Part shown: one piece after another, positions 1 to 64,000 of the stretch
Layout: each line of letters starts with the position of its first letter
How positions within the stretch are numbered: position 1 is the first letter of the stretch
Origin: the human T2T-CHM13v2.0 reference genome, Homo sapiens
NCBI RefSeq assembly: GCF_009914755.1
Contig: NC_060936.1
Strand: one strand, 5' to 3'
DNA: 64,000 bases
Notes under the pieces: model-generated
Told to the model about the DNA's origin: nothing
The model's input: the letters and a program-made list of their open reading frames with translations, nothing else
Databases searched by the model: none
Program-made: the position numbers and the translations under genes

Positions 1-112
1 ACGGGGGTTTCACCGTGTTAGCCAGGATGGTCTCGATCTGTGGACCTCATGATCCACCCGCCTCGGCCTCCCAAAGTGCTGGGATTACAGGCGTGAGCCA
101 CCGCGCCCGGCC
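1..112 (-). mobile_element. Alu (AluY-like), 5' part of left monomer, cut by window edge
   Basis: Reverse complement of the Alu start: ...ccaaagtgctgggattacaggcgtgagccaccgcgcccggcc; gttagccaggatggtctcgatc is a Y/Sc-type motif. Confidence 0.95.
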
Positions 113-229
113 CTCAGAGGGAGTTTTAAAACAACTCGAGTCAAGTAGAAAATGCAAACATTTATATTTGCATTGTATCCATGTGCATGTTTATATGCAT
201 ATTTTGAACATTGTTTTAGAAAATCATCA

Positions 230-550
<321 letters not shown>

Positions 551-887
551 AAAATCAGCAATAATGAAAAGCTACACATCAGAACAAATGAGATAGAGAT
601 ACAACAGGACTCTGAAGAAAATTTATTACCTTAAATTTTTAGATAATTTTTTAAAAGGAATGAAAAATTAATTCAGCCAATAACCAAAATGTTGGTTAAA
701 AAATCATGTAAAACAAAATGCGGGAATTAATAAAAATACAAGCAAAAATGAAAGAGTTAGAAAATAAACTGCAGGCCTTCATGATTCTAAAGATAATGTA
801 TTTAACTGACTTTGATGGGAAAGTTTGCCATAGGAGAAGGAAAACTCAAAAGTCTGCTTGAGAAGTTAGCCTGTAATATGTGAAACA

Positions 888-1229
<342 letters not shown>

Positions 1230-1509
1230 TTAGAGACATTTTGTTTTGTTTCATTTTGTTTTTTATCATGGACCAGGAGGGTGACTTTTTCAGAAAAAGA
1301 GCTAGGCTTCTTAGTCTTAGTTTATATAACTGAGAGAAAAAAAAATAAAGAATATCTTTTTCATCAATACCATTATGTAACAAAACTAAAACGTAATAAC
1401 AATAGCAGTGTGTAGAAATATACAAATCACAGTGTCAGAGTGATAGTCTTGGGTGGTAGAACATTCTGCTTTCTCTACAATGAATATGTATTCTTTATGT
1501 AATAAAAAT

Positions 1510-2670
1510 TAAAATACGATTCCCTACTTCACAGCATACCCAGAAATCAATTCCAGATGAATTACAGATTTATATGTTAAAGAAAAAGAATAGACCTTTT
1601 AAGGAAAATGTAAGATAACATATGGGCCTTGGGAATAGGTAAAAATTTATTTAGAAAGATTCAAAACTGTCAACCAAAAATGATAAACTGGATTACAGTA
1701 AAATTGAGAACCTCTGTGCATCAGATACCATTTGGAGAGAGACAAGTATGTTGGAGAAATTATTTGTAATTATATAAAATGACAAAGAACTTCTTTCTAA
1801 ATAGAGAAACAAAGGAAAAAATAAGACATGGGATTTCTAAAGGAAAAATAACACATGGGATTATAGGAAAATTAAGAACTATTTTAAGTCACTGTCAAGA
1901 GAGTGAAAAGTGTGGGAGACCTATTTATCTAACAAAGATTTGTATCCAGAACATATTAGTAAAGGCTCCTCTACATTAAATAAAAGACAACCAAACAATA
2001 GTCAAAAGACTTTAAAAGACATTTCACAAACAGGATATAAAAATAGCAAATAAACATTGGAAAATTTACTCAAAACCATTAATCAAGATAATGCAAACAA
2101 AAAAAGCACATACCCACAGGCTGAATAAGTTTAAAAGACGGATAATATCAAATGGTGGCAACGACACCGTGCAACTGGAGCTCTCAGACACTGCTTAGTG
2201 GGGATGCAAATTGCTACAACCAGTTTGAGCTAAACCTAAAAACTACCCAAAAGCCAATCATCAGTAGAAAAGATCAAGAAATTGTGGTATATGTGCACAA
2301 TGGAATACTAGACAGAATGAAAATGTAAAATCTGCAGTTACATGCAACAATATAAATGAATGTCACAAAGAAACTGTTTAGAGAGAGACCCAGACCCCAC
2401 AAAAAAGGATAAATATTGCATGATTCCATATCTATACAATATACAAGAACAGAGAAAAATACTCTATGTCATTAGAAGTCCAGGTACTTGCTAACCCTTG
2501 GGATGCAAAGAATAGAAATTAGAGTGAAGTTAAGGGATTTTCTAAGATGGTAGAAGCATTCTGTTTCTTGATCTGGATTTTAGTTTTACAGGTGGGTTGT
2601 TTTGTGAAAGTTTATACATCTACACTCTTATGTTCATTTTTCTATGTGTGGGTATGTAATACTGTATTTT
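1510..2670 (+). mobile_element. Old L1 (L1ME-type), degenerate ORF2 end and 3' UTR
   Basis: Degenerate ORF2 motifs: gattccctacttcacagcatacccagaaatcaattccagatg, agacatttcacaaa, tggaatacta; boundaries approximate. Confidence 0.7.
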
Positions 2671-5600
2671 TATTTAATATGTTAATATTGAAAACACTTT
2701 TTTTTACTATATGGGAAAAGCTTAAAAGAACCTCAGGTAATTAAACATTAAAATAATCTTTGAGGGTAAATATTTATTTCCAGACACAACTTAATACAAA
2801 AATTGGAGCCTATAACTAGACTCTCACAATCCAAAAATATCAGGAAAATTCTGACAAAAATATCATCTATTGCTATTTATGAGTCACTTAACAATGTATT
2901 CAATTTTTCTTTATATTTCCTCCAAAGAACATGTTTGCATTTAATTAGAATACATTGTCAACTACATGGCGCTTAACTCATGAGTTAAAAAATAAAGAAA
3001 AAAGGAAATTAATAACTTTCCCTTGATTTTGAGGGATTCATTAATGATTCATTCATTTTCTTTTAAAATATGTAGCGCTGCTAAGTTTACTCAAGAGAAT
3101 GTAGACTCCTGATGGGTCTAATCATCATTTTCTATTTTATTTGAAACTTCTTGACTTTTTACACCATTTTGCATATTAAGGTCTATATCCTGTTGTACAG
3201 TATTATAGGATTATTTAGTAGAAGTATTTTTTCTGACACAATGGATTCACACAAAATACATCAATTGACTTCTATACAGAGTGATGTTTCTAGTCCAGGA
3301 AAAATGAAATATAAGTGGAACAGTCAACTGCTTTAGAGGAAATACATTTTTCTAAACAATTATACCATTGTTTCTGTTTAAATGGTTCTTATATTGGAAT
3401 TGTACAAAGCGTAATGAACTGATGCGTCTTGCTCCTGAAATTTGTCTTTTGGCAAAATGTTCTGGAAAGTAAGTTCTTGATATCTATGGTTTAAGGGCCA
3501 TATAAGTAAAGTGTTTCCTTCTATACAAAGTATTCAAGTAGTATATTCTGCATTTCAATTTGCTAATGAGACAAAATTTTAGCAGTCTGTTAGGGGTAGA
3601 AAAGGTTAAAAGAATTATTACCACTGAGATTTTTTTTTAATTCTACACTAAGGCAAAGATATATTGAACTGAGAAAAAGTAAAAATAATTGTATTTTAAG
3701 GAAGTGTTAAACAAAAAATAGACATTATGTGGCATTTAACTACTAGATGGTTTTGCTAGGGAAAAAAAATGGCAGAAGATTAGAGAACACAGGAGCCAGT
3801 CTTGGAGTTTGCCCCAGTGACCTGACTGAATGACAAATAATGTGGAACACCACCAACACAGGGAGAAAAAAAGGCAAGGAGACTTTAGCAAGCCAATGAA
3901 GGAAGGGAAGACATGGTTCCAAGGATAGAAGAAGAAAGGAGATACTCTCTCCCTATCCAGCTTAAGTTACAAAACTCTGGAAGCAATGGGAGGAGCTAAA
4001 ATTACAACTCTGTTCTGGCTGGGAAGGTGCCTGGAAATCCATCAGGCTAACATGATAATGATTGAATGGTTTAAATATAAGACTCTCTAATATGTTTGCA
4101 AAGAGCAAAGTAAATGCCTGCACTAAGGAGCAGGGATTTGCTGACTCTGAGCAAAAATTCATACAGGCTTTTTCATTCCAGTATACTTCACCACAGTTTT
4201 TCAAAAATAATAACTATTTATAACCAATATAGCCTAGTAAGAGTGATACTCAAGACATTGTCACACCAAAGAACATGTATGTCAAACCTCTCCTTCTTTT
4301 AAGGTCTCTGTTCTCTTACCTGTAAAATCAGAAGATTGGACTGGATAACTTCTGTGACCATTTACACACACGACATTTTATTTTTCTATAATTTTATGAT
4401 TTAGAATAAAGTATAAAATATACAAGACCACCTGGGAAGGGAAGAGGTTTCAGGCTAAAGAAGGACAATATGAATATTGAATCTTCATTATGAAGGGAGG
4501 GTAGCAAAAAATAGATGTTGCACTTTGGGATATTATATAGGAGCTTCAAGAAATACCTTGTTCCTTGATGAAACAAAGTAAGGTGGAAATAAAAAGCTGA
4601 AATCAATATTTTGGTATCCAAAAGAGGCCTACTAAGCTCAAATGAATTACATGTAGTCAATAAAGCTTTACAAACAGCTTAGAGAGAAAAGGGTGCATTA
4701 CATGGTTTCTTTTGAGAAATTTTGTAGATTATGCTCACTGACTTCTTTTGTTCCAACATTTTACACTGCACACATATATAGAGACTTAAGTATTAGGGTC
4801 ATTTTAAAAACTGAAATGAACTTATCAAAGTGCATGGTTTCTATTACTGAATATTCTCACCCTCACAAATCGAGATCAAAATTATATTTTATGTAAAGGA
4901 ATGTACTTTTTATAGAAAATTAAAATAAGATAAATCCCAATAAATAAATTAAGATAAATAAATTCAAATTCACAGGAATTACTTTGAAAATACACCAGCC
5001 AAAGGGATGCCTTACATAGTATTTCTTTACTTTCATGGTTTTCGTTTGTTTGTTTTTTTAAACAAAATTCACATTTTATTTAGATTGAAATAAACTACAC
5101 AAAATTGATTTTCTTCACCAAAAATAACAGCAATATTTTCCATATCTTTCTAGATAAACCTCAACACTTATTTTTGTAGGTTTTCCAGGTTTTTCTTATA
5201 AATCAACATGAGGCAGTAGATAAGAGTCATGGAAAAAGACAGAAAAAAAACAGACGAATCAGTTGTCAGTATCCATGGCCTCCGATTCTGCCTTCACCAT
5301 GAAACAGAAGTGTTCAACATATACCTGCTAAAAAGCTTAGGAGATGTAGGCTCCACAAAGGAATGTAAACAGCAACAACGAGATGTGGGAAAAAAACAGG
5401 CTCTTCCATTCAAACTTTAACTTTTGTTTGTTCCTTTAAGTTCATTTGAGAAAGGCAAAATCTACACTGAAGTCCTTGTTTGGAGAGCTCACAAGCTTTT
5501 CTCTGGTAATTTCTTGTAACTGTCCAGTATAGATTTTTAACATACTTAAAACTCCTATTAGTCAAAGGTCAGTTGTGGGCTTCACTGTAACATTTTATAA

Positions 5601-5902
5601 AATGTATTCCTTCCTCCCATACCTCTTCAAAATATATTTCTTCAAAGAATTCATAACACCCAACGAGTAGAGATCCACAGTGATAATAAATGCTATGTCT
5701 AAAATGACTTAACTAAAACAATTCCAGAGTGCCGCTAGCAGAGATCACACAGAAGGAAACATGGCACTTTCAGTGTTCTCTTCTGGAAGAACAGATAGGT
5801 CTTCAAAGCATGAGAGTTCAAACAGGGGCCATTTAAACAGGTAGATTATCAATGGCTAATGTATTCAGTGGAGTCCTATAGGCAAAGATATTTAGTGATT
5901 AA

Positions 5903-6254
<352 letters not shown>

Positions 6255-6279
6255 AGGAAAACCTATTTTTAAAAGTCTC

Positions 6280-8550
6280 TTACGTATTTTCCACAGTTTC
6301 TGAATTATCTGTGGGAAGCTCTGACTTACTTGTATAGAGTTTAACGTATGTGTCCACCATTAAATCCAGGTCATTTTTTATATCAAAATTTATGTTAAGC
6401 AAAGCCAAGTTACTCGACCTTTGGTCTGTCAAAGTGTTCCCCAAATAGGCCTTAAGACGCTTTCATCCGTTTTCATACTGCTCATTCTCAACCTTCATCA
6501 CAGGACCTTCAGCAATGCATACACATTAGGAAAAAAATGTCAGGCATGTGGAGGGCTTCATAGATGGTGGATGGAAGCTGTATATTTTTCCTCCTGTGTT
6601 TCCATTTGATTCTCCAACAATGAAGCTCGGCTGAGACCATGTTGGGATTGGGTAAGTCACTACTATACAGGTCAGCATGGTGTTCCTCCAACGTATTGAC
6701 TTTGAGTTGTCCCATGACTGAGGGTACCAGAGATAAGCATTTAAGAGCTTTGAGGTGCTGTTCTGAGAATATGTCTTTAAGTTCCTGAATAATGTGCTCC
6801 ACTGTTGGGACACTTAGGATTTCTTTATAGTAACTCTCAGAGGTTAGCTGAGATTCCAAGTTACCCTGGTGAGCTCTGCGGAATGTCCTAGGGAGTTTCA
6901 TTTGAATATCAAGTTTGGTTGCCAAATTTGTGGCTTCCTCAAACCAAAATTCATGATAAACTTCAATATTTTCCATCACTTCGTTGAGTGAATGCAATAC
7001 TGCAGTCAAGCCACCGGCTGCAAAGAAGACATCAGAGGTTTGCGCCTGGAGGTTTTTCCGAAAGGCTCTTGTAAAAGATAGGACACTTTTAAGAACAACA
7101 ATAGCAACAATGAAATCAAAATCTGTTACTGCACTGCAGAGTACAAATGCTTGGCCAGTTATACAGTTATTCCATTAATATTTGTGTCACTATTTCTACC
7201 ATCTAAACATAAAACAAGTGCTTGCAGGAGTTCCACTAAAATTTCAAAAGCATTAGGCCTGCCTGTCCACTGAGAATGGCAGATTTCCTTCAGTTCTTTA
7301 CCCCTTTCTTTACTATTCTGAAAAAAAAAAACAACCAGAAATTACATTGTCAAGTTCTAAAAGCAGTTGTGGTGATCCATGGAAAAAAGAACACACTTCC
7401 TCAGTTGTTCCTAATGCAACAGATACTCCCATAACAGGTACTGATTTTGCCAACCACATATTTAAGGCACAGGAAGAGTAGATTGTGTGGATAGCTTGGG
7501 GATATTTCTTTAAAAGTCTGGAAGCAACAATTTTCATTTTGGAAGAAAATCCACTAGACACAATGTAAGCCTGGTCACGACAATACTCCATATTTAATCC
7601 CCACTTCTCAGTTATCATAGTGTGAAATTTCACAGCCATAATTTCTGCTTCAGCTTCATAAGGCAGGAAGCCTACAAATTCCTCTCATAGGTTATGAGAT
7701 TCATCAACAAACCTCACCAACACAGGTAGGTGCTCTTCCTCTGATGTCCACTATGTCGTCAATGACAATGGAAAAGAAGTGTGAGTCTCTCACTTCCCTG
7801 AGAGTTTCTTCTCCAATACAGTTCTCACAGATCTCTAGAACTGCCTCTGCTGTGTTTTTGAACAAAACAACATTTTAACGGCTGTTGTCTCAAACCGCTT
7901 TCTCAGAACCTCTTCACCAGAATTTATTCCGCACTCCAGCAGTGCTTGAAAGTTATCTGGAGTAGAGACCTTCTGGGATTTCATCAGCCTCATGTCCATC
8001 CAGAGGTATGTTTTGCCTTCCCATCAGAATCAAGATTTCAAATAGAGATTTTAGGTATTCCTTGTTTTCCTTCTCTTCAAGGGTTAGAGGCAAAATGTCC
8101 TCATCTTGCCCTTCACCCTCTTCTTCACTGGGATTCTGAGCATTGCTATTGTTGGTTTCTTTCTGTTTTTGTTCCTGCTCAGAAGTTTCATCAATTTTTT
8201 TTTCTGTTTCAGTGTCCTGATTTCGTCTTCACTCAGTTTTTTATTTGTTTTCTGTGTCTACTACGTGGGTTGTTCAAATGACTGGTAAGATCAAATATTG
8301 TTGATATTGCATTATCTCGAAGAACTGTCCTATAAGGACTAGTTCTACAAATCATAGAGGTCGCAAAATGTTTGGCACATAATCGATAACGTTTATTTAG
8401 CTGATCATGTGTTTTACCTTCTAAATCTGCTCTCCTACAATTCTCTACCCACTTCTGGCATCTGGCCGGGTACCGCGGGAACCTGAAGAAGGCCACGTCG
8501 GACTGTGTGCTCTTCCGCATGCGGTTGAGGGCAGCGCAGAAGTTGGGCAC
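6280..8550 (-). pseudogene. THAP12: Disrupted THAP12 coding remnant (THAP zinc finger plus hAT-transposase-derived region)
   Basis: Start codon is GTG (8548-8550); ends ...ETVENT TAA (6280-6282); broken by frameshifts and stops into 8233-8550, 7313-7639, 6509-7009; the second THAP Cys (parent AAPNC) reads AALNR. Confidence 0.95.
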
Positions 8551-8700
8551 CGTAGCCCGCCCGCCGGCCGGCCCAGCCCTGCCATGCCCGCCTCCTCAGG
8601 GGAGTACGCCCGCGCATCGGTGCCGGAGAGGGGAGCCAGGCTGGCCTGCCGGCCGGCTCATCAGGGCCGACGCGCGGGGGAGGGGCGGGCAAGCGAGAAG
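8461..8700. promoter_or_regulatory. Short CpG-rich island carried in with the pseudogene 5' end, with a GC box
   Basis: About 27 CpGs in 240 bp (hand count) in otherwise CpG-poor DNA; ggggcggg at 8682-8689; activity unproven. Confidence 0.5.
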
Positions 8701-9529
8701 CCTACTTTCATGGTTTTGTATAAATAAGTGCTATTGTAACTTTCCCTGTCCTTTGAGATGATGCTAAGAATAATACACAAAGATTGTTTGTATACAAAAT
8801 AGAAATGTTGTTTCAACGCAGACCAGATATTGTCATCTCTCAACATCATCTTTTCTTGATTCTTCCAGAAGAAAACAGAAGTTTTCACAGACACACTGAG
8901 CTTGTGCCATATAAACTTGTAAACATTGAAAATACCTAGATTCCCATTTCCTTGAATAAATACAAGATAAGGAGCGGCAGGCTCAGTCATCTATTTTAGA
9001 GTGGTTCACCATGATTGTGGATCAGACCTCACCGCATCAAAATATTTATTGATTATTCTTATTTGTGCTTTTTCTCATCTAATGTAAGCTATAGTGAATG
9101 TAGGAGGAGTAGAGAGCCCAAACCACATCTGTCAGTAAGATCAGCCATGATTCTGCAATTTTTGTTACAAAGTACCACATGTGAATTTACTTAAATCCTC
9201 TCTCTCTTAACTGTGTCTCTATTTTGATTTCATACAGTTGTCAGGGTTTTGTTTTTTCCAGAGTAGCTCCTAAATGAAGCATATTGAGAATTATCTATTT
9301 GCGATCTCCCCTTTCCCTCTTTCTCCCTGTTTTTCTCTCTCTCTTTGTTTTAAATACGGGAACACCTATAAGGATATACCCACCTCTGTGGGATTGGTTT
9401 ATCACACTGGAATATAGAAAAAAAATTCTTCCAACTTGTTGTTTCATTAAAGCTGCTAGGATGGTTCATTTTAAGAGGCTATCTTTAAAAAATTGGGGAA
9501 AAGGTTAAAATATGAGTTAAAATTGGATT

Positions 9530-9945
9530 ACTTAAGAGCCAGAATATTTCTGGAAGGACCATTAGTCAACTAAGAATGGGGAAGAGGTAAAATAAAATGA
9601 AGAGTGATAATATCTACTGGATTTCACAAAAAGAGAATCATCCATGATGTTAGTGGACCCATTACTGTGAAACGAGTAGATCGTACACCAGGAAGCAAGG
9701 CAGGTTGATACAATGAGCACAGACACGTATTTCAGAAACTGAGTTACGGAGAGAGCATGAGCTCTGGGAGACATATGGTTGAAGAACTTTTTAAAGATAA
9801 AAGTGTCTTGAGAATATTTAAAAGCCAATGGAATAGAGAAGGAGCAGTTGAAGTTTCAGGAATGAAACAGGAGTAAAGATAGTATTCTGTAAAGTGGTAG
9901 ATGGATTGGTCTTGGGCAAAAAGAGAGACATCCAGTCAGTAAAAG
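9530..9945. mobile_element. Degenerate L2-like fragment
   Basis: Purine-rich ancient-repeat pattern; approximate. Confidence 0.4.
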
Positions 9946-9947
9946 GA

Positions 9948-10152
9948 TGGTTTATTTCATGTAACATAATGACCTCCAGTTCTGTCCATGTTGTTGCAAA
10001 TGACTGAATCTCATTCTTTTTTATGGCTGAATAGTACTCCATTGCATATAAGTGCAATATTTTCTTTAACCATTCATCTGTTGATGGACACAAGTTGCTT
10101 CCAAATCTTGGCCATTGTGAATAGCAATGCAATATACATAAGAGTGCAGTTA
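9948..10152 (-). mobile_element. L1MA-type fragment (ORF2 C-terminal end)
   Basis: Minus-strand translation [37 protein letters not shown]. Confidence 0.88.
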
Positions 10153-11197
10153 TCACTTAAGTAGAGGATATATTTTTAACACAGATATTTGGAAGAAATT
10201 CTTAATTCTTAATACTCTTCATTATTCCCCAATATTATAATATGAAAGGAATAAAGAGCAAACACCACCACACACGTAGAACTTCAAAGAATGCTACACA
10301 CAGAAAAAGTAATGGTTGCTAAATATTACTACGTGACAAGCAATCACCTAAGATTCTTTGGAGAGAAGTTCCTTCTAAGGGAATTGGCAGGATGCATCTC
10401 CAGTGATAGAGAACAAAGGGGAATCTTTGGATAGATTGGTTGGAACATTCAGATGGCATCTCATTCTCTAGCTGGATGCTTTCTAAGCTACATAAACTAT
10501 TTGGATCATCCAAGGCTATTTCAAGAATGAAGCATGATAGTCTTTGAGAGAACCTAATAAATCCATGGAGTTTGGAGAGCAGAGGGTCTAGGTGTGTGGC
10601 TCTCACGTGGAGCAGTCTGAGGGTGGCATATGATTGCAGTTGCCTTTGGTTGCCAAGTGAATAGAGAGGAAAGGGAAGGAGTGGGAATGGCCAGCTTGCA
10701 TTTCCAGAGTTTCACAGGACTAGTCTGCATGAGTTCTGGGGGACCAAATGAATGTCATTGAAATAAGCCTGACTCCAGTTGGAGAGAGTTGTCTGCCTAA
10801 CACCTGCCTAGGAGAGTTGTCTCATGGGAAACGGGGGACCAGGAGAGAAAGGTTGTGTAGGGTCTACCTCCAAGACAGAGGCCTGAAAACCTGAAGGTTT
10901 CCCTGCAAAGTAAGCTAGAGAGAGTATCACCTATGACAGAGAATGATAATGTAGAAGTCCCCGAAGCCTTTAGATGCGTATCTCAGAGGTAGTCCAAAAA
11001 GAGCCTGCGTCAAAGAAAAAGCAATATTTGGGCATCTGCCCTACAGAAGGCCCCAGCAGCCAGATAACAACAGGAGCTTCCGTCAAACAGCAGTCGTTTT
11101 CCTCCTATTGACCTCCAAAATTATTTTCTGATCAGCTCTCTTTGAATTCAGCCTGTTTAACCAACTGCTTTCCTCTTAATTTGCAGTAGTTTCTTGA

Positions 11198-11536
<339 letters not shown>

Positions 11537-11600
11537 TCTAGCAGCTCTTTATGCAACATTTTCAATGCTGTCAATATTTTTTTAGAAAATATTGCCTCCA

Positions 11601-11905
11601 GGTCAGACACTGTGACTCACGTCTGTAATCCCAGCATTTTGAGAGGCCAAGGTGGGCAGGAGTTGAACCCAGGAGTTCAAGACCAGCCTGGGTAACATGG
11701 TAAAAATGCATCTGTACAAAAAGACAAAGAAAATTAGTCAGGTCTGCAGTCTCAGCTACTCGGGAGGCTGAGGTGGGAGAATTCCTGAGCCCAGGAAGTC
11801 GAGGCTGCAGTGAGCCATGATCACACCACTGTACTTCAGCCTGGGGGATGAAAGTGAGACCCCATCTCAGAAACAAAAACAAATAAACAAACAAAAACCC
11901 AGAAA
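11601..11905 (+). mobile_element. AluJ-like
   Basis: cccaggagttcaagaccagcctggg, gaggctgcagtgagccatgatc; flanking repeat agaaaatattgc at 11584-11595 and 11906-11917. Confidence 0.92.
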
Positions 11906-13409
11906 AGAAAATATTGCTTACTTTCTCAGATACCTGGCCCCTCCCAATTAAGACTTAACTCTTCAGTATTCATATATGGGATTCAATAATCTTTTCCTTT
12001 TATTCACTTTCCAACAAAAAAGCATTTTGAATAGTATTAGGAGCCACTTTGAAGGGGAACATTTTAAAGGATCTTTAGGAATACATTTTGTTCCCCCAAA
12101 GTTCTGTGACCATGCAATTTTATTTCCCCAAACTGTCCATGGGTGTCACAACTCTCTGTCTATGTCAGTCTCTCAATCTGAAGTGTTTCCATAGCCCCAA
12201 TCAAAATCCAACCCACCCTTCAAAGCTCAGCTCAAATATCACCTCTTCTTAAAATTGTTATCTGATTCCCACAGTTGGAATCAGTTAGTCCTTAGCCTGC
12301 ATTCCCCTGACCTTTTCTGTATTCTTTTGGTTTTGATCTTATTTCATTCTGTTTTATATTATAGTTATGCAGCATGGGCATCAGGCAAAGCCCAAAATAT
12401 ACATCCACTGTAAATTTCCAACATATCAAGGAATAAAAGAAAAGAACTTGGGAGATTCTAGTTGCATGCAAACTAAACAGCCCACTTGAAAGAAGTTTCT
12501 GAGACCCTTGAACAAATAACAGGGTCAAACAAACCTCCCACTCTGTAGGGAGTGAGGTCTTGAGATGGACCTGAGTGCACAATGTGGAAGAACTAGAACT
12601 GTACTGGGGCACTAGCAGAAGTATGTCAGGGATGAACTCAAGGAATCAAACAATAGTTAAAATTACCAGCACCCAACAATGGGTTTGGAAGCCTCAGGTG
12701 AAGAATTTTTAAAAACTGAGCCTAATAAAGTGTTTTTATCTCTAGAAAATTGCAAGGGATACTATTTAGGAGCTGGTTAGGAGTTACTTCACTGGAGAGA
12801 AGAAGGCTATTTCTTACCTAAGCTGAAGATGAAAGTGATGGAAAAGAGAAAGTATCAACAAGTGTGATAATATGGGCATGAGACCAAAGAGAAAATGACA
12901 AATCCAAGTCATAGCAGTCAGCTTGAATGAGTGTGGTTAGGGACCGAACAATAAAGTGTGTGGGGTCAGTGTGTGTACAGGCAGAAGAAGTGGGACCAAC
13001 AGGGCAGCTGTGACCGTGATGTTGTGGTGTCAGCAGCAGGGCCCTCAGATGAATTAGAGAATTCAGAATTACAGAAACAACCACATGTGGCTACAGTGAG
13101 GACATTCCAAAAGTCACAAGAAGCATTCATAAACCACTCCACCAAGGCAAGGGGTTTGAATTTGAGTTTTAGCTACTGCTCACTCCTATATCACAACACA
13201 GAAGAAACTGTACATAAGAGTTTACAATTGTAGACAATTAATAAATATGAATTGAATAAATAATAAACATATTGTCATTTTCTGCTGGAAATTCTACGAC
13301 CAGTTCTTGGAAAACAGCATATCCAGCAATTCTCATTTTCTCACTATATCCTTAATTTTCCATATAGTTGCCATCTACGTTTTTGCATGCTGAACATGCC
13401 TCTTTCTCC

Positions 13410-13765
13410 TTCCTCTAGTAAATGCAACTCCCTTCTTTTGGGAAACTGGTTCTTCCCTGGTCCAACTATTTGACACTGGTGAGGCTGCCAGTTGTAGACA
13501 CACGAACAAGCCTCACAATCTCAACAGTATCCTGTTGTGTTAGCAACAGAGATTGGTGTCAAGGATAGATATAAGACTGAGATGTGGTTAATCAGAATTA
13601 TTAAATAGGAGTATTATATATGGAATAAGGTAGAGAGAAGCCCTGTCTTTGCTCAGAGTCATGAAATTGTCATGTTTACAACCTCGGAGCGGCTGCTACC
13701 CATCGTGTTCTCAATCATGTGGGGAAAGCCTGTTTGAAGGAGGGGAGAATGAAGGACAGCAAGGA
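13410..13765. mobile_element. Old MaLR (MLT1-type) LTR fragment
   Basis: Degenerate MLT1-like motifs (gctgctacccatc...catgtggggaaagcctgtttgaag); approximate. Confidence 0.4.
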
Positions 13766-13776
13766 CAATCTTAGGG

Positions 13777-13865
13777 GTGTGTGTGTGTGTGTGTATGTGT
13801 GTGTGAGAGAGAGAGAGAGCACGAGAGGGAAAAGGGAGGGAGGAAGAGAGAGAGAAAGAAAGAAA
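13777..13865. repeat. Compound (TG)n(AG)n microsatellite and purine tract
   Basis: gtgtgtgtgtgtgtgtatgtgtgtgtgagagagagagagagc... Confidence 0.9.
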
Positions 13866-16800
13866 ATAAAAGTTTTATTAGGAAAGTAGTAACTTGAATA
13901 TTTTTCTGTTTGCATTCTCTTTATTAACATTTCATGCTGTTTAAACAAAAATTTTTTGAATAAAAAGAAAACACAAACATATAAAGCACATATCGGTAAG
14001 ACACATGTGAAAGTTTATCATCATTTAGCTGATCCAGCCTCACCAGGCTTGCCTGTTTTAGACTGTTTATTTCCAATCTATCACCATGTGTGACACTAAT
14101 GAAGATTCTAGCTTCATAGCGCATATGCTAGAAGCTGCCTTGTTTTCTCTAACATGCTGGAGTCCCACTATAAATATTTAAAGCATGTCAAGCTCATTAT
14201 CTACAAAAGAGATTATGGGCAAGAATAGAGCTTTAAAACTCTCTTAAAACATTAGAGTGGGATAACAGAGTCGTTATAAAACCATAAAGCCTTGTAAAAT
14301 TCATGCTGACTTTTTTTATTTTAGATTTGGCATTTTTTTATATCATTCTTTGTGTTTCTTATTTCTGACTAGATAGTCCTGCTTAATATTTCTAAAGCAT
14401 TAGATCATCACACTGATTCTTAAAAATCAATAAAACTTAAAGCAGAGGAGGAAAAAAGCCAAAAACCTTGGGATGAAAACTAGGCAAGGAAGAAAAGTAA
14501 ATCAAAATTGTCTTGAACCACCAACAGGTTTAAAAGTTGAATTTTTCAAGGCAGCACGTTTTCTGTTTTCCAGCTCTATGCTGCAAGAATTGGAAACAGA
14601 AAGAGTGGCATTGTTATATATTTTTCACTGCCAGCCTTTTGCTGCCACCACAAAGCACCCCAGCCTCTGTCCTTATTGCTAGTGGGCAAGAACCTTGCAT
14701 AGAAAATAACAAGCAGAATCCCTGGTTCTGTTTTTAAGTGATAAGGACACACCTTTAGACTTCTACAAAGAAACTTCTCCATCCAAACTTTCCCTAATTA
14801 ATTTGTCTAATAATGTTATCAGGTAAGATTTGCTTCCATCATTTTTTTCACAGTTAAGACACAGCTGCAAACATAAAGATTGGATGTAAGAAAGCGAAAC
14901 GTTTTTGGAAAATTCATGCAATTCCCATAATTTCTCTCCAATTTGTAACATTTACGTTGACATTGTCCACAATTACCCTAAAATCATGTAAATGATAGAC
15001 TCTCTCTAATTTCATTATAAAATTTCATGCCTCCTAACTTCATAGTTTTAAAATAATTGGGACTGCAACAAAACACTGAATTCAGTTTGATTTTTCTTTA
15101 CCCTTTTTCAAACAAACAATTTTTTTCTCTTTGAAATTTTCTACCCTTCATTTCATCAGGATGATCCATGGGATTTTTTTTTTCTTACATGAAGGCAGGT
15201 CTAGTCTGTCTGTAATTTGAGAAGCCCTGAAGAGACGCCTTGCCCACAATATTTTTTTTCCTCTCCCAAGACTACTTTGTATTAAATCCCACATCTCTAG
15301 AAAGCTTCAGTTATACTTCAGGGAAACAAATACCTGGGAGGAAGAAGAGAAGTTGGAGAGGGCCAATCACTTCCCTGGGAAGGGAAAGCCCAAAAAGAGA
15401 CAAGCAACAAGCAAAGGAAACACTGAAAAGCTTTAGTGTCAAAAATGAGTTGAGAGTTTTCTTCAGATTTCAATGATGCAGCACATGGGAATGCACTACC
15501 ACAAAGCTTGGCATGACAAGCTCTACTACAAATGTTTCTGTCTTTCCTCCCTCCTTCCCAGTTCTCCACGTAACAGAGAACGAGACTGATGTAGGATGCC
15601 ACTGAAGACCCCCCAAAACACACACATGTCCACATTTCCAACACTAATTTGGATGTAAGCTAACTCGGTACTATGCTTGCAGCAGACTTGTTCTAGACAA
15701 TACATGTCTAATGAAATAAGTTTGGAAAGACTAAAAGTTCCCGCTATATCTCTCAGCTAAAATTACATACAGATGCTGCTCAGTGCTTGTATTAACTTGT
15801 AACTGTGAACAAATTATAAGGTTTTAAGATCACAGAAAAGTTTTTGAAGTTGAAAATAACCACCATTACAGACAAAATAACCTGTCACTTCTTTTCGAGT
15901 TCAAGGAAATAAAATGTTGGTAAGAAAACAAAACATTCTGGCTTTGTGCCAGAGCATAACATTACATTCCCTCACGTGCTTCTAAAGTGCTGAGTGTCAG
16001 CTAGTGGCTGTTTGTTTAAATCCATGTCTCTTAAAAATATTTAAGATCTTTTTAATTGACAATATGGAGTGTCTGATATATATGCGATTATGTATTAACT
16101 TTGTTCTAAAGGCAATAGTATCCAAACCTTTATTTCAACTGAATCAAACTTATATTAATTGCAAAACTCATCTGCAAACCAAGAAAAGAAAAATATTTGA
16201 TATGCATAATAAAGTGACAGCTATGTGCATTTTAATTCTGCAATGTGTTTATTTTCCTGTATTTTGTCATTTGAAAAAAACAATACACAGAGTTTAGAAT
16301 GTATATAGAACTTAAAATTTCTGTCTCCAGATACTTTATCTTGTAAACATAAGATGTAAGTTCAGAAAACCTACATTGCATTATTATTATAATAATGTAA
16401 GTTCAGAGAAAATGAGGTCTGATAATAATCTTGAGTATCAGTTTAATCATAAAGAATAAATAACTGATATGAAATTAAAAGGGAAGTTGCTTTCGCCAAC
16501 ACTCTACCCAGAAAATACACATTATAGCTCTCAAAGGGGAGAAAACCAGTTCTCTTGAGATTTCCCATCTGCAGCTGAATTCTACAGAGATTGAAAAACC
16601 ATTGAAATGAATTGCCCCAAAGTTCAACTCAAGGTTTTACTTTGAAGGGCACACTGAGGGTAGATTTTTGAACCTAATTATTATGCCACTTCAAATACAC
16701 TCCTTCAGCTGATGGGTGGAACACAGCCATCTATACATAGGTTCAGCATCTCAAACATATACCCTTCTGACCCTTCTCATTTCCTCTTCCTCGATGCCAA

Positions 16801-18399
16801 GCTATGCTGGCTTTTATTTTCTTCATTACATCTTTCCTGTTCTCAAGGAGGAAAAACTAATGCGAAAGAGACTGAACCATGGTACCAAGTCCTTGGGCAT
16901 GTAGAAAAGCAGATAGAATTTATCAAATATAGATTCTAAACCCTATGTATTTTTTTGAATAATGAAAATCAAGAAAATGATTTGTTACATTCACTAGCAA
17001 TATTGGGTCCATTACGATATGTCAAACATGCCAGAAAGTTTAAAGTCTGAGACTACCTTCTGAAGAGTGGAATTGATGCATCATACCATTTAGCATAGGA
17101 ACTACAGTTTAGTTTTGCCTTTGCGTCAACAGGTATTAATGCTTTGGGGTATTTTGGAATTGTATTAATTGATTTAAAGTTCACGAGTTCCAGATCGCAC
17201 TCTGCCCTCAAAACTCTGTGTAATCTTGAGTAACCCCCATGTAACTTGCTTGTAAGTTACAAGTTACTCAACGTGTTTCCTTATCTATACAGTAAGGAAG
17301 TTGAGCCAAATCCATTTCTAACCCATGAGTCAAAAACCCTTTCAGAGTCATGGGGTTACTGAAAGGGATAAGGTACATCAAATGCACAACTGAATAAATG
17401 CTACTATCACACAGGTATGTAGAATACTAGTGTCATCAAATGTGTGCACATGCTATCGCTATTAGTAGAATATAAGTTCACTTAAAAGTCTTACTGAATT
17501 CAGAACAGCATTTTGTTACTTTCATTTCCATTAACCATTCAATACTAAAATTACATAAGAGATCTGAAAAAAATGGCATTAAAGAGAACCCCCATAGGGG
17601 GGTTCTACATTTCTATAGCTGTTCTACAGAACAGCTATAGAAACTTTGAAATAGAGCAGCAAATGGGTATCTTTGTGTCCTGTAGGCTGTTTTCCACCCA
17701 ACTAGCCAGTGAAGGCCTTTATGGAGTATTGGAGTTATGGATTCTAACCGAAACCGAGAATGCTTCAGACTCCAACTTAAGCTAGGAACACTGGATATCT
17801 TCAAACATGTTTATTTCTCTTTCTCAGAGTTACCTATGAAAATAGTCATGCCTATAACCATTGCAACATTTTTCTTTGAACAGAAAGTTTAAGCTACAAT
17901 ATTCAATGTTAGAAAATAGTTCTGAGACTTGATATAAGAAGTTTGTGGTAATTCTTCTAGAATAAAAGCTAAAATTGAGGAGATAATACAATTCTGTAGA
18001 ATTTTAACCAGGGAGACAAGGAAAACTATCTTCTGTATCCAGTTTGATTCTTTAGGCATGATAGGTTTTCTTTTTAATTCTCTTTTTTTTCTATTGTCTT
18101 ATGTTAAAAAGTATCTTTCTAAAATCAGAAGTAGAATAAAGTCCTTACTGGGGACACCAATTGATCAATTATCAAGACAATTATAACAAATTTTTCTTTC
18201 TTTGCATGATACTTCCACTGTCTATACATCCTCACAATCCCTTCAATGGAGTTTTCTCAGTGTCCCACCACCCGCAAATCTCAAGAGCTCCCAGATTCCT
18301 CTCATCAGCTTAGAGAATGCTGATGCTCACCTTCCATCCACGCTGATTTCTTCTAGTTCGAGTTCATGTTGTCCCAGTAGAAAAACCCAGTCCTCGTCC

Positions 18400-19140
18400 C
18401 CATCCGTGACTGATTCTAGGTCACTCCCTACTCAAATTCATCCTATCCTACCATCAGAGTTATTTTTCTAGAACAGTTTACTTCTATTAACAGTTTACTT
18501 CTATTAACAGCTGCACTCAGATTTTGTTTAAATCTTCAACTACTCCCCATTAGCTTAAAGAGAAGGTACATCCTACTTAACATAGCCTACAAAATTTCAC
18601 AACCTAGTTGTGCACCTAATTCTTTAGCCTCACCTCCAGCCAACTTAGTCTTAGTGTATTATTTGAATACACCATGTGTTTTTTTGCAAGTCTTTTTCTT
18701 TCCTTCTGCTACTTACTATGTCTAGATTATTTTCTCCCCAAAGCCTCACCACTCCTGTATCCCTTTTATTTAGTCTTCAAGATCCAGATATTTTCTTCCT
18801 ATATTTAGCTTTCTCTTACTCCCTTCTCCAAAGCAGAATTAATTGAATCTCACATGTAACACTAACTGAACATCTGCTGTGTCTAATAGCACATTAGATA
18901 CTGGGGGTACAAATATAACAAGACCAGTTCTTACCATCCAAGAACTTTCAGACTAATAAAGGAGACAGTCCTGTATAAAAATAAAGGCAATTGAGTTATG
19001 TTAGCTTTATGACAGAACCCAGTACAATTGACCACAATGAAGGAGGTGGTCTGTTCTACCAGAAAAAGAGGGAAGGGAACAAGAAAGGCATCAAAGAGGA
19101 AATAATAATTGAGCTAATCTTGAAAGATCAACAGATATAC
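18400..19140. mobile_element. Degenerate L2 fragments
   Basis: L2-like motifs (aaatcttcaactactccccatt, ctttcagactaataaaggagaca, ttgagctaatcttgaaagat); approximate. Confidence 0.55.
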
Positions 19141-19178
19141 AATCAGTAAATAAATAATCATCAAAAGAAGGGGGAAAG

Positions 19179-19748
19179 TAGAACCAGAAATACCATTTGA
19201 TCCAGTAATCCCATTACTGAGTATATACCCAAAGGATTATAAATCATTCTACTATAAAGACACATGCACACGTATGTTTATTGTGGCACTGTTCACAATA
19301 GCAAAGACTTGGAACCAACCCAAATGCCCATCAATGATAGACTGGATAAAGAAAATGTGGCACATATACACCAAGGAATATTATGCAACCGTAAAAATGA
19401 TGAGTTCATGTCCTTTGCAGGGACATGGAAGAAGCTGGAAACCATCATTCTCAGCAAACTAACATAGGAACAGAAAACTAAACACCACATGTCCTCACCC
19501 ATAAGTGGGAGTCGAACAATGAGAACATATGGACACAGGGAGGGGATCATCACATGCCGGGGCCTGTTGGGGGATGGGGAGTTAGGGGAGGGATAGCATT
19601 AGGAGAAATACCTAATGTAAATGACGGCTTGATGGGTGCAGCAAACCACCATGGCATGCGTATACCTATGTAACAAACCTGCACGTTCTGCACATGTATC
19701 CCAGAACTTAAACTATAATAATCAAAATAAAATAAAATAAAATAAAAT
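19179..19748 (+). mobile_element. 5'-truncated L1PA (L1PA7-like) 3' end
   Basis: ORF2 end [21 protein letters not shown]-rich 3' UTR, (TAAAA)n tail; approximate TSD aaaga(ag)ggg(g)aaagt. Confidence 0.93.
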
Positions 19749-19769
19749 AAAGAGGGAAAGTCTATTCAG

Positions 19770-19915
19770 TCGTTCAATTATTCATTCATCCAACATTTAT
19801 TGAGTGACCATGATATTCCAGGCACTGCACCAGGTGCTGAAAACACAAACATAAATAAATTATATTCTTTGTCCAAAAAAAGACAAACAATTATATAATT
19901 ATATTACAATGGATA
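19770..19915. mobile_element. L2 3'-end fragment
   Basis: ttcattcatccaacatttattgagtgaccatgatattccaggcactg. Confidence 0.7.
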
Positions 19916-19917
19916 CG

Positions 19918-20325
19918 TTAGACAGCTCCCAGTAATAAGGAATCTGACGCCAATTTCATTTTTGATGTTTGACTATTGACAGCTTTCATGCCCTACCCTA
20001 CGCCTTTCCCTTTTGTCCCACATAAGGGGAAGATAAAAAGAAAACCTTGGGGCTCCATTCATTGGTGTTGGCGGAGAAGTGCACACCATTCAAACCCAGT
20101 TCCTCTGGGAACATTCACTACAGCCCCACCCTCTCAGCACAATAGAAACCAAAGCCACTGGCTTCCCTTTTCACTCAAGACATTCCAGACCAGCTTTTAT
20201 GCCTGCCCAGCTTTTTTTTAGAAAGTCTCATTATGTGAGCAATAAATCTTTTCCTACCGCTTGGATGGAGGGATGGAAGCATCTTCAGTCTAACAGTCTC
20301 ATCATCCTAACCAATTATGGATGAG
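19918..20325 (+). mobile_element. ERV-type solo LTR fragment (family not assigned)
   Basis: LTR-like layout with tgtgagcaataaatc polyA signal at ~20241; approximate. Confidence 0.45.
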
Positions 20326-20339
20326 TGTTTATTGCCCTC

Positions 20340-20900
20340 CACAAAGCAACCACAAAACATACCCCCGCCTCCTGGTATTCATGCCCTTGTATAATTCTCT
20401 CTGCTTGAATGTGGGCTGAGCCTAGTAACTAGCTTCAAACAAATAGAATACAGCAAAAGTAATGGGATGTCTTTTCCAAATTAAATGTCAAAAAGACTCT
20501 TGGTTTCTCTCTTGCTCAACTTCTATTGCTCTCTTGCTTTCTCTGATGGAAACCAGTTACCTATGAACAGGTCCACATCATCAGTAACTGAGGGAGGCCT
20601 GTGGTCAATAGCCAGGGAGGAACAGAAGCCCTCAGTCCATCAGCCCATGTACAGCTGAATTCTGCCAATGACAATGTCAGTGAGTTTTGAAGTGGATCTT
20701 TCTCCAGTTGAGCCTGTATATGAGACCGTTGTTCCAACCAACACCTTCAATCGTAGCCTTTCAAGAGACCCTGGATAGAGGACCCAGTTAAGCCATGCCT
20801 GGATTTCTGACCCACAGAAACTGTGTTACAATAAGTGTTTGTTGTTTTAAGTCACTAGGTTTTCGGGGAGTTCGTTAAACATCAATAGATAATTAATACA
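20340..20900 (+). mobile_element. MLT1 (F-like) MaLR LTR
   Basis: attcatgcccttgtataatt...tgaatgtgggctg; ends ttgttttaagtcactagg...aatagataattaataca. Confidence 0.85.
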
Positions 20901-21809
20901 ATGGAGTAGTGCAGTAGTGGTGAAAATATACAAAGATATTGACACTTTGGGGTGATGGTTAGGGAAGGAAGGGTGGCTAACCCAGTTTGGACAGCATGGG
21001 TAAAATATGGAGACCAAGAAACCTGGTGAATCAATGAAATGTAGGTGCTTACAATAATTCAATATGGCTGGACTAGGAAAAAGGAAGAGAGTGTGGAGCG
21101 CTGAGTCTGGAGATACATACTGAAGCAGGATATGAGAGCGCCTTGTAAGACCATGCGAAGTGAGCAGTTATTAAAGAATTCCAAACAACACAACGACATG
21201 ATTATATCTGTGTAACCTGAGCCTGAGCTGTTTTTTGCCTCAGATTCGGACGTGTCCAGACAGGTCTTGAGGGCAGGTGGCCCAGGCCCTCAGTAATCTG
21301 TTTGCCTGAGTAGTCAAGAAGCTTCTTGGGAAATAGTCCATCCATAAGAAGTAAGAGTTCCAAGAACTCTTGAAGTGACAAAAGACCAGTGAGCCTAAGC
21401 TTAGGAATGCAATGTCTGTTCCTGATTGTTCTCCTTCCTAGTCCCCAGGGACTGATGCCTCAGCCCCAAGGAGAAGGAATTGCAATGTTGCAATGACAAG
21501 CAAAGAAACACCTGTTCCACAAGATGCCCATGAGAACCTCAGATCCCAAGACAATATCAGCAAATCAGCGTTAAACATCGGACACCAACATTGACATCAG
21601 TGCTATGGTAAGAACTCCAGCAGAAGGCATTATTCTCTCTTTTCTTTGAAAGGACAAGACAGAAGAAACAGTGGACAACAAGACTATTTCAGAGCACACA
21701 TTAAATGTCACCAGCCACCCAGGCTTCTGTATTTGGATAAAAATTTGAGGGATCTAGAGCTTCCCACAGAGGGAGGGAGATTTGGGAAACAGAGGGAGAG
21801 ACAGAAACT

Positions 21810-22290
21810 ATTTTTTATTAATAGGCTATTTTGTAGTACAGTTTAGATTTACGGAAAAATCGAACAGATAGTAAAGAGTTTCCACATGCCCACCCCCTGT
21901 GGTTTTCCCTGTTATTAACATCTTATATTCATATGCTAGATTTATTACAACTAATAAACCAATATTGATACATGAGTATTAACTGATGTTCATAGTTTAG
22001 TCATATTTTCTTAGTTTTCTTAGGATCCCATTTTCTTAAGATTCCATCCAGGATACGACATGACAACTGGTTGTCATATCTCCTTAGGCCCCTCTTAGTG
22101 GTAATGTTTTCTCGGACTTTCTTTGTTTCTGATGACTTTGATAGTTGTGAGGAGTACTGGCAAGATATATTGCAGAACCCTCCTCTCTTTAAATCTACCT
22201 GATGTTTTCCCCATGATGGGTTTGGGGTTATAAGTTTTGGGAGGGGAAGTACTATTTTGATATTGATGTTGTGTCCCCTTATTACCTCCA
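21810..22290 (-). mobile_element. L1MC-type 3' end
   Basis: cagtttagatttacggaaaaatcgaacag..., ccatccaggatac...tgtcatatctccttagg. Confidence 0.75.
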
Positions 22291-22329
22291 CACTGCTTTG
22301 ACCTGAGAAATATAGTGTATTTCATTTGT

Positions 22330-22940
22330 ATTTTGAAAGGATCACTATTGTAGCAAAAATATGAAGGGCCAAGAAACTAAGCAATATGACCAACTTGAAA
22401 ACTATTGCAACAATTCAGACATAAAGAGGATACGGGCTGAGGCAACGGTGGTGTAAAAAGAATGGATGAGGTAGATAAAATATACGTTAAGAACGTAGAA
22501 ATCACAGAATTCTACAACCAATTGTATTGGTTGTAGGTGTATGAATGGGGAAATCTGTAAAAGTGACTGAGAAGAAATGGTTGAAAATGTGAAAGAAGAA
22601 CCAGAAAGAGCAGTGTGCCAGAGCCGAAGGAAAAGAAAGTCTCAGGAATGCTGTAGTAATTCAAACAAATGAGGGCCAAGCAACCTTTGGACTTGGAAAT
22701 TAATATGATTATTAGTGAGCATTATTGGGAAGGGCTGGGAAGTGAATTCGATGTAAGGAAATAGAAATAGTGCGCATTAATATTTCTAATCATTCAAATT
22801 ATAAAGGAAAGGAGAATGATGAGGGTCATAGCTAGAGATATACAGAATTGAGGACTTTTAATGATATAAGAGACAGGAGCGAATAAAGAAAGATTGAAAA
22901 TATGGCAAAATGAAAAACTGGTCTTAGAGAAGATGAAAAT
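22330..22940. mobile_element. Degenerate L2 fragments
   Basis: ttttgaaaggatcactattgtagc..., ctattgcaacaattcagac; approximate. Confidence 0.55.
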
Positions 22941-22949
22941 GTGGAATCA

Positions 22950-23150
22950 TTAATGATAATAATAGTTACGCCCACTGAATATCTATCTAACTGTTTCAGG
23001 TCCTGGGGTAGGGCTTTAATGCATAAATGACATTAACCTTAACACTCCAGGGAGGTAGGTGTGTGATTATTCCTATTTTATGGACAAAGAACTAAGACAT
23101 AAAGGACTGTGAGTCAAGATTTGAACCTAAGCAGCTTAACTCCACATGGT
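22950..23150. mobile_element. MIR
   Basis: attattcctatttatggacaaagaactaagacata...caagatttgaacctaagcag. Confidence 0.7.
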
Positions 23151-24334
23151 TATTCATTGCTTTACATTGCTTCTCCAAAGCCTGGGTGGCAGCCTGAAAC
23201 AGCAGAAGAGACATCTGTGAGATGAAGGAAAATTAATGAATGTGGGTGGCACATGGTGGTTGCATAATAAATATTTGTAGGATGAATGGAAGAATAACAG
23301 AGTATAGATAAAGATATGTAGCTATAGGGCCAGAAGTCAATAGAGGTCACAATTTATAGTGCTGATTACATCACCATCGATGAATGTGTACCATGTTATG
23401 CACGAACAGTATAGCACTTTTTATTATGTTACAATTCTGTGTTTCACCTCTGTCTCCTTATTTATCTGAATCCCACTCCCTCAGCTATGAGATTGGTTGG
23501 GGCTAACTTATCTGGCCTGGTTCCTTAGGCCAGAACTGGAAAAGACCAGGAAATGTCAGAAGCAAGGAGAAAACAAAGCTCAATGAAAACGTGAAATCCA
23601 ATGAGCTGAAAATCAAAGATCCCCAAATAGATGGAAGGAGCAGAAGCAGGTTTGGAATTCAAGAGTCTGAAGACCAGAATTTGAAATCCTGGGAGTCAAG
23701 AGCCAGGAGAGGGCTGGAAAAAAATGATCTTAACAGATGTCACCTTCTGAGTTTTATTTTTATCTGTCAGTCACGGTGATGAATAGCCAAACTGGCTACT
23801 TTAAAAGGTTGCAAGGGGCCAGATACCTCCAGGTAGCAAACATCCTGGGGGAATGGGCTATGTCTTTTTTTTTTTAAACCTGTGATTATGTCCCTAGTAT
23901 CTGACACAGTGCCTGGCATAGAGAATGTGTTAAAAAAATAAAAAAGACTGAATAGAATGGACTAATCATCTATGGGTTTGAGTTAAATATTTTGGGGGAG
24001 TGATTAATAACTATTTTGAGTTATAAGATATCTGAATTTGAACTTGATGATCTGAACTTGATAATGCAAATTTAAGCTACAACGTCACTTGAATTTGCAT
24101 CTTACAGAACATCCCTGGCTTATCATTGGATGTTGTTGACACATGTAATCTGTAATCCTACTTAAGGTTATAAATAATTACCTTTCAAAGGGAGCAATAA
24201 ATAGAACCATGATTCATAAATTTATTAATCCTTCTTTCTAATTGCAGACAGCTGCAGTGTTCCAAAACATTTTTACCAAATATATAACCAACCCAGGTGC
24301 ATCTATCTGGTCTTCAGGCTTTGCCAAGTTTACC

Positions 24335-24960
24335 AGTTAGGATTTGATCAGTGAAGTAGAAACACTGTAATTGCTATGGGATGAGGGATTTATTATGGAG
24401 ATTAGGCCTTAGGAAATTGTGGGAACTGATAAAGAAGTCTAAGGAAACACATTGTCTCTGCCTCTGGTGATGGGCCTGAAGTCACTGCAAGACAATAGGA
24501 CTGACAGTCTGGATGTGAACTGACGTTGTCTAAGGACAAACTAGAACCCACAACAATAAGAAACAGTCTCTCACTGTTTCTAATCTTGAGATGCAGGTGA
24601 CACGCAGAAGGGATTCATTCACTTCTTCATGGAGCTGCACATGTGCATGGCTCAGGACCCTAAGAAGCTGAAGGAAGACATGAGGGGAACAGGAGAAACT
24701 GCAGGCCAACTACAGCCCAGCACCAAGAAATTGGGCCAGTAGATCAGCAATGAAGTGCACAACCTTCAACCTTTCTAGCACCTTTGCCTAGCACCTTTGA
24801 TGGACTTTCAAAGCACAGTTGCTACTGCTTTTCTTCTGCCTCCCAAATATCACACAAATTACTGCTGTGGTCAATTCTAATCTGGAACCATACAGTAAAG
24901 GGATTCTGGGAAATGTTGTTTCAATTTGGCTGAGTAGACACAAAATAAAACCAGCATACT
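24335..24960. mobile_element. Old ERVL-type LTR
   Basis: gggatttattatggagattaggcctt..., ggaaccatacagtaaagggattctgggaaatg; family uncertain. Confidence 0.55.
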
Positions 24961-26263
24961 AAGTCATGTCTATGTGCTCTGCAAATTTGTGTTGGCCCCT
25001 CAATCAGGACCAATCTCACTCCAGGTGCTTTACAGACCACTTCCCTTTTTCTCCCAAGTATTTTGTCAGGTTGTTAACACACATCATCCTATTTCTACTC
25101 GAGTGTGGGCACAGCTAAGTCTCTGCTGAAATGTTTGATAGCCTGGAGTAATGGTAGTATGCCATAGCTCTAGAACTGGCTAAGTCCAATGGACCTCCTT
25201 TTACTTCCACCCACCAGAAGGAAACTCTAGACATCAGTGACCCTTGAGCTCCCATATCATCCACCCATAGGACTAGAGAAAAGAGGCAGATTTCAAATTC
25301 CAAGCACCACACCCCAGTTTCCATATCTGCCTCTGCCTGGTTTCCTTCCAAGCCTTTCCTCCATGGGGCATGACAACTTAAAGAACGTACTTTCTTTCCT
25401 TCAGGGAGAAAATGCTCTCCTGCACCTATCAAGTGTGGTTTGGCCCGCATGGCCCAGAAAAGGAAAAACAATGCTAATCCAGTAAATTTCCTAAATTAAT
25501 CTTAAATAACACCCTTTGTGGGATGCCAAAGTGATGTTAAGTTAGTATGTGAAATGTGACCTGGCTCCTTTTTTAGCTTTTCCTGATATAAGATGAAGAA
25601 ATCATGTCTGCATTTCTTTTCTGCTGTGATCTAGTCTTGTGACTAGCTAATAACAAAGTTTGAGCAAAGAAAACCCTTCCTCATGTACGCAAACGCATAC
25701 TTTTCAAGAATACTAATGCTCTTGGGCATTTGGCAGCTTAAGACCAGACTCGATAAAAGAGAGGAGAGAATTCTGTCTCCAGCGTGGAATGGTCCTCCTA
25801 AAAATGTACAAAATATTTTTATTAAATAGAAACTTTAACATCTCATATGAAACACTGCCTATAGAGTTCATGATTGCTTTATTGTTTTCTCCAAGAATAA
25901 TGGGTCGATATTTGTCTTATAACTAAAGGACTGCAAATATGTATTTGTATAACTAAAGGAATCTAGTGATTCCCGCAACCTCCACCACCAAATCAAAGTC
26001 TGTTCCAAGGTAAACTGACATCTCTACCTCTAGAAACAGAAAACTGTTGGCAACTCTTAAAGATTCTTCTCTAATTAAAAAAATTTAAAGACTCAATGAG
26101 CCATGCTATTGCCTATCTAATGCACCTTCCCACAGAGATTCTTTCACATCTCTGAGCCTCATTTTATGAAATGGGGACAATACCTTCCTTGAAGAGATAT
26201 TATAAGAAATAAATGAGATTTGGTATAATATTTTTATGGCACGAACAACATATTAAGTACTCA

Positions 26264-26624
26264 TCTTAGTCTATTTAGGCAGCTATCAGAAAATGCCATA
26301 AAGTGAGTAGTTTATAAACAATAGAAATCTATTTCTCACAGTTCTGGAGGCTGGGAAGTCCTCGATCAAAGTACTGGCAGTTCGATGTCTGGTGAGGGTC
26401 CACTTTCTGGTTCAGAGATAGCTCCTTCTACTAGTGTCCTCACATGGTGGAAGGGAGAAGACAGGTCTCTGGCTTCTTTTACAAGGGCACTAATCCCATT
26501 CATGAGGGCTCTGCTCTCATGGTCTAATCACTTCCTAAAAGATCACAGGTCATAATACCATAACCATGAGGTTAGGATTTCCCTGTAGGAATTTGGGCAA
26601 GACACAAACATTCAAACCACAGCA
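26264..26624 (-). mobile_element. MLT1A-type MaLR LTR
   Basis: tttctcacagttctggaggctgggaagtcc..., aagggcactaatcccattcatgagggctctg..., gacacaaacattcaaaccacagca. Confidence 0.9.
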
Positions 26625-27359
26625 GTGGTTTGAATCAATAGATAGAAGCTATTATTATTCTATATTACCTATAATATTCATTTCAGACATGTATATGTAC
26701 AAACACATGGATGTATGTGTGTATTAATACATTTCCTTATATATTATCTACTACATATACCAGAGAAAAATAATTCTTATTTCCATATTGCGCACATGTG
26801 TGAAAGAGAAAGAAACCCATCTGTATAAGGAGAAGGACATGGAGTGAAAGAGAGCAGTACTGGGTGAGGAAAAGTTTAGTGAAATAAAACAGAAACTCTC
26901 TCTCAAATAACTGTAGTGAAATCTCACTTATGTTCCAGCTTAGACACACCACCAGATATGCTTGAAGAGTTTATTTGATGTCAAGTCTACTGAAATCAAC
27001 TGCCCTTGATTTTTATTCTTACTCGCCATAGAAATAATACTAAAACTTTTGAGGACAGTGAGTTATGACAAATTTCCAGCATTTCTCATAAGAACAGGTG
27101 GTGTACTGTCTAATTTTTCGCCTCATTTTTCACTTATGCTAAATCATAGCATGTGTTTTTTATAGTTAAATGTGCAAAGTTGGAACAATGTTACTTTTTT
27201 CTGTCATTTCTTATTCCTCAAATATTTTTCATTATCTTCCAAAATAAAGCTATTTAAATTATATGGGGGGAGGAATCTCTCCATTTATCATGCTTTTCTC
27301 ACTTAGCAAATAATAAATAATTTGACTCATATTGCTAACGAATTCTCCCATGTGCCCAA

Positions 27360-27860
27360 TACTCTCTGAACAGTTATTGAGATTCTTCTGTGTACCAGGC
27401 ATTTTTCTAGACCCTGGAGAGGCAGGAAGAGGTATCAGTTTCTGACTCTAATAGATTATTAAGTTTACTACCAGGATATTCAATAACCATACAGTGTGAC
27501 CAAAGATAAATACAAAATACTATGTGATGAGAAAGAAGGGAACAAATATTCTGTAGGGGACAAAGGGAAAGTTAAAAAATACTTTACCACTGAGGTAATA
27601 TTTTAACTGGTTATTGGTAGATAAACAGGAGAGGCTTAGACAGAAATGATAGAAAAGGGTTTTAAGTAGAGGAAATAGCCTAAGCTGTGGTGGGGAGAAA
27701 TGAAAGACCATGAAGCTTCCTGGGTTAAGGAAAGTGATGCTTCAAGAAGGGAGTTTTTCAAATCAGAGGGAAACAAACACAGCAGAGAAATTTAGAAAGG
27801 CAATCTAGGATGCAAGTGGAAGAATCTGGACTTTGTCCTATCAGCACAGAACCCTTCATA
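27360..27860. mobile_element. Degenerate L2 fragment
   Basis: ttattgagattcttctgtgtaccaggcatttttctag...; approximate. Confidence 0.5.
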
Positions 27861-28857
27861 GATTTATTTTCAAAATATTGACTTAGCTCAAATATTCAAA
27901 AAGTGAAAATCAAATAAAATGGTATGGAATTGTTATTTTTCTGTGTATTTCTTCCTCAATTTTAACCTGGGCACTATAATATTTTACTAGGTTTCCATAT
28001 ATTTAAAAGGCCTGCCGATGGACTGTAAAACAAAGCCACAGAGTGAAGAAATTTTAAATAATGCAAGTCTGGGAATAAATTCAGAATAGAATGCAGCTTT
28101 CAGTTTTTGTTTTAAGGCTCTCTATCATTACATTGTGAGAAGATTTGGTGGAGGACCTAAAATATTGAGGAGTCTTTCTCTTCTAACTTACCTGTCGGTA
28201 GTGACTGCAAATTATTTGTAAGACAATGTTTTTAGTAATCCATTAACGTATAACAACAACATATTCCTTGGTGGGGAGGAAGGAATATGTAAAAGAAGGG
28301 TGGAATGACAAACTAGGGATTTTAAAGATGCCTGAGACTGATTTATCAGCTGTGATGCAATGTCTTTGAAAAAATAACAAGTAATTCCAAGCAATATTAA
28401 AACAATCCCAGAAGCTGACACTCTCCCTCTGAAAAGAAGCTAAAACATTGATAGAAAGAATGCAAAACTGAAATAGACTGATTTTCAGAGTGTCACCAAA
28501 CCAGGGAAGAAGAGCAGGCCGAAGATATAATAAATTTTTAAAACTTCAATTTCAGAATTTCCAAGAGTTAAAATAAGAGTCATCTTTCATTACCTTTAAT
28601 TCTATAGAAAAAAGTTAAATACATTTCAAATTGCAGCCATTTATATCCATTGACTCATATAAATTGATATAGGTATGTTTTACACAGTTGTTATTAGACT
28701 GTACATATTTTTTATTCACTATTTCTCCAAATACATATATCTATGCACAGTAATTTCTAATTACTGCAATATATTCTAATTAGGATTTCTAGTTGGCTCA
28801 ACAATGTAGGTGAGAAGGAATTTCTACCATCTCCAAATAAACAATCACTACCATTCA

Positions 28858-29203
<346 letters not shown>

Positions 29204-29369
29204 TTAAGAGGCCATCCTTTAGTCCCAGCTGTATGTATTGTTAATATCCCAAGTCACTTTACTGCAAACTATATTACCTTCTTCAGACTTCCTTTTCCCA
29301 ATTTACAGTAGAACGTCTGAAAGGAAGATTTAAGTCTTCTGGGTCCCAGATGCTGAGATCCTGAGAAGT

Positions 29370-29620
29370 ACATTCATTCATTAATTCATGTACTCATTTA
29401 TTTATCCATTCAACTAACATTTACCGGGTATCACAACTGCGCAGGTTCTGGGATACAGTTCCTGGGGATACAGCAGTGGAAAAGACCATCAGAAATCCCT
29501 GCTCTCTGAAATTTATACATTCATGATGGGAAGTAAACAATAAGCCAATAAGTAAATTGGGTAATGTCAGATAGTTATAAATGCCGGGAATGTAATAAAG
29601 AAAATCCAAGAAGAAGCAAG
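29370..29620. mobile_element. L2 3' end
   Basis: (cattcatt)n, then caactaacatttacc...ctgggatacag. Confidence 0.7.
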
Positions 29621-30290
29621 GATTTGGTTTGGGTACCTGTGTACAAACTGAAGTACAATGCAGAATATACTTTGTCTTACAGTGCTTCATCTTTGGGAAG
29701 TGTGTCTTGCAATTAAATTACCCATGGTACAGTTAGTAAAAACAAGATGCTTACAGGCATTTGATGTTGTTCTTTATAGATCAACTGCCCAACACTGGCA
29801 AATTCCCTTTAACAATATCATTATAACCCAGATCATATAGACAGAATATTAACATGGAAATGAAATATATTTAAGCGAGAAAGATGAGAAAAGGGCCATT
29901 CACTTGCTCCTTCTTGGGGCACCGTGATGGATCAGAAGGGGGGTAATATTTGCCATGTTCAGAAAGGCAAGGCTGAGTCAAGAAGACTATGAATCCCAGG
30001 TTTTCTTTTATAATTTCCCTTAGACTACAAATATCTATGTTTCAATGTTTTTCCTTTATTAAATGACAAAACTATTTGTCCCTTTTTATTTAAAGACAAA
30101 TGTATAATCTCCCTAAATATGAGATGATGTTTTGCTACTATGTGCACATTGTTTTACAGAATCTATATTCATCTCTATAATGGAAAACCGCCACTGCATA
30201 ATGTCACTAAAAAGTGATTATAATTTTAAAAAATAAAAAGCAGGTGTATGTTTTAGATCACAAACTCAAGAAATCCCTAAGGCCATTTTT

Positions 30291-30375
30291 TTTTTTTTTT
30301 TCTGAAATAGAGTCTCACTCTGTCGTCCAGGCTGGAGTGCAGTGGCGTGATCTTGGCTCACTGCAACCTCTGCCT
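30291..30375 (-). mobile_element. Severely 5'-truncated Alu
   Basis: PolyT plus the last ~72 nt of the right monomer; TSD cctaaggcc(a/g)ttttt at 30276-30290 and 30373-30387. Confidence 0.92.
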
Positions 30376-30692
30376 AAGGCCGTTTTTGTCATAGCTGATT
30401 TGGTAAACAAGTTCTGCATCTTCTCAACGTGTATGTTTCAAGTAGTACTATGCAAAATGAACTAGAATTATTAAAATATGAAAAAACAGTTCAACTTCTA
30501 GGTGAGGGAGGATGTCTACTTTGTTGATACATTTATTCACATAAGAGTTTTGGAAACTAATATTAAATATGCCCCATTCTCCTAGAATTTTAGCAAGGAG
30601 AGCATCTTCCCTTTATGTGGATATCACATCAAATGTAAAAAATAAAAATAAAAAATAAACTTTCTTTAACAGGCCAAATTACACTTCCTTTA

Positions 30693-30968
<276 letters not shown>

Positions 30969-31606
30969 CTAGAATGCTAATCACACCAGCTTATAGCAGA
31001 ACAGCTGCTGCCTAATCAAAGAGTTTTGGTCATACAACAGGACAGAGAGGAATAAATTTACCTCAGCCGAAGTGCCTGTGACAATGTAACTGTAGATAAT
31101 ATAATCCATGCAATTTTCAAAGTAACAAAATTACTCTGAGAAAGTACCTCAAAGTCAGAGCTAAAGATAATACCACTAGATTTTTAGATCTAAAATTTCT
31201 CTTCCACAGTATGGAAACAAAATATACATACTTAAATCATTTTAGATAACATTGTCTGGAAAATTATGAGTTCAAGACACTATTGTATTCATTTATCAAT
31301 CTATTTGCAACCATAAATAATGACACATTTTGCATTGAGGAAACTATGAAATAATTTTTAAAACAACTTTTTGGTAGTGATAGATATTCTGAAAGTAAAA
31401 GATGATTTGTTTTAAGATAAAAGCCTCTATTCAACTAGGTACACAGATATAAAATGAAAAAGTATCCCAGCTCCTTAAAAAATATGATAGTCAGAAGTGT
31501 CATTCTGGCTATGTTATAAAGAACACAGAGTATCATCCTGCATGCCATTGTCCACATGGGCCCCATGACAGGTTTTGGTACAATTGTGTATGTTGTTGCC
31601 CTTCAT

Positions 31607-32050
31607 TTTTTTTTTTTTTAAGTTTTAGCTTCAGGGAACACACGTGCAGGTTTGTCACATGGGTGTATTTGGTCATACTGTGGTTTGGGTTTCCAGTGAG
31701 CCCATCACTCAAATAGTGAACATAATAGCCACAGATAGTTTTTCAATTCTTGCCCCCCTCCCCTCTTTTGGAGCCCCCAGTGACTATTACTTCCATCTTC
31801 ATGTTCATGTGTACCCATTGTTTAGTTCCTTACTCATAAGTGAGAGGATGGGGCATTTGATTTTCTGTTTCTGTGTTATTTCACTTAGGACAATGGCCTT
31901 CAGCAGCATCCATGTTGCTCCAAAGGACATGATTTCATTCTTTTTTATGGCTGGTAGTATTCCATGGTGTATGTGTACCACATTTTCTTTATCCAATCTA
32001 CTGTTGATGGACATTGAGGCTGATTCCATGACTTTGCTATCATGAATAAT
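31607..32050 (-). mobile_element. Old L1PA (PA15/16-like) 3' end
   Basis: PolyT; gtgcaggtttgtcacatgggt; minus-strand AIKKNEIMSFGATWMLLKAIVLSEITQKQK. Confidence 0.88.
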
Positions 32051-33419
32051 GGAGGCTGAAATGGGACATTTAGGAGCAAGCATTTGTCTTTTCTTTCAGT
32101 TCTTTGCTCTTTGCTCAAGATACACAGGCACAGTGAACTGTCATAGCATGGGCAAAACTGAAGACAGGGTCAAATGGCCTAAATAACTTTCAAACCAGCT
32201 ATGCTACTACCAAAGATTGTAAAGAGCTATCCACTCACAGAATTTTTGAATTGACTATCCCTTACCACCTTGAATTCAAAATTAATTTGTACCTCATTTT
32301 GTCTATAAATATAGAGCTTGGAGTTATTCAGTGGATGCTTTTCACTTTTTCTTCCAATTTAAGAGAGTGCATCTTGCTCTCGTTGTCCTCAGATCTCCCA
32401 CTAATTGATATGGCTATAATTTTGTACATGACAATGATTTTCAATATGTGGAGGTAAGTAAAAGTCTACAGTGTTTTCTTTCCCAAATTGTGGAAGTAAA
32501 ACAAGTTAATAATATGTCTTCTAATCTTAAAATAATACCTTGTTTTTCTGGCATGCTTGCATGACAATAGCAGAGACCTGCCCTCTAATATCGCATTAAA
32601 TCTGCAGAGCAAACAATACACATAAAATATTTCAAAGATACGTGAAAATTTTCTTAACCCTTAGGTTAGCCAAATAATAGTTTATGGCTAACATAATTCA
32701 CCTTTATTTAGTCCTTTTTCTTTTAATTTGCTGCTACTTCTCTCCCATTCTCCATTATTTTCTTCTTTCGAATTATTCTAAACAAACTGCTTACATGGAT
32801 CTAATACTGGCTCAGTTTGTGTCAGTCATTAACAGTCCCTAAAAACAGTCTAATTGTTTTTAACTCATAGGTACCTTCATAACTTCGATTGCTATCATTG
32901 TTCAAAAATATGGGCTGGTCACATTATAAATGCTATGTGTTCTTGAAATATTTTGGTTTCATTTTGTGGAAGACACAGAAGCACCAATGGGGAATGTAAG
33001 AAGAGAGAATAAATCCATGTGCTTGGTGGAGAATGTCAGGCATGTGGAGGTTTATACTTGGCTTGTCCGATTGCTACTTTGACTCCTGCTGAGGAGGTGT
33101 TGTAAAGGCTGATGAGACAGCAGCCCATACAAGGCACCAAACTGGAGCCAGAGACAAACCAGGCCCACCCTGCCTAGACCTTACAGCTTTGATTTTGTTG
33201 TTTCTAGTTATATTGTTGCACATACTTATAGGAATTAAGTCATTTCATGATAATTTAATAGCATATTAATTTTAAAAGAATCAAAGTAACAGGGAACAGG
33301 CTGTATGAATGTACAGATGTTAACATTTTATAAATTAAAGGTAAAAATATTATCTCCATACACCACAAATGTACATTTTTCTCTAAGTATCCTGTTAATC
33401 TGGGTATTCACCAGATTTC

Positions 33420-33800
33420 AGCCTTCAATCCTCATTAATCCTCAACCTCACAATCTCCATGGGGGCAGCTTCTGTTCTCATGACTCCAGTTACATCAATA
33501 GATTTATAATCCCCAAATCTATATCTTCAACTGGTCTACTCATTTGAGCTCCAGGCCCATACATGTGACTGCCTGCTAAATATCCTGCATCTTTCCTACT
33601 TTACATTTCCAAATCTGAATGAATTCCACCTCCACTACCCCTAGTATTCTTTATCTTTGTACGCTGTCAGTGAATGCCACCACCATTCACCTAATTATCA
33701 AAAGCAACACTGGAGGGCTTGGCTTCTTTCTTCTTCGTCACCACAACGCCAACAATTCTGGTCTTCTAAATTCTTTTCTTATCTAGATCTCAAAGCTGCC
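33420..33800. mobile_element. Degenerate L2 fragment
   Basis: cccaaatctatatcttcaac...tgagctccaggcccatac...actgcctgcta. Confidence 0.65.
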
Positions 33801-34761
33801 CATTCCCTTAGACAATTCCTTTATAGATATAATAGGATATCCCAAGATCCCAGAAGACCACTAGATATAGACTCTCAGTTATGCTTTCAATAAATATTTG
33901 TTAACTGCTTCATCACCCAATTCACCAAATACAATACACTTAATAGATCTAATATAGATTTTAACCATTTTATATATCAATTTGCTTAGCAAATTTCTTG
34001 CATATCCATGAGTCCAGATTTTTTATAAGACACTGCATCATAAAACAATACTGATCAAATCCATATAAAGTATTTCTACTCTATTTACTATAAGCCAGAG
34101 ATGTATTATATCAGAGTTCCATTGGCCGATGATTTCATCTTCTTTTGAGTACTCAGGCTGAACAAAAATTACTAGAGAGTGCAAGGGAATAAAAGAAGTT
34201 GGACAGAGGAGAGGATTTGGGGTTATTTAACCTTATTTTTCCTGCCTTCTAAAGTCAGATTTATCTACATTCAGTATAGTTTTTGATCTACCAGTTGGTA
34301 TGTGATCTTGACAAACCAGAAAAGAAGAAAGACTGTGTCAGCAAATTTGGTTCTGTCTTGATTGAACTTTACCTTGTTGGAATGGTCCTTTTTTGTGCCA
34401 TATATTTCTTCAACACTCTAAATGTAAGAGGTATGCTCCTTGTGTTAGCATTGATATGATCCCGGAATTGTTAATTCTACATTTTGTCCAAACCTTTGTT
34501 TTCCATGATAAACATGTCCAAATCTACCTGAGATATTGAGCCTACCCCCAATCACAACTGATGACCTTTTTCTTTGGACTATCTTTGACCCTCACCTTTG
34601 GTAATGATGAGTGACTGGGGAGAATTACTTGGGGAAAGGTAAATTAGCTTCACATTCTTTATACTTAATCTCAAAAGAAAGTCAGATTTATATATTCCCT
34701 AAAGAGACCAGCTCCTAGGCCTACAAGAGGTGAAGATAATTTCATTTAATGTATTAACTTA

Positions 34762-34921
34762 TTGATACTCAAAGTGTGGTTTACGAACCAGCTATACTGA
34801 TATAACTGCTAGCTTGTTAGGAATACAGTATCTAGGGCTCCATTTCAGATATACTGTATTATAATCTTTTTTAGAAGATCCCTAGGTGATTCTAATGCAT
34901 ATTAAAGTTTGAGAAGAGCTT
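34762..34921. mobile_element. MER5-type hAT-Charlie DNA transposon fossil
   Basis: tactcaaagtgtggt...aagatccctaggtgattctaatgcatattaaagtttgagaag. Confidence 0.8.
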
Positions 34922-35507
34922 TATTAAATTATCTCAGACAATAATGTATCAAACCGAAGGAATATTGATCAATTATGAACACTATTTTTAAAATGCTTGT
35001 CCCAGAAGAAAATGATCAGAGTCTATTCCAGTAGAGTTTAGGGGAAAAAAAGTCAGTCTTAAAGTATTTGCATTGGCAGAGTCACTCCTACTGTAAGCTC
35101 ATCCTCTATAAGCATTTCTCCACAAGTAATATATGCCTAGCATTTATATCTGTCCTTAAGAGGTGGAGGAATGGGGAATCATAAACCCATTTATGACCAA
35201 AGACACTCCTGGATTAGATACGGGCGCCTTAAAGCAATAGTTAAAGCTCATGTGCTCCTTATTTACTCTATATTGTTATTCTTATTATAACAAAAATCCT
35301 TATCATAATTTTTTATTCTTCTTATGGATTCAGCAAAGAGCCTTATTTTATATCTAATGAAACTGTTCCAATTCTGAACTCTTCATCAGTTTGAACAAAT
35401 CTTGTGTGGCTCTTTTTGCCTATAAAATTTGTCACTGTGTTTATATCTAAGTTTAGAAATACTCAAGCCTATAACAATTTATGACGATTAGATGTTCAGT
35501 GCCTTGG

Positions 35508-35668
35508 TTTCTCACTCTTTCCTTTTTATATAGTCTTTATTCTTTTCTTTCATTCTTTTCATCCTTCTTTCTTTCCTTTCTTCTCTCTTTCCTTTCTTCC
35601 CCATCCCTCTACTTCCCTTCCTCCCTTTATTCCTTGCTTTCTTCCCTACTTCTTTCCTATTACTTCTA
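35508..35668. repeat. Pyrimidine-rich (CT) low-complexity tract
   Basis: About 160 bp, almost all C/T. Confidence 0.8.
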
Positions 35669-36934
35669 AACCATTAATACAGTAAATATCTCTTTGTTTA
35701 AACCATTGTGCAATCTACATACTTAGGAGATATAAGAATTTCCCTTGTACCTTCTTCCAGATTGGTAACCAATATCCCCAGAAAATATGACTGCAATTTT
35801 CTGTATCAGATGAGATTAAGGAATAAGGAATGCCAAAGGATTAGGATCAAGGAATAAAATATCTATTTGCCAAAATCATTGTTTTAAATAGGGCAAATCT
35901 TTGTGTCAGGCCCAATGTCCATTCATAAGAAACAGTAGACCTTCTCTTTTGATAATCTAATGGTGGAAACTCCCTGCATCCTGGCAAGCAGTGAAGAAAT
36001 GTTGCTTCAAGCAGGATTATAGATGCCTTTAAATCATACCAGGTAAGGCTGCCTAGGTAAAGAACTAGTTCAAATTTTTCAAAAGAAAAGTCATGTATCT
36101 TGAGAGCAAGTGGGTATGACAAAAACAGCATTAAACTGTAAGCTGACCACTCAGAGAGCTAGTCCTAGGTTCTGCAATTCTCTGGCAATCGCTGATGAGT
36201 TACTTCAAGTCTTGGACCCTCATGTATTCAACTGTAAAACGAGAAATCGGATCCGTCCAGTCCCTTCCAATTTCAATATCCTTTTTTCAATGATTCTTCA
36301 TAAAAATGAACTCGAAAAATAGTAGTGAGGTTTAAATGAAATAAGTGAAGAGAAAAATAAGGAGTATGAAAGAGAGTGGGTTAAAGTACGGAATGAAATA
36401 GTTCCATACTGCTATGGATAAATATACAGCTATATATAGCTGTATGAATGAATAAATATACAGCTATTTATTTATGAACAAATGAGATCAATTTAACAGA
36501 CAAATTCTTGCTATGCTTGTGGTCTATGGGTGTTCTAAATGTGATGCAGTCTGCTCACTGGCAGGTCAGAACCTTGTCTGGTCACTAGGCTAAATTTCAG
36601 CAGTGAGCTTGAGATCCCACAGAACATGAAGGGTGTGTTTTCAGGAGATGATATAGACTCCTAGGGACCATTAGTACAGAGGGAAATGTTCTCTGTTCTG
36701 TTTCACAGATGCTGTTTGACAGCAAACACACAAGCACTGAGTATATTACTTGTTTTTTCCTATGCTTTCTATGTGAATGAAAGGGGTCAAGAAAGCAGAA
36801 AGTATCAGTAAGAGTTCTCTTAATAACTCCAAAATAGATTATGACAGTTTGATAGAAAATTAAGTTTTTAATTTCATAATTTCATTCTTTGAGTCTCAGA
36901 AGACTAAGACTCTCCTCCCTCTTTCTTTCTGTCA

Positions 36935-37231
36935 TTTTTTTTTCTGAGATGGAGTCTCACTCTGTCACCCTGACTGGAGAGCAGTGGCGCAATCTCAGCT
37001 CACTGCAGCCTCTGCCTCCCAGGTTCTAGCTCTTCTCTGCCTCAGCCTCCCGAGTAGCTGGGATTACAGGCATGCACCACCATGTCCAACTAATTTTTTT
37101 TTTTTTTTTGTATTTTTCGCAGAGACAGGGTTTCACCTTGTTGGGCAGGCTGGTCTCGAACTCCTAGCCTCAGGTGATCCACCCATCTCCCAAAATACTG
37201 GAATGACAGGCATGAGCCACCGTGACTGGCC
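36935..37231 (-). mobile_element. AluS (Sx-like)
   Basis: Dimeric Alu, expanded T-rich linker, cctcaggtgatcc. Confidence 0.93.
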
Positions 37232-38944
37232 CCTCTTTTTCTTTCAATGTATTTATTTTGGGAAAATTATATTGAAATGCTGACTTTAAAACTTTCCCAC
37301 TTAACTACTCTATGATTTCTGCAGAGCCTGAGTAACTCTCAAAGTTCAAAGATCACAGTTCTTTACAAGTCCGCTCAGTATAACATGCTTGTGTTCACGC
37401 AGAGAAATGAACTGTAGTATTTCATGCTCGTTCAGAGTGTTAACTGTTGGCAGGGCAAAACTGTTGGTAATCCTTTCCCCAGCTACAAAATAACCTCTGG
37501 GTATCATATCATTAGATCTAATGACAATAAAAATGCACAATAACTTAACAAATCTACATTTAATTAAATTATTAAGACTCAAAAAATTAAGATAACCAAA
37601 GTTTCACATGCTGACATCAAATGATCTTATTTGTAGAAGGTACATATTAAATTTGTTTGTTACATCACATGAAATTTACATTAAATGTAACTAACTTCAT
37701 CTGACAGTGGTTTATTTGGTTAGGACGCACAGTAGTATATACATGCCAGGAAGACTGCTGTTTAATAAGCAGAAAAAAATTGAATTCATAAATGTTTGTG
37801 GAGGACTGGAATGTTCTACACTAAGACTAAATTTCACTGATGTATTATTTTTAAATTATAACAACAGTTTGGAATGTCAGGTGTCTGATGTACTGTGTAC
37901 TATGAAACTATATACAAATACCCTCTATTTTGAGACAAATCTAGAAGTTTTAGTCTTTCCACTGCCACCCAGAGGGGGTAAAAATCAACAAATCAAAGGA
38001 AAAAAGCTTCTCTACAGTCAGCTACTATAAATCAACATTAGGAGGTATTCTGCTAAAGGGTTTCTTCAGAAATTTGTGTATGGAAACCATCAGCCAAAGC
38101 AAAACAAAAACAAATAGAGAAAATTTTTAAGTGATGAAGAAAATAATCCTCAGGTGGAATTTATACTTAGCAAGTGTGCTAGGGATGGGGTGTCAGGTAG
38201 CTGTATAACGCATGCTTTCTTGGTGTAAAGCAGGAAATGGAGCATTTCTAAGCACATCCCATTACTTAAATGCATGAAAGTACTCACTGGAACAGCTGGG
38301 TTTTTTTCAAAGCTTTTACCCTTCATTTAGTCTGGATAAAGTAACTCATTTTAAAGCTAATTGTAGGTTGCTCTTAAATACAGTGTGAGGGTCTCCAATT
38401 TATGATTCTCCTTTTCTTTATGGCAAAGATAAAAGTACTGTGTGTGCATGTATACGTATGTGAGTGTGTTTCAGTTGAAAGACTTTAATACGTTTATTTC
38501 CCAGAGTATATGAATGGTCTTCTTAGCAGAGATATATTTTTGTTCTATTGATATGTTTCTGGGTAACCCTTTATTCTTTTTTCATTTTAACATATGTTTT
38601 ATGCTTTTCATTCTTCTAAACAATTCTCAATAGAGTTTGATCAGAAAATGTGATACCTTTGATCAGAAAAGGTTCCACTATTTTACTGATAAAAGATATT
38701 TTTCATAAAATAAGCATTAAAAGTTTATTAATGTCACTGTACACAGCCAGTGGGAGATATAGATGCAAAAGCTCTGGTCCTTAACTTTCAGGAGGCTTAT
38801 AAATTAATGTATGAGATAAATTTTATGTATATATTTTATGTATAAATATACAAACACACATTATATTTGACTTCCACATTATATAATGACATATATGAGG
38901 GAAGTTAAATTTATAGTTTATTCTTCAATACTTCTTAAATTTTT

Positions 38945-40209
38945 ATGTTTTTAAGTTGTCAATAAAAATTGTATATATTTATCATGTATAATATGTTGTT
39001 TTGAAATACAGTATGTATACGTTGTGGAATGACTAAATAGAGCTAATTAGCATATGCATTACCTCACATACTTATCATTTTTCTATGGCGAGAATGCTTA
39101 AAATCTACTCTGTTAACCGTTTTCAAGAATGCAACATGTTCTTATTAACTATGGTCACCACATTGTACAATAGATTATGGTACATCACTTGAACTTATTA
39201 CTCCAATCTACCGGAAATTCTGTATCCTTTAACCAACATTTTCCCATAACCACTATTCTATTTTCTACCTCTATGAGTTCAACTTTTTTAGATTCCACAC
39301 ATAAGTGAGATCATGAGGTATTGACATTTCCATGCCTGGTTTATTTCACCTAACATAACGTCCCCTAGGTTCATCCATATTGTAAAAAAATGACAAGATT
39401 TCCTTCTTTCTTCAGGCTGAATAGAATTCTATTGTGTATGTTTGTGTGTATATACACATACCACATATATATAAATGTGGTATGTGGTATGTGTATACAC
39501 ATTTATATATATGTGGTATGGGATACATACCACAATTTTTAAATCCATTCATCCATTGATGGACACTTAGATTGGTTCCATGTCTTCGCTATTGTGAATA
39601 ATGCTGCATTGAACATGAGAATACAAATATCACTTCAAAATACTAATTGCATTTCCTTTGGATATATACCCAGTAATGGAATTCCTAGATCATATGGTAG
39701 TTCTTTATTTAATTGAGGAACATCCATTCTGTTTTTCATAATGACTGTATTAATTTACATTCCCACCAACAGGTGGATTACCTTTTATTCACATCCTCTC
39801 CAACATGTATCTTTTGTCTTTTTGATAATAGCCTTCCTAATAGGTGTGAGGTGATATATCCTTGTGGTGTGAGTTTACAAATTTCCATCATAATTAGTAA
39901 TATTGAGCATTTTTTCTTATATCTTTTGGCCATTTGTATGTTTTCTTTTGAGAAATGTCTATTCAGATCCTTTGCTCTTTTTTAACTGACTTGTTTTCTC
40001 ACAACTGAGTTGAGTTCCTTATGTTTTGGAACATAATCCCTTAACAGATATACAATCTGCAAATATTTTCTCCCATTCTGTAGGTTGTCTCTTCACTCTG
40101 TTGATTGTTTCCTTGGCTGTGCAGAAACTTTTTAGTTTGATGTAATTTCATTTTTCTATGTTTGCTTTTGTTGTCTGTGCTATTAAAGTCATATTCAAAA
40201 AAGTCATTG
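38945..40209 (-). mobile_element. L1MA (MA6-like), 3' segment
   Basis: 3' UTR gagctaattagcatatgcattacctcacatacttatc; ORF2 remnants; interrupted at 40209. Confidence 0.88.
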
Positions 40210-41067
40210 TAAGGGATATGAACAGACACTTCTCAAAAGAAGACATTTATGCAGCCAAAAAACACATGAAAAAATGCTCACCATCACTGGCCATCAGAGA
40301 AATGCAAATCAAAACCACAATGAGATACCATCTCACACCAGTTAGAATGGCAATCATTAAAAAGTCAGGAAACAACAGGTGCTGGAGAGGATGTGGAGAA
40401 ATAGGAACACTTTTACACTGTTGGTGGGACTGTAAACTAGTTCAACCATTGTGGAAGTCAGTGTGGCGATTCCTCAGGGATCTAGAACTAGAAATACCAT
40501 TTGACCCAGCCATCCCATTACTGGGTATACACCCAAAGGACTATAAATCATGCTGCTATAAAGACACATGCACACGTATGTTTATTGCGGCACTATTCAC
40601 AATAGCAAAGACTTGGAACCAACCCAAATGTCCAACAATGATAGACTGGATTAAGAAAATGTGGCACATATACACCATGGAATACTATGCAGCCATAAAA
40701 AATGATGAGTTCATGTCCTTTGTAGGGACATGGATGAAATTGGAAATCATCATTCTCAGTAAACTATCGCAAGGACAAAAAATCAAACACTGCATGGTCT
40801 CACTCATAGGTGGGAATTGAACAATGAGAACACATGGACACACGAAGGGGATCATCACACTCTGGGGACTGTTGGGGGGTGGGGGGAGGGGGGAGGGATA
40901 GCATTAGGAGATATACCTAATGCTAAATGACGAGTTAATGGGTGCAGCACACCAGCATGGCACATGTATACATATGTAACTAACCTGCACATTGTGCACA
41001 TATACCCTAAAACTTAAAGTATAATAATAATGAAATAAAATTAAAAATAAATAAATAATTAAATAAA
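40210..41067 (+). mobile_element. 5'-truncated L1PA3-like element (ORF2 C-terminal end, 3' UTR, A-rich tail)
   Basis: Open ORF2 C-terminus [11 protein letters not shown]...[18 protein letters not shown]...SLIGGN*; 3' UTR gcattaggagatatacctaatgctaaatgacgag. Confidence 0.96.
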
Positions 41068-41787
41068 TCCATTTTGTAGAGAAGAAAGCCGAAGTACAGA
41101 GAAGTGCAGGTAGTAAGTGATGAAGAAGAACTCTCACGCAGGCAGGCAGACTTGGAATGCCACTTTCCACCACCATGTGGACATATACAGAAAATACTCC
41201 TCTGCCTTTTTTGCCCCAACTGCAAACATTTCATTCAATTTTATATTTCCCTGTATTTTACTCAAGTGAAAATTAATCTGTAAAAAATAATACTCACAGC
41301 TGTTCAATCTGCTCAAATTCTTTCCCCTCATCTGTGTAACAAAAGAAGAATTTGACTATGAAGTTGGTTTGTCATTTTTATGGAACATATATGCTCAATT
41401 AAACCTCCTTCCTAAGTAAGAAAGTACTATGCTGTTTCTCTTGTTTGGAATGAAGGAGAGACATGCTACCTTAAACACCTACACCTCGTTTATCTGCACT
41501 ACAGACCTTATCTGCATTTCTGATCAAACATAGTTTAGTGGCCTGATATTTTCAAAAACATGACTGCTTAGTTTGTCATTATTTAAATCATTAAAAATTT
41601 AGTATAAAATCAGGAAAGAATACAGGATGTAAGGTCAATTTTCTCGAGGATTACTGCTTTATCAACCTGTAACCCATCAGGCACAGGCTGCAAAAATAGG
41701 AAATGACAGGATGGTCTCTCTTTAATGAGAACTCTGGAATGGTTAATAAAATATTTTTTAAAATGATAAAAACAAAAACAAAAACAT
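41068..41787 (+). other. L1 3'-transduced genomic segment with its own polyA signal and tail
   Basis: Non-L1 sequence lying inside TSD aaaaaagtcattg (40197-40209 and 41788-41800); AATAAA at 41745-41750; A-rich tail 41768-41787. Confidence 0.88.
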
Positions 41788-41800
41788 AAAAAAGTCATTG

Positions 41801-43160
41801 CCCAGCCCAATGTAATGGAGCTTGTTTTCTTCTAGTAGTTTTTCAATTTCAGGTCTTAATTTAAGTCTTTAATCCATTTTTAATTGATTTCCATGTGTGG
41901 TATGTGATGACAGTCGAATTTCATTCTTCTACATATGGATATCTACTTTTCCCAGCACCATTTATTGAAGAGGCTGTTCTTTCCTCATTCTGTGTTCTTG
42001 ACATCTTTGCCAAAGATCAATTGACCATAAGTGCATGAATTTATTTCTGTATCTCTTTTCTGTTCTATTGGTCTATGTGTTTGTTTTCATGGAAATATCA
42101 CAGTGTTTTGATTACTGTAGCTTTACAGTATATTTTGACATCAGGAGTATGATGTCTCCAGCTTTGTTCCTTTTGCACAAGATTGCTGTGCTATTCGAGG
42201 TCTCTTGTGCACTCCATACAAATTTTAAAATTGTTTTATGTACTTCTGTGAAAAATGTCCTTGCAATTTTGATAAGGATTGCATTCAATCTGTAAATTAC
42301 TGTAGATAGTATGTACCTGTTAACACCATTAACTCTTTCATTCTATCAACATGGGATATCTTTTCATTTTTTGTGCCTTTAGTTTTATCAATATTTTATT
42401 GTTTTCAGTATACAGGTCTTTCATCTCCTCAATTAAATTTATTCCTAAGTATTTTTTGTAGCTGTAGCTATTTTAAATTGGATTGTTTTCTTGATTTCTT
42501 TTTCTGATAGTTCATTGCTAGTGTATAGACATGCTACTGATATTTGTGTGTTGATTTTATATCCTGCAACCTTACTGATTTTGTTTATTAGTTCTAACTG
42601 GTTTGGGTGGAATTTTTAGGGTTTTCTACATATGAATTCATATCATCTGCCAACAGGGACAATTTAGCTTCCTCCCCTTCTAGTTGGATGCCTTTATTTT
42701 TCTCCCTTACCTAATTGCTGTGTGTAGTAATTCCACTACTATGTTGAATATAAGTGATGAGAAAGTATTCTTGTCTTGTTCCTGATCTTGCAGGAAAAGC
42801 CTTCAACTTTTCACCATTGAATATGATATTAGCTGTGGGTTTGTCATATATGGCCTATATTGGGTTGCAGTACATTCCTTCTATACCAAATTTGTGGGTT
42901 TTCATCGTGAATGGATGTTTAATTTTATCAAAGGCTTTTTCTGCGTCTATTGAAATGAGTTTGAAAGTATTCCTTACTCTTCAATTTTTGGGGAGATGTT
43001 TGAGAAGGATTTGTATTTGTTCTTCTTTAAATGTTTAGTAGAATTCAGCATTGAAGTCATCAGGTCCTGGGCTTTTCTTTGATGGGAATCATTCTACTGT
43101 TGATTCAGTCTCATCACTCATTATTGGTCTCTTCAGATTTTTTATTTCTTCGTGATTTAA
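41801..43160 (-). mobile_element. L1MA (MA6-like), continuation
   Basis: Resumes in register after the TSD (gtcattgcccagcccaatgt...); degenerate antisense ORF2. Confidence 0.88.
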
Positions 43161-43259
43161 AAATTAATATTTTATGATCAAGTTATATATTATCTTTCAA
43201 GGGCAAAAATATGTTTTGCTATTACTTAGCAAAGAACCATCAGAAACGTCCATCTATAT

Positions 43260-43920
43260 TGCTTTATTTTGTAACTATATTAAGGTATAAGTGAGGTCAA
43301 TAAAATACCCATATTTAAATTTTATAATTTAATCATATTTGACGTAAGTATGCACATGTGAGATCCTCACCACAATCAAGAAAAACATTTCCATAAACTC
43401 ATATGCCCCTTCGTAATCCAACCCTTTCTCCACCCCCCTCCCCAATCAATGATCTGTTTTTTGTTCCTATAGATTAGTTTACATTTTCTAGAATTTTATA
43501 TAAATGGAATCATAGACTACCTACCCTAGTTTATCCAGCTTTTTTCATTCAGCATAATGATTTTGTGATTCACCCATGTGATTGTTTGTATTCATTTGCC
43601 TTTTCTTAAATGAAGACTAATATCCATTTTAGGTCTATACAACAATTTGTTGACCTATTCTTCTTTTGATTGGCTTTGGGTATTTACCAGTTTGAGGCCT
43701 CTACAAATAAAGCTGCTATAAAGTATCATGTACAAATCTTAGACTTTTTATTGACTATCTTCCTGGGAATTAAAAGGTCAAGTTATATAGTATATGTATG
43801 TTCATTTAAGAAAGTACCAGACTCTTCCAAAGTAGTTCTATCATTTTATATCCCCTTCAGCAGTAATGAGAATTTCAGTTGATACACATCCTTACCAACA
43901 CTTAATATGGTTACTTTAAA
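43260..43920 (-). mobile_element. Old L1ME-type 3' region (host element)
   Basis: ttctagaattttatataaatggaatcatag, ccagtttgaggcctctacaaataaagctgct; resumes at ~47416. Confidence 0.75.
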
Positions 43921-43924
43921 AAAT

Positions 43925-47406
<3,482 letters not shown>

Positions 47407-47415
47407 AAAAAATCT

Positions 47416-47679
47416 TAGACATTTTAGTATCTGAGTTGTGGTAGCTCCTTGTGATTTTAATTTGCATTTCCTTGATAACTAGTAACTTTGAACATTTTCC
47501 CATCTTCCATTAGGTTGCTTGTCGATCATTTACTTGTAAGAGTTCTTTATATACTTAGTATATAAGTCTTTTGTTTGATATGTGTGTTGGAAATAATTTT
47601 TACCAGTTTGCAGCTTGCCTTTTGATTTGCTTAATTGTGTGTTTTGAAGAGCAAACTTTTTAATTTTGATTAAAACAAA
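47416..47679 (-). mobile_element. L1ME-type host, continuation
   Basis: gtgattttaatttgcatttcc..., aagagttctttatat. Confidence 0.7.
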
Positions 47680-47837
47680 TTTTTTTTTGAGACAGGGTCT
47701 CACTCTATAGCCCAGACTGGAGTAAAGTGGCGCAGTCTTGGTTCACTGCAACCTCGACCTCCTGGGCTCAAGCAATCCTCCTACCTGAGCCTCCTTGAGT
47801 AGCTGAGCCTACAGGTGCATACCACAATGCCTGGCTA
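47680..47837 (-). mobile_element. AluJ-like right monomer
   Basis: gagacagggtctcactct...ctcctgggctcaagcaatcctcc. Confidence 0.88.
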
Positions 47838-48091
47838 TTTTTTTTTTTTTTTTTTGAGATAAAGTCTCACTCTGTCACCCAGGCTGGAGTGTAGTGGTGC
47901 CATATCAGCTCATTGCAACCTCCACCTCCGGGTTCAAGTAATTCTTGTGTCTTAGCCTCCCAAGTAGCTGACATTACAGGCATGCACCACCACGACCAGC
48001 TAATTTTTTTTTATTTTTGGTAGAGACAGGGTTTTGTCATATTGGCCAGGCTGGCCTCGGACTCTTGGCCTCAAATGATCCACCCACCTCC
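47838..48091 (-). mobile_element. Alu (J/S-type) lacking its 5' ~45 nt
   Basis: PolyT, right arm, linker; left arm stops at gatccacccacctc. Confidence 0.9.
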
Positions 48092-50615
48092 GAAATAAGC
48101 ACATTGTGAAGAATGAGATATCCATCTCCTCAAGCATTTATCCCTTGAGTTGCAAACAATCCAGTTACTCTTTATTTTAAAATGTATATTTATTATTAAC
48201 TGTAGTCACCCTGTTTTACTAGCAAATAGTAGGTCTTATTTATCCTTTCTATTTTTTATACCCATTAACCATCCCCTTCTCCCCTCCAGCCCCCCACTAC
48301 TCTACTCAGACTCTGGTAACCATCTTTCTACTCTCTATGTCCATGAGTTCAGTGGTTTGGTTTTTAGATCCCACAAATAAGTAAGAATGTGTGATGTTTG
48401 ACTTTCTGTGCCTGGCTAATTTCACCTAACATAATGATCTCCAGTTCCATCCATGTTGCTGCAAATGACTGAATTTCATTCTTTTTTATGGCTGAATAGT
48501 ACTCCATTGTGTATATGTACCACATTTTCTTTATCCATTCATCTGTTGATGGACACTTAGGTTGCTTTCAAATCTTAGCTATTGTGAACAGTGCTGCAAC
48601 AAACATAGGAATGCAGATCTCTTCCATATGCTGATTTCCTTTCTTTTGTGTATATACCCAGCAGTGGGATTGCTGGATCATATGGTAGCTCTACTTTCAG
48701 TTTTTTGAGGAATTTCCAAACTGTTCTCCATAGTGGTTGTACTAATTTATATTCTCATCAACAGTGTACACCTTTTTTACACATTCTTGCCAACATTTGT
48801 TATTGCCTGTCTTTTGGATATAAGCCATTTTAACTGGAGTGAGATGATATCTCCTTTTAGTTTTGATTTGCATTTCTCTGATGATCAGTGATGTTGAGTA
48901 TCTTTTCATATGCCCATTTGCCATTTGTATGTCTTCTTTTGAGAAATGTCTTTTCAAATATTTTGCTCATTTTCATTGGATTATTAGATTTTTTCCTATA
49001 GAGTTGTTTGAACTCCTTATATATTCTGGTTATTAATCCTTTGTCAAATAGGTAGTTTGCATACATTTTCTCCCATTCTGTGGGTTGTCTCTTCACTTTG
49101 TTGATTGTATCCTTTGCTGTGCCGAAGTTTTAACTTAATGTGATCCCAGTTGTCCATTTTTTTTTGGTTGCCTGTGCTTGTGGGGTATTACTCAAGAAAT
49201 AACCCATATGCCGGGGCCAAAAGACATTGCCCATACCAATGTCCTGCAGAGTTTCCTAGATGTTTTCTTATAGTACTTTCCTGGCTTGAGGTCTGAGATT
49301 TAAGTCTTTAATTCATTTTTATATGATTTTTGTATATGGTGAAAGACAGGGGTCTAGTTTCAGCCTTCTGCATATGTATATCCAGTTTTTCCCAGCACCA
49401 TTTATTAAAGAGATGTCTTTTCCCCAATGTGTTCTTGGCACCTTTGTTGAAAATGAGTTCACTGTAGGTATATGGATTTGTCTCTGTGTTCTCTATTCTT
49501 TCCATTGGTCTTGTGACTGTTTTTATGACAGTATCATGCTATTTTGGTTATTATAGCTCTGTAGTATAATTTGAAGTCAGGTTATGTAATTCCTCCAATT
49601 TTGTTCTTTTTGCTTAGGATAGCTTTGGCTATTCTGGGTTTGTTGTGGTTCCATGTAAGTTTTAGGGTTTGGTTGTTTTTTTTTTTTTTTTTTGTATTTC
49701 TGTGAAAAATGTCATTGATATTTTGATAGGGATTGCATTGAATGTGTAAATTTCTTTGGGTAGTTTGGATATTTTAACAATATTAATCCTTCCAATCTCT
49801 GAACATGGTATGTTTTTGTTCTTTTCATTTTTGGGAGTGTTCTCTTCCATTTTCTTCACCAATATTTTACAGTCTTCATTATAGAGATCCTTCACTTTTT
49901 TGGTTAATTTCTAAGTGTTTAATTCTATGTGTGGCTACTGTACATGGAATTTTTTTTTTCAGATTGTTCACTGTTAGCATACAAAAATGCCAGTGGTTTT
50001 TGCATGTTGATTTTGTATCCTGCAACTTTACTGACTTTGTTTATCGGTTCTAATAGTTTGCCTTTAGAGTCTTTTAGTTTTTCCAAATATAAGACTGTAT
50101 CATCAGCAAACAGTGATAATTTGACTTCTTCCTTTGCAGTGTGGATGCCCTTTATATCCTTCTCTTGTCCGATTGCTCTAGCTAGGATTTCCAGTACTAT
50201 GTTGAATAACAGTTGTGACAGTGCACATCCTTGTCGTGTTCTAAATCTTAGAGGAAAACCTTTCTGTCTTTTCTCATTTAGTATGATACTAGCTGTGGGT
50301 CTGTCGTAGATGGTTTTTATTATGCTGATATATTTTCCTTCAATATCCAGTTTTTTGAGAGTTTTTATCATGAAGAGATGTTGAATTTTATCAAATGTTT
50401 TTTCAGCGTCATTTGAGAGGATCATATGGTTTTTGTCCTTCAGTCTGTTGATATGATGTATCATATTGATTGATTTGCATATGTGGAACCATCTTTGCAC
50501 CCCAGGGATTAATCCCACTTGGTCATGATGAATGATCTTTCTAATGTATTGTTGATTTGGTTTGGTGGTATTTTGTTGAGGATTTTTGAATCAATATTCA
50601 TCAGAGATATTGGCC
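48092..50615 (-). mobile_element. L1MA1/2-like 3' UTR and ORF2 (RT to C-terminus)
   Basis: ORF 49925-50518 has RT motifs (TRQGCALS...VKLSLFADD); 3' UTR ctcaagcatttatccc. Confidence 0.92.
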
Positions 50616-51058
50616 CCCAGTGGTGAGGTCTGTGGGCACTCGAGTTCTGACTGTTGGGATCTGCAATTGTCCTCTGACTAGGGCTGGTTTAAATGCTCTG
50701 TCTGTGTGTGGGTGCCAGCTGAGTTAGGTCCGGTATTTCTTTCTGCTTTAACAGGACAGCACTGAGTTCAATGCCTCACAATTGCTGTGTTCTCCCTCCG
50801 CCAGTGTACAAGGAAGCTCTCCACATAAGGCAGCTGCTGCCCAGGGTGCCGGCAAGGTGATGTTGACTGCTCAGGATTTTTTTTTTTTTATCTCTTCGGT
50901 GCCTCTTTCAGAGATAAAAAGTTAAATCCAACCAGTGCTATGAACACTTGCCTGATTCCTGGTTCTTACGAAGGCATTTTTTCTGTGTAAATAGCTGTTA
51001 ATTTGGTCTCCTTGCAGGGGGGACGATCGGTGGGGCTTTCTATTCCATCATCTTGCCT
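50616..51058 (-). mobile_element. L1M-type 5' UTR joined directly to ORF2
   Basis: Ends ttctattccatcatcttgcc, the reverse complement of an L1-start-like ggcaagatgatggaatagaa; GC-richer than flanks. Confidence 0.7.
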
Positions 51059-52309
51059 ACATTTATGATTGTTTTTGAGCTAATTTTTATCCATGATGTT
51101 CAGCAAGGATTAATTATTTATTTCCATTCAGTCAAATCTAGTGCCTTTTGTTGAAAAGATGTGTCTCGTTGAATTGCCTTGGCACTTTTGTTATAAATCA
51201 ACTGGTTATATATGTATAGTTCTATTTCTGGTCTCTGTTTAGTTCTATTATCATGAATAGCAAACTATAGGGTAAGCCCTCCAACTTTCTTCTTAAAAAA
51301 AAAAAAAAGTTTTGTTTGCTCTAGATCCTTTGCATTTTCATGAAAGTTTTAGGAAAACTTTGTCAATTTCTATTTAAAAACATGCTGGAATTTTATTTGG
51401 GATTGCATTGATTCTGTAGATAAATTTGGGGACTTTAAGAATATTAGTTGGCTTAAGAATATTGAGTCTTAATTTCTTTTCATATATGTAGCATTTCTTT
51501 AATTTCTATCAGCTATGTTTGCAGTTTTCAGTGCAGATGTCTTGGACACCCTTTGCTAGTGTCATTCGTCAGTATTTTATGTTTTGACTTGTTTTTTTGT
51601 GTTATTCAGGAAGATTTTTTTATTTTTTTCAGTTGTTTCTTGTAAGTATATAAGACTATAACTTTTGTATATGAACCTTGTATCCTGCTACAATGCTAAA
51701 TCCATTAGTTAATTTAGTAATTATTTTGTCAATTACCAGAGGTTTTTCTACATAAACAATTACAGAATCTGCAGATAGAAACAGTTTAATTGCCTTTTTT
51801 CAATGTCTAAGACCTTAGACCACTGTTGAGTAGAAGTACTAAATCAGGCAGTATTGGTTTGCTCCCAGGCAAATGGGGAAACAATTCAGTTTTTCATCAT
51901 TAAATATGATAGCTGCTTGCTGGTACCTTTTATTTCTTTCAGAAAATTCCCTACCATTTCTACTTTGCTGATACTCTCACAAATATAAGCTGAGTTTTGT
52001 TAAAAGCTTCTTCTGCATTTATTGAAAATATGTGGGGTTTTTAATTATATGAATATGGCTGTTGTTTATATGAATATTACTGATTTTTTTTTAAAGTTAA
52101 TCAACTTTGCATTCAGGGGATAAGTTCCATTTTATTATAATGTCTCATCCTTTTTAAATGTTTTTAAAATTAATTTACAAACATTTTGTTAAGGATTTTT
52201 GCATTCTGATTCATGAAGGATACTGGCCTATACATTTCTCTAGGATAATGGCTTATAAATTTCTCCTGTGTGTGTGTAACATTTGTGTCAGTTTGTCATA
52301 TTAAGGTAA

Positions 52310-52652
<343 letters not shown>

Positions 52653-53346
52653 TCCTTCTTTATTTTTAATAAAATTTTCTGGTGATAATCTATGGGTTTC
52701 GAATTTTCTTTTTAGGAAGATTTTAGATAAAATAAATAAATTTCTTTCATTGACATGGTAGTTAAAATTCCATGTTAAAATTTTACAGCAAATTTTGGTA
52801 TTTTTGAATAAACGTCTATTTTATCTGAGTTTTCAAATTTGTTAGGCATACATTTGATTATAGTATTCTCTTATTATCCTTTGGCTGTCTATGTGATCTG
52901 TGATAGCAATCCCTTTTTCATTTGTGATTCTTTTCCCCTTGATTAGTCTAACTAGACATTTGTCAATTTTATTGATCTTTTCATATAATCTGCATTTGCC
53001 TTCCTTCTTGTCTCTATTATTGGCCTGTTTTCTATTTCTTTGATTGCTGCTCTTCATTATTTCCTTTTTGCTGTTTAATTTAGGCTCACTTTGCTCTTCG
53101 TATTCTAGATTTTTAAGGTGGAAACTTAGGTCATTAATTCTAGATCTTTCTTCTTGTCTAATACAAGCATTAGAAGCTAAAATTTTCTCCCAAATTACTT
53201 CTTTAGCTATGTTTTACTTTGACATAATATTTTCATTGTCATTTTGTTCAGAATATTTTTTACATTTGCCTTGTGATTTTGTCTTTGACCTGTAAATAAT
53301 TCATAAATTGATTAATTTTTAGATATTTGAAGATTTTCTAAGTACT

Positions 53347-53639
<293 letters not shown>

Positions 53640-54084
53640 TAAATACTTTTTATTAATTTCTAAGTTAATAATGTTTTGGCAAAAGAATATACTTTGTATA
53701 ATTATTGATCCCTTTAAATTACTGAGGCTTGTTTTGTTCTCTAATTTATACTCTATTTTGGTAAATCCACTATACACACTTGAAAATAATGTGAAGTCTG
53801 CAATTATTAGATGTGGTATTTTATAAGTGTCAATTAGATCAAGGCAACTGGTAATATTATTGAGATTTTCTATGTCTTTACTATTTTTTATTTTGTCTCC
53901 TTGCTCTGTCAATTTCTGAAATACTTGTTTTTAAATCCCCTACTATATTTGTGTAGGAGTATACTACTACTTGCCTTTTAATTCTGTCCATTTTGCTTCA
54001 TATATTTATGGATTTGTTATTAGGGGAATACATACTTATAATTATGTATCTTCCTGATGAATTATCTGTTTTCAAGCAAGATCA

Positions 54085-55392
54085 TTTTATCATTATTATT
54101 ATGATGTACAAATTTATGGGGTACAGGTGAAATTTTGTTACATATATATAATGCACTGAAATCGAGTCACTATTATCACAGGGTATTTACAGTATCCATC
54201 ACTTGAGTACAACACATTTTTGTAAACTCAATCACCCTGTTCTGCTATCAAACATTGGATTTATTCATTTTAACTGTATGTTTGTATCCATTAACCTGCT
54301 TCTCTTTATCCTCCTCATTTCCCCCAAACTCACTTTTTCCAGTCTCTGTTATCTATATTTTGACTCTCTACCTCAATGTGATCAAGTTTTTTAGCTTCCA
54401 CATGTATGTGAGAACATGTAATATTTGTCTTTTTGTGCCTGGCTTATTTTTCACTTAAGATAATGACCTCCAGTTCCATCTAGGTTGCTGCAAATGACAT
54501 GATTTATTTCCTTTTCATGGCCTAATAGTATTCCATTGTGTATATACACCACATTTTCTTTATCCATTCATCTGTTGATGGGCACATACCTTGATTCTAT
54601 ATCTTTGCTATTGAGAATAGTGCTGCAATAAACATGTGAGTGCAGATATCCCTGTCATATATTGATGTCTTTTCCTTTAGGTAGATACCCAGCAAAGGGA
54701 TTGCTGAATTGCAAGAGAAATTTTTTGAGAAATCTTCATAATGTTTTACATAGTGACTATACTGGTTTACATTCCCACCAGCAGTGGATAAGGGTTCTCT
54801 TTTCACCACATCCTCACCAGTGTCTGTAATAACCATTCTTCCTGGGATAAGATGACATCTCATTGTGATTTTAATTTGCATTTCTCTGATGATTAGTGAT
54901 GTTGAGCAATTTTTCATATACTTGTTGGCAATTTATGTGTCTTCTTTTGAGAAATGTCTAGTCATTTCCTTTGCCCACTTTTTAAAGGAATTATTTGTTT
55001 TTTCTTGGTAAGTTGTTTGAGTTCCTTGTATATTCTGAATATTAATCCCATGTCTAATGAATAATTTGCAGATATTTTCTCTCGTTCTGCAAATTGACTC
55101 TTGACTCTCTTGATTTTTTTTTCTGTGCAGAAGCTTTTTAGTTTAATTAAGTCTCATTTGTCCATTTTTGGTTTTGTTGCATTTGCTTTTGGAGTCCTAG
55201 TCATGAATTCACTGTCTAGGCCAATGTCCACAAAATTTTTTCCTAGATTTTCCTCTAGTATTTTCTTAGCTTCAGGTCTTACATTTAAGTCTTTAATCCA
55301 TTTTAAGTTGATTTTGTATATGGTGAGTGATAAGAGTCTAATCTCATTCTTACGTATGTGGCTATCCATGTCTCCCAGCATCATTTATTGAA
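54085..55392 (-). mobile_element. L1MA (MA3-like) 3' UTR and ORF2 C-terminal part
   Basis: Minus-strand ORFs [18 protein letters not shown]..., [16 protein letters not shown]... Confidence 0.9.
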
Positions 55393-55413
55393 GACAGTGT
55401 TCAATAAATGATG

Positions 55414-56792
55414 GCAGTTAATAGGGTGCAGTTAATAGTGGAGGCTGTGCTGTGTTTTGCTGGCGATTAGGATACCAGCTTGGCCAGTCTTTGGGCCCTA
55501 GTGGTGGCAGCAATGGACTGAGAATGCCTTTTGGGCAACCCAGGGCAGCTTACAGTATTATTGGTTCCAGGAGGGCTGATTATTCCAGTATTGGGATCAT
55601 GTGTGGGTGTGTGCTGGCTGCGGTGGTATTGGAAAGTTGAATCAGCCCAACCTCAGAGTCTGGGAGGAGTGCTCAGGTGTTAGCAGTAGTAGGCTTGGCT
55701 GGAAGGTTTCCATAGTTCTGGATGGCATGCTCAAGTACTGGGTAGAGGGGCCCAGTCTGGAAGACTTGTCCTCAGGCCCCGTGGTGGTACATTCAGATAT
55801 TGGCTGTGATAAGCAAGGGATGGTGGTCCCCAGGCCATGGCAGAATGCTCTGGTGTGGGCAGCAGTGTCTATGCTGCATACCTGCCACCGGGGAAGGTGG
55901 TTCCCCTCTTAGCTGGAGAAGTATAAGCAGGTAGCTGTGGGGAGAGCAGTTTACTCATGCATTTGTCACATAGCAGCCTACAGCAGCAGCAGTGGGGTTT
56001 GCACTAGGTGTATGTAAGTGTGCCCAGCCTTCCTTCTTCCTCCTTGGCCCAGCAGTGGCAATGGCAGTGGCAGTCCAGACACCATTGCAGAATGTAAACC
56101 TTTGAAGGCTAGGCTCTCAGAATAGTTCTGGCCGTGGGCTTACCACCAGGGAAGGGAGGACCCTCCTTGGCTGGACCAAAAGGCAGGTAGCTATGGGGAG
56201 TGGAATTTGCTTGCACCTTGGTCCCACAGCAGCCCATAACAGCACAATGGGACTTGTTCTTGGGGTGCATGGGAGCACCCAGCCTCCCTTCTCCCTCTTT
56301 AGTCTAGTGGCAAAAGCTGTGGCATTGTTCCCAGGGCAAGACACAAATCTCTGGGGATTTGGCTCTGAGGATGGTGCCAAGCTGCAGCTGCTCAGGGCTT
56401 GGATACCTGTGAGGCGTTACATGAGTTCCTTCTTTCTAGCAATGTGTTTGTGCAATCTCTAGGCCATTCCCTATGTTAGTTTCAAAATTTGTATGGGTTG
56501 AGACATTCTCCCATAGCTAACATTATAAAGGACCATGGTGCAAGTATGGAGCCCTGGGGGTCTCTCTCTTACGCTTTCCCTGCACCCAGAAGCTTCTTCT
56601 GGATCCCAGCCAATTCCAACCAAGCAAGGACTCACTCTCCCCTTACCTGCTTTTGGTGCTTCTCATCACTTCTCTGCTGAATCCCAGTGTTATCTTCTAG
56701 ATGATCTATTTGAAATGCGAATATCCACTTGCCATTTTGGTTCCTCTCTGTGGAGGAGGTTCATACTAGCTGCATCTAGTCAGAAATTTTGA
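55414..56792 (-). mobile_element. Old L1M 5' UTR-like region
   Basis: GC-richer segment ending gctgcatctagtcagaaattttg, resembling the reverse complement of old L1 starts; recalled similarity only. Confidence 0.55.
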
Positions 56793-56892
56793 AACAGCAT
56801 CCAGGTTTTGTTTTGTTTTTTAAGATAGGAAATGCTTGAATATACTTGCAGAGTAACATAAAGGAATTTAAAAGGGGAAGAAGTGAAGTTTT

Positions 56893-58658
<1,766 letters not shown>

Positions 58659-58758
58659 TGAGATAGAGATTGAGAGAGAGGATTATTGGAGAAGCAGGGA
58701 GGAGAAGGAATCTAGAAGCCAGGTAGAAGGATCAGCCATAGAAAGAAGGAGAGAACTG

Positions 58759-61153
58759 TGAATTGGCACTTTGATCATTATAAAATATTTGTCTCTGGCA
58801 ATACCATTTGTCCTAAAGTCTATTTTATCTGATACTAAAGTTTTCACTTCAGCTTTTGTATGTATACTGTGTGTATGGTAGATCTTTTCCATCCATGTGT
58901 ATATCTTTTTCTGTCTATATGTGCCTGTATATTTGAGGTTTATTTCAAAGTATAGTTGAGTTTTGCTTTGTTATATGCTCTATCAATCTCTATCTTTAAT
59001 TGGTGTATTTAGAACATGACCATTTAATATAATTATTGATATGGTTTGGTTTAGGTCTACCATTTTATTATTTCTTATATGTTCCCACTGACTTCATTCC
59101 TTTGTTCTCCTTTTCCTGCATTCTTTGAGATTTTTGAATATTTTTAATGTTCCAATTTAACTTATTTATTGATATTCTGTCTATATACTTTGTTTGACAC
59201 AATATAATCTACAGTTGCTCAAAAACACAGCAGACAGTGTTGTCATTTTTGCTTTAAAGAGTTATTATACATATCTTAAAGAATTTAAGAGTAAAAAATA
59301 ATATTTTCTATTTAGTCAGATATATTTAACACTTCTGTTCTTTCTTCATGCCTGATGACAAACATTTCCCTCTGATATTATGCCTCTTCTCCCTGAATAA
59401 ATTATTTAAAAATTTCTTGTAGACTATGCTAACAACATATTATCTTATTTTACCTTTATTTGAGTATATTTTTATCAGTTTTAAAATTTATAACTATTTC
59501 TTTAATTTGTAATTTTGTAACACAAACATTATCTCTAAATATTGTAGTTTCAATTTATTTTAAACTAACTTAAATAAATAAGATAATACATTTTAAATTT
59601 TGAGCATCTTTCACTCAATATTATGTTGCTTATATTTATCCAGTTGTTAATTTTATCATCTAGCATTCCATCAATGAATGTATAGCATTTATTAATTCAT
59701 TCTACTATTGACAGATATTAGAGTTCTTTCCAGTTTGAGGCTATTATGAATAATTCTGCTTTGAACATTTTTGTACATATTTATTGGTGCTCATATATAT
59801 GTATTTCTGTTGGGTATATACCTATGAGTGGAATTTCTGGATCATAAGGTATGCATATTTTGAACACTAGTATGTAATATCTAATTATTATCTAAAGTGT
59901 TTGGACTAATTTACATTCCCACCAGCAATGTAGAAGAATTTGGATTACTTCATATTCTCAACAACACTTGGATTGTTAAGAATATGTAGCAACCCAAATT
60001 CTCCGTAACATAATCTCAGTAGCACTTGATATTGTCACCCTAGATTCAGCTTATTCCATTGGGTATGAAGTGTTATCTGGTTTGTTTGCATTAATAAAAT
60101 TTAGTTTTTAGAGCAGTTTCAGGTTCATATTAAAATTGAGTGGAAAGAATATAGAGTTCTTATATACTTCCTGTCCCCACACACACACACAACTCCCCCT
60201 CCACTACCAATATGTAGCATTGAATGCATATATTAGAAAAGAAGTTTCTTCTTCTGTATTTAATGCTATAAATTTCTCTCTCAGCACTGCATCCCACAAA
60301 TTTTGATAATTTGTATTTTCATTTTCATTTAATTCAAAATATTTTTGAAATTTCTCTCCAGATTTATTCTTTGGCCCATGTGTTCCATTCTTATCCAGTT
60401 GATTGATGGTGCTATTGAGCTGAATCATGTTTTTACTGATTTTCTTTCTGCTAGATCTGTCCATTTCTATTATAGGAGTGTAAAAGTCTACAAATATAAT
60501 GGTAGTTTTATCAATTTCTCCTTACAGTTCTATCAGTTTTGCCTCATGTATTTTGATGCTCTGTTTTTGGGCACATACCCATTAAGGATTGTTATGTCTT
60601 CTCAGAGTATTAACCCCTTTGTCATTATCTAATGCCTCTCTTTTTTTTTGGTAATTTTTCTGCTCTAAATTAACATAGCTACTCCCACTTTATTTTTATT
60701 AGTAATAGTATGGTAAATATTTCTCCATCCTTTTATTTTTAATGTGCATATGTCTTCATATTTGAAGGGAGTTTCTCATAAACAACATATAGTTGGAAAC
60801 TCCTTTTTTTATCTGCTCTGGCAATCCATGTCTTTTATTGTCATCTTTGTTCCTATTTTTTTTTCTGTACTTTTTCTTCCTTTTATGGTCTTAATTGAGA
60901 ATTTTATATGATTCCATTTTCTCTCCTTTCTTAATATATCAAGTATACTTATTTTTAAACTTTCTTTCGTGGTTTCCTTAGAGTTTGCAATACATATTTA
61001 CAACTAATTGAAGTCCACTTTCAAATAACATTATACCACTTCACAGGTAGTACAAGTATCTTATATAGCAAAATATTCCTAATTTCTCTCTCCCATTCCT
61101 TGTATAATTGTTGTTATTCATTTTACTTATGCATAAACATTCACGTGTTCACT

Positions 61154-61155
<2 letters not shown>
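58759..61155 (-). mobile_element. Mosaic of old L1 fragments (L1ME/L1MD-type)
   Basis: Antisense ORF2 endonuclease remnants (VSDKIDFRT..., QLNSTINQLD, YFELNENENTNYQNLWDA) plus 3'-end fragments at ~59600-60210. Confidence 0.7.

Positions 61156-61157
<2 letters not shown>

Positions 61158-61203
<46 letters not shown>
61158..61203. repeat. (TG)~23 microsatellite
   Basis: Perfect TG run. Confidence 0.97.
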
Positions 61204-61204
<1 letters not shown>

Positions 61205-61254
61205 CTATATAATTTCCAACAAAGCCCTTGAATTTTTATTTGTCCTTCAACTTC

Positions 61255-62430
61255 AAGGACAGTTCCACAGGGTACATAATTCTAGATTGGTGGCTTTTTT
61301 CTCTAAACATTTTAAATATTCTACTCTAATCTCTTCTTGCTTGCATAGTTTCTGAGGGGAAGTTGGGTGTAATTCTTAGCTTTGCTCTGCCAAAGACAAA
61401 GTGTTTCTCCTCTGGATTTTTGGAATATTTTTTATTTACCTTTGATTTTTCTGTAATTTGAATATTACATGCCCAAGTGTAGTTATTGCTGGAGGGTGGG
61501 GTGTGGGTGCTTATCCTGCTTGATATTTTCTGAGCTTCCTAGATCTACGGTTTTGTGTCTGGCATTAATTTGGAAAAATTCTCAGTCATTATTATTTTAA
61601 ATATTGCTTCTGTTCTTTTCTCTCTTTCTTGTCTTTCTAGTATATTCATTATGCATATATTAAACCTTTTTTGTTGCCCCACAGTTTTTGGATATTTTAG
61701 GGTTTTTCTGGCTCTTTCTCTTTGCTTTTCAGTTTGGGAAGTTTCTATTATCATATTCTCAAGCTCAGCAATTCTTTGCTCAGCCATGTTCAACCTACTA
61801 ATCAGTTCATCAAAGGGATATTTTTATTTCTGCTACTGTGTTTTATCTCCAGCATTTCTTTTTGATTCTTTCTTAGAATTTCCATTTCTCTGTTGCCCAG
61901 GCTAAAGTGCAGTGGTATGATATCACAGCTCACTGCAACCTCTGCCTCCCAGTTTCAAGCGATTCTCATGCCTCAGCTTCCTGAATAGCTGGGATTACAG
62001 GCACATGCCACCACACCTGGCTAATTTTTGTATTTTAGTAGAGACGGAGTTTTGCCATGTTAGCCAGGCTGGTTTTGAACGGGCCTCAAACGATCCACCC
62101 ACCTCAGCCTCTCAAAGTGTTGAGATTACAGGTGTGAGCCACCATGCCCATTCTCGCTCCTTATGTTATTTATCTATTATATTGTCATTAAAGTTCTTAG
62201 CACATTAATTACAGATTTTAAAACTTTTTTATTAGATAATTTCAACATTCCTGCTATATCTAACTCTGATTCTGATGCTTCCTCCATCTCTTTAAACTGC
62301 ATTGAGTGGGGGTTGGCTTTTAGTGTGCATTGTAACCTTTTGTCGAAAGGTGGACATGACATACTAGGTGAAAGGAACTCTGGTAAATAAGCCTTTAGTA
62401 ATATGTTGATAACATGTGTTGGGAGGGGAA
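61255..62430 (-). mobile_element. Old L1 ORF1 region
   Basis: Minus-strand ORF 61545-61793 (AEQRIAELE...EAIFKIIMTENFSKLM) resembles ORF1p. Confidence 0.8.
61888..62150 (-). mobile_element. Alu (S-type) lacking polyA tail and 3' terminus
   Basis: Begins ctctgttgcccaggct with no polyT; ends gagccaccatgccca. Confidence 0.9.
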
Positions 62431-62431
62431 G

Positions 62432-62786
62432 TGTATTCATCTGTTCTCACACTGCTAATAAAGACATACCCAAGACAGGGTAATTTTTAAAGGAAAGAGG
62501 TTTAATGGGCTCACAGTTCCACATGGCTGAGGAGGCCTTACAATCATGACAGAAGGCAAAGGAAAGACAAAGTCATGTCTTACATGGCGGCAGGCAAGGG
62601 AGCTTGTGCAGGGGAACTCCCATTTATAAAACCATCAGATCTTGAGAGATCATTCACTACCATGAGAATAGTATGAGAGAAACTGTCTTCATGATTCAAT
62701 TATCTCCACCTCACCCAGCCCTTGACACGTGGGGATTATTATAATTCAAGGTGAGATTTGGGTGGGGACACAGCCAAACCATATTA
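62432..62786 (-). mobile_element. THE1 (MaLR) solo LTR
   Basis: tgtatt...cacactgctaataaagacatacccaagac...ggggacacagccaaaccatatta; 5-bp TSD ggaag at 62427-62431 and 62787-62791. Confidence 0.95.
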
Positions 62787-62791
62787 GGAAG

Positions 62792-63555
62792 CATTCTATA
62801 GTCCTATGATAAGGTGTCAGTCTTTTGGTAAGGCTGTGCCCCTGGACTGTGAACTTCATCAGTACTTCACAGTTTTTACCCTGCTAGATGGGATATGATG
62901 GCTAGAGGAAGCCCGACTTGGATATTTCCCTTCTCCCATGTGTAAAGCTAAAGGGAGTTGAAGTTGAGTATTTCCTTTCCCTATGTGGAAGGCTACAGCT
63001 GGCTGGAGCTGGGTATTTCCCTTCCCAAAGGGAGGTTTAGGCTCTGAAAAAAAAACCCCAGCAGAGTAGGCTGTGGTAAAATAGTTTCTCTTGAGGACAA
63101 GATTTGCTAAAAACAGAATGCTCAAGTGTATTTCAAAATGGTTCTTTTTCCCCTCCTCCTATTAGATGTGTGAGAGGATTTTTCTCCAATATACACTGTA
63201 AGGACGTGGCAGAGTTCCTGCAAGTAAAATTCACAAAATCATGGAGGCCTCCTTATGACTGGGTCTTCTGGAGTTCTTAACTCAGACTTGTTCACACTCA
63301 GCCTCCAGTAATTCATGAAATACAATTCAAGTTTTCATACCCTGGCACTGGTTCCCTCAGAGATTTCTGCCTCATGGGTTTCTTCTACTCCAGTAAATTG
63401 TGATGATAGGTGTTTACCTGTCTGTCTCTCCAATTTGGAAAGTGGCATTTTTCTGTGGCCTCACTTCCCTGATAGATCTAAGAAATGGTTGTTGATTTTT
63501 CCGTTTGTTTAGCTTTTACTTGTCAGAATGAAGCTGGAATAGAGACCAGAAGTTT
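62792..63555 (-). mobile_element. Old L1 (L1MD-like) 5' region with ~42-bp tandem units at ~62900-63030
   Basis: Three degenerate copies of ..tgg(a/g)tatttccc(t)tccc..; ORF track shows repeated GKGNTQLQ. Confidence 0.55.
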
Positions 63556-63559
63556 CCTA

Positions 63560-64000
63560 TTTTACCTGTATCTTTAAAGGATATTTTCACTGGCTGTAAA
63601 AGTCTAGGTTGGCTGTTCTTTTCTTTCAGTACTTTAAAGATGTTATCGCACTGTCTTCTGATCTCCCAGGTTTTAAATGAGCAACATGCCATTGTTCAAA
63701 TCCTTGCTCCTTTGTATGTATGAAATGTAACCTTTAAAGAAAAAAAAAGTACTTATAAGATTAAAAGAAAATCTTTGGTTTCCTGCATTTTTAGTATTAT
63801 TTGTTTAAATTTGATTTTTTAAAATTTATCTGGTTTGTGGATCTGCTGAACTTAAATATGTACATTTTTATCTTTCACAAATTTGGAAAACTCCAAGCCA
63901 TTATTTTTCAAATATATTTTTTTATCATCCCATTCTCTTTCTCCTCTCCTTCTGGAACTCCTATTGCATGTACATTAGACCTTTTTATACTGTCACGTTT
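63560..64000 (-). mobile_element. Old L1ME-type ORF1 region
   Basis: aaggatattttcactggctgtaaaagtctaggttggc...ttctttcagtactttaaagatgtt, ccattatttttcaaatat. Confidence 0.7.

What the first reader, a model, noticed from the sequence alone, without database searches (positions are those of the whole stretch)
40197..41800. L1 3' transduction: ~700 bp of foreign genomic DNA moved here with an L1PA3-like element
Seen: an old L1MA is split, and the 13-bp TSD aaaaaagtcattg sits at 40197-40209 and 41788-41800. The second copy is ~720 bp past the young L1's tail, not next to it. Between them lie the L1 3' end, a first A-rich tail (to ~41067), non-L1 sequence, AATAAA (41745-41750) and a second A-rich tail (41768-41787). 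The target reads 5'-TTTT/GA on the minus strand, a typical L1 endonuclease site. Established: read-through of the weak L1 polyA signal mobilises downstream DNA. Inference: 41068-41767 is a tag copied from the donor locus. It starts with MIR-like sequence, so the source L1 may sit in a MIR.
Basis: partly seen in the sequence, partly recalled or inferred. Interest (0 to 1): 0.8.

Follow-up and report, generated by a model that had tools for sequence, protein, structure and literature searches.

The report
Ordinary L1 3' transduction, parent missing
A truncated young L1 element carried about 705 bases of DNA copied from an embigin-gene duplicate near the chromosome 1 centromere into an old L1 on chromosome 12, a well-known process, and the parent L1 is no longer present at the donor site.

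Summary
An exact 13-bp duplication (40197-40209 and 41788-41800) brackets four parts. They are a 5'-truncated young L1 (ORF2p residues 1073-1275 plus 3' UTR), an A/T-rich internal tail, 705-706 bp of non-L1 DNA (41064/5-41769), and a second short A-rich tail starting 17-19 nt after AATAAA.

In other copies of the old minus-strand L1 host, the two flanks are contiguous and carry the 13-mer once.

The non-L1 tag has exactly two paralogues in this genome: chr1:121574708-121575412 (98.0%) and chr5:51221188-51221896 (96.8%). They lie in a duplicon of at least 13 kb that holds an embigin (EMB) exon, and the tag is antisense to it. Both paralogues run on past the tag on both sides, lack the terminal tail, and have no L1 at the junction. 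The junction reads TT|AAAT, an L1-endonuclease-type site, inside a dispersed repeat. Site patterns (6 window-unique, 7 chr1-unique, 16 chr5-unique) place the donor in the chr1 lineage.

Best reading, about 0.8: a classic L1 3' transduction whose parent L1 was never fixed or was lost. No sibling copies were found. Rivals that I could not exclude are an RT template-switch chimera and a separate retrocopy that landed in the L1 tail. Ape orthologues could not be checked. This is an ordinary instance of a known mechanism, of low interest.

The parts
39750..40196 (-). Left flank: old L1 (ORF2 3' part), host of the insertion
   Evidence: 39778-39981(-) matches ORF2p 1072-1111. The search gave 8997 first-look genomic candidates, and the 40 scored were 76-79% identical.
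40197..40209 (.). 5' copy of the 13-bp target-site duplication AAAAAAGTCATTG
   Evidence: Exact pair. The 13-mer is single-copy in other copies of the old L1. It is preceded by TC, so the minus strand reads TTTTTT/GA.
40210..41030 (+). 5'-truncated young L1: end of ORF2 (to 40820) plus 3' UTR
   Evidence: Matches ORF2p 1073-1275, E 1e-133, 190 of 203 identical. The closest genomic L1 copies are 97-98% identical (40 scored of 3373 candidates).
41031..41064 (+). Internal A/T-rich tail. I interpret it as the parent L1's genomically encoded tail.
   Evidence: Read directly. L1 homology to other copies ends at about 41025, and donor homology starts at 41064/5.
41065..41769 (+). Transduced tag, copied from the EMB-duplicon paralogue on chr1 (antisense to the EMB-like exon)
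   Evidence: 98.0% identical to chr1:121574708-121575412(-) and 96.8% to chr5:51221188-51221896(+).
41745..41750 (+). AATAAA polyadenylation signal used by the read-through transcript
   Evidence: It is conserved in both paralogues, and donor homology ends 17-19 nt downstream of it.
41770..41787 (+). Terminal A-rich tail (AAACAAAAACAAAAACAT), absent from the donors
   Evidence: At this point the donors read TCTAAGTGAAAG instead.
41788..41800 (.). 3' copy of the 13-bp target-site duplication
41801..42342 (-). Right flank: the same old L1, upstream part of its ORF2
   Evidence: 42112-42342(-) matches ORF2p 809-873. It is contiguous with the left flank in other copies.

Best explanation
This is a single L1 retrotransposition event that carried 3' flanking DNA, that is, a 3' transduction.

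Inferred: a full-length L1 once sat on the minus strand of the chr1 pericentromeric copy of the EMB duplicon. Its 3' end would have been at chr1:121575412|411, inside a MIR-like repeat. Inferred: Pol II read through the L1's own weak poly(A) signal and through its genomic A-tail, continued for 705 nt, and was cleaved 17-19 nt after the next AATAAA.

Shown by anatomy: the poly(A) RNA was reverse-transcribed by target-primed reverse transcription at a TTTTTT/GA nick in an old L1 on chr12. The cDNA was 5'-truncated at ORF2 codon ~1073. A 13-bp target-site duplication was made.

Shown: no parent L1 is present at either extant paralogue in this complete genome. Inferred: the parent was a polymorphic insertion that was never fixed, or it lay in a paralogue that has since been lost.

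Dating, inferred from about 0.9% divergence per lineage and a recalled neutral rate of about 1e-9 per site per year: roughly 8-10 Myr ago. That is later than the chr5-to-chr1 duplication.
For: (1) One exact 13-bp TSD brackets L1 + tail + tag + tail. The TSD is single-copy and the flanks are contiguous in 6 of 11 other copies of the host L1.

(2) The tag ends at a canonical poly(A) site followed by an A-tail that the donors lack. This means the copy was made through RNA.

(3) The L1 and the tag have the same orientation. An internal A/T-rich tail lies between them, and the non-L1 part lies 3' of the L1. This is the transduction layout.

(4) Donor paralogues were found. Only 3 loci in the genome carry the tag and only 2 carry its flanks. 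chr1 and chr5 are colinear over 12.9 kb at 95.5% across the junction, with no scar.

(5) The donor junction reads TT|AAAT. It is within one mismatch of TT|AAAA in the orientation needed for an L1 whose tail abuts the tag. Background frequency is 47 of 3689 and 52 of 3693 positions locally, and 1512 of 99994 in 100 kb.

(6) There is no AG before the junction, so splicing from a distant L1 is unlikely.

(7) Site patterns over 709 columns are 6 window-unique, 7 chr1-unique, 16 chr5-unique and 1 all-different. The source is therefore in the chr1 lineage, after the duplication.

(8) The mechanism is established. The passages I read in the Hoyt et al. preprint and in PMC9311842 describe read-through of a weak L1 poly(A) signal. 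Hoyt et al. list 183 top-confidence L1 3' transductions in this same assembly.
Against: No parent L1 is present at the donor junction in either paralogue, and there is no third paralogue.

The nearest L1 3' ends are unsuitable. On chr5 they lie 9 kb or more away. On chr1 a chr1-specific L1 of about 6.1 kb lies 8.3 kb away, points away from the tag, and is only 94.9% identical to the window's L1.

No sibling insertions carry the same tag. So nothing shows independently that an active L1 ever sat there.

The junction is ambiguous by one base, because a T is shared. The internal tail is full of AATAAA-like motifs, which is odd for a signal that was read through, although such T's can arise after insertion.

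The orthologous ape and monkey loci were not examined.
Confidence: 0.8

Rival explanations
1. A single-event template-switch chimera. ORF2p began reverse transcription on a polyadenylated non-L1 RNA from the chr1 EMB duplicon (minus strand), copied 705 nt, and then jumped onto the poly(A) end of an L1 mRNA. In this model no L1 ever sat at the donor.
For: Both donor paralogues lack an L1 at the junction. The tag starts with AAAT, which could pair as microhomology with a poly(A) tail. L1 chimeras formed by template switching or RNA ligation are documented (PMC13174262, passages read). A chr1-specific L1 of about 6.1 kb has its 5' end facing the tag 8.3 kb upstream, so an antisense-promoter transcript through the tag is conceivable (speculative).
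Against: In the catalogued chimeras the partner RNA sits 5' of the L1, because reverse transcription starts on L1 RNA (introduction passage). Here the order is reversed, which would require trans-mobilisation followed by a switch. The TT that precedes AAAT is not explained by microhomology. No other retrocopy of this RNA exists in the genome. No transcript data were available to show that the RNA exists.
Confidence: 0.07
2. Two separate events. First a truncated L1 inserted with the 13-bp TSD. Later a 5'-truncated retrocopy of a polyadenylated chr1 transcript inserted into that L1's A-tail, in the same orientation, leaving A-rich TSDs that can no longer be recognised.
For: A-tails are favoured targets for same-orientation insertions (recalled, not tested). 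The sequence just before the tag and the sequence after its tail are both A-rich low-complexity, so a short second TSD cannot be excluded. There is no L1 at the donor.
Against: No second TSD can be recognised. The model requires retrocopying of an unspliced RNA antisense to a gene, followed by a hit on a target of about 35 bp. The endonuclease-like TT|AAAT at the donor boundary would then be a coincidence of about 1.5%. Only 18 nt lie between the cleavage site and the outer TSD, which leaves little room for a poly(A) tail, a second TSD and the rest of the L1 tail.
Confidence: 0.08
3. A DNA-level duplication, or a chance repeat. In this view the 13-mers are coincidental and the tag arrived by segmental duplication.
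For: A second exact 13-bp repeat pair, unrelated to this one, occurs in the same 4.5 kb (family D19). Exact 13-mers are therefore not vanishingly rare in this AT-rich DNA.
Against: The 13-mers sit exactly at the L1 truncation point and exactly after an A-tail that follows AATAAA. The flanks rejoin precisely in other copies of the host L1. The tag's homology stops at a poly(A) cleavage site.
Confidence: 0.01

Closest known systems
L1 3' transduction (Moran 1999, Goodier 2000 and Pickeral 2000 are recalled and seen only in reference lists; the mechanism as described in Hoyt et al. bioRxiv 10.1101/2021.07.12.451456 and in PMC9311842 was read as passages)
   Same: The layout is TSD - 5'-truncated L1 - internal tail - unique 3' flank ending at a downstream AATAAA - poly(A) - TSD. 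The event is interchromosomal. The tag length of about 705 bp is within the 7-997 nt range reported in PMC9311842.
   Different: The parent L1 is absent from the donor in this genome. The donor exists as two paralogues of a segmental duplication, and pipelines often discard such cases (PMC9311842 states that it removed transductions located in segmental duplications).
Orphan 3' transductions and non-reference source elements (Solyom 2012, seen only as a citation)
   Same: The source L1 is not present in the reference at the donor locus. The donor is recognised only through the tag.
   Different: In an orphan transduction the L1 part is wholly truncated away. Here about 820 bp of L1 and its tail are retained.
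L1 chimeric insertions such as U6/L1, Alu/L1 and mRNA/L1 (Law and Burns 2026, PMC13174262, passages read)
   Same: One TPRT event with TSDs joins L1 and non-L1 sequence in the same orientation.
   Different: Those chimeras carry the partner at the 5' side of the L1. Here the partner is 3' of the L1, comes after an internal A-rich tail, and carries its own poly(A) signal.

Membership tests
L1 3' transduction | One pair of target-site duplications brackets the L1 plus the non-L1 segment, at an L1-endonuclease-type site | tested here: met
   Exact 13-bp TSD. It is single-copy in other copies of the host repeat. The site reads TTTTTT/GA on the minus strand.
L1 3' transduction | An L1 3' end with its own A-rich tail is followed, in the same orientation, by unique sequence | tested here: met
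   ORF2p 1073-1275 plus 3' UTR, then the A/T-rich stretch 41031-41064, then the tag.
L1 3' transduction | The unique segment ends at a poly(A) signal and cleavage site, with a non-templated A-tail abutting the 3' TSD | tested here: met
   AATAAA at 41745-41750. Donor homology ends at 41769. The tail at 41770-41787 is absent from the donors.
L1 3' transduction | A paralogous donor locus exists that continues beyond the segment on both sides | tested here: met
   chr1 at 98.0% and chr5 at 96.8%. The two are colinear with each other over 12.9 kb.
L1 3' transduction | The donor segment begins at an L1 insertion site, either occupied by the parent L1 or empty with an endonuclease-type motif | tested here: inconclusive
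   There is no L1 at the junction in either paralogue. The empty site reads TT|AAAT, a motif level reached by 1.3-1.5% of background positions. Past occupancy is inferred, not shown.
L1 3' transduction | Sibling insertions share the same tag (supportive, not required) | tested here: not met
   Only the window, chr1 and chr5 carry the tag in this genome. The tool states that its counts are lower bounds.
L1 template-switch / RNA-ligation chimera (U6/L1 type) | The partner RNA is fused to the 5' side of the L1 sequence | tested here: not met
   The partner lies 3' of the L1, behind an internal tail. The definition comes from PMC13174262.
Stand-alone processed retrocopy | TSDs directly flank the retrocopy | tested here: not met
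   The 5' TSD is separated from the tag by 855 bp of L1 and tail. No second TSD is recognisable.

The most novel reading that the evidence does not exclude
The insertion is a 'reverse-order' L1 chimera. ORF2p first copied the 3' end of a polyadenylated RNA that is antisense to the EMB duplicate. That RNA may have been driven by the antisense promoter of the chr1-specific L1 8.3 kb upstream. ORF2p then switched onto an L1 mRNA's poly(A) tail. In this reading no L1 ever sat at the donor, and some fraction of 'parentless' 3' transductions would really be template-switch products.
Probability: 0.07. Interest if true: 0.4.

Novelty: new member of a known kind. Interest (0 to 1): 0.15.

Why it matters
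It matters little beyond annotation. The tag records an L1 progenitor in the EMB duplicon on chr1 that was once active and is now absent. It shows that about 705 bp of unmasked 'unique' DNA on chr12 is a retro-copied paralogue, which is relevant to read mapping. It also gives a relative time marker: tag versus chr1 differ by 2.0%, while chr1 versus chr5 differ by 3.4-4.5%, so the transduction came after the chr5-to-chr1 pericentromeric duplication. It is also a worked example of a parentless transduction whose donor lies in a segmental duplication, a class that published pipelines tend to filter out.

Tried and rejected
- **Third paralogue carrying the parent L1.** I searched the genome with the 697-bp upstream flank and the 699-bp downstream flank of the chr1 donor. 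Only chr1 and chr5 matched, apart from a local internal repeat.
- **Nearby L1 as the source.** On chr5, L1 3' ends lie at 51212239 (87.5% identical), 51200780 (94.3%) and 51241178 (95.0%). None abuts the tag start at 51221188/9. On chr1, a chr1-specific L1 of about 6.1 kb (about 121583671-121589807, + strand, 94.9%) points away from the tag, and a 78-bp L1 stub at 121583100-177 is also on the + strand. I rejected all of them as the read-through source.
- **Splicing from a distant L1.** Rejected, because the donor junction is preceded by TT and not AG.
- **Pfam.** Pfam gave no hit on the young or the old L1 ORF fragments (0 of 10 proteins). I used PDB sequence matches instead. One old-L1 fragment, 40041-40232(-), matched nothing.
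- **Rfam.** Rfam found no family at gathering threshold over 39000-43000.
- **Is the tag inside an EMB intron?** An EMB exon lies 8.4 kb away (residues ~63-128, identical to PDB 7yr5_B). A Pfam screen of 103 minus-strand ORFs at lower coordinates found no further Ig exon. Intronic status is left open.
- **MIR identity.** A genome search with 211 bp across the donor junction gave only two weak unrelated hits. One spans the junction (79%, query 70-139). The other overlaps it by only 6-7 bases (89%, query 92-138). No repeat library was available.
- **Is this instance in print?** The searches found no mention of it. Supplementary tables of the Hoyt et al. preprint are closed and may list it. Szak 2003 and Pickeral 2000 are not held.
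Full report
**1. Observation**

The 13-mer AAAAAAGTCATTG is exact at 40197-40209 and 41788-41800. With one mismatch allowed there are 3 hits in the window. None of 100 dinucleotide shuffles gave that many. The third hit, at 49705, is a one-mismatch copy elsewhere.

Between the two 13-mers lie five features:
- 40210 to about 41030 is a young L1 3' end. The open frame 40146-40820(+) matches human LINE-1 ORF2p residues 1073-1275 at E 1.3e-133, with 190 of 203 residues identical and no stop.
- About 41031-41064 is an A/T-rich stretch.
- 41064/5-41769 is non-L1 sequence.
- 41745-41750 is AATAAA.
- 41770-41787 reads AAACAAAAACAAAAACAT.

The two bases before the first 13-mer are TC, so the nicked minus strand reads TTTTTT/GA.

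**2. The duplication is a real TSD in an old L1**

The flanks belong to an old L1 on the minus strand. 42112-42342(-) matches ORF2p 809-873 (E 3.5e-13). 39778-39981(-) matches ORF2p 1072-1111 (E 4e-6). By my arithmetic this puts the insertion near ORF2 codon ~990 of the old element.

The left flank has 8997 first-look candidates in the genome, and the 40 that were scored are 76-79% identical. I aligned both flanks to the 11 non-self loci returned:
- In 6 of them (L012, L013, L014, L016, L017, L020) the left flank ends and the right flank begins at the same place to within 2 bp, with the 13-mer present once. In L016 and L017, for example, window 40209 and window 41800 both map to subject base 1495.
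- Two more (L019, L015) are colinear with indels of 15 and 67 bp.
- Three (L011, L018, L021) show no adjacent right-flank match.

So everything from 40210 to 41787 entered as an insertion that duplicated 13 bp. Pfam gave nothing on any of the 10 ORF fragments, and one old-L1 fragment had no PDB match. The subfamily names L1MA and L1PA3 were not tested, because no repeat library is held here.

**3. The donor**

A search of the window's own complete genome with 41072-41767 returned three places: the window itself, chr1:121574710-121575404 on the minus strand (98%), and chr5:51221196-51221894 on the plus strand (97%).

Local BLAST of 39000-43000 against both loci matched only 41064-41769. Identity was 98.0% over 706 columns for chr1 and 96.8% over 709 columns for chr5. 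Nothing in either locus matched the young L1.

Reading the loci shows that chr1 and chr5 continue to resemble each other on both sides of the tag. Upstream they read ...GGTGAGTACTATTATT|AAATCCATTTTG. Downstream they read ...AAATGATAA|TCTAAGTGAAAG, where the window instead has its A-tail.

The 697-bp upstream flank and the 699-bp downstream flank of the chr1 copy occur only at chr1 and chr5, at 96% and 94% identity to each other. There is no third paralogue.

Over 30 kb, chr1:121570274-121583098 is colinear (inverted) with chr5:51226331-51213504 at 95.5% over 12.9 kb, with no break at the junction. Both paralogues are therefore clean empty sites.

**4. What the donor locus is**

An 86-aa minus-strand frame at chr5:51230331-51230588 has weak Ig-domain hits. 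Over the residues that match, it is identical to Embigin residues ~63-128 (PDB 7yr5_B, E 1.5e-38). A 94%-identical open copy lies at chr1:121565821-121566078 on the plus strand.

The tag lies 8.4 kb (chr5) and 8.6 kb (chr1) from that exon and is antisense to it. So the donor is the EMB gene region and its unprocessed pericentromeric duplicate. By recall this duplicate is EMBP1 at 1p11.2. PMC10778729 names EMBP1 and L1s near it but gives no coordinates. Whether the tag is intronic was not settled.

**5. Which paralogue was the donor, and when**

Over the 709 aligned columns of the tag, 6 differences are unique to the window, 7 are unique to chr1, 16 are unique to chr5, and 1 column differs in all three. 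With roughly clock-like change, the window copy is sister to the chr1 copy. The transduction is younger than the chr5/chr1 duplication: window versus chr1 differ by 2.0%, while chr1 versus chr5 differ by 3.4% in the tag and 4.5% over 12.9 kb.

About 0.9% change per lineage, at a recalled neutral rate of about 1e-9 per site per year, gives roughly 8-10 Myr. A slower rate would double that figure. The young L1's closest genomic relatives are 97-98% identical (40 scored of 3373 candidates). This is compatible with the same age and with a subfamily around L1PA2-PA4, but it does not name one.

**6. Mechanism**

The tag ends 17-19 nt after a conserved AATAAA and is followed by an A-tail that the donors lack. 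It was therefore copied from a polyadenylated RNA.

The tag sits 3' of an L1 3' end, in the same orientation, behind an internal A/T-rich tail, inside one TSD at an endonuclease-type site. This is the textbook anatomy of L1 3' transduction: read-through of the weak L1 poly(A) signal to the next signal downstream. The mechanism is described in passages of Hoyt et al. and PMC9311842.

The missing piece is the parent. In this genome neither paralogue has an L1 at the junction. Two observations still point to a former L1 there:
- The junction reads TT|AAAT in exactly the orientation required for an L1 whose tail abuts the tag. It is within one mismatch of TT|AAAA. Only 47 of 3689 (chr1), 52 of 3693 (chr5) and 1512 of 99994 (chr5, 100 kb) positions do as well. 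The junction is ambiguous by one base.
- The junction is not preceded by AG, so splicing from a distant L1 is unlikely.

Nearby L1s were checked and rejected. On chr5 the nearest same-strand L1 3' end is 9 kb upstream and only 87.5% identical. On chr1 a chr1-specific L1 of about 6.1 kb, 8.3 kb away, points the other way and is 94.9% identical.

I therefore read the parent as an insertion that was active for a time and was never fixed, or that lay in a paralogue since lost. No sibling tags exist in this genome.

**7. Rivals**

(a) *Template switch.* Reverse transcription would begin on a non-L1 poly(A) RNA and jump to an L1 mRNA. This explains the empty donor. However, the order is the reverse of the catalogued chimeras, which carry the partner 5' of the L1 (PMC13174262). 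It also leaves the TT unexplained and needs an RNA for which I have no evidence.

(b) *Two events.* A retrocopy would have landed in the tail of an existing L1. This cannot be excluded, because A-rich TSDs would be unrecognisable. But there is no positive sign of it, only 18 nt are available after the cleavage site, and the donor motif would be a coincidence.

(c) *Chance, or a DNA-level duplication.* This is refuted.

I put 0.8 on transduction, 0.07 on (a), 0.08 on (b) and 0.01 on (c). The remaining 0.04 is left unassigned.

**8. MIR**

The repeat-like sequence runs unbroken across the junction in both paralogues. One unrelated locus (chr1:177.8 Mb, 79%, query 70-139) matches across the junction, which lies at query 98|99. 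A second (chr4, 89%, query 92-138) overlaps it by only 6-7 bases. The name MIR rests on recall.

**9. Comparison and novelty**

This is an ordinary member of a well-described class. Hoyt et al. report 183 top-confidence L1 3' transductions in this same assembly. PMC9311842 reports transduced lengths of 7-997 nt, and states that it discards candidates located in segmental duplications, which may be why a case like this one is under-reported.

I found no mention of this instance in print.

Interest is low. Two points lift it slightly above routine: the parent is absent from a complete genome, and the donor is an EMB duplicon, which gives a relative date for the chr5-to-chr1 duplication.

Noticed in passing
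L043-L045 (chr1:121583671-121589807, + strand): A chr1-specific L1 of about 6.1 kb is inserted in the EMB duplicon. It sits between blocks that map to chr5:51213002 and chr5:51213016, which implies a TSD of about 15 bp. Its 3' end is 94.9% identical to the window's L1. Its 5' end faces the tag donor 8.3 kb away. A 78-bp L1 3'-end stub lies at chr1:121583100-121583177.
   Followed up: partly
L032:9331-9588 (chr5:51230331-51230588, -) and chr1:121565821-121566078 (+): An embigin exon (residues ~63-128, identical to PDB 7yr5_B) lies on chr5, with a 94%-identical copy on chr1 that is still open. The chr1/chr5 duplicon spans at least 30 kb at about 93-96% identity, with small rearranged blocks at chr1:121564198-425 and chr1:121570061-272.
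   Followed up: partly
L036:8318-9558 (chr5:51269318-51270558, -): Minus-strand ORF fragments match retroviral Gag_p30, a zinc knuckle and aspartyl protease. This is an endogenous retrovirus remnant beside EMB. I only observed it.
   Followed up: no
window 49705-49717: AAAAATGTCATTG is a one-mismatch copy of the TSD sequence. It is probably the homologous position in another old L1 copy in the window, but I did not check.
   Followed up: no
window 39075-39087 and 40148-40160: A second exact 13-bp direct repeat (TCATTTTTCTATG) lies within the old L1 flank (family D19). It shows that exact 13-mers alone are not proof of a TSD in this AT-rich DNA.
   Followed up: no
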